Source: Ranitomeya imitator (taxonomy: Eukaryota). From it: a DNA stretch of 64,000 nucleotides. The notes under the pieces are model-generated. The model saw nothing but the letters and a program-made list of their open reading frames with translations, made no database searches and was not told where the DNA came from. The translations under genes and the position numbers were made by a program. The stretch is taken from positions 22,754,001-22,818,000 of the forward strand of contig NC_091289.1 of NCBI RefSeq assembly GCF_032444005.1, given 5' to 3'. Below are positions 1-64,000 of this stretch, piece after piece. Each line of letters begins with the position of its first letter. The first letter of the stretch is position 1.

Positions 1-888
1 ATGTCAGAAAATAAGAAAATGCCATCCGAATAAAAACAGGTCCCCGTTGCGATATATTTAACACCCTCATTGTGTCAGTGCAGACCCAACCGTTGTCCTC
101 ATGACCACATTTAACATAAGCTTTATGTATTAGTAAGAAAAGCATTGCACATTATTGATGACCGTCCTATCAAGATTACATTGCACAGAGGAGTCGGGAA
201 GAACAACATTTGTATAAATAATGACTTATTTTGCTGCAATGGAAAAACCAGAACCTTTTATGTAAAAAAAAAAAAAAGAAAAATAGATACTTAAATATAT
301 TTCCTTAAAAGACTTTCATGAAAAGATATACAAAAAAAAAGTCTCGGTTATCGAGACCATGAGCATTGGCCGTGTCTGAAAAGAATGATTGAAAACACTT
401 TTTATTAAAAGCTTGTTTTAACTACTCTGAAGAGAAAAAACACCCTTCACTTTTTGATAAGAACCAGGTCAATTTAAATCAGTTTTATAGACGAAAGCTT
501 TACCGCATCAGTCTAATATGGACCATTTTTCTTTTTCAAAAAGTTTTGAAAAATGACTTATGTGTATTTTCCAAAAAATGTTCTTGGCCAAGGGATTGTC
601 CATGATGAGAAAAACTTGACTGTTTTTTTTTCTGCCCAAAGATACCTCCTTACTTGTCCCCAGGTTGTATAAAACAGTACGACTCTGCCGTTCCATACCA
701 GAGACAAAGCCTGTGGAGAAGAGTGACGGTGATTCTGAAACAAAGCATCTGTTTTTTTTCAATTTTTTTTACAATTAAGGTCTATAGCATATATTCACTT
801 TTTTATTTTTAGATATAAATGTCAGTGTCCTTGTAATGTTTTTCTGTATTGTTTGTTTTGTTTTTTTTCCCCTGCTTTGTATGAAAAG

Positions 889-1777
889 TGGAACACCCGC
901 CAGGGCCGTGGGGTACTCGGTACCGGGTACAGTACTTAAAGGGATGTGTCACAGCGGCGGTGACCCAGTCCGTGGACCACCTGTGGCATTCGGTCAGGGA
1001 TGACCGACGCTGCTTAAAGGGGTCTTCTGGGATGATGTTATGGCAGCAGGGATGGTATGGCTTCCCACAGGTAAAGCTGGGTCCCCAGGGCTCCCGCCAT
1101 GTTTGGCAAGGATGGTGCAGTGCCGGAAAATAAACAGAGGACACAGGGTTGTAGTCTCTTTACCTGGTTTACTGATGGTAGACAGCCACAGTCCAGTGTA
1201 CCGGATCACAGGTGCTGGTATGGTCCGGCCGGCTTGGAAGCGAGTCTGGAATTCCTCTAACCAGGTGGGGTTGGAAGCCTTCCTTCTAGGCCTCACACAA
1301 GGTCATCGCGTTCTCTCTGTCCCCCTTTAGGTAGGACACTAACCTGCATGACAGGTAACTCAAGCCTTTTTACAGGATCTTTATCACGACCCGGGCTCTA
1401 TCTCCTACTGTGTCTTCAGGTGTTAATGGTGGACAGGTAACTTGCAATCTGCTGTCTGCCGGTTTCTGCCATGGGGCATAGAGTTACCCCAACAACCTCA
1501 GTCTCCCGGCTACCGGTATCTGCGCTCAGCGTGGAGGAAGCTCAGTCGCAGCTTCTCTCTCCAGCTCTTCACTCTCCTTTGCTCCTTTTCCTCCTTCACG
1601 CTCTCTACAGCTTGTTCCATCCTTTTCTCTCTCCTTTCCAGGAGCAGCAGCACTTCACATGGCTGCATGGCACCACACTTTCCTCACTGGAACTGCAGAT
1701 CTTCTCGTCTGCACGTCCCCTTTCCTCTGTCTCTCTGACAGACTGACTGACTACTTTCCTTCCAGCCAGAATATATA
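889..1777 (-). mobile_element. LTR fragment (family A), diverged relative of the family B solo LTRs
   Basis: The reverse complement of 889-1250 aligns with the 3' part of LTRs 1778-3034 and 33620-34831 (shared GGACTGTGG, GTAAAGAGACT, AAGCAGCGTCGGTCA, CCGGTACCGAGTACCCC). Minus-strand terminus is ...GGGTGTTCCA at 889. Interrupted at 1778 and resumes at 3039. Confidence 0.75.
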
Positions 1778-3034
1778 TGCAGCGCCCCAGAGTCCTGGTC
1801 GTTGCAGTAATGTCGTTCTTCCACCAGGGGGAGCGATGTTACGTCTGATGGCACCAAAGGAGTTCACCCTGCCAGGTATCACAGCCACTCACAAACTTCA
1901 CACACCGGCCACCAGGGGGAGCAAAAGGTTCTATCTATTAGGCCACTCCTCACATTTGGGTAAAACTGGGGGTTGGTTAGGAAGTCAGGGAGAAGCTGAC
2001 TGGAGGGAGAAGGAGATAGTCAGTCAGAATTGGAGCCAGGAGGAGAGGGAGAGAAGCAGCCTGGGCTCAGCCCAGGGAATTCCTGTCAGGCAGACAGAGG
2101 AACAAGAAGGAACATCAGCGACTCAGCAGGAAGGACACGGAGCTGCGCCTGCAACCCATGCGGCAGCCTCCTAAGAACGGACAGGAAAGGAAGTGTGCCG
2201 TAGTGAGTGAGCACAGAAGTCATAGCAACAGGAGTGAAACAACAGCGGGAGACCAGCTAGAAGCAGGCTGCCTCCATCTGAGCGCAGATCCGGTGGCCAG
2301 AACACCGAGGGAGTAATAGACTCTACGCTTTACTTCAGAGACTGGCAGGGCAGTCGAGTCCAAGTTGGCTGTCCGACCTAAACACCTAAGCAGACAAGGT
2401 GGCAACGCGGAGGAGGGGCGTCTCTAGGGTCCCTATAAAATAGCCTCAGGCCACCACCGTCATACGGGTTATGTCCTATCCATCTGAGGGACAGAGAGAG
2501 AGAAATAACAAGAGTGAGGACCTTATGGTAGCTAATGCAAGTAGGGACCTACTACGTTACTGTGCGCAAGGGGAAGGCTACTGATTTCCACCTGGATAAG
2601 GGAACTCTGGAATTGCCATCAGACCGGCTGGACTCTGCCTACCCTGTCATCCGACACTCTGGACTGTGGATGCTGAAGCCTTCAGTAAAGGTAAAGAGAC
2701 TGCACCCATTGTGTCCTCGTTATTCACCGCGCCTTGCACCAGCCACCATCACCATCTACACCACTGGGAAGCCCTGGGGATATACTTCACCTGTGGGAAA
2801 GTATACCATCTAGCTGCCATTCCATCAGCCCAGCGGACCCCTAAGCAGCGTTGGTCACCCTGACTGAATACCACAGGTGGCGTCACGAACACTACCGTTA
2901 TCTACGAACTCTGCCTTTTTATTGGGTGCCCCTCATAGGGCCACGGTCCGGGTCGGGCCACCAGGACATCCCCGCTGAAGGAACTGAAGGACCCATTACC
3001 GAGTGCCCCATTGCCCTTACGTGGGGGCGATCCA
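1778..3034 (+). mobile_element. Solo LTR (family B, copy 1), 1257 bp, 4-bp TSD TATA
   Basis: TG...CA termini (TGCAGCGCCCC...GGGGGCGATCCA, imperfect inverted ends). TATA at 1774-1777 and 3035-3038. Second copy at 33620-34831. Confidence 0.9.
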
Positions 3035-3038
3035 TATA

Positions 3039-3132
3039 TATAGGAGAGCCACCCACAAACTGGATCAGAGCTCCCCCTCCTGGCCTGGAGTAAGAACATG
3101 TTGCATGTTTGTGAATACCTGCTAAAGATATC
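3039..3132 (-). mobile_element. Continuation of family A LTR, truncated at the Gypsy LTR
   Basis: Joins 1777 across the TATA TSD. Reverse complement CCAGGAGGGGGAGCTC resembles CCAGGGGGAGC in family B. Confidence 0.6.
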
Positions 3133-3847
3133 TATTAGGATTCAGAATAAGAACCCAAGAGTGGACCCTCTGGGTCATGGCTCTAGAGCCTCCGAGGGCG
3201 AGAAAGCCAGATAGAACCACCCCTATACAGGGAGCATTAGGAGAAGGCCCAAGGGGGATGGAGACACAACTGCTAGAGCCAATGGGGCGACTACAGGCAG
3301 GAGAGGAAAAGAGACTGAGGACTGAAGGGAACAGACAGATGCAGGGAGCACAGGGAATATGGACACTGATGGGAACCCGAGAACCGGACAAGGATCAATA
3401 CGATGCTGCAAAAAGGAGACCAAAAATGATGGAGACTGGGAGACAAGACCTGATGCCAGACAGGCACGGTTTGAGACACAGGAGTGGCACCGCAGAGACA
3501 CAGGACAGGCACAGCAGAGACACAGGACTGGTGCGGCTTAGTCACTGGGCAAGCACGACAGAGACACAGGGCTGGTATGGCAGAGACACAGGGTAGGCAC
3601 GGCAGAGGCACAGGACAGGCAAGGCAGAGACACAAGGCAGGAACAGCAGAGACACAGGGGGCCTGTGGACTAAAGAAAGCGCTGACATCAAATGCAGCGT
3701 ATAACCTAAGAAGCACAGGTGTCTTACCTAGGAAGACACCGGGAAGAAATACCCGATGGGTGCTGCCATGCTGGGGAGGAGCCATCAGGTATTGACCTCC
3801 CAGGGAACCCAGCGGCTGAGAAGGCGCGACGGCGCATGCGTGAAGTG
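3133..3847 (-). repeat. 3' LTR of Gypsy element, 5'-truncated by an internal deletion
   Basis: Homologous to 7554-~8308. Homology stops at ~3847, where integrase sequence begins directly. Confidence 0.85.
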
Positions 3848-6499
3848 CCATCCCTGCTGCCAAGGACAAGAAATCCACTGCCGATACATCCAAGGTAAAA
3901 GAAACAGGAAGAGGAACACCAGGATGTTGCCCAAAGACTACAAAGAAGGGAGACTTGGAAGATTCACTGGGGTGATTGTTATAAGCGAATTCAGCCCATG
4001 GGAGAAGAGAGACCCAATCATCCTGGTGAGCATTGGAGAAATGCCGAAGGTAGGAAGTTAGAACTTGATTGACTCGTTCCACTTGGCCATTGGATTGTGG
4101 ATGATAAGCAAAAGAGAAATCCAGGTTGATCTTCATTAAACTGCAAAGAGCTCTTCAAAAACGGGAGGTGAATTGGACCCCTCGGTCGGACACAATATGC
4201 TGTGGGAAGCCATGAAGCCGGAAGACATGATGTAAAAAGATTCTCGCCAACTCAGGAGTGGAAGGCAGTCCTGGCAAAGAAACAAAGTGAGCCATCTTGG
4301 AGAACCGATCCACGATTACCAAGATGACAGTACAATTCGAAGAATGAGGCAAATCAGTAACAAAGTCCATAGCAATATGGCTCCAAGGGACAGAAGGCTC
4401 AGACAGTGGATGCAGAAGTCCGGACAGTAGTTGTCTGGGGACCTTGTTCTTGGCACAGGATGGACACGAAGCAATGAACTCCAAGATGTCTAGATGAAGA
4501 AACGGCCATCAATAATGGCGACAAAAAAGAGAGAGTGTCTTCATGACTCCAACATGACCTTCAATTTTGGAGGAATGTCCCCAACGCAACACTCTCTCTC
4601 TGTCACGATCCAAAACTAACATCTTGCCAGGTGGTGGAGAGGTCACTCTCAGGGGGGGCTAGAGTGATGATTCTAGCTGGATTGATGATATGTGCCGGAC
4701 TCTCCTCAATGTCCATTGGCAGAAAAGACCTGGAAAGAGCATCCACCTTGATGTTGTTATTACTGAGTCGAAAATGAAGTTCAAAGTCAAACCGTCCGAA
4801 GAACAAAGACCACCTAGCTTGCCATGGATTGAGCCTTTGAGCAGACTGAAGATAGGCTAAATTCTTTTGATCTGTGTATATAATGAAAGGATGAACGGCT
4901 ACTTCAAGAAGATAACGCCACTCCTCTAAAGCTAACTTAATAGACAGTAATTCCTTATCTCCAATGGAATAATTTCGTTCAGGAGAGGTGAAGGCTTTGG
5001 AGAAGAAGCCACAAGTAACTAAGTGGTTAGAGGAAGATCTCTGCAAAAGGACAGCACCAGCTCCAACGGATGATTTGTCGACCTCGAGGATAAATGGCTT
5101 ATTTGCATCCTGGCAATGAAGCACAGGAGCTGCAGTGAACTTTTGCTTCAGAGTCTGGAAAGCGTCTTCAGCTTCAGAGGACCAACGATTGGAGTTGACT
5201 CCTTTGTGAACAAGAGCGGAAATTGGCTTGGCAATCGAAGAAAAATGAGGGATGAATTGTCTATAGTAATTGGCAAAGCTAAGAAAACGTTGGATTGCTT
5301 TTATTCCAAGAGGACGAAGCCAATTGAGAACAGCAGATACCTTCTCGGGATCCATCTCCAGACCGGACTTCGAGACGATGAAACCAAAGAAGGGCAGAGA
5401 AGTCTGCTCGAAGACGCACTTTTCGATCTTGGCAAAGATCATTGCAAAACTTGACGAACATCTCGTCTATGGGTGGAGAGATTTGGAGAAAAGATGAGAA
5501 TGTCATCTAGATAAACCACAACACTGGAGTAGAGGAGATCATGGAATACGTAATTTACGAACTCTTGGAATACCGCAGAAGTGTTGCAGAGTCCAAATGG
5601 CATAACTAAATACTCATAGTGACTATCACGAGTGTTGAATGCGGTCTTCCACTCATCCCCTGCACGAATTCGGACTATATTATAAGCTGCACGCAGATCA
5701 AGCTTGGTAAATATCTGTGCTCCCCTCAAGCTCAGGAATAAGTGGCAGCGGGTATTTGTTCTTCACCATAATGATGTTTAGGCCTCTGTAATCAATACAA
5801 GGACACAGAGAGCCATCCTTTTTCTTTACGAAGAAGAAGCCTGCTCCGGCAGGAGAAGAGGACTTCGGAATGAAACCCTTGGCAATTTTATCTTGAACAT
5901 ATTCTGACATAGCTTGCGTCTCTGTAGGCGAGAGGGGGTAGATCCTTCCTCTAGGAGGAGTAGCTCCAGGAATAACATCAATGGGGCAGTCGTAGAGTCG
6001 GTGCGGAGGAAGACTCTCAGCCTCCCTTTTGTCAATAACATCCGAGAAAGAGCTGTAGACACAGGGCAATCCGGAAGAGAAAGAAGAAAGAGAAGGAGCA
6101 CCTACTGGACGCACCGGCAGCTGACAACTCCACCGGCAGAACTCTCCCCAGAGCAAAATATTACCATTATGCCAATCTAAAGAATCCAAGGAAGACCAAG
6201 AAGTACCGGATGAGAAAGACCGGCTAAAATATAAAATGCAATTTTCTCCCTATGCAAAGCTCCTACTTGAAGCTCCACCTCGTGTGTAACTTGAGTAATG
6301 GTCTTATGTAAAAGTTTACTATCTACGGATGCGAGGATTCGGGGATTTTCCAACGTACTCACAGGAATAGAAAATTTAATGACCTCCTCTAGCCTAATAA
6401 AATTCCCCGCAGCACCCGAATCTACATATGTGGCTAATGAAAAACGTTTACCACCAACATGCAATAAGACAGACAAAGCAAGAGGTAGAGAGGCATTAC
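3848..6499 (-). pseudogene. pol: Gypsy pol (protease, RT, RNase H, integrase; disrupted)
   Basis: Protease [37 protein letters not shown]. RNase H DKELLSIK/YTDQKNL. Integrase SCPSC, AMDFVTDL, VSDRGVQF, QSNGQVERVNQ. Several frameshifts. Confidence 0.92.
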
Positions 6500-7540
6500 A
6501 TACACCTAGGGCGGCCTCTCTTACCTGACCTAGGCGGAGAAGTTTTCCGGATGTTCCGGACAACCTCGCAGCAGATGGGAGGCACTCCCGCAATAGAAGC
6601 AAAGTCCTTGAGTACATCTCTCCTTACGTCATTGTTCTGACATCCTGAGACAATCGACTTGCATCGGTTCAGGAGCAGACGCCATGGAGGATGTTCCGGG
6701 TCTAGGAGTGGACGGTCTACGAGTGGAAGGTGGAGGCCGAAAAAGTCTCCTCTCCCAGGCACGCTCCTGGAAACGAAGATCAATACGGGTAGCCAGGGAA
6801 ATCAAATCGTTCAAGACAGTTGGGGTGTCGCGACCTGCAAATTCGTCCATTATACGACCGGAGAGACCCCGCCAGAAGGGACCCACCAAAGCCTCATTAT
6901 TCCAGCCTAAATCAGATGACAGAGTATGAAACTGGATAGCGTACCGGCTTACAGCTAGGGACCCTTGGTGGAGGTTAAAGAGAGCCTCAGTAGTAAAGGT
7001 CAGACGTCTCGGTTCATCAAAAACATGATGAAAAATCTCCAAAAATACAGACACCTGGGAGATTACGGGATCGTCTCGCTCCCAGAGAGGATTAACCCAT
7101 GCTAAGGCGTCCCCCTCCAGATGGGAAATCAAAAAGGCTACTTTTGCCCGATCAGTAGGATATTGCTGGGCAAAAGTTCAAAATGGAGGCGACGTTGATT
7201 TAGAAAACCCCGACACAGTTTGGGATCACCATTGTACCAAGGTGGTTTAGCCAAACGAGTAGGAGGGTGGGGAGCAGAAGCTGAGGCAGATGTAGAAGTG
7301 GCCAACTACATTGAGAGCAATCGATCGTCCACCGAAGCCATATAACTAAGAATGAGCCTGGGTGTCACTCTGCTGAACTAACTGCTTTAGGCCAGCTAGC
7401 TGAGAAGCATTCCCAGGATCTGAAGACTGAAGCGAGGAGAGTCGGGTGTCCATTATTTTCATGAAGGGCATGATACGAGTCTGATTCTCCCGTAAAAATA
7501 CCAGCTCTTTCTGGGCAGCAGAAGCTCCAGTGGGGTCCAT
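6500..7540 (-). pseudogene. gag: Gypsy gag (disrupted)
   Basis: MDPTGASAAQKEL start, retrotransposon-gag segment ISHLEGDALAWVNPLWE, and CCHC knuckle CFYCGSASHLLRGC near 6555-6600. Split by stops and frameshifts. Confidence 0.85.
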
Positions 7541-7553
7541 GGCCTGTGCTTAC

Positions 7554-8501
7554 TATTAGGATTCAGAATAAGAACCCGAGAGTGGACCCTCTGGGTCGTG
7601 GCTCTAGAGCCCCCGAGGGCGAGTGGGCCAGATGGAACCACCCCTATACAGGGAGCATTAGGAGAAGGACCAAGGGGGATGGAGACACAACTGCTAGAGC
7701 CAAAGGGGTGACTACAGGCAGGAGAGGAAAAGAGACTGAGGACTGAAGGGAACGGACAGATGCATGGGGCACTGGGAATATGAACGCTGATGGGAATTCG
7801 AGATGCGGACAAAGATAAATGAGATGCTGCAAAAAATAGACAAAAAATGATGGAGACTGGGAAACAAGACCTGATGCCAGACAGGCACAGTTTGAGACAC
7901 AGGAGTGGCACAGCAGAGACACAGAACTGGTGCGGCTGAGTCACCGGGCAAGCACAACAGAGACACAGGGCTGGTATGGCAGAGACACAGGGCAGGCATG
8001 GCAGAGGCACAGGGCAGGCACGACAGAGGCATAAGGCAGGAATGGCAGAGACACAGGGCAGGCACGGCAGAGGCACAGGGCAGGCACTGCAGAGACACAA
8101 GGCAGGAACAGCAGGGACACAGGGAGCTTGAGGACTAAAGAAAGAGCTGACATCAAATGCAGCTTATACCCAAAGAAGCACAGGCGTCTTACCTATCCGG
8201 CTGGGAAGAAATACCCGATGGGCGCTGCCGTGTTGGGGAGGAGCCATCAGGTCGTGACCTCCCAGGGAACCAGGCGGCGGAGGAGGTGTGACCGCGCATA
8301 TGCGAAGTGATGACGCACCGAGATCCGGAGAAGACAGAGGAGGAGCGGCGAGGGACCGAGTCGGGAGCGTGCCGAGGGATGGGAGAAGGCAGGTAAGTAT
8401 CTGAGGACGTGACAATATCCTTCCTTGCTTCCAAGCATGACATCACTCTCCCCATGAGGATAGCAATGCCACTGTAACAGCCGGTTACCTGGGGTGTCAC
8501 A
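7554..8501 (-). repeat. 5' LTR of Gypsy element, with internal GCAGAGACACAGG-type minisatellite
   Basis: Minus strand starts TGTGACACCCCAGG and ends GAATCCTAATA, 14 nt before the gag ATG at 7540. Direct repeat of 3133-3847. Confidence 0.9.
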
Positions 8502-8509
8502 CAAGCTTA

Positions 8510-9330
8510 CTCGCGAAGCTGCAGGGTTTAGAGCTCATCTGCTGCTTCAGGAGTTGGAAATTCAGAGTTCAGCTGATGCTTTTGGAGCTGCAAGTTCAGA
8601 GTTCAGCTGCTGCATGTGGCGCTGCAATTTTCAGAGTTCAGCTGCTGCTTGTGCAACGACAAGTTCCCAACTCAGCTGCCACATGTGAGCTGCAAGTTCC
8701 CACCTCAGTTACTGCTCGTAGAGATGCAAATTTGAAACTCAGCTGCCACTTGCGGAGCTTCAAGATTCAGAACTCAGCTGCTGTTTGCATAGCTGCAAGT
8801 TCAGAGTTCTGTTACGGCTTGTGGAGCTACAAGATTTACAGCTTAACTGCTGCTTGGGAAGCTGCAACTTCATTACTCAGCTGCTGCTTGTGGCGCTGCA
8901 ATGTTCAGAGTACAGCTGCTGCTTGCGCAGTGACAAGTTCCCAGCTCAGTTGCAACTTGTGGAGCTGAAAAGGTCCCAGCTCAGCTACTGCTTGCAGAGA
9001 TGCAAGTTTGGCATTCAGCTGCCACTTGCGGCGCTGCAAGGTTCAGAATTCAGCTGCTGCTTGCATAGCTGCAGGTTCAGAGTTCCGTTACCGCTTGTGT
9101 AACTGCAAGATTTACAGATTAGCTGCTGCTTGCGAAGCTGCAAGTTCAGACTTCAGTTGCTGCTTACAAAACTGCAAGTTCAGAGTTCAGCTGCTGATTG
9201 TGGAGCTGGAAGTTCAGAGCTCAGCTGCTACTGGCAGAGCTACAAGGTTCAGAGCTCAGCTGCAGCTTGTAGAGCTGCAGGCTTAGAACTCAGATGCTGC
9301 TTATGGGGCTGCAAGTTCAAAAGTTCAAAG
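8510..9330. repeat. Minisatellite, ~34-35-bp unit (GCTGCAAGTTCAGAGTTCAGCTGCTGCTTGTGGA-like), ~23 copies
   Basis: Directly visible tandem units, with a 276-bp higher-order duplication (8785 vs 9061). Confidence 0.9.
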
Positions 9331-9949
9331 CTCATGCCCAATGTGCAATTAACTTTGCTGTTTGCTCTTTAGACTTATATTGAAGAGAATGAAAAAATGC
9401 TTGCAAATAAGTACACTTGCATTTTTTTAGTGTACAATCCCAGTGGTTCTGCACTAAAAAAAAAGCACGTGAAAAAATTGCGTGAAATCTGCACCAAAAA
9501 TTCATCAAAAAAAGAGGAAACAAACACAAGAATCACAGCAGATTGCTTTTACGTATTTTGGAGCAGACACCTTCAGAAAAAATGCAGCAGAAAAAAACTA
9601 GACTTAAAGATCTGTAAAGTGCTACCTTTCTTTTCCAAATTCTCATCTCTTAAAGCTCTAGTCTACACTTCCTAAAGAAATCTTTTAGGGGATGGTCTTC
9701 CAAAGGAAAGCGGTGGAACTGAAATCTGGTCTGGATAAGTGAGTGGTCTTGTCAAAAGGGTGTTACTTCCGTTGAATAAAAAATGTATACAAAAAAATAG
9801 TAATTAAAAATAGTAACTAAAGTAGGAAAGCCATGAAATTATCAAGATTGTAGACTTCAAATTTTGGTCTATAAATGTTTGCTTAGTTTGCCCATAAGGT
9901 TTTTGAAAATTACATGGATGACCCAGAAAATATGAACAAAGATTGTTCA

Positions 9950-10230
9950 TCAACTCAAGTCAACTCTTCCTCTTCTTGATATGAGAAAACCACATAATGT
10001 AGGAATGAGTTGAAAGAAAGTCAAGATGGTGATCACCAACAAGATGGATGGAGACAAGTATAGAAATCCTCAACACACTATTCCTTAACCTGAATAACCC
10101 AGCAGAAGACCAGACATCCTGGTAAAACAATTTCTTTATGATTTCCGGGAGTCGAAATTGATTCACCAGATTTGATCTCATCCTTCATAAGAAGGGACAT
10201 ATTGATGCTACAATAACATTTCTTATTTAA
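9950..10230 (+). pseudogene. Possible highly degraded L1-like ORF2 3' remnant
   Basis: Translation ELKESQDGDHQQDGWRQV*KSSTHYS resembles the W-x-Q-(I/V)-W-K-S segment of vertebrate L1 ORF2. Judged by eye only. Confidence 0.25.
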
Positions 10231-10476
10231 TTTATGTGTTGCGGTGAGTAGGAAGACAGTGATGGAATTCTGCTTGTTTTATAATATGGGTAATAGGGAA
10301 TGATTCCAACAAAAATCTAAACTTTTTGGTGGCTATACACTCTGAAAATGGTGGCTGACTTCTTAATTGGAGAGTTGTGGTTGGCACTACTGTAGTGGTG
10401 CTTGAGTTGGTACTGTGAGAAGCTGTGTCATTTGTTTGGCAACGTACTGAGGACACTATAGCTGGCTGGTCCTGTT

Positions 10477-11250
10477 AAAGGGGTTATCCACCAGATAGGT
10501 AATATTGGTGGGGGTCTGAAAGCTGGGACTCACTGGAGAATTTTTAACCTCAAGGGGCTCCTTTTATCCCCTATAGGTCAGAGAGACAGTATGTATGCCC
10601 AACCATCACTCCATTCTATTGGGGATAACAGTTACCCGTTCTACCCAGCGTTCGGACCACCACCAGTCAATAACGCATCACTTCTCTTGTGGAAAGGTGA
10701 TAGCTTATGTTCACCTGACAATCCCTTTACACAAAAATACTAGCCTCGCTCTGCTCTTGGGACACTGTTTGTAGCCTATCTCTGAAGAATTGTGGTTGGC
10801 TCCCCAATACACAGTGGATTTCATGGTTGGCTTTGTTCTGTTGCAGTAAGGGTTACTGATTCACCAGATAGGTGATAACTTACTGAACAATGGTGTCCGA
10901 TCATTGGGACACACTGGGGAACTTTTAACCCCAAGGGGCCATTTTTATCATCGAAAGGATGGAGAAGCAGTATACATGACCAACCATCACTCCATTCCTA
11001 TGGTAATAAAAGTTCCTCTTTCTACTCAATCGGTGCGGGCCCCAGTAGTCTGACCCCCACCTATCAATAAGTTATCACTTTTCTTGGGGATAGGTGATAG
11101 CTTGTGTTCACTGGACAAAAATGTTAAGGAAAAATACTCAACCTGCTTTGCTTTTGGGGCCATTTCTGAAGAATAGAGGTTTGCTCCCCACTAAACAGTA
11201 GATTCCATGGTTGGCTTTGTTCTGTTGCATGAAAGGTCTCTGATACACCT
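10477..11250. repeat. Old tandem duplication (~375-bp unit) containing a T2-type MITE plus flank
   Basis: CACCAGATAGGT, CAACCATCACTCCATTC, AGGTGATAGCTT and ATGGTTGGCTTTGTTCTGTTGCA each occur twice ~375-385 bp apart. First unit begins TTAA-AGGGGTTATCC. Confidence 0.7.
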
Positions 11251-12157
11251 CCGCCCATTTTTTTCAGCTTTCTATATATTGATTGGAAAATTAATAGGCA
11301 CGCTATTCTGTAAGTGGGTATGATATCGGTACGATACGTTGACTATATTCAGTTGATAACATTTTTTTTTGTCTATCTTATGTTTGCGCTCACTTATAAC
11401 ATTATCATTAGTAGGGATTCTCTTTAATATGATTTTTTTTTTCAGAAGTTCCCAAAGTAAAAATGTTGCCAATAAAAAAGAAAATACCGTTTTTTGTTGT
11501 TGTTTTTCTTTCCTATTTTCACTTTCCCTCATCAATCCATTCCTTAAATCTTTTAAGACATATTTTCAAGAACAAATTAACAAAAAAGTCCCCAGGAAAC
11601 TTCAAGAATTTCAAAAATCTGATAAGAATTTCCCATGTCCCCCGATTCTCATCTTGGTTTTTCACCCCCTCGTTTTTATAAATATCGTTAACATTCAGTC
11701 ATGTGTCCTCAAAATCTTCAATCATCTGGTTTCATTTTAAACTATTTCACCCACATTTAATTGTAACCACTGAAATAAGTGCCTCGAAACGCTGAACACA
11801 TCTGGTCACATTTCAGATCCTCGCAATTTGTTAGTCTAGGACGCTTCATTTCCTTTCTTATTACTTGGCTTGGGGATAAAACAGAGAAAAGTTGGGGCTT
11901 TTTGTTGTTTGATTTTTTTTTCTTACATAGAGGAAGTTGATAATTTGGTAATATGTACAAATCACTTACTTCCAGTTTAAAACAATCTCAATGTTATGGC
12001 TGTGTGGGCCGGCTGTAGAACAATTAATCATTTCTTAATGATGGAAAATTAAGAAAAATCAAAGATAATTCGTCGGAAGGGCATTGTGTTCTTATTGGCC
12101 TCATAGTCTACTGATAGTTCTAATCAGCAAAAATTAGATAATCAGGTCTATGCTTAA

Positions 12158-12330
12158 CCCCTTAACGACCGCTGATGCACATTATAAAGGTGCCCTCTAA
12201 GGGGCGTTATTCCCTCATCGTCGTTTTAAAACGGCAAACGGAAATATGAGAGTAGTGCCCCCCACAGAGTCAGAAAATCTCCTGGGTTCCAAGTTCCAGG
12301 GGTAGTTGAGACCCTGGAGAACACAATCAT
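12158..12330. mobile_element. piggyBac-like left terminus fragment
   Basis: TTAA followed by CCCCTTAACGACC, a typical piggyBac-type end. No matching right end nearby. Confidence 0.45.
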
Positions 12331-13455
12331 TCCTCAATCATGTAATTGCCATTATGTCTATATGCTGAACTGGATCGAATAGAGCTGGATGGCTTTAGTT
12401 TTCCTTGAATTCAGGATATTTGTTTTGTTTTTGTTTTAATTGTTATCACATACTTACATCACTATGCCCCATGATGCATTCGTCTACCAGTCAACATCAC
12501 CCTGGTCTTTTTGGTGGTAATGGCAGGGATGGTAAGCAGCACCTCAGCAGTGTCCTTGCCTATGCAGACACTTTTTCCTAGTTGGTAGACCAATAAGGGG
12601 TTTGGGAACATAGTTATAAGACCAATAAGGGGGCTGACTATGCAGTCATTCAGCAACCCCCATGCAATATATAAATGTTCTCGCTATGGAGCCTTGCCCC
12701 AGTAATTGTATTTAGAATACTACGAGTTGGGATTATATTGGATTGCTCCTCTTGACTACTCTTATGGGTTAACACTCCCATTGTGGTTTGGTCCTCAGAC
12801 TATTTGATCATTTGCTTCACATATTCTTCAGCATGCTTGTTCTGGACTCTTACCCAGCCTTCAACAACCTTACCTTTGGACAATCAGAAATAATTGAGAA
12901 TGTTGTGAAAACCCTTCACTTAGCTCATCGATGGGAGAGCCTTGATTCAAACCGTCTACAATCAAATATTGATGGCCTTTCCTAAGAATAGGTTACGAAT
13001 ATAGTCCCCCCATTTTTTTTTTTTATTAGACTTAACTGATAAGATAAATAGGCTAAACCATCCATCATTTCATCGCACTGTGTAGTCTTTGTTTTGGGAG
13101 TTTTTCTGTCTTCATCATGGTGGTGGGATGATCTTTGCTGTCCAGATTTTGGCAACACTTTTCCATGTTCTACTGTACAGGTCCTTCTCAAAAAATTAGC
13201 ATATAGTGTTAAATTTCACTATTTACCATAATGTAATGATTACAATTAAACTTTCATATATTATAGATTCATTATCCACCAACTGAAATTTGTCAGGTCT
13301 TTTATTCTTTTAATACTGATGATTTTGGCATACAACTCCTGATAACCCAAAAAACCTGTCTCAATAAATTAGCATATTTCACCCATCCAATCAAATAAAA
13401 GTGTTTTTTAATAACAAACAAAAAAACCAACAAATAATAATGTTCAGTTATGCAC

Positions 13456-14036
13456 TCAATACTTGGTCAGGAATCCTTTGGCAGAAATGACTGCTTCAAT
13501 GCGGCGTGGCATGGAGGCAATCAGCCTGTGACACTGCTGAGATGTTATGGAGGCCCAGGATGCTTCAATAGCGGCCTTAAGCTCATCCAGAGTGTTGGGT
13601 CTTGCGTCTCTCAACTTTCTCTTCACAATATCCCACAGATTCTCTATGGGGTTCAGGTCAGGAGAGTTGGCAGGCCAATTGAGCACAGTAATACCATGGT
13701 CAGTAAACCATTTACCAGTGGTTTTGGCACTGTGAGCAGGTGCCAGGTCGTGCTGAAAAATGAAATCTTCATCTCCATAAAGCATTTCAGCCGATGGAAG
13801 CATGAAGTGCTCCAAAATCTCCTGATAGCTAGCTGCATTGACCCTGCCCTTGATGAAACACAGTGGACCAACACCAGCAGCTGACATGGCACCCCACACC
13901 ATCACTGACTGTGGGTACTTGACACTGGACTTCAGGCATTTTGGCATTTCCTTCTCCCCAGTCTTCCTCCAGACTCTGGCACCTTGATTTCCGAATGACA
14001 TGCAAAATTTGCTTTCATCAGAAAAAAGTACTTGGG
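13456..14036 (-). pseudogene. Tc1 transposase catalytic part (DD34E)
   Basis: SQVLFSDESKF...FQHDLAPAH...WPANSPDLNPIENLW...AKGFLTKY*. 34 residues between the second D and the E. Confidence 0.95.
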
Positions 14037-16563
14037 GTACAAAATTCTCATTGGGGTCTGTTACAAACCCCCAAATATAACAGAAACCATGGAAAGTCTA
14101 CTTCTAAAGCAGATAGATGAAGCTGCAACCCATAATGAGGTCCTGGTTATGGGGGACTTTAACTACCCGGATATTAACTGGGAAACAGAAACCTGTGAAA
14201 CCCATAAAGGCAACAGGTTTCTGCTAATAACCAAGAAAAATTATCTTTCACAATTGGTGCAGAATCCAACCAGAGGAGCAGCACTTTTAGACCTAATACT
14301 ATCTAATAGACCTGACAGAATAACAAATCTGCAGGTGGTTGGGCATTTAGGAAATAGCGACCACAATATTGTGCAGTTTCACCTGTCTTTCACTAGGGGG
14401 ACTTGTCAGGGAGTCACAAAAACATTGAACTTTAGGAAGGCAAAGTTTGAACAGCTTAGAGATGCCCTTAATCTGGTAGACTGGGACAATATCCTCAGAA
14501 ATGAGAATACAGATAATAAATGGGAAATGTTTAAGAACATCCTAAATAGGCAGTGTAAGCGGTTTATACCTTGTGGGAATAAAAGGACTAGAAATAGGAA
14601 AAACCCAATGTGGCTAAACAAAGAAGTAAGGCAGGCAATTAACAGTAAAAAGAAAGCATTTGCACTACTAAAGCAGGATGGCACCACTGAAGCTCTAAAA
14701 AACTATAGGGAGAAAAATACTTTATCTAAAAAACTAATTAAAGCTGCCAAAAAGGAAACAGAGAAGCACATTGCTAAGGAGAGTAAAACTAATCCCAAAC
14801 TGTTCTTCAACTATATCAATAGTAAAAGAATAAAAACTGAAAATGTAGGCCCCTTAAAAAATAGTGAGGAAAGAATGGTTGTAGATGACGAGGAAAAAGC
14901 TAACATATTAAACACCTTCTTCTCCACGGTATTCACGGTGGAAAATGAAATGCTAGGTGAAATCCCAAGAAACAATGAAAACCCTATATTAAGAGTCACC
15001 AATCTAACCCAAGAAGAGGTGCGAAACCGGCTAAATAAGATTAAAATAGATAAATCTCCGGGTCCGGATGGCATACACCCACGAGTACTAAGAGAACTAA
15101 GTAATGTAATAGATAAACCATTATTTCTTATTTTTAGTGACTCTATAGCGACAGGGTCTGTTCCGCAGGACTGGCGCATAGCAAATGTGGTGCCAATATT
15201 GAAAAAGGGCTCTAAAAGTGAACCTGGAAATTATAGGCCAGTAAGTCTAACCTCTATTGTTGGTAAAATATTTGAAGGGTTTCTGAGGGATGTTATTCTG
15301 GATTATCTCAATGAGAATAACTGTTTAACTCCATATCAGCATGGGTTTATGAGAAATCGCTCCTGTCAAACCAATCTAATCAGTTTTTATGAAGAGGTAA
15401 GCTATAGACTGGACCACGGTGAGTCATTGGACGTGGTATATCTCGATTTTTCCAAAGCGTTTGATACCGTGCCGCACAAGAGGTTGGTACACAAAATGAG
15501 AATGCTTGGTCTGGGGGAAAATGTGTGTAAATGGGTTAGTAACTGGCTTAGTGATAGAAAGCAGAGGGTGGTTATAAATGGTATAGTCTCTAACTGGGTC
15601 GCTGTGACCAGTGGGGTACCGCAGGGGTCAGTATTGGGACCTGTTCTCTTCAACATATTCATTAATGATCTGGTAGAAGGTTTACACAGTAAAATATCGA
15701 TATTTGCAGATGATACAAAACTATGTAAAGCAGTTAATACAAGAGAAGATAGTATTCTGCTACAGATGGATCTGGATAAGTTGGAAACTTGGGCTGAAAG
15801 GTGGCAGATGAGGTTTAACAATGATAAATGTAAGGTTATACACATGGGAAGAGGGAATCAATATCACCATTACACACTGAACGGGAAACCACTGGGTAAA
15901 TCTGACAGGGAGAAGGACTTGGGGATCCTAGTTAATGATAAACTTACCTGGAGCAGCCAGTGCCAGGCAGCAGCTGCCAAGGCAAACAGGATCATGGGGT
16001 GCATTAAAAGAGGTCTGGATACACATGATGAGAGCATTATACTGCCTCTGTACAAATCCCTAGTTAGACCGCACATGGAGTACTGTGTCCAGTTTTGGGC
16101 ACCGGTGCTCAGGAAGGATATAATGGAACTAGAGAGAGTACAAAGGAGGGCAACAAAATTAATAAAGGGGATGGGAGAACTACAATACCCAGATAGATTA
16201 GCGAAATTAGGATTATTTAGTCTAGAAAAAAGACGACTGAGGGGCGATCTAATAACCATGTATAAGTATATAAGGGGACAATACAAATATCTCGCTGAGG
16301 ATCTGTTTATACCAAGGAAGGTGACGGGCACAAGGGGGCATTCTTTGCGTCTGGAGGAGAGAAGGTTTTTCCACCAACATAGAAGAGGATTCTTTACTGT
16401 TAGGGCAGTGAGAATCTGGAATTGCTTGCCTGAGGAGGTGGTGATGGCGAACTCAGTCGAGGGGGTTCAAGAGAGGCCTGGATGTCTTCCTGGAGCAGAA
16501 CAATATTGTATCATACAATTATTAGGTTCTGTAGAAGGACGTAGATCTGGGGATTTATTATGA
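14037..16563 (+). pseudogene. CR1 ORF2: C-terminal half of APE endonuclease plus reverse transcriptase
   Basis: VMGDFN, LDLILSN, SDHN (APE). NYRPVSLTS, YLDFSKAFD, GVPQGSVLGP, IFADDTKL (RT). An extra G at ~16460-16465 shifts the last ~20 codons. Confidence 0.93.
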
Positions 16564-16645
16564 TGGAATATAGGCTGAACTGGATGGACAAATGTCTTTT
16601 TTCGGCCTTACTAACTATGTTACTATGTTACTATGTTACTATGTT
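14037..16645 (+). mobile_element. 5'-truncated CR1-clade LINE with 8-bp tandem tail (ACTATGTT)x4
   Basis: Long ORF2, short 3' UTR, and octamer tail at 16614-16645 typical of CR1. No TSD. Confidence 0.93.
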
Positions 16646-17069
16646 ACCACTTAGCAACAGTCCAGTGCTGCTTCTCTGTAGCCCAGGTCAGGCGCCTCTG
16701 CCGCTGTTTATGGTTCAAAAGTGGCTTTACCTGGGGAATGCGGCACCTGTAGCCCATTTCCTGCACACGCCTGTGCACGGTGGCTCTGGATGTTTCCACA
16801 CCGGACTCAGTCCACTGCTTCCTCAGGTTCCCCAAGGTCTGGAATCGGTCCTTCTCCACAATCTTCCTCAGGGTCCGGTCTCCTCTTCTCGTTGTACAGC
16901 GTTTTCTGCCACATTGTTTCCTTCCAACAGACTTACCATTGAGGTGCCTTGATACAGCACTCTGGGAACAGCCTATTTGTTGAGAAATTTCTTTCTGGGT
17001 CTTACCCTCTTGCTCGAGGGTGTCAATGATGGCCTTCTTGACATCTGTCAGGTCGCTAGTCTTACCCAT
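16646..17069 (-). pseudogene. Tc1 transposase N-terminal part (paired-like HTH DNA-binding domain)
   Basis: MGKTSDLTDVKKAIIDTL...GRKR...QHWTVAKW. Continues in frame at 14036. Confidence 0.95.
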
Positions 17070-17763
17070 GATGGGGGTTTTGAGTAATGAACCAGGCAGG
17101 GAGTTTATAAAAGCCTCAGGTATCTTTTGCATGTGTTTAGAGTTAATTAGTTGATTCAGAAGATTAGGGTAATAGGTCGTTTAGAGAACCTTTTCTTGAT
17201 ATGCTAATTTATTGAGACAGGTTTTTTGGGTTATCAGGAGTTGTATGCCAAAATCATCAGTATTAAAACAATAAAAGACCTGACAAATTTCAGTTGGTGG
17301 ATAATGAATCTATAATATATGAAAGTTTAATTGTAATCATTACATTATGGTAAATAATTAAATTTAACACTATATGCTAATTTTTTGAGAAGGACCTGTA
17401 TATGATCATAGTGAGTAAAAATATTTATTTACGAAATACGTATGAGGTGATGTAACATGAGACGCAGATTCTACGGAGAATTCTCTCAATCTACCAATTA
17501 AGAAGAAGAAACGTTTCTTTGATATTAGTTACAGTTACACCTACTTCATTGAACTCTTCAATTATGTTTTCGATTTCGCATGAGATAATAGTAATAACTG
17601 AAAAGTGAACAATAACCCTTGGGTTCACTTCTACTAATATTCTGATTTTCCAAAATATTTAACGGGAATCTTTCTAGCAGGATCAACCCTCCTAATTCAT
17701 CTATATGGGCCTGCAGGTCATAAAATAAAATGATACCTTGATATTTGCCATCCAATGTATTAT

Positions 17764-18061
17764 TCCTGAGACAACCACATTTTTCTTAATATCTTTAGGT
17801 TAAGATCTATGAGCTGGACATAGATCTCCTTGAGAATCTATCTCCAGAGCTTCTTTTTTTTTTTTTTTTTTTAATCAAAGGCGGTGTTACCAGTGTGAGA
17901 CATGTAAAGACTGACAGTCTTCTCTCCTGATCTACATGTCTTACACTGGTAATGCCTCCTTTCATTTAAAATAAGCTCTGGAAGCAGATTCTCAGGGAGA
18001 TCTATGTTCGGCTCATAGATCTTATCAAATAAAATTAGGAAAAATGTGGATTTGTCTGGAA
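17764..18061. mobile_element. Fold-back (palindromic) MITE remnant
   Basis: AAGATCTATGAGCTGGACATAGATCTCCTTGAGAATC pairs with GATTCTCAGGGAGATCTATGTTCGGCTCATAGATCTT. Inner arms TTACCAGTGTGAGACATGTA / TACATGTCTTACACTGGTAA. Confidence 0.7.
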
Positions 18062-18429
18062 TAAAACATTAGAAAGCAAATATGATGGTGGCGCTCATAC
18101 ACCATACTGAATAAATTGAGATGTTCTTAAAATTTTGTTTCCATTTTTTCATCATTTGCAGATCACTAACAAGTCTATCCATCCTGCGATTTCCATAATT
18201 CCATGACTTTTCCTTCTTGGCGTTGCAATTTTATTATGCTATTAAAACAGAAGTCACGGTAGATAATGAGCATTATACTCTGGTCACAGATCAGTTTTAT
18301 GATTCATCTGCTTTCTGGAAAGATGATCGATTTCACCCAATAGTTAATGTCTTGTATGTGTAATGGTTATCACTGGAATGTCATACCCTGAGATCATCAT
18401 AATCGTATAGAAACACGAGGAACAGATGC

Positions 18430-19270
18430 ATGAAATGCTGTATAATGACCGCATCCATGGTCTAACACATATGCCTATAAGTCGCCATGGACAGAAATAT
18501 TAGGTTTATGACGGCTTGTCTCTACTCAAAGACAGAAGACTCATGTGTCATAAAGCCATTACTACACCGGAGCGGGAAATATTCCTGCTATATCAGTATC
18601 GAGGAATACAGTACAAAAAAATCATACTGCTACTGACCGATAACCGGACAATTGGAGAACCACAGGTATAAGTTTCAGCTTATTGGAGCAGGTATCGTCA
18701 CCAATAATGGCTACCAGTGCTCAAAGTGTACATGAAAGGTAACAGGTCTCATAGCCAGAGACATCTCCTGTCCACCCAACCCTTTCAGAACCAGCCTTTG
18801 ACCTACCTCTTCTACCCAACCACAGTAGCTTGTTGATGCCAGCCCAGTGAACGTTGAAAATGTCTGCCACGGTGGTCCCAACAAATGTCAACCACAGGTG
18901 TCCCCTTAGCATTTCAGTAATTATATAGTTCATCTACCAAGTGGTATTTAGTTGAGTCTTCGAGGTCCTTCACAGAAGCAAATATGCCCGGCCGATAATT
19001 AAATACCCTCAGCACATAGTTGGGCTCCAGGAACCCCAGTATCTATCTTCCTTTGCTGACATTGGATCTACCTATAACAAAGTGATATACCTCAAACCCC
19101 TTCATCACCAGCTTCACCCCAAAAAAATAATAGAGGGAACCTAAAAATGGGCCTCACCACTTGGGCAGAAGCAATGTGTAGGCAGAGAGGTAGAGATGTC
19201 ACCTCTGTATAAAAAATCCAAGATATGTCTTATGTCAAAGTGCTAACTAAGTGTTGTCGGAGTGTAGGCC
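18430..19270 (+). pseudogene. Possible degraded L1-like ORF2 remnant
   Basis: Frameshifted fragments LTHMPISRHGQ, IRFMTACLY, LHRSGKYSCYIS, KWASPLG and VKVLTK occur in the order expected for the post-RT region of L1 ORF2. Judged by eye only. Confidence 0.33.
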
Positions 19271-19399
19271 TCAGAGAGTATGAGATGTAAAGATAATAAG
19301 CCATGAAGATCTTTTCTACCATATTTCTGAAGCTAATTTTGATGCATATTTTGTTGGAGCCTCACGTTATGCCACCACATCAGTCAAAGAATTGTCCAC

Positions 19400-19986
19400 T
19401 ACATAATAAGCTCGAAGACCGCCGAGAGCTGCTACTGGGCAGGCGCTGGCGGCGCCATCTTGGAGGAGGATTATTTTTTATTCCTCTCCAGTAAGATGGT
19501 GCTGCCGGCACATGTGCAGTAGCAGTTATCAGATCACAGCTATAGACACGGATAGCTGCTACTGCACAGGCGCGGCTGGCGCCATTTTCAAATTGATTTC
19601 TTTTTCTAGCTGAATAACATGAAAAACAGTTATTATTGGCACATAAAACGCGATTATGCTGCAGAGCAGGTGACACAGCCGGCGCCTGCCTTTTTTAAAG
19701 TATGTATAGGTATTCATTATGCAAACTAGGGGGCAGGTCAGTGAGGGATCAGTGACCTGTCAGCAGTCTGCATTATGAATATCTAATCAGAGCACCACAT
19801 GGAGACCCCCCACTGCTCCAGCCCGGAGAACGAGCAGATCATTAACTAAAAACTGAAAATAAAGATTAAACAACAACCACAAGAAGGATTTAATCAACCA
19901 AGGTATCATTGTTATCAGTATAACAGCGCCGACCTGACACTGTCTGTAGGTTACTGTTCACAATCCTGCTGACAGGTTCCCTTTAA
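19400..19986. mobile_element. T2/Kolobok-type non-autonomous element (right end clear)
   Basis: Ends CTGCTGACAGGTTCCCT|TTAA. Similar ends occur at ~26581 and ~63090. Left boundary uncertain. Confidence 0.55.
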
Positions 19987-20042
19987 ATAACTCCGGGGTG
20001 GTGGAAAAAAAATGTTCACCTTCCAGAATGGTCTCATGTCAA

Positions 20043-20086
20043 TTTGCAGACATGTGTTTTGGGGTGTTGCCTCTCCTCAGTACAAA
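20043..20086 (-). ncRNA. Second, degenerate type I hammerhead motif (G12 to A)
   Basis: Reverse complement TTTGTA-CTGAGGA-GAGGCAACACCCC-AAAA-CACAT-GTC-TGCAAA. Confidence 0.65.
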
Positions 20087-20263
20087 GCAGGAGATTTGAT
20101 TTGGATGTATGAGAGATCTCTAACTGGGATAACATTTCTCCATATGGAGAGTGACCTGTCAGGACGGCAAGAGCATGTCAATCATGTCACTCTCCATAAA
20201 GAGAAATGTTGCCCATTAGACCTCAGTCAGAGGCCTCTCATACAGCCAATTCAAATCTCCTGC

Positions 20264-20307
20264 TTTGCACTGATGAGGGGCAACACCATGAAACACGTGT
20301 CTGCAAA
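20264..20307 (+). ncRNA. Type I hammerhead ribozyme motif (stem II partly mutated)
   Basis: TTTGCA-CTGATGA-GGGGCAACACCAT-GAAA-CACGT-GTC-TGCAAA: 6-bp stem I, intact core, palindromic stem III (ACACGTGT), GUC cleavage triplet ending at 20301. Confidence 0.8.
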
Positions 20308-20655
20308 TTGAGATTCTGGTTTGACTTTTATCCTAAATCATGTGGCAAGTCTCAATAAAGGGTCAATATTAACTTTTGGGATTGCTACTTCCAATAGGTG
20401 ACACTAGAGTTCAAGTCCTCTTCTCAGAAGAGACAATTTTCATATTTAATTTCCCGTGGCTTATGAGCCTCCTTAGTCATTTCACTTTTCATAAGGAGAA
20501 ACGTTACCCTTTAGACGCCCGAATTACATTGATTTTAATGGACACTGTGTAGTACTTAGTATCTCCTGCGGAGGTGCTGCTGGTGAATTGAGCACTTACT
20601 ACCAGATTTCCCAAAAATTTACAGATGATCACTGGAGATTAAGGGACTTTTCTAA

Positions 20656-21392
20656 AGGCCCCTTCACATTAAGCGACGCTGCAGCGATACCGACAACGAT
20701 CCGGATCGCTGCAGCGTCGCTGTTTGGTCGCTGGAGAGCTGTCACACAGACAGCTCTCCAGCGACCAACGATGCCGGTAACCAGGGTAAACATCGGGTAA
20801 CTAAGCGCAGGGCCGCGCTTAGTAACCCGATGTTTACCCTGGTTACCATCCTAAAAGTAAAAAAAACAAACACTACATACTTACCTAACGCTGTCTGTCC
20901 TCCAGCGCTGTGCTTCTCTGCACTCCTCCTGTACTGGCTGTGAGCACAGCGGTCGGAAAGCAGAGCGGTGACGTCACCGCTCTGCTTTCCGGCTGACCGA
21001 CGCTCACAGCCAGTACAGGAGGAGTGCAGAGCACAGCGCTGGAGGACAGACAGCGTTAGGTAAGTATGTAGTGTTTGCTTTTTTTACTTTTAGGATGGTA
21101 ACCAGGGTAAACATCGGGTTACTAAGCGCGACCCTGCGCTTAGTTACCCGATGTTTACCCTGGTTACCAGTGAAGACATCGCTGGATCGGTGTCACACAC
21201 GCCGATCCAGCGATGTCCGCGGGAGATCCAGCGACGAAATAAAGTTCTGGACTTTCTTCAGCGACCAACGATCTCCCAGCAGGGGCCTGATCGTTGGTCG
21301 CTGTCACACATAACGATTTTATTAACGATATCGTTGCTACGTCACAAAAAGCAACGATATCGTTAACAATATCGTTATGTGTGAAGGTACCT
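20656..21392. mobile_element. Highly palindromic MITE (AGG...CCT termini; T2/Kolobok- or Harbinger-like)
   Basis: TIRs AGGCCCCTTCACA / TGTGAAGGTACCT flanked by TAA on both sides. Two internal ~72-bp hairpins. Related copy at 40380-40922. Confidence 0.85.
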
Positions 21393-21490
21393 TAAGAAAT
21401 GAGGATTGTCCAAAGTGGACAAATCCTGCAATCATCACACCTCTTTCCTGGAAAAAAATCTGAGTGAGAAAGAATATATTTAAAAAACAT

Positions 21491-21532
<42 letters not shown>

Positions 21533-21533
21533 T
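21491..21533. repeat. (TA)n microsatellite
   Basis: Directly visible, one TG interruption. Confidence 0.95.
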
Positions 21534-22234
21534 GTAACTAGTACTCACAGACCACTATGACACGGACAATATAAAATCAATAAGGTTTATTGAAAGTTAA
21601 TCTAAAATTATATATCATACCATATGAGGATATCAAAAGACTCAATCAAAGTTCCATATTAAGCAGCGGTAACATATTATCACATCTCACTTAGCATTGT
21701 AAATTTGTATATATCAGTGCTAGTCCCATATGAGGCTCACAAAAACACCCTTTAATGTCACCTTTTAATGTATTATGCCTGGATGATGAGAGCTCAAACA
21801 TAATGGACACCTTGGAGAATATTTAAAAGTGAATCAATGCTTACCCACCCATTCTGAATAGAAGTATCGCTGCAGGGAACGCCCCGACGCGCGTTTCGCC
21901 CACGTGCTTTCTCAAGGGGAGTGTATATCAATATATGATATATACAAATTTACAATGCTAAGTGAGATGTGATAATATGTTACCGCTGCTTAATATGGAA
22001 CTTTGATTGAGTCTTTTGATATCCTCATATGGTATGATATAAAAATTTTAGATTAACTTTCAATAAACCTTATTGATTTTATATTGTCCGTGTCATAGTG
22101 GTCTGTGAGTACTAGTTACTCATTTTTTGGTAGTAGTATATAATTGTCCACTATCTTTTGAATTTGTGGAGTATTGTTAGAGAAGCAGTTACAGCAATGC
22201 TTCTGGTTGAGATTGGTTAACTATGCTTTTTGAG
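21534..22234 (-). mobile_element. Penelope-like element remnant: pLTR plus inverted partial pLTR, within (TA)n
   Basis: Near-perfect inverted repeat 21534-21716 / 21936-22119. Hammerhead-like motif at 21879-21922 (minus). AATAAA and T-rich 3' end. (TA)n on both sides. Confidence 0.7.
21879..21922 (-). ncRNA. Variant-core minimal hammerhead-like motif of Penelope pLTR
   Basis: Reverse complement CCCC-TTGAGAAA-GCACGTGGGC-GAAA-CGCGC-GTC-GGGG: stem I CCCC/GGGG, palindromic stem III and GUC, but non-canonical CUUGAGA core. Confidence 0.5.
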
Positions 22235-22238
22235 TATG

Positions 22239-22295
<57 letters not shown>
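22235..22295. repeat. (TA)n microsatellite
   Basis: Directly visible, with TG interruptions. Confidence 0.95.
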
Positions 22296-22297
<2 letters not shown>

Positions 22298-24819
22298 TTA
22301 CTAATTCATGAATTTTTATTGAATATTTTAAAACTATAGACTTAACTTTTGAAATGTATTTTTCTTTTTTTTTTTTTAATTTGTGTCTCGTTTTTGCTGG
22401 ATCTCAGCAAACTGCCAAGGAATCTCAATTCACTTTCTGGTGGGATACGCTCCCCTCTAAATGCAACAGCTGTCACAAAGTGCAAAGCTTCCAATAACAC
22501 TAAACTCCGGCTTGGCCAAGCTACACTGCCCCATGCTGATTGAAAGGCCTTGCAGCTGTCACAGGTTTGATTGTAGTGTCCGTGCCAGATTAGGTTGCAA
22601 TGACATTTGAACTGGCAACCATTTTAGTGCTCCTCACCATCTGTAAAATATATTACAGTCACACACATCCCAACCAATTATTTTTTGGGTTTCACACGTT
22701 ATAAAAAAAATACTATAAATATAAATGGAAAAAAAAATGATAAAACATGCCTAAATAATAATTTAAAAAATTCATGTAAATGTAATTTTTAACTTTAGAA
22801 ATTCCAAAACTTAAGACTGAGATAACACGAGTTATTTTTTTTCTTCTTTATCATAGTAGTAAGAGATTATTTTATATATTTTTCTTTAAAAAAAATCTAT
22901 AATATTTAGGCTAATTTTGAAGACATGGTTGGTCATAAGGTTAATTGGATTTTTTGTTATTAAAAGGGTTGTCCAGTATTAGAAAAAAACAAATTGTGAC
23001 AGCACCACACCTGTCTACGGGTTGTGGGTGGTCTTGAAGCTTGGTCGTCCCCCCCCCCCCCCCCCGTTCACTTCAAAGGAGCTGAGCTGCAATTCCAGAC
23101 ACAAACCACGGACAGGTGCGGAGCTGTTTCTGGAAGAAAGCAGCCATATTTTTCTAACCCTTGTCAACCATTTATTCCATTTTGTAGGGATCTTTAGGTT
23201 CAGTTCACATAAAAAAATAGCAACATGCTCCACTGGATGCAATATATTGGAATCATATGAAAGGGATGTACGGGTGTTGTCTGCTCCTTCCTAATAAAGG
23301 ATACGGTAAAAATTCATTGATGACAGAAGTAATGCGTGAATACGGACACAGCTTTTTAGCAAAGAGGTAATGAGCTTGTTGGTTCCAACAATCTCACAAG
23401 AGGTAACGGCCTGATGTAAACAGAGGTAGAGTTGGCATTCACTAGAATGGTCAGCTTCGATTTGGAATACTTTTTACAGCCTGCTGGCAATTTCTTCAGC
23501 AGCTCTTCCTTAATGACATCACTCTCTCCTCTCAGTAACTTTTAAAGCCCCTCACTCGGTCTTCAATGCTTTGCAATAGCTCTTTCCTGATAATTTTGAG
23601 TACTCCTGTAACCCACAATATGATAATCAGTCTTTCGTAGGAAACAGTCTTCTTGTTGTCCTTGATGTGACACACTTCTTCACAGACAGACATCGTAGAG
23701 ACTCCCACTTTTAAGGGAGAGAGCGTTTAAGGGTTGTCTCACATTAGAAAAAGATGTCTACTGTCCACCGAATTAGTTCACACCTGTATACAGGCTTAGT
23801 GTGGGTGGCAGCTTGGCTTTATTGAATTGACTGGAGCTGAACGGCAATACTACACACTACCTATGTACAAGTGTGGCACTGTTTTTGGAAGAAAGTAGAT
23901 GCTGTTCTAATCATGGACAACTGCTATGCCTCGAGGATTACTAAACTGTGTGGATACAAGCTCCTAAAGTGGCCATGGTCCCCCTCACCTATATGGATGC
24001 CCCAGACCTCACTCTTCCATATACACATAGGAGTGTGAGGGTCTGTTGTGTAAAGTTTACATTTTGTTATTTACTCTTGTCTACAGTTTGGTTGCGTCAC
24101 ACACCAGTTCATGAAGCTCATTTGACAGCTTGGCTATTTTCACCATATAAAATTTATTGGATTTCTTCATTTTTTTTCCCCCTCACGAGCATTGTTTTCA
24201 TTTAAGGTATAAAGTTGCCAGAACCGATCAGTTCAGACTTAGCGTTGTCCTCATTTCAACTCAGCCTCAGCGTACTGAAATAACGTGATTATCTGCCAGC
24301 ACGACCATCCCAAGCATCTGAAGGAACGCAGCAGAAATGCAGCATTTACATTGTCCACAACCTTTAGTCTTCTGAGCAGCAGGTGAATTTCCTTGACCTA
24401 GTGAAAGCTTGCTTCTGGAATCATCGTGAGGGTTCATCGTGGTCAAAAGCAGCAAATGTACAGTGAATTGTCATAGTTTCGTAATATGGTTTTTAGCCAC
24501 TAGATTTCTACAGGAGAAACAAGTTGACTAAACTTGTGTCACCCGCAGACTCTAAAAATCCAGTGGTAACTTGTGCTACAAAAACCCATCACTGTTGGAC
24601 TTGGTTGCTCTGCAGAAAGACAGCACCATGTGGCGCTTGTAAAAATACCATTTTCTAACTTATTTTTATACTAGACGTTAAAACTACATTAAAATTAAGT
24701 CTGGACCTACGTGACGTCTTTGGAAATGGCACAGGTAGCAGGGGGCTAATAGTTTTATGTTGCATAGTGCAAGTGAATGAGGTCGTCGTATCGTCTAGGT
24801 TGTAATACAACCTCATTTA

Positions 24820-25654
24820 GGGCAGTCCCACACGTCCAGATAATTCCGGTACCGGAAAAATCGGTACCGGAATTATCCGTGTCCGTGTGCCCGTGCGTTT
24901 TTGTGGCACATCAGTGTGGCACACGTGTGGCACACGTGTGCCGCCCGTGTGCCGACTGTGTACCACATGCACCGTGCAGGAGACAGCGCTAGAGATAAGC
25001 GCTGTCTCCTGCATCTGGTGCTGATGCCACGATTCAGATCTTCTCTGCAGCAGCGTTTGCTGTAGAGAAGATATGAAAAATCCACCCCTATGGGAGGTGG
25101 AGCCGCATATTCATGACTGTAATGGGCGGCCCCACGTGACCGCATACAGGAGAAGCTACGGCCAGGGCAGGACACTGCGAGGGAGCCGGGTGAGTATTTT
25201 AATAACAGCGGGCGGGCACACAAGGGGTGGGAGGGGGTAGAGACAGGGATCTTTATTTTAAACACGAGAAACAAAAAAAAAAGGATTTTTCATATCTTCT
25301 CTACAGCAAACGCTGCTGCAGAGAAGATATGAATCGCGGCTTCAGCACCATGTGGGGGGGACAGCGCTTACTGTAGCGCTGTCTCCTGCACGGCACACGG
25401 ACTGCACACGGACAACGTCCGTGTGCGGTACGTGTTTTACACGGACCCATTGACTTTAATGGGTCTGTGTAATCCGTGCGCTCCCACAAACACTGACATG
25501 TCTCCGTGTTTTGCACACGGACACACGGTGCGTGAAAACACGCTGACATGTGCAGAGACACATTGATTTCAATGTGTCTGCGTAAGTCAGTGTCTCCGGT
25601 ACGTGAGGAAACTGTCACCTCACGTACCGGAGCCACTGACGTGTGAAACCGGCC
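24820..25654. mobile_element. PIF/Harbinger-type MITE, TTA TSD
   Basis: TTA|GGGCAGTCCCACACGTC...GACGTGTGAAACCGGCC|TTA, with internal palindromes. Confidence 0.85.
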
Positions 25655-25672
25655 TTACTTGAGATATGCTGC

Positions 25673-26044
25673 TGTTACACACCTGTCCGGGGAATTCTGT
25701 GCTTTTGTTTCCCTGGGTCTGCTGCCCTTTGCTGTGCTCCACATTAGGTTTTAAAGGCTGCCCGGAGTGGATCAATCGCCCTTGACCTATTTATATCTGT
25801 GTCTTGGGATTGAGACTCTAGTGTGCCATGTTTGCTTTGCTCCATTACCTGTCCTTGCTGTGTTTTCAACTTGCATTCAAACCCTGTTGGGACCCATCCC
25901 ATCCTTCCTGCTTCTCCTGAGATTCCTGTGTGTGCCATGTCCTCACTGCCCACGTGCCTTCCTGCTCTCTGCTTCAACTTCCCCAGTCCATGTGCTCACC
26001 CGGACATAGGAGTTAGAGGACCTACCTCACATGGTGATGTAGCA
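25673..26044 (+). mobile_element. Short solo-LTR-like element (family D)
   Basis: TGTTACA...TGTAGCA ends. Shares TGTGTCTTGGGATTGAGACTCTAGT with 27551-27959 and (reverse) 42129-42710. No clear TSD. Confidence 0.55.
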
Positions 26045-26199
26045 GCGGTATACAGTCAGCTGGGCAACCCAAAGTTGCTCTAGGACCCCAACTTTAGAAA
26101 ATAATTATCTAAGAATAGCCACCGTTTCCTATGTCAAACTGCAACCAGTCCAAGACACACAGTAGAACCCTGCGCTGTTTTTCTTTTGTTCCTGCGCCG

Positions 26200-26473
26200 T
26201 TCCTGCGCCTTTCCATTCCTTAGATATGGCCTTCCCTTTGCTAACGGTACATCTATTTTTTTTATATAGCCAACTGGGTGTGGTTCTGATAAAGCCAACC
26301 CACAGAGAAGAGTTGAGGACTAAGCCTACTTAGCATGAAAGACTAAATTTACATACAGGGAAGACAAGACCATATCTCAGGAACGGGAAGGCACAGGAAC
26401 AATAGAAAAACAACAAGGGGATTCAGGAGAACAGCGACATTTACACCAGGTAAAAGAAAAATGAAAATTTTAA

Positions 26474-26531
<58 letters not shown>

Positions 26532-26581
26532 AAAACTTGATTTAAACAGCAGGTAATTTTTTTGATGACACGTTCCCTTTG
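26200..26581. mobile_element. T2/Kolobok-type MITE fragment containing (TA)n (26478-26528)
   Basis: Ends TGATGACACGTTCCCTTT. Left boundary uncertain. Confidence 0.5.
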
Positions 26582-27550
26582 ATTTATATTTTTATGACAG
26601 AAAGTAAAGGATATGAAGCTCTGTAACAGAAAAATTGATCTGTAAGCCCTGTACTTACTTATCGAAACAGATTTTTGGGCTTAAAAAAATTAAATTAAGC
26701 TACAATTAGAAGGATAACCGAATATTATCATGGGGACTGTCCTGAAAAAGCCTCTAAAAATGGATCAAATTTTTGGCATGAATTGAAGTTGTCCTTAAAT
26801 TTCCCATTTTTTGTAATAAAAATATGACACCTCATAGAAGAAAAACAGACCCGACTTTACTGAGTTTTTTCTGGATGTGGGAACATCGCTATTTACAGAA
26901 AATGTCTTTTTTGAAAATAATAGGAGTGATACCTTGCACCAATAGGGCTATATTGCAGAATGATCACTTAAGATCTAAAGACTTTTTTTTCTTTTTAATC
27001 TGCAGGTCCAAGACAGAAACCAGCGTCCCCGACTTTATTTTTCATGCGCGCAATGTGACATAATTAACCTCTATACTAAACAATATCTCCAGTCCTGACT
27101 TCATTTAAATACGTGCGCTGTTCTATGTCAGCTCCGCGTCTCAAAGGCTGAGCAAAATATTTGTGCTGGCATAAATTCTTGGAGAAGGTAAACTGTCATA
27201 ACATTTAGTGTCTCCATCTATTAATAACACAATTGGCCCATTTCTATATATATTTAGAATATTGCTTTGTAAATAGCCCTTAAGGTTTGTCTTAGGACTA
27301 GGAACCACCAAAATCTTACACAGTAGCTGACTCCTAAGAGCATTTTTTTTGTAGATTTTTTTTTTTCAACTTGTTAGCATAGCCTACCCCGAACCGGTAT
27401 TCACGTAGTGGATCACTGACTAGAGTAGAAAAGTTATGTAGAAAATTCTAAAATACAAAGAAAAAGATTAGTTAACGGTAATGGGATCTATTTGAAGAGC
27501 CATACAGATCAAAGTCAACAACTTCATCAGGAGCAGCCAGCCATCTAATG

Positions 27551-27959
27551 TGTATGAGGGTGTTCCGCGATGCAAACCTGCCTGGGTATCCCGGGCTCCT
27601 CTCCCTTCTCCTGGGTCCGCTACCCTCTGTAGTACTCCATGATGAGTTTTGCAGGTTGCCCAGCATGGATCAAAGACATCATCTCCATACACCTATTTAA
27701 GGCCCATTGTCACATACACCTGTGTCTTGGGATTGAGACTCTAGTCTTCCTTGTTTGGTATACTCCATTATCTATACTACTGTATTTCAACTCACATCCA
27801 TCCCTGCCGGGTTCCACTCCATCTGTCCATCTGTTCCTAGGCTTCCTGTTAGTCCTTGTCCCCATGATTCCACATGTCCTCTGGCAGCTACACCTCGAGT
27901 CTCTGTTACCACCCGGACCAGAGACTTAGTGGATCCACCTCACCTGGTGAGCCTTTACA
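27551..27959 (+). mobile_element. Short solo-LTR-like element (family D)
   Basis: TGT...ACA ends, TATA-like CTATTTAA, shared family motif, 3' GTGGATCCACCTCACCTGGTGAGCC. Confidence 0.55.
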
Positions 27960-27985
27960 TTCCGAGCATCTAGTCAGCTGTCTAA

Positions 27986-28161
27986 GGCTGGTTTACACAT
28001 CCAACATTCATGGACCAAGTTTCGACCACGATGTCGGGGATCTTCTGTTCCAAACACATAGGTATATATGAGGCTGTTGAGTTCGGGTCAACAGAACCAA
28101 GGTTGGTCCGAATATCGCAGTCTGTACTCCAGCCTTGAATGTCTGATGTGTGAAACTAGCT
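27986..28161. mobile_element. Small Harbinger-type MITE
   Basis: TAA|GGCTGGTTTACACATC...GATGTGTGAAACTAGCT. Related to 37445-37622. Confidence 0.65.
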
Positions 28162-29352
28162 TCAGGTTTATGACTTCCATTAAGGCCCCAATACGCAACA
28201 ATTAAAATTGTCTGCATTGGCAAGATTGATGTCGTCCAAACTCGATTTCGGCAGGATCATCTGGTGATCGAATATGTAAGGGGTTGTTCTAAGCATTTTG
28301 CCATATGACAAAGTGGTATGATCATCTCTTTCAATGTGTTTCCCTTCTTAATGTAAGATGTTCCTCAGGAGAAAAAGTGTGGTCCACAAAAGAACATCTC
28401 ATTAGAGAGCACTCCAATTAGAGGCCTGTATAAGCATACATCATTATTGCCTAGATAGACCCATCGTGAGTGTGCATGTCAGATAAAGCCCCGTCAGGGG
28501 AAATGACGTATATGCGCACCACAAGCTGGATAGTTTTTGGTTATAGGCGGTCATTTTGTTTACTCTATGGATATTTTTGAAATGTATGTGATTGTATACT
28601 ATTGTCTTGGGTACCATTCTCTTTACGTGATTGTTTTGTTTCACTAATCTTCTATATAACCACCAACTGAGAAAGGGCTAACTAAAGGTGCATTAGGGTT
28701 AGTTGATGGTGAGCAAGGGCATCATTATTGTATCTCCTATTGAGTACCAACTTCCGCTGCTAGGTAGAGGACAAAATATGGCATAATAGCATCAATTAGT
28801 CTGTTTTGGATTAATATCAGTGTACTGTTACTTACATGTCATTATACAGTAACTACTATTCTCAATCCAGGTTGTGCCATGACTTGCGACATAAGGGTTG
28901 GGTGCCATTTAATGGTTAGGACTACTAATTAAGGCTTCATTATCATTTTTTTTAAATATACCAGTTTATTTCTTAAATCCCAGTTTTCATTGGATTATAC
29001 GTTACACACTCTTTTTGTCCCATTATATTGGATCACTTTAATGCATGTTTAATAATTTTTGGTTTTAGGAGGTTATTTTCTGTGATACGTTATATGCCAT
29101 AGTAACATATATGGACATCATCAGTTTTGGGTTCCTCCTTATGGACAAGAACAGACAGAAGCTCTAGAGCAGGGGAACTTGTTCAACTAGTTTCATTTGT
29201 AGTCTACGACTTGTGGCGATCAGCTGATTGATGGACTTTTGTCCATATTTACCATTGGCCAAATAGTATCACCATCATATTTTAGGACAGCCAACATTAT
29301 TAAAAATGAAACGCTCATAATGGTGGTTGTTAAGATGTTCTACACTGCAGTC

Positions 29353-30010
29353 GGGACTTGGCAGAAGAGCATCATCATGTTGGGACTTGGCAGAAGACCA
29401 TCATCATGTCAGAACTTGGCAGAAAAGCATCATGTCGGGATTTGGCAGAAAAGAATCATCATTTCGGAACTTGGCAGAATAGCATCATCGTGTCGGGACT
29501 TGGCAGAAGAGCATCATTATGTCGGAACTTGGCAGAAGGGCATCATCATGTTGGGACTTGGCAGAAGAGCATCCTCATGTCAGGACTTGGCAGAAGATCA
29601 TCATCATGTTGGAACTTGGCAGAAGAAAATCATCATGTTGGGACTTGGCAGAAGAGCATCATCATGTTGGGACTTGGCAGAAGAGCATCCTCATGTCAGG
29701 ACTTGGCAGAAGATCATCATCATGTTGGAACTTGGCAGAAGAAAATCATCATGTTGGGACTTGGCAGAAGAGCATCATCATGTTGGGACTTGGCAGAAGA
29801 GCATCATCATGTTGGGACTTGGCAGAAGGGCATCATTATGTCGGGACTTGGCAGAAGAGCATCATCATATCGGGACTTGGCAGAAGAGCATCATTATGTC
29901 GGAACTTGGCAGAAGTGCATCATCAAGTCAGGACTTGACAGAAGATCATCATCATGTTGGAACTTGGCAGAAGAACATCATCATGTTGAGACCTGGCAGA
30001 AAAGCATCAC
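29353..30010. repeat. Minisatellite, 29-bp unit CATCATCATGTTGGGACTTGGCAGAAGAG, ~22 copies
   Basis: Directly visible. 116-bp (4-unit) duplication at 29569 vs 29685. Confidence 0.95.
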
Positions 30011-30849
30011 CATTGGCATATCTATTGTCCATATGAGTTGATATCTCCAACTCCAATCCATAAAATAATTATAGAAAAAAGAAAATTGACAACCAAGAAC
30101 CTCATAATCATGTGCTCCCCAAACATTATTCTTAATAATGTATATGGAAGAAATACCTAAGGATTGACAGAAGGAAGCAGAATTATGAAGGTAATTTCCG
30201 CATTTAACAGAAGCTGGGTGACAACTACTAATGGCTTCCATTAGACATAAGCGCTGTCACAATGAATTAAATATAAATCTGCATTGCATATTGGATTATA
30301 ATGTTTATAGAGTAAAGAATAACAAGTGAATTTTTTAGGAATTTAGCAATTTTTGGGTGACCATCTGCTCTTTAATGTAAGGATCTGCAAACAGGTCTTA
30401 TTACTTTGTCCAATGCCGATTTCTAGCTTGGTGATATACATGTGAGGTTCTTGTTAGGAGTTTCTCACCATCTGTGTCCTTTACCACCTTGGACATTCTA
30501 CTGAGAAACTTCATCACCAAGGTGGTCTACATCATTAACCTCACCGCTTCAAAAGTCAGAAGAGAGTGTTAACTGATCAATGTCATCTATATTCCTATGT
30601 TGTACATTCAAGGGAAAACTCAGTGATCTTCAAACTAGTTTCCCTGTGAAAAGTACAGGTGGACATTGCATTTGATGTGAAGGCAACTTCAAAAAGCCAC
30701 CTAGGTAATGAGCTACTCGTCAAATGTGTCAACCCATACGGACCCGGTACTCTGATTTCGATTTGTCATCATGGTCCTCTCCACCGACCTATTATAGTTA
30801 TTTGTGCAAGACAATTACGACGCTCAATATGTAGAAGGTGTCTTCGTGA

Positions 30850-31300
30850 AGATACATGTATAGTATCAGGCAAAGGAATTATTGACAGAAAACCATTTGT
30901 GACCATGATTTTGAGCAAGAGTTGAGAAAAGAATGTCTAGGTGCAATTCATCATATCCCCTGTGGTGGTGCTGCCGAGAATTTGAGCATTTCTTGCCAGG
31001 AACTTCACTTGGGGTTCACCCCAAAATAAAGGAGCAGCAGACCTTTCTGGATCAGCGAGACGGTGACCCTCAGTAGTCAAAATCGTGATATCCCTACTAG
31101 TGTTGCCACTAGGACTAGTCACTTGCCATCTAATGTGCTAAGTGTTGGTGGTCGTACATGCTCAGTAATTCTTGTCACAGTCAGGTCTCGGCATAATGAT
31201 TCTTTGCTCACTGAACAGCAACCCCTAGAAATAATTTTCTGCCCTGCTTGTCAAGGAATGAACAGAGTCTCTGAAGTAGCATGTCACTGTAACTGAGAAG
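30850..31300 (+). pseudogene. Degraded L1-like ORF2 3' end (zinc-knuckle region)
   Basis: KELLTENH...SYPLWWCCREFEHFL...HPKIK, then RPFWISETVTLSSQ, resembles L1 YKLLTRWY...PLCWRC...CPKIxPFW. Confidence 0.45.
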
Positions 31301-32310
31301 TCTCTTTATGCAAGGTAAACAAGAAGACTATATTGTCAGCTGCCAGAGGGGGAAGGAGACTGATTCTGTATAAAGCCTGCCTCCAGCAGTGCCAAAGAGG
31401 ACACATGAAAGCAAAATCTTATGAAAAATATATATTCTATGCTTTGTAAAAAAAAAAGTTAGTACCAGTCTTTTGTGTCTTTCGGTATGAATATAATTAT
31501 TTATTTAACTAATTTAGGTTGAAGGAGTTGGGCATGACTGAGCTGAAATATCTGACACAGCTAGACTCCTATGGATGTTAATGTGTTGAAGAAAGGGAGA
31601 GATGTGAGGGTGAGACATATAATACACTGATGACCTATCCTATGGAGTCAGATGGCCATATAAGTCAGATAAGGATTGCAACAATTGCTCCAACTGGCTA
31701 GTGGCTTTCCCGACCTGAGTGTGACAGCTTGATAGAAATACATGAAGCTGTCACCAGTAGCTTAGCTACCAGGGGGCAAAGGGTGCGCGCGCCCTGGGCC
31801 CGGAGCTCAGAGGGAGCCCACCCGGAGCTACGCTACTATAACTGTATTGGTGCGCTGTGTGCGCCAATACAGTTACGTTCTGCGGCACAGCAGGGAGAAT
31901 CGGTCTCCCTGCTCTGCCACCCGGCCACTATGGGGCCCCTGAGCAGGCAGGGGGCCCCGAAGCCAGCAGTGGGCCACTCGCCCGTCACCGCAAGGTCAGC
32001 TATATTGGCATTTAGCCGATACAGCTGATCGCATTGATGAGGGAAGGAGTGCGGCGCTCCTTCTCCCATCACCCCCCTGTCAGCATCTGACGTCACCGAC
32101 GACGACACAGTGGGTGCCAGCTGACAGAAAATGAGCGGGAGCTCGGAGCACCGCTGGAACAAGGAGGAAGAGAGGTGAGTATTTATTTATTGCTTTTTTT
32201 ATGGGGGCTGCCTTATACTACAGGGTCTGCCTATGGGGGTACTGCCTTATACTTACAGGGTCTGCCTATGGGGGTACTGCCTTATACTACAGGATCTGCC
32301 TATGGGGTAC

Positions 32311-33080
32311 TGTTGTGAATTCTGCTCTTGGGCTCCCTCCGGTGGTTGTTGATGGTAATGCAGTTATTCCTGAGCAGCAGTCTTGGACAGGTGTTTCTGC
32401 TAATTGCAATTCTGACTGGGGTATTTAGCTGTGCAGGACTCATTAGTCCTTGCCAGTAGTCAATGTTCCTTTGGATGTGTTGGTCCTCTGCCTGGCCTCT
32501 CCTGCTTGCTGCCAATTCAGCTAAGATAAGTGTTTGCTTCTTTTTTTTTAGACACACTGCTGTGTGTTTATTTTCTGTGCTTATCTTGTTTCTATTTTGT
32601 TCCTGCTAGACTGTGCCTGATGTTTTTCTCAGTCTAGTTGGACTCGCTGGAGTCGCAGATATACTCTCCACATCTTTAGTTAGGTGGTGGAGTTTTTGTA
32701 TTTCTCTGCTGTGGATATTTTGTAGTTTTTTATGCTGACCGCGTAGTTTCCTGTACTATCCTTTCCTATCTAGGTAGAAGTGGCCTCCTTTGCTTATCCC
32801 TGTTTTCTGTCTGCGTGTGTCTTTTCCTCTCCTACTCACAGTCATTATTTGTGGGGGGCTACCTATCTTTTGGGGATCTACTCTGAGGCAAGAGAGTTTT
32901 CCTATTTCCATCTTTAGGGATATTTAGTCCTTAGGCTGTGTCGAGGTGTCTAGGGCTGGTTAGGCACACCCCACGGCTACTTCTACTTGCGGTGATAGGA
33001 TCAGGGTTTGCGGTCAGTAAAGTTACCACTGCTCAAGCGAAGGTCATTTCATGCTGCTCCAAGGCCACCTGATCATAACA
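32311..33080 (+). mobile_element. Solo LTR (family C), 770 bp, apparent 6-bp TSD GGGTAC
   Basis: TGTTGTGAA...TCATAACA termini. GGGTAC at 32305-32310 and 33081-33086. Orientation tentative. Confidence 0.85.
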
Positions 33081-33619
33081 GGGTACTGTCTTATACTACA
33101 GGGTCTGCCTATGGGGGTACTGCCTTATACTTTCAGGGTCTGCCTATGGGGTACTGTCTTATACCACAGGGTCTGCCTACGGGGGTACTGTCTAATACTA
33201 CAGGGTCTGCCTATAGGGGTACTGTCTTCTACTACAGGGTCTGCCTATGGGGGTACTGTCTTATACTACAGGGTCTGCTTATGGGGGTACTATCTTATAC
33301 TACAGGGTCTGCCTATAGACGTTCTGTCTTATACTTACAGGATCTGCATATAGGGGTATTTCTTATACTATAGGATCTGCCTATAGGGGTACTGTCTTAT
33401 ACTACAGGGTCTGCCTACAGGGGTACTGTCTTATACTTACAGGGTCTGCCTATAGGGTTACTGTCTTATACTACAGGGTCTGCCTATGGGGGTACTGTCT
33501 TATACTACAGGGTCTGCCTATGGGGGTACTGTCTTATACTACAGGGTCTGCCTATGCGGGTACTGTCTTATACTACAGTGTCTGCCTATGGGGGTACTGT
33601 CTTATACTTACAGAGTCTG

Positions 33620-34831
33620 TGCAGCTCCCCAGAGTCCTGGTCATTGCAGTGATGTTGCTCTCCCACCAGGGAGAGTGATGTTACGTCTGATGGCACCACA
33701 GGAGTTAAACCCTGCCAGGTATCACAGTCACACACACATTTCACACTCCAGTCCACCAGGGGGAGCTAAGGGTTCTATCTATTAGGCCACTCCTCACATT
33801 AGGGTAAAACTGGTGGGTTGGTCAGAAAGTGAGGCAGAACGAGGAGAGAGGAGTTCCTGGCTGGAGACTAGTGAGAAAGGTCTCCAGGCCGAGCTGGCTG
33901 GAGCAAGGCCCAGTCAGATCCAGACTATGGTCTGAGGAGGAGGACAGAAGGCACAAGGAGCTGCGCCTGCACCTGATTGCAGCAGCCTCCTAGGAAAGGA
34001 CAAGAAGGGAAACGTGTCGTAGTGAGTGAGAAACGAAGTCGTAGCAACAGGAGTAACAAATCAGTGGGAGACCAGCTAGAAGCAGGCTGCCTCCCCCTGA
34101 AGCGCAGTACCGGTGGCCGGAGCACCGAGGGAGTAATAGACTCTATGCAGGGCAGTTAGTTCCAAGCTGGCTGTCCGACCTAAGAGCCTAAGCAGACTAG
34201 GTGGCAACGTGGAGGAGGGGCGACACTAGGGTCTATATAAAATAGCCTCAGGCCACCACCGTCATACGGATTTTGTCCTATCCATCTGGGGGACAGGAGA
34301 AAAGTAACAAGAGTGAGGACCCTATTAGGAGCTAATGCAAGTAGGGACCTACTACGTTACTGTGCGCAAAGGGAAGGCTACTGATTTCCACCTGGCTCAG
34401 GGGACTCTGGAATTGCCATCAGACCGGCCGGACTCTGCCGACCCTGTAACCTGGTACTCCGGACTGTGGATGCTGAAGCCTTCAGTAAAGATAAAGAGAC
34501 TGCACCCACTGTGTCCTCGTTATTCACCACGTCTCGCATCACCCACCATCAACATCTACACTACTGGGAAGCCCTGGGGAAACACTTCACCTGTGGGAAG
34601 GTATTCCATCTAGCTGCCATAACATCACCCCAGTGGACCCCTAAGCAGCGTCGGTCACCCTGACCGAATACCACAGGTGGCGTCACGAACACTTGACAAA
34701 CTTACATCACCTTTAATTGGGCGCCCCTTAGCAGGGCCACGGACTGGGTCGGGCCACCGTGACATCCCCGCAGAAGGGACTGAAGGACCCGGTACCGAGT
34801 ACCCCATTGCCCTGCGCCTGGGGGCGATACA
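33620..34831 (+). mobile_element. Solo LTR (family B, copy 2), 1212 bp, 4-bp TSD TCTG
   Basis: TGCAGCTCCCC...GGGGGCGATACA. TCTG at 33616-33619 and 34832-34835. Colinear with 1778-3034. Confidence 0.9.
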
Positions 34832-36808
34832 TCTGCCTATAGGGGTACTGTCTTATACAACAGGATCTGCCTATAGGGGTATTGTCTTATACTTACAGGG
34901 TCTGCCTATAGGGGTACTGTCTTATACTTACAGGGTCTGCCTATGGGGGTACTGTTTCATACTTACAGGGTCTGCCTATAGGGGTTCTGTCTTACACTTA
35001 CAGGGTCTGCCTATAGGGGTACTCTTTTTATACTTACAGGGTCTGCCTATAGGGGTACTGTCTTATACTTACAGGGTCTGCCTATAGGGGTACTGTCTCA
35101 TACTTACAGGGTCTACCTATAGGGGTACTGTCTTATACTTACAGGGTCTGCCTATGGGGGTACTGTCTTATACTTACAGGGTCTGCCCATAGGGGTACTG
35201 TCTTATACTAAAGGGTCTGCCTATGTGGTGCTGCAAGATTGCCTTGTGCAGGCATGTACTACGGAGGACAGAGAATGAACTTCAATACAATATTGCAGCC
35301 AGCATGCAGCCAGCGGGTAAGGAAAGGGTGAATCAAACACCTGAAAACCCCGCCCCTATGGCTGAAGATTGTTCCCTCCAAATTCAGGTGACAGAGTCCC
35401 TTGAAAATAAAAAATAGTTATATACTCACCCCTGGGATCCAGCGAAGCTCCGGCGATATGCACGCGGCTGTCGCCATCTTCCGTTCCCAGGATGCATTGC
35501 AAAACTACCCAGTTGACTTAGCGGTCTCGCAAGACCGCTAAATCTTCTGGGTAATTTCGCAATGCATCGCTGGGAACGGAAGATGGCGGCAGGCGCAAGC
35601 GGCTCGGCGGACTACGGAGGATGAGAATAGCAGGTTTTGTTTTATTTTCTATTATTTTTAACATTTCTTTTTTTACTATTGATGCCGCATAGGCAGCATC
35701 AATAGTAAAAAGTTGGGGACACACAGGGTTAATAGCAGCGGTTACGGAGTGCGTTACCCGCGGCATAACGCGGTCCATTACCGCCGGCATTAACCCTGTG
35801 TGAGCGGTGACTGGAGGGGAGTATGCGGGCGCCGGGCACTGACTGGGGAGTAAGGAGCGGCCATTTTCTTCCAGACAGTGCCCGTCGCTGATTGGTCGTG
35901 GCTGTTTTGCCGCGACCAAGCAGCGACTCGGATTTCCATGACAGACAGAGGCCGCCACCAATGAATATCTGTGACAGACAGACAGACAGAAGGACAGACA
36001 GAAAGACGGAAGTGACCCTTACACAATTTTATAGTAGATTATCTTCAGTAACAGCGTGCTCATCTGCTGAGGTTCTCCTCCACTATTAGGGTGCTTCACC
36101 CAGTTGTAATCAAGGTTACCTGGTTAGGGGCCCGCTCAGAAGTTTCGCCCCCTGAACCAAAACCCTAGCTACTCCTCAGGCTGTCACGCTTGGGTCGGGA
36201 AAGCCGCTGTCCAGTCCAGGCATTGCGTTGCGATCCTTGTCTGAGTTATACAGCCATCTGACTCTTCCCTAAGAATAATCCATTAAAGGTTTTTTTTACA
36301 AGTATTTTGAAGCTGATCTGCTTCAAAATCCACATCAATTACTCTTCAATGTGGATTTTGAAGTGGATCCATGTCAAAATAATATCTTCCAAAGCTATCA
36401 TCAAATAGACCAAAATGGTTTTTAAGGGATTGTTTTGATCTCTTTCATTTGTTTTTTTATCCACTTATAGCTTTATTTTATCTAAAATTTACAATAGCAT
36501 TTTTTTTTTAATTTCGAAGTCTCCATTGTACTCAGAATGCGAAGGTCCTCCTTGAAGTCCTGCCTTTTTTCGTTTGTCTCTGTCCTTTTGACTCTTGAAT
36601 GTGGAGGCTCTCAGTTCCCCTCTTCATTTCATCATGATGGATGGCTAAAGCAGATGGACTTGTGTTTTTGAACACTAAAGCAGATGAGCATGGTGAATCA
36701 AGGATGGATGGACGCGAGCACATAACAAAGGCAGTGCACTGTCAGGCCACCTCTCATCTCCACAGCGTCAGGCTCGTCCTGTCTCGCTTCTGTTTTATCT
36801 CCTTCCAG

Positions 36809-36904
36809 ATCCTATTGTGGTTATGCATGTGTTGAAGATTCATCTAGATATAAAAAGGGGACTTCTTCTTCCTACACAGACAATAATGAAACATTGTCAC
36901 AAAG
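36809..36904 (+). CDS. Candidate penultimate coding exon of an unidentified gene ((R)SYCGYACVEDSSRYKKGTSSSYTDNNETLSQ)
   Basis: Strong acceptor TTCTGTTTTATCTCCTTCCAG, 96-nt open phase 2-2 exon, weak donor AAG|GTTTTT. In frame with the next exon. Confidence 0.45.
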
Positions 36905-37108
36905 GTTTTTTTTTTAAGTTTAAATAGTTGGAAAACACTTCAAGGCTAAGTTGTTCCAGGAGAGAGAAAACTTGGCAGCGAATGGTTGGACTCTTTAAGT
37001 CTACAAATCTTATAAGATTGGATTAGATGAAAAATTATCTTTCGTTTGTGCTGACATCCTTTTATAGAAGTGGATTAACCTTGGAAAGTTGTTTTTCTCC
37101 TCATTTAG

Positions 37109-37187
37109 TGATAACGCAGACCGATTGCGTGTCAAAGTGTGCACCTCGAAAAATCACATGGAGAATGGAATTCTATCGGACTGCTAA
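37109..37187 (+). CDS. Candidate terminal coding exon ((S)DNADRLRVKVCTSKNHMENGILSDC*)
   Basis: Acceptor TTTTTCTCCTCATTTAG with upstream TTAAC branch-like site. Phase-compatible across a 204-nt intron. TAA at 37185-37187. Confidence 0.5.
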
Positions 37188-37444
37188 CGCCAAGTCTGCA
37201 GCAATATGGAAGAACACAATGCTTATGTACCACAGAGTCTGGCTGACACATGGAGATATGGAGTCATCATTTATTTCCTTTCGGATGACAAATACATGAT
37301 GTGCAGGACTCTCCTTAACAAAGCGAGAAAGGTTGTAAATGAGAAGAGAAGCACCAAGCCCCCATGTCCTAGTTAGTAACATTCAGCACCAGGATGGAGC
37401 CACCTCATTTTTCCTAGGTTTTCAAGTCAAAAGTTCCCATGTTA

Positions 37445-37622
37445 GGTTAGTTTCCCACATCCAACATTCATGGCCCGAATACGAACTGCAATGTCCAGAT
37501 CAGCTATGGGTCTCCTGACCACAACTTGATAGCCTCATAAGCATATATGAGTCGGTTGAGATTTGATCAGGAGACCCATAGTTGGTCGAGAGACCATGAA
37601 TGTTGGGCTTGTGAAACCAACC
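37445..37622. mobile_element. Small Harbinger-type MITE, TTA TSD
   Basis: TTA|GGTTAGTTTCCCACA...TGTGAAACCAACC|TTA. Confidence 0.75.
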
Positions 37623-39389
37623 TTAGGGTGGATAAGGGTTAGTACCCCTTGTCTATGAAACTTTCTGCTGCCTACGATAATAAATGAAATAGTATACCTG
37701 TTCCCCACAAAAAACATGGTGCTCCATAGGGCAAAAGACATGGTGCTCCATAGGGCAAAAGACAAAAATATGTGGCAATAGTGGTGATGACGCACAAAGG
37801 GTGAGACGAGATGGTGCCTTCAAAACTCCATCTACTCCACCTATTCGAAGTGGTCAATGAATGTACGATTTTGTTTCAAAATATTGGCCATTTGTCACCA
37901 TGTTGGGAGTAGTTTTGGCAATGTGATCTCACCTTTAGGGTACAGGCCATAAGTTCACCTTCAACAGGTGTGCTTACAGCATGCACAACTCCACTCAGGT
38001 GATGTTGCTTCACAGAATAACACAATGTCAGCAAGGACCCCTTTTGCTCAGACCAGTCATCCCACCATTGCCTTCAAACGCTGTAAATAATGTAAAGGTA
38101 AAATCTGTGGTCCCTGACGCTGTTCCCAGCTTTTTAGGAAAAGAGAGTACGGTCACAGTGCCCTTTCCTATAATAGCTGAGGGCCAAACCAATTCAAGTG
38201 GTTATACAAGTCCCAGTTCTATTATATATTTTTTCCAGTTTAAGGAAGGGGTACTGGGTCGCCTGTTGTATGGAGACCTAAATATAAACAATATGCGCTC
38301 TCTTAAAAAAAAAGAAACGATCAGTCTAACCAGATACTTGTCCAAAACGAAGAGACCACTGTAGACAGCTCTTTGGGGGCTCTTGCCCATTTTGTTTTGT
38401 TTTAACTAATTTGCTTTTTTTTCGCTACAAGTTTTCTGCCTTATTCAGGACCAGTTGTGTAACTTTAAGCTTATGGACCCCAATGCAAAATCTCCAACAT
38501 GTCCCCAAACTATCATAGTTCATCAAAAGGAATAGTCTTTTCATATGGGCCATAAGGACCTTTTAGGACCCTTTGCAACCCCTGCACTTGTTAAAGACTC
38601 GACATCAGTAGCATTGCTGCTATTTATCTTCCTCTATTTGACCGAGTTTTTTGAGACGCTCAAAAACTACAAGTTTTTCAAGAAAAACTTCAGGAAATGT
38701 TCCTTTTTTGGGGGAGTTTTTCTTTTTCTGAAGCCCTTTTGGAAAAGTTTTTTTTTCCCCAAAAAACATGTTTTGCTTTGTTGCAATCTTTCGATTTGAC
38801 AATGCCTAGTTTGGAGATGTTTCTTTCAGTATTTGCTTCGAAGACATAATATGCTATTTTTTTTTTTTTTTATTTCTCACAATTTGCTTGTCAATTCCTT
38901 TTCAGGAAAATTACAAAGCTCCAAAACTCCTCGTATGAACAGAGGATTCTAAGGCGATGTGCGCGCAACATCTTTTTCAGACGTGCCAAAAACGTGCAAA
39001 AGGAACCGATAAGGTGAACGTAAATGCACAGCGCTGTGAAAACGACATTGCTGTGCACATTTTCTGTCTTATGTCACTTCTTCCAACCATTTCACGATTT
39101 CGGAAACCCTACAGCGGTAAAAACTAGGGACATACTCATTCTTCAAGCGGCTTTCAAGCCACCTGCTCTCCACACTTCACAGTATAGAGTAGAAAATGCT
39201 GCAAGAGTGTCGGCAAAACTGACGGCAAAGTTGTTTCAACCCTTTTCCAGAAGAGTCTTTCGTTGGGAAAAATCTACACCAAAAAAAACCTTGCTTTCGA
39301 AATTAATTGAAAAAGTTTTCCAATAGGTTTTTGAAACTGATTTTTTGAACAAGTATAATTAAGGGACCCTGACCATCAAATGACTTTAA

Positions 39390-39859
39390 GGGTATGTTCA
39401 CACTAGGCATTTTTTCAGCGTTTTTTTTCTGCAGAAAAATTTGATCCCTTGGCAGGAAAGAAGCTGCAGAAAAAAAATATGTTTTCCTTATTTTTCTGTG
39501 CGTTTTTTGTGCGTCTTTTGCAACGGTTTTGGCATGCTAGGTTTGTCTCTTGTGTATGCTGATAAAGTTTGGTGTTGAAAAAAAAAGTCCTATTTCATAG
39601 AATCAGGTTTTGGCACCAAAAAAAACACAGCAAAACCAGATACCTGCATTTTTGGTGTGTTTTTCAGCATTTCTTTCGCACTGAAAGAAGTGACATGGTC
39701 TATGTCCAACAAAAACATGCAAAATACTGATGAATAAAAAAAAAAACAATTTGTGTGCATCAGATTTCTGAAATCTCATAGGCTTTGCTGGTACTGTAAA
39801 AAGCAGCTGAAAATTAGCATTAGAAAAATGCATCAAAAATGCCCAGTGTGAACTTAGCC
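39390..39859. mobile_element. Harbinger-type MITE with A/T-run-rich interior
   Basis: TAA|GGGTATGTTCACACT...AGTGTGAACTTAGCC|TAG. Confidence 0.7.
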
Positions 39860-40379
39860 TAGTTTTGTAGTGGAGAAGCGTAGTGCAGGAAACTTGAGGC
39901 TTCGCTCCTCAGTTCTCCAACCCATGTGAGATACAGATGCACTTTCTTTCCACCCAAGAATGTTTTTATGGGTTTGGATCTGTGTGTTTTTCAGATGCAA
40001 TGGACGTACGGCCCAGCGGGGATGCTGCCTCTGTTTAAACAATGCCCTGGTGCATCCATTAGCTCTGGGAGCCTGATGCCCCTTTGAAGTCTGTTTGCAT
40101 TCCAGAGCAATTTCAAATACACATTTTCAGTGGGTGAAAGAATCACAGACTCTACAGGATGATTAATGGATTTTACACCTCAGTGTCAGGGAGGTCCGGT
40201 AGCTCTGTTGACAGTGATTTTTCCAGCTCTGTGCGACTTTCACTGCACAGTTCTCACCGAGCAAATGAAATCTGCGCAGCCCGGAGGGACACAAGCACTT
40301 TCACAGTTGGAGGACATCTAGGACTCCCTGTTATCAGCCACTTTGGACTGAGAGAAGTCTTTAGAAATGGGATTACTAA

Positions 40380-40922
40380 AGGTACCATCACATTAAGCGA
40401 CGCTGCAGCGATATAGACAACGATGTCGAAGTCCCCGGGTAACCAGGGTAAACATCGGGTTACTAAGCGCAGGGCCGCGCTTAGTAACCCGATGTTTACC
40501 CTGGTTACCAGCGTAAATGTAAAAAAAAAAAAAAACACTACATACTTACATTCCGGTGTCTGTGCGTCCCCCGGCGTCAGCTTCCCTGCACTGTGTAAGC
40601 GCCGGCTGTAAAGCAGAGCGGTGACGTCACCGCTGTGCTCTGCTTTACGGCCAGCCGGCGCTGACAGTGCAGGGAAGCAGAACGCCAGGGGACGCGACAG
40701 ACACTGGAATGTAAGTATGTAGTCACACAAGCCGATATAGCGATGTCAGCGGGTGACCCAGCGACGAAATAAAGTTCTTGCCTTCTAGCTCCGACCAACG
40801 ATGTCACAGCAGGATCCTGATCGCTGCTGCATGTCAAACACAACGATATCGCTAGCCAGGACGCTGCAACGTGACGGATCGCTATCGTTATCGTTCTAAA
40901 GTCGCTCAGTGTGAAGGTACCT
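40380..40922. mobile_element. Palindromic MITE, same family as 20656-21392 (internally deleted)
   Basis: AGGTACCATCACATTAAGCGACG...GTCGCTCAGTGTGAAGGTACCT. Same GGTAACCAGGGTAAACATCGGG hairpin. Confidence 0.85.
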
Positions 40923-42128
40923 TTAGGCTCTGTGAACACAACATCTTTTTACCCAACTGGTTCCACCTGAAAAAATTGCAAAAATTAGAAAAATTGCAAA
41001 AAATTTGAAAAATTGCATTTTTATGTAGAAAAAACTCTCTGCTCACATGTTCGGGTTTTCGAGCGTCTTTCAACTTCTTCAGATTTCCAAAGATGCCAAG
41101 GAGTTAAAAGAAGTGAGCAAACCATTGTTCAAGCACTGTTTTGGTCTGTACTTTACATAACAAGTCAATGGGAAGTCTTGAAAGACAACTCAGGAGGCTT
41201 TTTGAGCATTTTTTACTAGAAAAAAAAACATGAACAGTTAGTTTAGTCTTTGTTGAATGGAGGTTTAAGAAAAAAAAAAGTCTGGAAAATGGCAATAAAA
41301 AAGAAAAAAAATGCTGTAAAAAGGCTAAAAGAAAAATGTCAGTGATGAAAAATGTAAAAATAAATAAATAAAGAAATGACAAAAAAAAGACACCTCAAGT
41401 CATCGGGAAGAGTCGTAAGACTTCCAGGGGTCTTTTTGAGCGTTTGTGCTTGAAAAAACGAATGGCAGTTTCTTCATTGTTGAATGGAGTTAAAAAAAAA
41501 AGTTTGCAAAATGGCAATAAAAAAAAGACACCGCAAAAATGGTGTAAGAATGCTAAAGGTGTATGACGCTGGGATGTTCTGGGGAAAGGGGACGTGGCAA
41601 CAGCTGATCAGTGGGGATGCTGGAACTCAGACCCCAACCCATCTGATATTAATTAACCCATCCTAAGGAATGGTTATAAATATCAAAGTCTTGGACAATC
41701 CCTTTAAAGTAGAGAAAATTATTTATAATTGAATCATCAGAACGATCATAAATCTACATAAACCTTATGAAAACGGGGTTGTCCCAGACTCACACTATTT
41801 CTATTTATGGCATGTCAGTAAGGGTTCGGGTTTTTTTTATGGCTTTGTATCCATTTTTTTTTTTTTGCTGTAAACTTGTATGCTTTATTTTTACAATAAA
41901 AAGAAAGCAGAACATAAAAAAGCAAAAAATACCTAGTAATGTGCAAGAAAAACTTTTGAATGAAATGGATGAGTTGTCTCCTAAGAATGTTTTCTAGTTT
42001 GGAGGACTCATCACTTCCTGACAGAGAGTTGATTATAATGAGACCTGTGTAATGCTTCACTTCTCCTGTGGGAGCGCTGTAGGGAAAGTGAACACTTGCT
42101 GATAGTGAATTACAGCTAATCACATGGT

Positions 42129-42710
42129 TGTCAGGCTCACTGGGTGAGGTGGATCCTCAAAGCCCAACGTCAGGTTGGCACACGAGCCACATGCGTTGGT
42201 GTCACAGGTAGATGAAGCACGCAGGAAATAGGCAAGTAGCAGAGGTACTGGAACCTGCAGGTAGACATGAAATGTCTTGGAGACAGTAGACAGGCAGCAG
42301 AGGTACTGGAACCTGCAGGTAGACATGAAATGTCCTGGAGACAGTAGACAGGCAGCAGAGGTACTGGAAACTGCAAACAAGTAGCAGAGGAAAAAGAAGC
42401 CGCATGCAGACTGGAGACGTCCTGCAGACAGGCTGCAGAGATACTGGACGCTGTAGGCAGACTGTAGACATCCTGAAAAGTAGCATAGGTCCTGAAAGAC
42501 CGGAACAGGGAGCAGACAGAACTCCAGAGAAAATAGTGAGTCTTAATACCAAGACAGAGGTGGGTGTCTCGGGAGGCCTTATATAGGCCCAGGCAGATGA
42601 TCACATGGGAGCTCGCTGGTCTACTTGTAAAGCCTGATGTGGAGTACAAGAAAAGTTTAGCAGACCGGGATGAAGGGAGCAGAGCCTAGAGCCAGGACAG
42701 ATGTGTAACA
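42129..42710 (-). mobile_element. Solo-LTR-like element (family D) inserted in a T2-type MITE
   Basis: TGTCAGG...TGTAACA ends. Flanks ATGGT / ATGAT (5-bp TSD, 1 mismatch). Internal ~60-bp direct repeat. MITE sequence on both sides. Confidence 0.65.
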
Positions 42711-43859
42711 ATGATCAAACCAGTAAAGAATTGATAGAAATGGGTGTCGCATGTTCAGATATTGATGACCTATCATAAGGACAGGTTTCTATATCCAAGT
42801 TGTGGACAATTTTGAACCCTCATCTATTTGATTCGAAGACACTGTCTAACAGCCCGTTAATTTGAATGAGAATGATGTAATACCTCACTACTCCTGTGGG
42901 AGTGCTGTAGGGAAACTGAACACTTGCTGACAGGTTCATCTACAATTTCTTCTGACCACTTTATCAAACTAGCAGGAAACTCTCATTATCCTAAAGTCCT
43001 TCAAACAAAAAAAGAGCACATCCAAAGCAAATAATTCCTTTTAAAGAAATGGCCTTACCTTGGACAGGTTTTTTTTTTTTACTAGCCCATTTGAGTCCTT
43101 TGAGCGTTTGCAGGCATGCAATCACACATGTATTTGTGCATGACAATTGCTATAGATGGTAATAAAATGAAGAAAAAAAAAAAAGAAAAGCATCATAATA
43201 TAACCAGTCATGACAGTGAACAGGGCTCAATTCTAAAAAGCCAGTTGCCAAGAGGCTGTATAAATATTGGCCGGTACAAACAATATTCTAAGAAAAGGCA
43301 GAGTTCTATCTTGATATTAAAAAGTCCAGTAACACTAATAACAAGTAGCATTAACCTAGACACTTTTTTTTTTAAATATTGGAACTATTCATCCTCATAC
43401 ACATGGCCGTATTAGGCTTTGTTTTGTACATGGCATTAATAAGAAGCCCACAGGGGTGTCTGGAGCCTTAAAGGGGTTTTCTGGGTTTATTAAATTAATA
43501 TCGGATCAACGGTTGTCCGACACGTGGGACTCCCTCTGATTGAACTGAATAGGAGCTGAGCTGCAGTACCTAAGAATGGCCACTACGTAGTAATCAGCTG
43601 ATAGTGGGGGTGCCCAGAGTTGGACCCCGACAAATCAGATATTAAATAGGTGATCAGCATCCACTACTTATCAAAAGGCTCCCTTGACATTAGACAGGTC
43701 ACAAAGTGTCCCCCATTCCTGCAGTGATCGCTAGCAATCAGCTGTACCTGATCTGACAAAACCTGACAGTAAGTGTTCAGTTTCCCTGCAGCACTCCCAC
43801 AGGAGAAATGAAGCATTACACCCTCGCTTCATAGGAGAAAAGTAATTATACTATACTAT

Positions 43860-44677
43860 ATTGCGATGATATAGAATTGCAGTATAAAATATTATCGATC
43901 AAACAATCACAGGTTCAAGTTCCCTTAGAGGACTAAAAAATAAATTTAAAATAAAAAAAAGTTTTAAAAAGTTTTTTTTTAAGTTTAAATCCCTTTTCCT
44001 TGTTCAAAAATAAAGAAATTAAAAAAAAGAAATACACATATTTGGTGTTGTTGTGTCCAAAAAAAAATCTGAGCTATCAAAATAAAAATTAATTGAACCA
44101 TACTTAAACACCAGTATTGCCATACTGCAAAAAAGCGATCAAAATGTTGTATGTACCCCAATGCGGTGCCAATAAAAACTAGAGCGCAGCGCTCAAAAAA
44201 AAATCTCTTACACAGTTCCATCAACGCAAAAGTAAAAAAAAGTTGTGGGTCTCAGAAAAAAACATTGCTACAAACCAATTTATTTATTTTTTTAATGGCT
44301 CTGATTTTTTTTTTTTAACCAATAAAATATATTTAAAAAAATATAAGTTTGGTATCTCTTTAATTGTAATGTAGGTTATTTTTAACATACAATAAACGTC
44401 GTAAAAACTAAATTTAAAAAAAAAGTGGAAAAGAGTTATTCAATCCACTTGGAATATTTTTCCCGTTTTTTTGGGGGGACATATGATTTCTGTATGGTAA
44501 AATAAAAAATAAATAAATAGTGTCATTCAAAAAAAAAGTTGACCTGAAAAAAACAAGAACTTGTATGAGAAAAATGAAAAAAAAAAAAAAACAAAGTTAT
44601 GAGTCTTGGGAAAAGATGTGAAAAAAAAAACACGAAAAAGCAAAAATGTTAAAATTTTCTGATCTTTAAAGGGGTAA
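43860..44677. mobile_element. piggyBac-like non-autonomous element, right-hand portion
   Basis: A-tract-rich body ending in degenerate TAAAGGGG|TAAA, resembling the AAGGGG|TTAA end. Family assignment from pattern recognition only. Confidence 0.4.
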
Positions 44678-45199
44678 AGGCTCTTCTGCCAAATATGAAG
44701 TATTTTCTATATATTGTATACGTATTTTTCGGCTGTGTACAATATTTCATGGATATAATTGAAGCAAATTATCTGTAGCAAAAGCGACAAATCACCGCGC
44801 AGCTCATGCTCCTCTTATCCTTCTAGCCGGCAGCCCATGGGACGACCTCCTAAATCTTCCCCAGTCTTGTCTGCCACAATAAATCACGTTCTGTGCGGCA
44901 CGTAGAGGCAAACAAAGCCTTTTGGCGTGAAGACGTTCTGATATTTAATATCCTAAGGCCTCGAGCATCCTGACTGATATCCCCCAATGAAGCACTTTTT
45001 TTTTTTCCGCTCAGACACATATTTTTTCTGCATTTTCAATAAGGCTGACTTATAAAAAATGCCTCCGGCCGGGGATCGGCTTTATGTTAAAATTCTAAAA
45101 TTCTACATATTAAACCAGTAATCTTTCTCAATAATGTTTTACATTAGTTCAGTAGAAATGTGATTGTTAGTGAATATATATATAATATATATTGTATAT

Positions 45200-45480
45200 A
45201 CAGAACTTTTAGGCAGGTGTGGAAAACAGTTACAACATAAGGATGAGCTGAAAATCAGAAATGTTAATAGTTTATTGGTATCAATTAACAAAAGTACAAA
45301 ATGAATCAAAATCATAATCTTCGTCGCTCACTTCTTCTAGGTTCTTGTACACAGTGTTCGACGGAACCAGGCAGAGAGGTTGTTCCAAACATCTTGGAGA
45401 ACTAACCCCAGATCTTCTGTAGATGTTGATTGTGTAATCCTTTTGTCTCGACGTGTGATCCCAGAGTGATCTCAGCCGAC
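45200..45480. mobile_element. Degraded Tc1-like terminal fragment
   Basis: TA-CAG start, AGGCAGGTGTGGAAAA and TTAATAGTTTATT motifs resembling Tc1 ends of aquatic vertebrates. Confidence 0.35.
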
Positions 45481-46218
45481 CCTGCTGACTTAAGAAAAGG
45501 GGCGTAATGATCATGGTCACGGAGAGTGCGACCACTACCCTGGCCATGCGGGAGGGGGTCCCGCTGACGCCAGCAGCCATTTCAACAGGATGTGTCCGAA
45601 GACGCACATTCAGATGAAATGTGTTGCGGCGCAAATACCCGCCGGGTCCCTAAACTACAGTATATGTCGCCGGCCAATCAGAGGCTGACAGTTGATGTCA
45701 GCGTGGAAGTCACTGGCGGCACATTGCACTGATGTCATGCGCTACCCGTCGCTTGCATGCTGAAGTCCGCTGCCAGCTCTTTCGCCGGCTGTAGAAGAGG
45801 ACGCCGTAGTGGGAGCGAGGGAAGGTGAGTAGAGTCCTTTATTTTAGTTTTTTTTTACATTTGTTGGAGAAAAGCTTCAGAACAGGGACATTATTACTGG
45901 AAAGGGCCCAGGATGGGGGACATTATGCCAAGATGGTCCATATTATACTAGGATGGGGGACATATATTACTGGAAGGGGCCCATGTAATTATAAGCATTT
46001 TATCCTGAAAGCGGCATGTTCAGTAGGATGTGAAACTGGCACGTACAGTATAATAGGAACCATCAGAGAAGTGTCACCTTGCCGTGGTTGATGGACGCAC
46101 ATGAATTGGCCAATTTATGAGCTAAGAACCTTCATTTCTTGTAAGTACCATAGATCTTATTGAGTAACATTACAGCTTGGATTTAATGTTTCCAGTGTTT
46201 TTATATATCTTGGTTTAT

Positions 46219-46919
46219 NNNNNNNNNNNNNNNNNNNNNNNNNNNNNNNNNNNNNNNNNNNNNNNNNNNNNNNNNNNNNNNNNNNNNNNNNNNNNNNNNN
46301 NNNNNNNNNNNNNNNNNNNNNNNNNNNNNNNNNNNNNNNNNNNNNNNNNNNNNNNNNNNNNNNNNNNNNNNNNNNNNNNNNNNNNNNNNNNNNNNNNNNN
46401 NNNNNNNNNNNNNNNNNNNNNNNNNNNNNNNNNNNNNNNNNNNNNNNNNNNNNNNNNNNNNNNNNNNNNNNNNNNNNNNNNNNNNNNNNNNNNNNNNNNN
46501 NNNNNNNNNNNNNNNNNNNNNNNNNNNNNNNNNNNNNNNNNNNNNNNNNNNNNNNNNNNNNNNNNNNNNNNNNNNNNNNNNNNNNNNNNNNNNNNNNNNN
46601 NNNNNNNNNNNNNNNNNNNNNNNNNNNNNNNNNNNNNNNNNNNNNNNNNNNNNNNNNNNNNNNNNNNNNNNNNNNNNNNNNNNNNNNNNNNNNNNNNNNN
46701 NNNNNNNNNNNNNNNNNNNNNNNNNNNNNNNNNNNNNNNNNNNNNNNNNNNNNNNNNNNNNNNNNNNNNNNNNNNNNNNNNNNNNNNNNNNNNNNNNNNN
46801 NNNNNNNNNNNNNNNNNNNNNNNNNNNNNNNNNNNNNNNNNNNNNNNNNNNNNNNNNNNNNNNNNNNNNNNNNNNNNNNNNNNNNNNNNNNNNNNNNNNN
46901 NNNNNNNNNNNNNNNNNNN
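46219..46919. other. Assembly gap (701 N)
   Basis: Run of N. Confidence 1.
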
Positions 46920-49639
46920 TTCATCTAACCATCTATCCATTACTTTAGACGAGATGTCAGCGGTGACATTATTACCAGCAGTTTTGGAGGGAGGACATAA
47001 CACCGCAGAACTGCGCTCAATTAACAGAGAATTCCTGTCAGTCATTGGGAACAATGCAATTTGTCATTTCTCAGTGAGCGGCTGAATTAGTGTCACCTGG
47101 AAGGTGTGGGTGAAATAGCACAACATGCGAGTCCTGACAGATGTATCTAAGCACCTCGGGCTACGTCCCCGGGATTGAAAGAACAGAACAAATGACCAAG
47201 ATGTTATGCATTGTGCAAACATTTCTCTGCAGCTTTTCGCCGTGCATCGTGTGTATGAATATGAGAAGATGGCTTAGGAGACAAATCCATTTAATGTGTC
47301 TTCTGTTTCACAGTAATATCTGTATAATGAGGTCAGTGTTGCTCCTCCTCCCCATAACATGGCTTTAAAAAATCATAAACTCGTAATCAGCCGACAAATT
47401 TTCTTCAGATCCCATTATGACGCTTCCCAGTTCTCCACCGGTCTCTATACTTTCGGACATATGGACATGTGACCACAGCAGCCAATCACTGGCCTGTTAC
47501 AGCAAGTGATTGGTTGCAGTGGTCACATGTCATTGTGGCCATCATCACTGTAGCAAGAAGTACAGAGGTTCAGGGCAAGACCTGAGTGTGTTAGGACCGG
47601 AGTGTGACGGTAGTATAATTTATTTTATTTATTACATCATAATGGCCCTTTTGAAAAAAAAAAAGTAAATAAAGACTGAAGAACTCCTTTAACAAAACTT
47701 TTCCTTTTTTTCTGTTTTCTCCTAATCCAATCCTAAAATGAGGGTTTTTTTTTTTTTACCCTTTCCTCGGAAGTAACATACTGACCTTGGCCAGGTTCTA
47801 TAGCTACAATGTGTAAATACTCAGCTTCTTCTCTAGTGCACTTTTGGGCAGTGCAGATGGTAAAAACAGAGTTAGAAAGCCAAAGGTTTGTGAGGATGGT
47901 TAAAGGAGAAGGAAGACATATCCACAAAAAAAAACAATGTCCATGTGGATGTAGTTTTAGGACTTTTTATAGATGTCACTCACCACCATGAGCATAAACC
48001 AGGTTGTAGGGGAAGATCCTATTACTTAGGAATCAAAGTTTAATTCCTACAGATCTCTCTAACTCCGGGTCAGGGTAAGGAAATTTTTAACGTGGATTTT
48101 GAAACAGAAAAGCTTCAAAACCCACATAAATACTCCCTGTAAGTATATGTGCATAATGAATCTTTTTGCTGAGTTTTTGCAGTGGAAAGTGAGCAGAAAC
48201 TCCAAGTTTTTGAGAAGTTTGGCATTTTTCAGAAGGTTTATGCTCAGTTTCGGCTCCACAAACCTCATTGAAAAACTCCATGTGCATAAAGCCTTAAGGT
48301 AAGTGCGCATGGAGTCTTTTTTTCTCACTTTTTATAGCAGAAACTTCAAGTTTTTTTTAAGAATTTTGCCTTTTTGATGAGGATTAGGAGAGTTTACGCT
48401 CAGTTTTGCCTCCAAACACTCCTATAAAAACTCTCTATGCCCATAACTAGAGTTGAGCGACCTTGACCTTTTTAGAGTCGAGCCGGGTTTCGCGAAACCC
48501 GACTATCTCAAAAGTCGGGTCGAGTGAAATCGGCCGATTATGACGTAAAGTCGGGATCGACCGAAACACGAAACCCAATGCAAGTCAATGGGGCAGCATA
48601 GTCGGCAGTGAGTGGGGGCCAGGAAAACACCTAGAGTGCCCATTTTAATGTCAAAACCATCCATTCTTCTTAATGAAGCTTGTCAAGCGTAATTTACCTT
48701 ATAATAATTGGAAGGCATTTGAAATTGGGGTTCATTTGGCTAAAGTTGTGGTGGGTAGGGCTGGTTCAAGTAATTAGTGGGCCCAGGAAATCTGGACCAC
48801 GTCACGGCAGTGGAGCAGGGAGAGGTAAGTATTTCAACTTTGCAAGTGCTGTGAACCTGAGCAAGCAGGGGGGGCCCACTCGTTGGCATTGGCACTGGCA
48901 CAGGGCCCCTCTAAGTACAGCGGTGTTTGCACGGCGGGGGCGCCTCCCAACGGCAGCAACACTTTTGCGTACTATGAGAGGCCCTGTGCCAGTGACGTCG
49001 CCAACTAGTATTCCTCCCCCCACCTGATGAAGAAACCTGCACTTTCATCTGCACCTTCCTGTTTGTCCCCGTGTAAGGTGGTATGGTATGCGGGAAGGGG
49101 GACCTGACTTTCAGCAGGGTCACAATCTTGCTGTGTAGCGTGCATGGGGAATTTAGCGTTATGGGTCAATGTACCAGCAGACTCATCTATCACTGGCTGG
49201 GCAATGGGCAGGATGAGGAGGAAACACAGATATAAGCCCAAAGAAGAAAGTGGGCTAAATGCAGTTCAAAATTGGTAACACAGGACTAATCAGGGGGCAT
49301 TGCAGTGGAGGACAACTGGAATGAGAGGCTGACACAGAGAGTAGGCCCAAATCAGTAAGTAGTCGAAATGCAGTTCAAAATTGGCAACAGTAGTAAACAG
49401 GCGGCACAGCTTTGTTCAGTGGAGAACAGCAAGGAGTGGCAGACACCGATAGTAGGCCCCAACCCAACTAGTAGGCCAAATGCAGTCTAACATTAACAAC
49501 TACTTAACGAGCGCCTGAAAACGGAATTTCAGGACAGGAAACCAGGAGAACAGCAAGGAGCGGCAGACACCGATAGTAGGCCCCAAACCAACTAGTACGC
49601 CAAATGCAGTTGTTCCGTTTAACCACAATTTAATGAGAG

Positions 49640-51090
49640 CCTGAAGATAGAAGTTCAGGAAAGGCAACCTGGAGAACACCTTGGAGTGGAACACACCATC
49701 TCTCTACACCCCATACCCAATTTGTAGGCCTAATGCAGCGTAGTTTCCAACAACTACTAAACGAGAGCATGATGATCGAAGCATTGGCGAGGAAACCTGG
49801 GGAACACCTTGGAGTGGAACACACCATCTCTCTACAGTGGAACACACCATCTCTCTACACCCCATACCCAATTTGTAGGCCTAATGCAGCGTAGTTTCCA
49901 ACAACTACTAAACGAGAGCATGATGATCGAAGCATTGGCGAGGAAACCTGGGGAACACCTTGGAGTGGAACACACCATCTCTCTACAGTGGAACACACCA
50001 TCTCTCTACACCCCATACCCAATTTGTAGGCCTAATGCAGCGTAGTTTCCAACAACTACTAAACGAGAGCCGGAAGATCGAAGCTCAGGAAAGGCAACCT
50101 GGGGAACACCTTGGAGTGGAACACACCATCTCTCTACACCCCATACCCAATTTGTAGGCCCAATGCAGCGTAGTTTCCAACAACTACTAAACGAGAGCAT
50201 GATGATCGAAGCATTGGCGAGGAAACCTGGGGAACACCTTGGAGTGGAACACACCATCTCTCTACACCCCATACCCAATTTGTAGGCCTAATGCAGCGTA
50301 GTTTCCAACAACTACTAAACGAGAGCATGATGATCAAAGCATTGGCGAGGAAACCTGGGGAACACCTTGGAGTGGAACACACCATCTCTCTACACCCCAT
50401 ACCCAATTTGTAGGCCTAATGCAGCGTAGTTTCCAACAACTACTAAACGAGAGCATGATGATCGAAGCATTGGCGAGGAAACCTGGGGAACACCTTGAAG
50501 TGGAACACACCATCTCTCTACAGTGGAACACACCATCTCTCTACACCCCATACCCAATTTGTAGGCCTAATGCAGCATAGTTTCCAACAACTACTAAACG
50601 AGAGCCGGAAGATCGAAGCTCAGGAAAGACAACCTGGGGAACACCTTGGAGTGGAACACACCATCTCTCTACACCCCATACCCAATTTGTAGGCCCAATG
50701 CAGCGTAGTTTCCAACAACTACTAAACGAGAGCATGATGATCGAAGCATTGGCGACGAAACCTGGGGAACACCTTGGAGTGGAACACACCATCTCTCTAC
50801 AGTGGAACACACCATCTCTCTACACCCCATACCTAATTTGTAGGCCTAATGCAGCGTAGTTTCCAACAACTACTAAACGAGAGCATGATGATCGAAGCAT
50901 TGGCGAGGAAACCTGGGGAACACCTTGGAGTGGAACACACCATCTCTCTACAGTGGAACACACCATCTCTCTACACCCCATACCCAATTTGTAGGCCTAA
51001 TGCAGCGTAGTTTCCAACAACTACTAAACGAGAGCCGGAAGATCGAAGCTCAGGAAAGGCAACCTGGGGAACACCTTGGAGTGTAACAAA
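49640..51090. repeat. Tandem array inside hAT: 128-bp unit with 151-bp variant (23-bp internal duplication), ~11 copies
   Basis: GGAACACCTT recurs at 49801, 49952, 50103, 50231, 50359, 50487, 50638, 50766, 50917 and 51068. Confidence 0.95.
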
Positions 51091-51141
51091 CCCTCTCTCT
51101 ACACCACGGAAGGGATGATTCTTAGGAAGGAAGGCTGTCGG

Positions 51142-51218
51142 AAAGAAGCAGGGCGCGTCCGAGGGTGATTATATTCTTATTAGGTATATACTCACCCTCG
51201 GACGCGCCCTGCTTCTTT
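51142..51218. other. Perfect 27-bp-stem hairpin with 23-nt loop
   Basis: AAAGAAGCAGGGCGCGTCCGAGGGTGA / TCACCCTCGGACGCGCCCTGCTTCTTT. Confidence 0.9.
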
Positions 51219-51557
51219 ATTTGTAATGAATGTTTATTTGCAATGTGGTTTTGACTTACTCTATTTTTTTGGTAAATAATGATTTTATTATTTTCATTGT
51301 TTTGCATCTTCTTGGCAATAATATAAAGAAGACGCGACAGGACAACACTCGGTGGATGCCATATCTGTGTTTAAAATTGAAAAAAACTTTCAGTTAACTA
51401 CTTGCAGGAGAAAGTTATTGTAGCTGGTGGCCATTTTTAGTACTGTACCAGATTTTTGTTGTATGTGTTTGTTTTTAATGTTAAAATGTCTGCATTTGAT
51501 ATCTCTCCAGTATTTTCTTTTTTATAAGCAAAATACTTATTTTTATATTTTCTGATG

Positions 51558-52715
51558 TTGGTTCCAGGGGTACACGGGCAGCAGTGGTGTGGTCAGTGGA
51601 GGACTAGTGGAAGGAGTGACCACAGACAGGCATCGAAGGCCTAAAATAATAACACATGGCTGTAGGCAATTTTAAATTGGTTCCAGGGGTACACGGGCAG
51701 CAGTGGTGTGGTCAGTGGAGGCCTACTGGAAAGAGTGACCGCAGACAGGCATCGAAGGCCTAAAATAATAACACATGGCTGTAGGCAATTTTAAATTGGT
51801 TCCAGGGGTACACGGGCAGCAGTGGTGTGGTCAGTGGAGGCCTAGTGGAAGGAGTGACCGCAGACAGGCATCGAAGGCCTAAAATAATAACACATGGCTG
51901 TAGGCAATTTTAAATTGGTTCCAGGGGTACACGGGCAGCAGTGGTGTGGTCAGTGGAGGCCTAGTGGAAGGAGTCACCGCAGACAGGCATCGAAGGCCTA
52001 AAATAATAACACATGACTGTAGGCAATTTTAAATTGGTTCCAGGGGTACACGGGCAGCAGTGGTGTGGTCAGTGGAGGCCTAGTGGAAGGAGTCACCGCA
52101 GACAGGCATCGAAGGCCTAAAATAATAACACATGGCTGTAGGCAATTTTAAATTGGTTACAGGGGTACACGGGCAGCAGTGGTGTGGTCAGTGGAGGCCT
52201 AGTGGAAGGAGTGACCACAGACAGGCATCGAAGGCCTAAAATAATAACACATGGCTGTAGGCAATTTTAAATTGGTTCCAGGGGTACACGGGCAGCAGTG
52301 GTGTGGTCAGTGGAGGCCTAGTGGAAGGAGTGACCGCAGACAGGCATCGAAGGCCTAAAATAATAACACATGGCTGTAGGCAATTTTAAATTGGTTACAG
52401 GGGTACACGGGCAGCAGTGGTGTGGTCAGTGGAGGCCTAGTGGAAGGAGTGACCACAGACAGCCATCGAAGGCCTAAAATAATAACACATGGCTGTAGGC
52501 AATTTTAAATTGGTTCCAGGGGTACACGGGCAGCAGTGGTGTGGTCAGTGGAGGCATATTGTAAGGAGTGACCGCAGACAGGCATCGAAGGCCTAAAATA
52601 ATAACACATGGCTGTAGGCAATTTTAAATTGGTTACAGGGGTACACGGGCAGCAGTGGTGTGGTCAGTGGAGGCCTAGTGGAAGGAGTGACCACAGACAG
52701 GCATCGAAGGCCTAA
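51558..52715. repeat. Tandem array inside hAT: 119-bp unit, ~10 near-identical copies
   Basis: TTGGTT(C/A)CAGGGGTACAC recurs every 119 bp from 51558 to 52629. Confidence 0.95.
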
Positions 52716-53184
52716 CATAACAAAAATGTCAATACAATGGTATTGTCAGTGGCAGGCATTGAAGGATGTCAGCGCATAGACTAAACATTGGTGGAGCTGT
52801 GAGATAATTTTGCAAGTGGTAGAGCACTGTTTGAGCTGGGGGGGGGGAAACTGTCTTGTGGCCGGCGGTACAGGCCCAGGGCCCCTCATATTACAACGGT
52901 GTGTCTGACGTTGGGTGCGCACCACCACCGCCAGAGACACTTTATTGTACTAGGAGGGACCCAGTGGCAGTGCCGTCGACCAAAAGCGGGCTCACTCACC
53001 TCTTCAGACAAACTGCACTCTCACGGGTGCTGTCGCCAAGTGTCGATACCACGGCCCCGTGTGGGGAGTTTGGCCATTTAGTGAGGTGTAAACATGTCGT
53101 ATGCTGGACAATCAGGTGCAGAAAATTACGAGATTGGAAAAGGCATTCAGAATAGTCCACAGGCAAGACCTTTTCATAGGAAAG

Positions 53185-56100
53185 CTAGGTGTCAGCCGGG
53201 CAAGGTGGGGCAAAAGATTTCGAAATCCAGTTGTGGTTCATTTTAATGAAGGTTAGATCATCTACATTTTGGGTAGCCAGACGAGTCCTTTTTTCTGTTA
53301 GTATTGAACCTGCAGCACTGAATACTCTTTCTGATAGGACACTAGCTGCCGGGCAAGCAAGCTCCTGCAATGCATATTCTGCCAATTCTGGCCAGGTGTC
53401 TAATTTTGATGCCCAGTAATCAAATGGGAATGACGGTTGAGGGAGAACATCGATAAGGGATGAAAAATAGTTTGTAACCATACTGGACAAATGTTGTCTC
53501 CTGTCACTTTGAATTGATGCTGCAGTACCTGTCCTGTCTGCGGTCATAGCAAAATCACTCCACAACCTGGTCAGAAAACCCCTCTGGCCAACGCCACTTC
53601 TGATTTCTGCCCCTCTAACTCCTCTGGTCTGCTGGCCCCTGCAGCTCGTGTGAGAACGATCACGGGCGCTGTGTGCAGGGAATGCCAGAAGCAAACGGTC
53701 AACAAGAGTTGATTGTTTGGTTGCTAATATTAGTTCCAAGTTCTCATGTGGCATTATATTTTGCAATTTGCCTTTATAGCGAGGATCAAGGAGGCAGGCC
53801 AACCAGTAATCATCATCATTCATCATTTTAGTTATGCGTGTGTCCCTTTTGAGGATACGTAAAGCATAATCCGCCATGTGGGCCAAAGTTCCAGTTCTCA
53901 AATCTGCGGTTGTGCTTGGTTGAGGGGCAGTTTCAGGCAAATCCACGTCACTTGTGTCCCTCAAAAAACCAGAACCCGGCCTTGCCGCGCCACCAATTTC
54001 CAGTGGCCCCGGAAAAGCTTCCTCATTAAAAATATAATCATCCCCATCATCCTCCTCGTCCTCCTCCTCCTCTTCGCCCGCTACCTCGTCCTGTACACTG
54101 CCCTGGCCAGACAATGGCTGACTGTCATCAAGGCTTTCCTCTTCCTCAGCTGCAGACGCCTGATCCTTTATGTGCGTCAAACTTTGCATCAGCAGACACA
54201 TTAGGGGGATGCTCATGCTTATTATGGCGTTGTCTGCACTAACCAGCCGTGTGCATTCCTGAAAACACTGAAGGACTTGACACATGTCTTGAATCTTTGA
54301 CCACTGCACACCTGACAACTCCATGTCTGCCATCCTACTGCCTGCCCGTGTATGTGTATCCTCCCACAAAAACATAACAGCCCGCCTCTGTTCACACAGT
54401 CTCTGAAGCATGTGCAGTGTTGAGTTCCACCTTGTTGCAACGTCTATGATTAGGCGATGCTGGGGAAGGTTCAAAGAACGCTGATAGGTCTGCATACGGC
54501 TGGAGTGTACGGGCGAACGGCGGATATGTGAGCAAAGTCCACGCACTTTGAGGAGCAGGTCGGATAACCCCGGATAACTTTTCAGGAAGCACTGCACCAC
54601 CAGGTTTAAGGTGTGAGCCAGGCAAGGAATGTGTTTCAGTTGGGAAAGGGAGATGGCAGCCATGAAATTCCTTCCGTTATCACTCACTACCTTGCCTGCC
54701 TCAAGATCTACAGTGCCCAGCCACGACTGCGTTTCTTTCTGCAAGAACTCGGACAGAACTTCCGCGGTGTGTCTGTTGTCGCCCAAACACTTCATAGCCA
54801 ATACAGCCTGCTGACGTTTGCCAGTAGCTGCCCCATAATGGGAGACCTGGTGTGCAACAGTGGCAGCTGCGGATGGAGTGGTTGTGCGACTGCGGTCTGT
54901 GGACGAGCTCTCGCTTCTGCAGGAGGACGAAGAGGAGGAGGAGGGGGTGCGAACGGCTACAGCCAATTGTTTCCTAGACCGTGGGCTAGGCAGAACTGTC
55001 CCAAACTTGCTGTCCCCTGTGGACCCTGCATCCACCACATTTACCCAGTGTGCCGTGATGGACACGTAACGTCCCTGGCCATGCCTACTGGTCCATGCAT
55101 CTGTTGTCAGGTGCACCTTTGTGCTCGCAGATTGCCTGAGTGCATGGACGATGCGCTCTTTAACATGCTGGTGGAGGGCTGGGATGGCTTTTCTGGAAAA
55201 AAGTGTCGACTGGGTAGCTTGTAGCGTGGTACAGCGTAGTCCATCAGGGCTTTGAAAGCTTCGCTTTCAACTAACCGGTAGGGCATCATCTCTAACGAGA
55301 TTAGTCTAGCTATGTGTGCGTTCAAACCCTGTGTACGCGGATGCGAGGCTAAGTACTTCCTTTTTCTAACCATAGTCTCATGTAGGGTGAGCTGGACTGG
55401 AGAGCTGGAGATCGTGGAACTAGCGGGGGTGCCGGTGGACATGGCAGACTGAGAGACGGTGGGAGATGGTATTGTTGCCACCGGTGCCCTAGATGCAGTG
55501 TTTCCTACTACGAAACTGGTGATTCCCTGACCCTGACTGCTTTGGCCTGGCAAAGAAACCTGCACAGATACTGCAGGTGGTGCGGAAAATGGTGGCCCTA
55601 CACTGCCGGAAGGGATGTTGCGTTGCTGACTACCTTCATTGGCCGAGGGTGCTACAACCTTAAGGGACGTTTGGTAGTTAGTCCAGGCTTGCAAATGCAT
55701 GGTGGTTAAATGTCTATGCATGCAACTTGTATTGAGACTTTTCAGATTCTGTCCTCTGCTTAAGGTAGTTGAACATTTTTGACAGATGACTTTGCGCTGA
55801 TCAATTGGATGTTGTTTAAAAAAATGCCAGACTGCACTCTTTCTAGCATCGGATACCTTTTCAGGCATTGCAGACTGAGCTTTAACCGGATGGCCACGCT
55901 GTCCTCCAACAGGTTTTGGCTTTGCCACGCGTTTTGGGCAAGATACGGGCCCGGCAGATGGAACCTGTTGCGATGTTGATGCCTGCTGCGGCCCCTCCTC
56001 CTCCGCTTCAGAACTGCTGCCGCCTGCACCCTGTTCCCCCAATGGCTGCCAATCGGGGTCAAGAACTGGGTCATCTATTACCTCTTCTTGTAGCTCGTGT

Positions 56101-56753
56101 GCAACTTCGTCTGTGTCACCGTGTCGGTCGGTGGTATAGCGTTCGTGATGGGGCAACATAGTCTCATCAGGGTCTGATTCTTGATCAGCACCCTGCGAGG
56201 GCAATGTTGTGGTCTGAGTCAAAGGACCAGCATAGTAGTCTGGCTGTGGCTGTGCATCAGTGCACTCCATGTCAGATTCAACTTGTAATGGGCATGGACT
56301 GTTAACTGCTTCACTTTCTAAGCCAGGGACGGTATGTGTAAAGAGCTCCATGGAGTAACCCGTTGTGTCGCCTGCTGCATTCTTCTCTGTTGTTGTTTTT
56401 GCTGAAGAGGACAAGGAAGCGACTTGTCCCTGACCGTGAACATCCACTAACGACGCGCTGCTTTGACATTTACCAGTTTCACGAGAGGAGGCAAAAGAGC
56501 TAGAGGCTGAGTCAGCAAGATAAGCCAAAACTTGCTCTTGCTGCTCCGGCTTTAAAAGCGGTTTTCCTACTCCCAGAAAAGGGAGCGTTCGAGGCCTTGT
56601 GTAGCCAGACGACGAACCTGGCTCCACAGCTCCAGACTTAGGTGCAATATTTTTTTTCCCACGACCAGCTGATGCTCCACCACTACCACTACCCTCATTA
56701 CCAGCTGACAATGAACGCCCCCGGCCACGACCTCTTCCACCATACTTCCTCAT
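53185..56753 (-). CDS. hAT (ZBED/Ac-like) transposase with BED finger; ~1189 aa if one frameshift at 55197-55202 is repaired
   Basis: BED finger AVWHFF...CQKC...MHRHLTTMH. Catalytic LTTDAW, VVSDNG, CLAH, TRWNST, SERVFS. C-terminal dimerisation domain FDYWASKLDTWPELA. Adding one T to the T6 run gives HFFSRKAIPALHQHVK and joins the two ORFs. Confidence 0.92.
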
Positions 56754-56929
56754 TGTTTTAAAAACGTAAACAAACTAACGGTATTTGTTGCTGTCACACA
56801 AATTACACGGTGAGCTATAACTTCAGTATGATTTAGCTACCCCTTTACAGGTGAGTGAGACCACAACGAAAATCAGGCACAATGTTACACACTCTGTTGT
56901 TGGTGGCAACAAATGAGAGAGATGCCACA

Positions 56930-59000
56930 CACGCAGGACTGTCACTGAAGCACAAATGTAAATATTAATCTCCCACTGATTTGTTTTTTGTTTTTTTTTA
57001 AGGGAGACTTTAGGAAAAAAAAATAATAGAATAAAATGATTTTTTCAGGAAGAATTTAGAAACCAAATAAAATAAAATGATTTTTTCAGGGAGAATTTAG
57101 AAAACAAATAAAACAAAAAAAGGCTTTCTATGGCCCACTGAGTGAGAGATGACGCACACAGGAGTCAGGAGTGGCACACAAGCCCAGAGGCCAAAATTTA
57201 TCTCCCACTGATTGATGTAGTGATTTTTTCAGGTAGATTTTGGAACCCAAATCAAGCTAAAAAAAAAATTATAGGCTTTCTATGGCCCACAATTGGAGAG
57301 AGAGAGAGAGAGATGGCACACCCAGGAGTCAAGACTGGCACACAAGCAGAAAGGGCAATATTAATCTCCCACTGATTTGTTTTTGTTTTTTGTTTTTCAG
57401 GGAGACTTTAGGAAAAAAAATAATAGAATAAAATGATTTTTTCAGGAAGAATTTAGAAACCAAATAAAATAAAATGATTTTTTCAGGGAGAATTTAGAAA
57501 ACAAATAAAACAAAAAAAGGCTTTCTATGGCCCACTGAGTGAGAGATGACGCACACAGGAGTCAGTAGTGGCACACAAGCCCAGAGGCCAATATTTATCT
57601 CCCACTGATTGATGTAGTGATTTTTTCAGGTAGATTTTGGAACCCAAATCAAGCTAAAAAAATAATAGGCTTTCTATGGCCCACAATTAGAGAGAGAGAG
57701 AGAGATGGCACACCCAGGAGTCAAGACTGGCACACAAGCAGAAAGGGCAATATTAATCTCCCACTGATTTGTTTTTTTTTTTTTTTTTTTTCAGGGAGAC
57801 TTTAGGAAAACAAAATAATAGAATAAAATGATTTTTTCAGGAAGAATTTAGAAACCAAATAAAATAAAATGATTTTTTCAGGGAGAATTTAGAAAACAAA
57901 TAAAACAAAAAAAGGCTTTCTATGGCCCAATGAGTGAGAGATGACGCACACAGGAGTCAGGAGTGGCACACAAGCCCAGAGGCCAATATTTATCTCCCAC
58001 TTTTTTTTTTTTGTTCCAGGGAAAATTTATAAACCCAATAAAAAAAATAATAAATAGGCTTTCTATGGCCCACTATCTGAGAGACAGAGAGAGATGGCAC
58101 GCTTAGGACTGGCACACAAGCCCAAAGGCCAATATTAATCTCCCTTTTTTTTTAAGGGAGAATTTATAAAACCAAAAAAAATAAATAAATAGGCTTTCTA
58201 TGGCCCACTATTTGTGAGAGAGATGGCACGCTCAGGACTGGCACACAAGCCCAAAGGCCAATATTAATCTCCCACTGATTGATTTATTGATTTTTTCAGG
58301 TAGAATTTAAAACCCAAATAAAGCAAAAAAAAAAAAAAAAGGGCTTTCTATGGCCCACTGAGTGAGTGATGACGCACACAGGAGTCAGGAGTGGCACAGA
58401 AGCCCTGAGGCAAATATTTTTCTCCCACTGATTGATGTAGTGATTTTTTCAGGTACATTTTAGAACCCAAATCAAGCAAAAAAATAAATAGGCTTTCTAT
58501 GGCCCACTATTTGTGAGAGAGATGGCACGCTAAGGACTGGCACACAAGCCCAGAGGCCAATATTAATCTCCCACTTTTTTTTTTTTGGTTCCAGGGAAAA
58601 TTTATAAAACCAATAAAAAAAAAAAAATAGGCTTTCTATGGCCCACTATCTGAGAGAGAGAGATGGCACGCTTAGGACTGGCACACAAGCCCAAAGGCCA
58701 ATATTAATCTCCCACTGATTGATTTATTGATTTTTTCAGGTAGAATTTAGAACCCAAATAAAGCAAAAAAAAAAAAAAAAAATGGGCTTTCTATGGCCCA
58801 CTGAGTGAGTGATGATGCACACAGGAGTCAGGAGTGGCACACAAGCCCTGAGGCCAATATTTTTCTCCCACTGATTGATGTAGTGATTTTTTCAGGTAGA
58901 TTTTAGAACCAAAATCAAGCAAAATAATAAATAGGCTTTCTATGGCCCACTGAGTGAGAGATGACACAGACAGGGATGGCACTCTAGCAGAAATGTCAAA
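56930..59000. repeat. Complex tandem array inside hAT 5' region (GGCTTTCTATGGCCC...GGCACACAAGC...AATATTAATCTCCCACT subunits with variable A/T and GA runs)
   Basis: About 13-15 subunits of ~110-240 bp in alternating variants. Confidence 0.9.
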
Positions 59001-59482
59001 CTTAATCTCCCACAAAAAAAAAAAAAAAAAAAAACAGGGAGTGTCCTTCAATTACTATCTCCCTGCAGTAATCTCAGCCAGGTATGGCAGGCAGCAATAA
59101 GGAGTGGACTGATGCACAAATTAAATAAAAAGTGTGGACAAACAAAAAAGATAGCTGTGCAGAAAGGAAGGAACAAGAGGATTTGTGCTTTGAAAAAAGC
59201 AGTTGGTTTGCACAGCGGCGTACACACAGCAATGCAGCTATCAGGGAGCCTTCTAGGGCAGCCCAATGAGCTACAGCGCTGAGGGGGAAAAACAAAAAAA
59301 ATGTAGCTTCCACTGTCCCTGCACACCGAAGGTGGTGTTGGGCAGTGGAAATCGCTACAGCACAAGCGGTTTTGTGGTTAATGGACCCTGCCTAACGCTA
59401 TCCCTGCTTCTGACGAAGCGGCAGCAACCTCTCCCTAAGCTCAGATCAGCAGCAGTAACATGGCGGTCGGCGGGAACTCCCC

Positions 59483-59601
59483 TTTATAGCCCCTGTGACG
59501 CCGCAGAAAGCAAGCCAATCACTGCAATGCCCTTCTCTAAGATGGTGGGGACCAGGACCTATGTCATCACGCTGCCCACACTCTGCGTTTACCTTCATTG
59601 G
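59483..59601 (-). promoter_or_regulatory. Candidate Pol II promoter of the hAT transposase (CCAAT, inverted CCAAT, TATAAA)
   Basis: Minus-strand CCAAT at 59597-59601, ATTGG at 59515-59519 and TATAAAG at 59482-59488, in a CpG-rich subterminal region facing the ORF. Confidence 0.45.
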
Positions 59602-61429
59602 CTGAGAAATGGCGCTTTTCGCGTCATTGAAACGCGACTTTGGCGCGAAAGTCGCGTACCGCATGGCCGACCCCGCACAGGGGTCGGATCGGGTTTCATG
59701 AAACCCGACTTTGCCAAAAGTCGGCGACTTTTGAAAATGAACGACCCGTTTCGCTCAACCCTACCCATAACGTTAGAGTCAAGTCTTTTTTCCTGAGTTT
59801 TTAGAGCAGAAACTCCAGGTTTTTCAAGAGTTTTGCTTTTTAGAGGAGGATTAAAAGTGTTTTCACTCAGTTTACGCTTAGTTTCTGCTCCAAAAAAACT
59901 CTTTTTGAAGCTCAGTAATCACATACCCTAAATATACTCTTACTGGCGCAGGAACTGTGGGTCATCAGGCATGTCCAACATAGACATGGATGAATTAAAG
60001 GGTATATTAATCTTTGAAGCTTAATTTTCTAAGGCAACTAAGTGTCTTAAGTGCATCTAAAATAAAATAAATAATCCTTGTTAAATATATTTGACCATTT
60101 TTTTGGTCTCTCCTTGGTTACAATCTACAAATGGCCCCCTAGATGCCAACTGTCGGGGATTTCCTAGGGGGCAAAAGGGTCCAGAGTTAAGCTCTATTGG
60201 GCCAGAGGTGTTTTCTGGTGGGGTTCCTTGAGGTTTTGGGTTTGGGGATGGGACTTAAAGTGACTCTACACCCTGGGATTAAAAAGTAACTATACATTTC
60301 TCATATATAGTCACCCAATCCGATGCAGTCCGTATGTCCCCTGTTGTCTTCTCTGCCCAGATTGACGTTCCTTTCCTCCTGAATCCAAGATGGCCACCAC
60401 CATGCAATGAAGAGTACAGTGTTAAGTCTACAGCAAGTCTTTTTTGCCCTTCCTATCTCAGAGCACAGGGGTGGTTTATACTTTTAACTGCACCCCCATT
60501 CTACGAGAGTGGCCATCTTGGATGCTGGAGGAACGGAATGCCAATTTGAGCAGCGGAGGCATCGGGAGGTATATGGAGGGGCACCAGGTAGGGTGAATAT
60601 ACGTCACAAAAGTATAGTCATTTTACAAGCCCCGAGGGAAGGGTCGCTTTAAAAGTCCCCGAAAATGTTGGTAACTATGCCCCCTTTAAGTTACAGAACA
60701 ATGGAAACGTTACATAGAAGAGGGCAGCTCTTGGAACAAAAAGTAAAGAAAAAAAAAGGTTGCAACTCACATTTCCAAATTCCACAAGCGAAGCATAAAA
60801 AAGAAAAAAGAATGTAGGTTTGTTTTGCAAATACCAAGTTCTGCAGAGCTGACACCCTTATATCGGGCCTCCATTATGATGCAAAGAAGAAAAGAGAAAA
60901 AAAAAATGTAGGCATTCTGACAAATTTCTATGAGTTGCATAACTTTTTTTTTTCTTCCCAAGCCCTCCAGTCCTGCAGGTGCGGATCTTGCAATCACCCA
61001 GGCATGTGATTAATGAACTACAGAAGAAAAATACTCAATAGAATTTTCTGCAAAGAACCAAGTCCGGCTAAATCAACTCTGTACTGTAATTTATTGATTC
61101 CACTAAATTGCAAAAAATCAACTATTTTAAAATAACATTTTTAAATAAATCTGTTAATAGATATAATAAATTAAACTGTGTTAATTTTTAGCAGCGTTTT
61201 GGTGGCTTTTTGCCTTTTATTTTGATATATTTGTACCATGCATTATTTCCTGGCATTTGTTAAACTCTATAAAGAAGCCTGCTGAAAAAAAATGTCCAGG
61301 CATGCTACATACTCAAAAACACTAATAAGCTCCCAAAACAATACAAAAACACCACAAACCAAAATGAAGGTTTGTATTTCATTCTGTCAGTCAAGGGGAC
61401 CGCGGTGGGGGGAAGCCATAGGGGACCCG

Positions 61430-62910
61430 CCTCTTGGACTAGTCATCCTAGTAGTATCATTTCCAGCTGCTCTTATATAGGGAGAAACCTGTCACCCAAG
61501 GGTAGCAGGGTGAGGAGAAGCCACTGGGAAGTGGCGTTCTTGACTAGCCATCCTAGTTGCATCATTCCCAGCTGTAGCTATATAGGAAGAGACCTGTCAT
61601 CAAGGGTGGTGAAAACCACTGGGAAGTGGCCTTCTTGACTAGGCATCCTAGTCACATCATTTCCAGCTGCAGTTATATAGAAAGAGACCTGTTATCAAGG
61701 TTAGCAGGGTGGGGGAATCCGCTGGGGACTGGCCTCTTGGACTAGTCATCCTAGTCGCATCATTCCCAGCTGGGAGAGACCTGTCATTCAAGGGAATTGG
61801 GGTGGGGAAATGCTGGGTACTGGCTTCTTGGACTAGTCATCCTTGTCGCATTTTTCCCAACTGTTATTATATATAGAGAGACCTGTCCGTCAAAGCTAGC
61901 CGGTGGGGAAAACCCAGCGAGGACCAGCCTCTTGGACTAGTCATCCTAATCGTATCATTCCCAGCTGCTGGTATATAGGGAGAGACCTGTCAGTCAAGTG
62001 TAGCTAGGTAGAGTGAATCCACCGGGGACAAGCCTCATGAACTAGTAATCCTAGTCACATCATTCCCAGCTGGCATTATATAGGGAGAGACCTGTTAGTC
62101 AATGGGATTGCGGTGGGGAAATGCTTCTGGGGACCGGCCTCTTGGACTAGTTATCCTAGTTGTATTCTTTCCAGCTGTTATTATATATGGAGAGACCTCT
62201 CAGACAAAGGTAGTGGGGTGGTGAGAAGCCAGCGAGGACTGGCCTCTTAGGCTAGTTATCCTATTCGTATCATTCCCAGCTGCTGGGATATAGGGAGAGA
62301 CCTGTCAGTCAAGAGTAGCTAGGTACAATAAAGCCACCAGGCATAAGCCTCATGGACTAGTAATCCTAGTCACATTATTCCTAGCTGCCATTATATAGGA
62401 AGAGACCTGTTAGTCAAGGGGATTGGATTGGTGAAATGCTGCTGGGGACCGGCCTCTTGGACTAGTTATCCTAGTCGTATTCTTTCCAGCTGTTATATAT
62501 ATGTAGAGACCTGTCAGTCAAAGGTAGCAGGGTGGGGAGAAGCCAGCGAGGACTGGCCTCTTGGACTAGTCATTCGAGTCGTATCATTTCTAGCTGCTGT
62601 TATATAGGTACAAACCTCTCAGTCAAGAGTAGCTAGGTAGAGCGAAGCTGCCAGGAACAAGCCTCATGGACTAGTAATCCTAGTCACATTATTACCAGCT
62701 GCCATTGAATAGGGAGAGACCTGTCAGTCAAGGGTAGCATGGTAGAGAGAAGCCACATTGTACCGGCCTCTTGGACTAGTCATCTTAGTCGCATCATACC
62801 CAGCTGCCATTATATAGGGAGAGACCTGACAGTCAAAGGGAGCGGGGGGTGGGAGAAACTGCTGGAGACTGGTTTCTTGGACTAATCATCCTTTTCGTAC
62901 CCTCCTCAGC
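61430..62910. repeat. Satellite-like array, ~104-bp unit, ~15 copies, with ~315-bp trimeric higher-order repeat
   Basis: GACTAGT(C/A/T)ATCC...CCAGCTG...TATATAGGGAGAGACCTGT recurs. The variant CCAGCGAGGAC occurs at ~61915, ~62230 and ~62544. Confidence 0.93.
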
Positions 62911-63199
62911 TGCTGTTACACAGGGGGAGACCAGTCAGTTTAGCTGAGTGATGCAGTGAGAAGAAGCTGGCAATCTTCTCCATAGACATATCGTATCCAG
63001 CAGCCATTTCAGAGTGAATTATATACAGTATGGCAGCAATAACAGCGTTTCTAGTTCGAGCAGCATGAATCTGCTGACAGTTTCCCTTTAAAAAGGTGAT
63101 CCCATTTGGCATATCCACTGCGACCCACCACTGAGACATGCATCAGCTTTAAGAGAAGGCCCATTGTGCACCACTGTCATGCGCCAATTATATGGGAGT

Positions 63200-63660
63200 G
63201 CCGAAAAATTGAATTCACCGGGAAATTTTTACAAATTCATACAAACCAATGGAGAAAATTGGGTGGTCTCCTGACCACTGACAACCCCACCTGGTGAAGC
63301 TCCAGCAATTCTACTTGCATCCATTATATATTTATGGCATATCTTATGGAAATATCCCTTTCAATGACAAGTCAATATCGAAATCGATGGTTCCATTCAG
63401 CCACTAGGACCCAAGAATCCCAATGTCTGTCATTCGCTCGCCCCCCAGAACTCTAAGCCAACGCTCTGGATCTACGAGAAGCCAAACACCTCGTTTGACC
63501 AGGAGGACATTCAGACTATCCTCTGTGCTCATAAGCTCCAGCGGTGGAAGGTCCATTTGGAAGACATTATCTGCGATCATTAAGCAATTACGCAGCTCGA
63601 ATCCTCAGCATGTTGCCGAGATTTTGATTACTTAAATGCTTTTATTGGAGTGAAAGAAAA
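63200..63660 (+). pseudogene. Possible degraded L1-like ORF2 3' remnant
   Basis: HREIFTNSYKPM...LWHILWKYP...ILCAHKLQRWK resembles L1 QETNYK...HIWWxCP...AARxxIAxxWK. A-rich tract follows. Confidence 0.33.
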
Positions 63661-64000
63661 AAAGTTTCGGCTTTTAAGTTTATCTCTGTTTATGGAAAAT
63701 GTCTATTTTTAGAGCATCGAGACAGAATTTGGATCAAAAATACTATTCCTGCAGAGAAGAGAAAAAGGCAGAAAACACAATAAAAGAGAGATTTTTTGCA
63801 TGCTTTGTAACCAAGAAAATGAAGTGATAAAAAAGTTTATAAAAAAGGCACATTGAAAATAAATAAATAAATGGGTGAACGCAGCTTTCAGTCTATTCAG
63901 CACAGGTTTAGTACACTATTCCCTCATGCCAGCTTTGATAAATCCGTCGCATTGTTTCTCCCATCATCATCCATTAAAAGCCAGAAAGCTGTAAGTTTAT

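What the first reader, a model, noticed from the sequence alone, without database searches (positions are those of the whole stretch)
20030..20512. Two head-to-head type I hammerhead ribozymes in a ~295-bp retrozyme-like monomer
Seen: a plus-strand motif (20264-20307) with 6-bp stem I, CUGAUGA and GAAA core, palindromic stem III and GUC site. It lies in a monomer whose ends overlap at period 295. An inverted partial copy carries a second motif (20043-20086, minus). The lesions are complementary and include CpG-decay-type changes (CCCCG to CCATG; CGAAA to CAAAA), so the inferred ancestor GGGG-CAACA-CCCC-GAAA is canonical. Known: minimal type I hammerheads with palindromic stem III occur in Penelope-like elements and in short tandem non-LTR retrozymes of amphibians (e.g. 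newt satellite 2), and cleave as dimers to give monomeric or circular RNAs. Inference: this is a dispersed self-cleaving retroelement family here, probably not in repeat libraries as such. The inverted arrangement would fold into long dsRNA.
Basis: partly seen in the sequence, partly recalled or inferred. Interest (0 to 1): 0.8.

Follow-up and report, generated by a model that had tools for sequence, protein, structure and literature searches.

The report
Decayed frog hammerhead retrozyme insertion
This is an old, mutated insertion of a small non-coding jumping element (a "retrozyme") that carries self-cutting hammerhead RNA motifs and is pasted in head-to-head as Penelope-like retrotransposons do. 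The kind is already described in amphibians, so this is a real but ordinary example.

Summary

Neither window motif is an intact ribozyme. The plus copy has a broken stem II. The minus copy has G12 changed to A and a weakened stem II. Both fail a strict type I descriptor, and no Rfam hammerhead model matches.

They are relics of a large family in this 5.96-Gb genome:
- The 27-base core pattern occurs 1,552 times exactly and 16,835 times with up to 3 mismatches; the reversed-pattern control gives 0.
- The unit is 313-316 nt and non-coding. The window's 295 comes from deletions in the linker.
- The majority sequence is a canonical type I hammerhead with a 22-bp interrupted stem I and a weak palindromic helix III, the dimer-type seen in amphibians.

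Family insertions show the signature of Penelope-like elements: variable 5' truncation, partial tandems, an adjacent inverted copy, two fixed 3' ends about 91 nt apart, and single 9-13-bp target-site duplications.

Two young/old subfamilies differ only at unconstrained hammerhead positions. I found no covariation and no RNA evidence. Non-LTR retrozymes are published for all seven amphibians sampled in one survey, and this scan has already reported this family elsewhere in the genome. Verdict: new member of a known kind, low interest.

The parts
20020..20160 (-). Inverted arm: a partial retrozyme unit. In family coordinates, where q1 is the first base after the cleavage site, it runs from about q194 (inner end) through q316/q1 to about q13-20 (outer end). 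It lacks a canonical 3' terminus.
   Evidence: BLAST to the 316-nt family unit and to the window monomer. Inverted repeat pairs I1 and I3. 82.7% identical to the older-subfamily majority.
20043..20086 (-). Hammerhead relic on the minus strand. G12 of GAAA is mutated to A, stem II reads GAGG/CCCC, helix III reads CACAUG, and stem I has a G.U pair.
   Evidence: Sequence. Alignment to 49 family copies. Fails the strict descriptor.
20161..20164 (.). Approximate head-to-head junction between the two arms. The inner ends are about q194 and q178.
   Evidence: Pairwise alignment of the arms and comparison with the family linker. The exact limits are uncertain by about 10 nt.
20165..20519 (+). Direct arm of about 1.14 units: q178-316, q1-149, a shortened linker, then q197 to about q240. 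It ends at the family's second canonical 3' terminus (site B).
   Evidence: BLAST, linker comparison, list of site B junctions. 91.7% identical to the older-subfamily majority.
20244..20269 (+). 5' strand of the extended stem I. It is partly decayed here.
   Evidence: Circular fold of the intact unit. Alignment A1 and pair counts.
20264..20307 (+). Hammerhead relic on the plus strand. The core CUGAUGA...GAAA and the GUC site are intact. Stem II is reduced to 2 G-C pairs plus a G.U pair and a G.A mismatch (CCCC changed to CCAU).
   Evidence: Sequence and alignment. Fails the strict descriptor. Cofolding of two copies gives the double-hammerhead pairing, -22.9 against 2 x -7.3 kcal/mol.
20301..20302 (+). 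Predicted self-cleavage site (GUC|U) of the plus-strand motif; this defines q316|q1.
   Evidence: Position in the hammerhead consensus (established knowledge). Some family insertions have 5' ends exactly at the homologous site.
20302..20325 (+). 3' strand of the extended stem I.
20440..20476 (+). Linker between units, shortened by deletions compared with other family copies. This is why the local period is 295 rather than 313-316.
   Evidence: Alignment with older-subfamily copies that keep the full linker. Tandem period 313 in L006 and 316 in L031.
20477..20519 (+). Start of a second unit (partial tandem), repeating 20182-20224.
   Evidence: Direct repeat D2 with spacing 295. BLAST q197-227.

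Best explanation
Window 20020-20519 is an old, neutrally decaying insertion of a non-coding, non-LTR retrozyme family with a 313-316-nt unit. It consists of an inverted partial copy joined head-to-head to a direct copy of about 1.14 units.

Inferred life cycle of the family:
1. Tandem copies are transcribed.
2. The type I hammerheads have a 22-bp interrupted stem I and a very weak palindromic helix III. They pair two-by-two as double hammerheads and cut after GUC.
3. The resulting monomers, or uncut or re-ligated multimers and circles, are copied by the reverse transcriptase of autonomous Penelope-like elements.
4. The GIY-YIG endonuclease of those elements opens both target strands, so both 3' ends can prime cDNA.

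This would produce what is seen in the family: variable 5' truncation, more than one unit per insertion, an adjacent inverted copy, a roughly 90-nt 'tail' on one side only, and a 9-13-bp target-site duplication.

Shown here: the motifs, the family and its size, and the insertion anatomy. Inferred: cleavage, circularisation and the identity of the mobilising enzyme. The two motifs in the window are mutated and almost certainly inactive. If this locus were transcribed, it would fold into a roughly 130-bp imperfect hairpin rather than into hammerheads.
For: Motifs and repeats are at the stated coordinates.

Family size and unit:
- At least 6,179 first-look candidates for the monomer; the scored copies are 82-86% identical.
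- 1,552 exact and 16,835 near-exact core motifs against 0 controls.
- Tandem period is 313 and 316 nt, with arrays of about 4 units in L046 and L065.
- No coding capacity: at most 80 stop-free codons in tandem form.

Hammerhead:
- The majority sequence of both subfamilies has the full core, three helices and a GUC site.
- 16 of 50 aligned copies pass a strict type I descriptor, with 0 hits in 30 shuffled windows.
- The subfamilies differ at 0 of 38 constrained hammerhead positions, at 4 of 7 free positions (N7, loop 2, helix III loop; Fisher p = 2e-4) and at 30 of 271 other positions (p = 0.035).
- Cofolding gives the double-hammerhead pairing.

Insertion anatomy, from 98 arms:
- 3' ends cluster at q141-150 (39 arms) and q231-240 (17 arms).
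- 5' ends are scattered.
- In all 9 clean head-to-head composites, one arm ends at each of the two sites. Chance is about 4e-4 by my arithmetic.
- Single target-site duplications of 9-13 bp flank 8 composites.
- True 5' ends at the cleavage site occur in L045, in both arms of L056, and in L050.

Autonomous partners are available: at least 3,742 GIY-YIG candidates, with open frames up to 930 aa.

Literature:
- Amphibian retrozymes with dimer-acting hammerheads (PMC7229834).
- Retrozymes in all 7 amphibians sampled, mean unit 316 bp, derived from PLE pseudo-LTRs (10.64898/2026.07.22.740005).
- PLE insertions with partial tandems, an inverted 5'-truncated copy and a one-sided tail (PMC8557442).
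- A PLE enzyme that cleaves and extends both strands and initiates internally (PMC11167929).
Against: - No Rfam hammerhead model matches the window or ten family loci, even at permissive E-values.
- There is no covariation beyond shuffles: 4 pairs with double changes against 3.7 expected.
- No RNA evidence was obtained. The runs that hold the sequence are contigs of unknown library type, and no RNA-Seq run was listed.
- No target-site duplication was found for the window insertion, and the outer end of its inverted arm is not at a canonical terminus.
- The inverted arm is more diverged than the direct arm: 17% against 8% from the subfamily majority, chi-square about 7.3 by my arithmetic. Two separate events at this locus are therefore not excluded.
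- No sequence similarity was found between the retrozyme and the 3' regions of 12 sampled Penelope-like copies. The specific autonomous partner is unidentified.
Confidence: 0.87

Rival explanations
1. The element is not a separate non-autonomous family. It is a solo or fragmentary pseudo-LTR of an autonomous Penelope-like element, whose pseudo-LTRs normally carry hammerheads.
For: Penelope-like elements are abundant here. The insertion architecture is that of such elements. Published work places Xenopus retrozymes next to pseudo-LTRs in trees (10.64898/2026.07.22.740005).
Against: - Units repeat head-to-tail every 313-316 nt with no ORF between them.
- The 3' regions of 12 GIY-YIG loci share no sequence with it.
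- None of the first 100 exact motif sites on contig C1 lies within 5 kb of a listed GIY-YIG match (coordinates, compared by eye).
Confidence: 0.06
2. The head-to-head arrangement in the window comes from two independent insertions, a younger direct copy landing beside or inside an older inverted copy. It is not one dual-primed event.
For: The inverted arm is 17% diverged from the subfamily majority and the direct arm 8%. No target-site duplication brackets the pair, and the outer end of the inverted arm is non-canonical.
Against: - Head-to-head pairs bracketed by one target-site duplication recur at many loci of the family.
- Both arms belong to the same older (CAACA loop) subfamily.
- The arms are short, so the divergence estimates are noisy.
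Confidence: 0.2
3. It is a foldback or MITE-type DNA transposon, or a hairpin RNA gene (miRNA- or siRNA-like), and the hammerhead resemblance is incidental.
For: A long, stable hairpin is predicted: -179 kcal/mol, z = -17.9. There are weak sub-threshold Rfam miRNA-precursor hits on the hairpin.
Against: - Most family copies are not palindromic, and the inner junctions differ from locus to locus.
- The ends behave like retrotransposition products, with fixed 3' ends and variable 5' ends.
- The Rfam hits score 25-29 bits against gathering scores of 70-80.
- The hammerhead core is complete in 1,552 copies.
Confidence: 0.03
4. It is a classical satellite DNA, like newt satellite 2, spread by recombination or segmental duplication rather than by retrotransposition.
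For: Tandem organisation with hammerheads, as in the originally described newt satellite (PMC7229834).
Against: - Copies are dispersed on all ten large contigs, mostly as 0.6-4 units.
- They show 5' truncation and locus-specific 9-13-bp target-site duplications.
Confidence: 0.03

Closest known systems
Non-LTR retrozymes of amphibians: axolotl Rtz331/Rtz353 and newt satellite 2 (Cervera and de la Pena 2020, PMC7229834); vertebrate survey by Li, Clavereau and Pollet 2026 (bioRxiv 10.64898/2026.07.22.740005)
   Same: - Non-coding tandem units of about 300-350 nt; the survey's amphibian mean is 316 bp.
- One type I hammerhead per unit, with a very short helix III capped by a palindromic loop. This implies action as a dimer.
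- Thousands of copies per genome.
- Co-occurrence with Penelope-like elements.
   Different: - No sequence comparison with the published families was possible, because the papers' text carries no sequences.
- Expression, cleavage and circular RNA are shown for axolotl but not here.
- The window copy is a decayed inverted-plus-direct insertion, not an active tandem.
Penelope-like elements and their pseudo-LTR hammerheads (PMC4209133, PMC8557442, PMC11167929)
   Same: - Insertion architecture: 5' truncation, partial tandems, an adjacent inverted copy, an extension ('tail') on one side only, and target-site duplication.
- A minimal type I hammerhead.
   Different: - There is no RT/GIY-YIG ORF in or next to the unit.
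- The extra stretch between the two alternative 3' ends is about 91 nt, against the published 30-40 bp.
- No sequence similarity to 12 sampled local Penelope-like 3' regions.
Plant LTR retrozymes (PMC4918200)
   Same: Non-autonomous retroelements whose hammerheads release monomers that circularise.
   Different: - Plant elements have type III hammerheads inside true LTRs, with a primer-binding site and a polypurine tract.
- They are 600-1000 nt long and are mobilised by Ty3/gypsy machinery.
- None of these features is present here.
Rfam Hammerhead_1 (RF00163) and the intronic HH9/HH10 type I hammerheads
   Same: Type I topology and the same catalytic core.
   Different: No Rfam model reaches even E = 10 on the window or on intact copies. 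My inference is that the cause is the missing stable helix III hairpin.

Membership tests
Hammerhead ribozyme, type I (family majority sequence) | Conserved core C3-U4-G5-A6-N7-G8-A9, G12-A13-A14, the A15.1-U16.1 pair, and a cleavage site with H17 (not G) | tested here: met
   The majority of both subfamilies reads CUGA(N)GA ... GAAA ... GUC. There are 1,552 exact core matches genome-wide.
Hammerhead ribozyme, type I (family majority sequence) | Three helices around the core, with helix I open-ended | tested here: met
   - Helix I has 6 bp next to the core and extends to about 22 bp.
- Helix II has 4 G-C pairs and a 5-nt loop.
- Helix III is only 2 bp as a hairpin, or 8 bp in a dimer.
- 91% of cells are paired across 50 copies, against 26-48% when the partners are slid.
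- 16 of 50 copies pass a strict descriptor.
Hammerhead ribozyme, type I (family majority sequence) | Covariation supporting the helices | tested here: not met
   4 pairs show changes on both sides, against 3.7 in shuffles. The only systematic difference is U.G against C-G at one stem I pair. This is expected for neutrally decaying copies of one or two masters, so it is uninformative rather than contrary.
Hammerhead ribozyme, type I (family majority sequence) | Match to the curated Rfam covariance models | tested here: not met
   There is no hammerhead hit at gathering threshold or at E up to 10, on the window or on intact copies. This is a detection threshold, not a biochemical criterion.
Hammerhead ribozyme, type I (family majority sequence) | Self-cleavage | not testable with these tools
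   The only indirect hint is that 4 arms in 3 loci have 5' ends exactly at the predicted cleavage site, where about 0.3 is expected.
Hammerhead ribozyme (the two window copies themselves) | Intact core and helix II | tested here: not met
   The plus copy has helix II reduced to 2 bp plus a G.U pair and a G.A mismatch. The minus copy has G12 changed to A and a helix II mismatch. Both fail the descriptor. They are relics.
Non-LTR retrozyme (metazoan) | Non-coding head-to-tail repeat units, each with a type I hammerhead | tested here: met
   Arrays have periods of 313 and 316 nt. L031 has two complete hammerheads 316 nt apart. There is no ORF. In the window there are only 1.14 units.
Non-LTR retrozyme (metazoan) | Dispersed copies with retrotransposition hallmarks (target-site duplication, 5' truncation) | tested here: met
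   Not met for the window copy itself, where no duplication was found.
Non-LTR retrozyme (metazoan) | Co-occurrence with autonomous Penelope-like elements | tested here: met
   At least 3,742 GIY-YIG candidates; 148 were scored over the Pfam cut-off, with open frames up to 930 aa.
Non-LTR retrozyme (metazoan) | Expression as linear and circular monomer RNAs | tested here: inconclusive
   Holder runs are contigs of unknown library type. No RNA-Seq run was listed. Contigs cannot show ends or circles.
Penelope-like element pseudo-LTR | Flanks an RT plus GIY-YIG ORF of the same element | tested here: not met
   The nearest ORF in the window (14032-16563) is a LINE with an AP-endonuclease and RT. 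The retrozyme shows no similarity to 12 Penelope-like 3' regions. The sample is small.

The most novel reading that the evidence does not exclude
The family may preserve a genome-wide record of how Penelope-like reverse transcriptase works on a ribozyme RNA.
- In head-to-head insertions, one arm always ends at one initiation site (q141-150) and the other arm at a second site about 91 nt downstream (q231-240). This suggests that each target strand uses its own initiation site on the template.
- A subset of cDNAs stops exactly at the hammerhead cleavage site. That would be in vivo evidence that the ribozyme cuts.
If the young subfamily (about 95% identical copies, 1,552 perfect cores) is still active and makes circular RNA, this frog would be a natural system for studying that mechanism.
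Probability: 0.3. Interest if true: 0.4.

Novelty: new member of a known kind. Interest (0 to 1): 0.2.

Why it matters
On its own it matters little. It confirms that a frog genome carries a large hammerhead-bearing retrozyme family of the kind already documented in salamanders and Xenopus, and that this window holds a dead copy.

It is useful in three ways:
- For annotation: these elements escape the Rfam hammerhead models, and their inverted and tandem structure confuses repeat finders.
- The family-level regularities could serve mechanistic work on Penelope-like retrotransposition. These are the two fixed 3' ends used one per arm, the single target-site duplications, and the occasional 5' ends at the cleavage site.
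- Palindromic relics like this one are potential sources of double-stranded RNA if transcribed.

Tried and rejected
- Rfam scans at gathering and permissive thresholds on the window, on ten family loci and on a 91-nt intact motif gave no hammerhead hit. They gave only weak miRNA/snoRNA look-alikes caused by the hairpin.
- The covariation test on 50 copies was no better than shuffles.
- RNA evidence: two run searches and one read-laying run produced only contigs of unknown library type. 'Goes back 285/315' joints merely reflect tandem DNA. Nothing can be said about transcription, ends or circles.
- A search for a target-site duplication around the window insertion found nothing longer than 5 bp.
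- A search for the missing outer part of the inverted arm elsewhere in the window found nothing.
- Autonomous partner: 12 GIY-YIG loci showed no similarity to the unit or its termini. A hammerhead-like string in three of them has four extra bases between the core and helix II, so I did not accept it.
- Several apparent 5' ends at q1 turned out, on inspection, to extend 6-12 nt into the hammerhead. Only 4 arms in 3 loci are true cleavage-site ends.
- The cluster of 5' ends at q191-200 in the older loci is probably an artefact of my query start and of linker divergence.
- The 99-codon ORF at 20012-20311 is a by-product of the palindrome, and the 843-aa ORF at 14032-16563 is an unrelated LINE.

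Full report
**What is in the window**

- On the plus strand, 20264-20307 reads UUUGCA / CUGAUGA / GGGG-CAACA-CCAU / GAAA / CACGUG / UC / UGCAAA.
- On the minus strand, 20043-20086 reads UUUGUA / CUGAGGA / GAGG-CAACA-CCCC / AAAA / CACAUG / UC / UGCAAA.

The repeat finder gives inverted arms 20036-20126 / 20224-20314 (91 nt, 86% complementary) and 20131-20158 / 20183-20210 (89%). Together these make an almost continuous palindrome. It also gives a direct repeat with spacing 295 (20182 and 20477). As RNA, 20030-20320 folds into one imperfect hairpin of -179 kcal/mol, with z = -17.9 against shuffles. That fold would also sequester both motifs.

**State of the two motifs**

Neither is an intact ribozyme.
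- The plus copy keeps the core and the GUC site. Its helix II is reduced to two G-C pairs plus a G.U pair and a G.A mismatch.
- The minus copy has G12 changed to A and a mismatch in helix II.
- CUGAGGA is not a lesion, because position 7 of the core is free (established knowledge of the hammerhead consensus).

A strict type I descriptor that I wrote rejects both window copies and finds nothing in 30 shuffled windows. It accepts 16 of 50 aligned family copies as a positive control. No Rfam hammerhead model matches the window, ten family loci or a 91-nt intact motif, even at E up to 10. The only hits are far-sub-threshold miRNA look-alikes caused by the hairpin.

**The family**

The 295-nt monomer finds at least 6,179 first-look candidates in the window's own 5.96-Gb genome. 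Sixty were scored, on all ten large contigs, and they are 82-86% identical to the window copy.

The 27-base core pattern CTGANGA-GGGG-CANNA-CCCC-GAAACAC occurs 1,552 times exactly and 16,835 times with up to three mismatches. The reversed control gives 0.

An alignment of 42 copies shows two subfamilies:
- an older one with loop CAACA, helix III CACGUG and N7 mostly G; the window belongs to it;
- a younger one with loop CAGUA, CACAGUG and N7 mostly C or U.

CpG decay is real: 3 of 4 and 2 of 2 ancestral CpG sites now read TG or CA in the two arms.

Measured from cleavage site to cleavage site, the unit is 316 nt in L031 and 313 nt in the L006 array. The window's 295 is due to deletions in the linker at 20440-20476.

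The unit has no coding capacity. As a circle it folds to -98.7 kcal/mol (z = -3.8). Stem I extends to about 22 bp, interrupted by an internal loop and a bulge. Helix III can form only 2 bp as a hairpin but 8 bp between two copies. Cofolding of two window plus-strand motifs gives exactly the double-hammerhead pairing.

**Evidence for constraint**

Across 50 copies, 91% of cells in the proposed pairs are paired, against 26-48% when the partners are slid. There is no covariation beyond shuffles.

The informative comparison is between the subfamily majorities:
- 0 of 38 constrained hammerhead positions differ;
- 4 of 7 free positions differ (Fisher p = 2e-4);
- 30 of 271 other positions differ (p = 0.035).

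So the master lineage kept the ribozyme while the rest of the unit drifted.

**How the copies were inserted**

I mapped 98 arms in 63 loci onto the 316-nt unit.
- 3' ends cluster at two sites: q141-150 (39 arms, ending ...GAGACAATTTGCAT) and q231-240 (17 arms, ending ...GATACTTCTTGGAT).
- 5' ends are scattered.
- Many arms exceed one unit and run straight through the cleavage site.
- Head-to-head pairs are common. In all nine clean cases one arm ends at the first site and the other arm at the second. By my arithmetic, chance is about 0.42^9 = 4e-4.
- Eight such pairs are bracketed by a single 9-13-bp target-site duplication, so each pair is one event.
- Four arms in three loci (L045, both arms of L056, L050) begin exactly at the predicted cleavage site, where about 0.3 would be expected. 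Other apparent cases proved on inspection to start 6-12 nt upstream.

This anatomy matches published descriptions of Penelope-like elements. These describe 5' truncation, partial tandems, an adjacent inverted 5'-truncated copy, and a tail at one end only (PMC8557442). They also describe an enzyme that cleaves and extends both target strands and initiates reverse transcription internally (PMC11167929).

The genome holds at least 3,742 GIY-YIG candidates, with open frames up to 930 aa. I found no sequence similarity between the unit and 12 sampled Penelope-like 3' regions. The specific partner is therefore unknown.

**The window copy in that frame**

With q1 at 20302:
- The direct arm runs from about q178 through one full unit to about q240. 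It ends at the second canonical terminus.
- The inverted arm runs from about q194 to only q13-20. It lacks a canonical terminus.
- No target-site duplication is detectable.
- The direct arm is 91.7% identical to the older majority and the inverted arm 82.7%. Chi-square is about 7.3 by my arithmetic.

I favour one Penelope-style event followed by decay and loss of the outer part of the inverted arm, because that pattern recurs in the family. Two successive insertions at this spot are not excluded.

**Comparison with what is known**

Non-LTR retrozymes with dimer-acting type I hammerheads are established in salamanders (PMC7229834). A 2026 preprint reports them in all seven amphibians sampled, with a mean unit of 316 bp, and derives them from Penelope pseudo-LTRs (10.64898/2026.07.22.740005). 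Its text names no poison frog.

Earlier notes of this scan report the same 314-316-nt family at several other places of this genome. They call the genome a poison frog, which I did not verify. They reached the same verdict. My reading was formed before I saw them.

**RNA evidence**

None was obtained. The listed holder runs are contigs of unknown library type from several coded organisms, and no RNA-Seq run was listed. The joints seen only mirror tandem DNA.

**Verdict**

The window holds a dead relic of a real, large retrozyme family. It is a new member of a known kind and of low interest in itself. The family-level insertion regularities are worth a note.

Noticed in passing
Family loci L021, L037, L039, L041, L048, L056, L061, L063, L064 (arm coordinates): In head-to-head insertions of the retrozyme family, one arm always ends at q141-150 and the other at q231-240, about 91 nt further on. 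There are no same-site pairs in nine clean cases. This looks like the one-sided 'tail' of Penelope-like elements, but it is about 90 nt long rather than the published 30-40 bp.
   Followed up: partly
L045:1257-1810, L056:1347-2046, L050:1577-1697: Some insertions or arms begin exactly at the predicted hammerhead cleavage site (q1). In L056 both arms meet there. This is consistent with cDNA run-off on self-cleaved RNA.
   Followed up: partly
L045 and L063 (site B flanks): Two different loci share nearly the same flank and target sequence (ACATCAGTATTTG) next to the retrozyme end. They may be paralogous copies of one insertion, or a repeated preferred target.
   Followed up: no
L062:799-1181 and L062:7162-7746: Two complex retrozyme blocks are mirror images of each other, about 6 kb apart. 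This may be a large inverted duplication or a bigger composite element.
   Followed up: no
window 14032-16563 (+): An 843-aa open frame carries AP-endonuclease and reverse-transcriptase domains (Pfam Exo_endo_phos_2 and RVT_1). It is a LINE copy unrelated to the finding.
   Followed up: partly
window 20672-20847 and 20880-21065: Just downstream of the retrozyme there are several near-perfect nested palindromes, for example 20776-20808 / 20815-20847 at 97% and 20724-20743 / 20749-20768 at 100%. There is also a palindrome of about 185 bp. They look like other foldback or MITE-type repeats.
   Followed up: no
L070 (minus strand, offset 2078), L072 (minus strand, offset 1990), L077 (plus strand, offset 2026); offsets as printed: About 0.5 kb from the GIY-YIG match of three Penelope-like copies lies a conserved string, CUGAGGA-CUAA-GAACAC...GUGUUC-GAAAC-GCG-UUC. 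It resembles a hammerhead but has four extra bases between the core and helix II. I did not accept it as a hammerhead.
   Followed up: partly
Runs X1-X24: 31-mers of the young unit are held by runs labelled with at least six different coded organisms. The family, or close relatives of it, is therefore shared by several related species.
   Followed up: no
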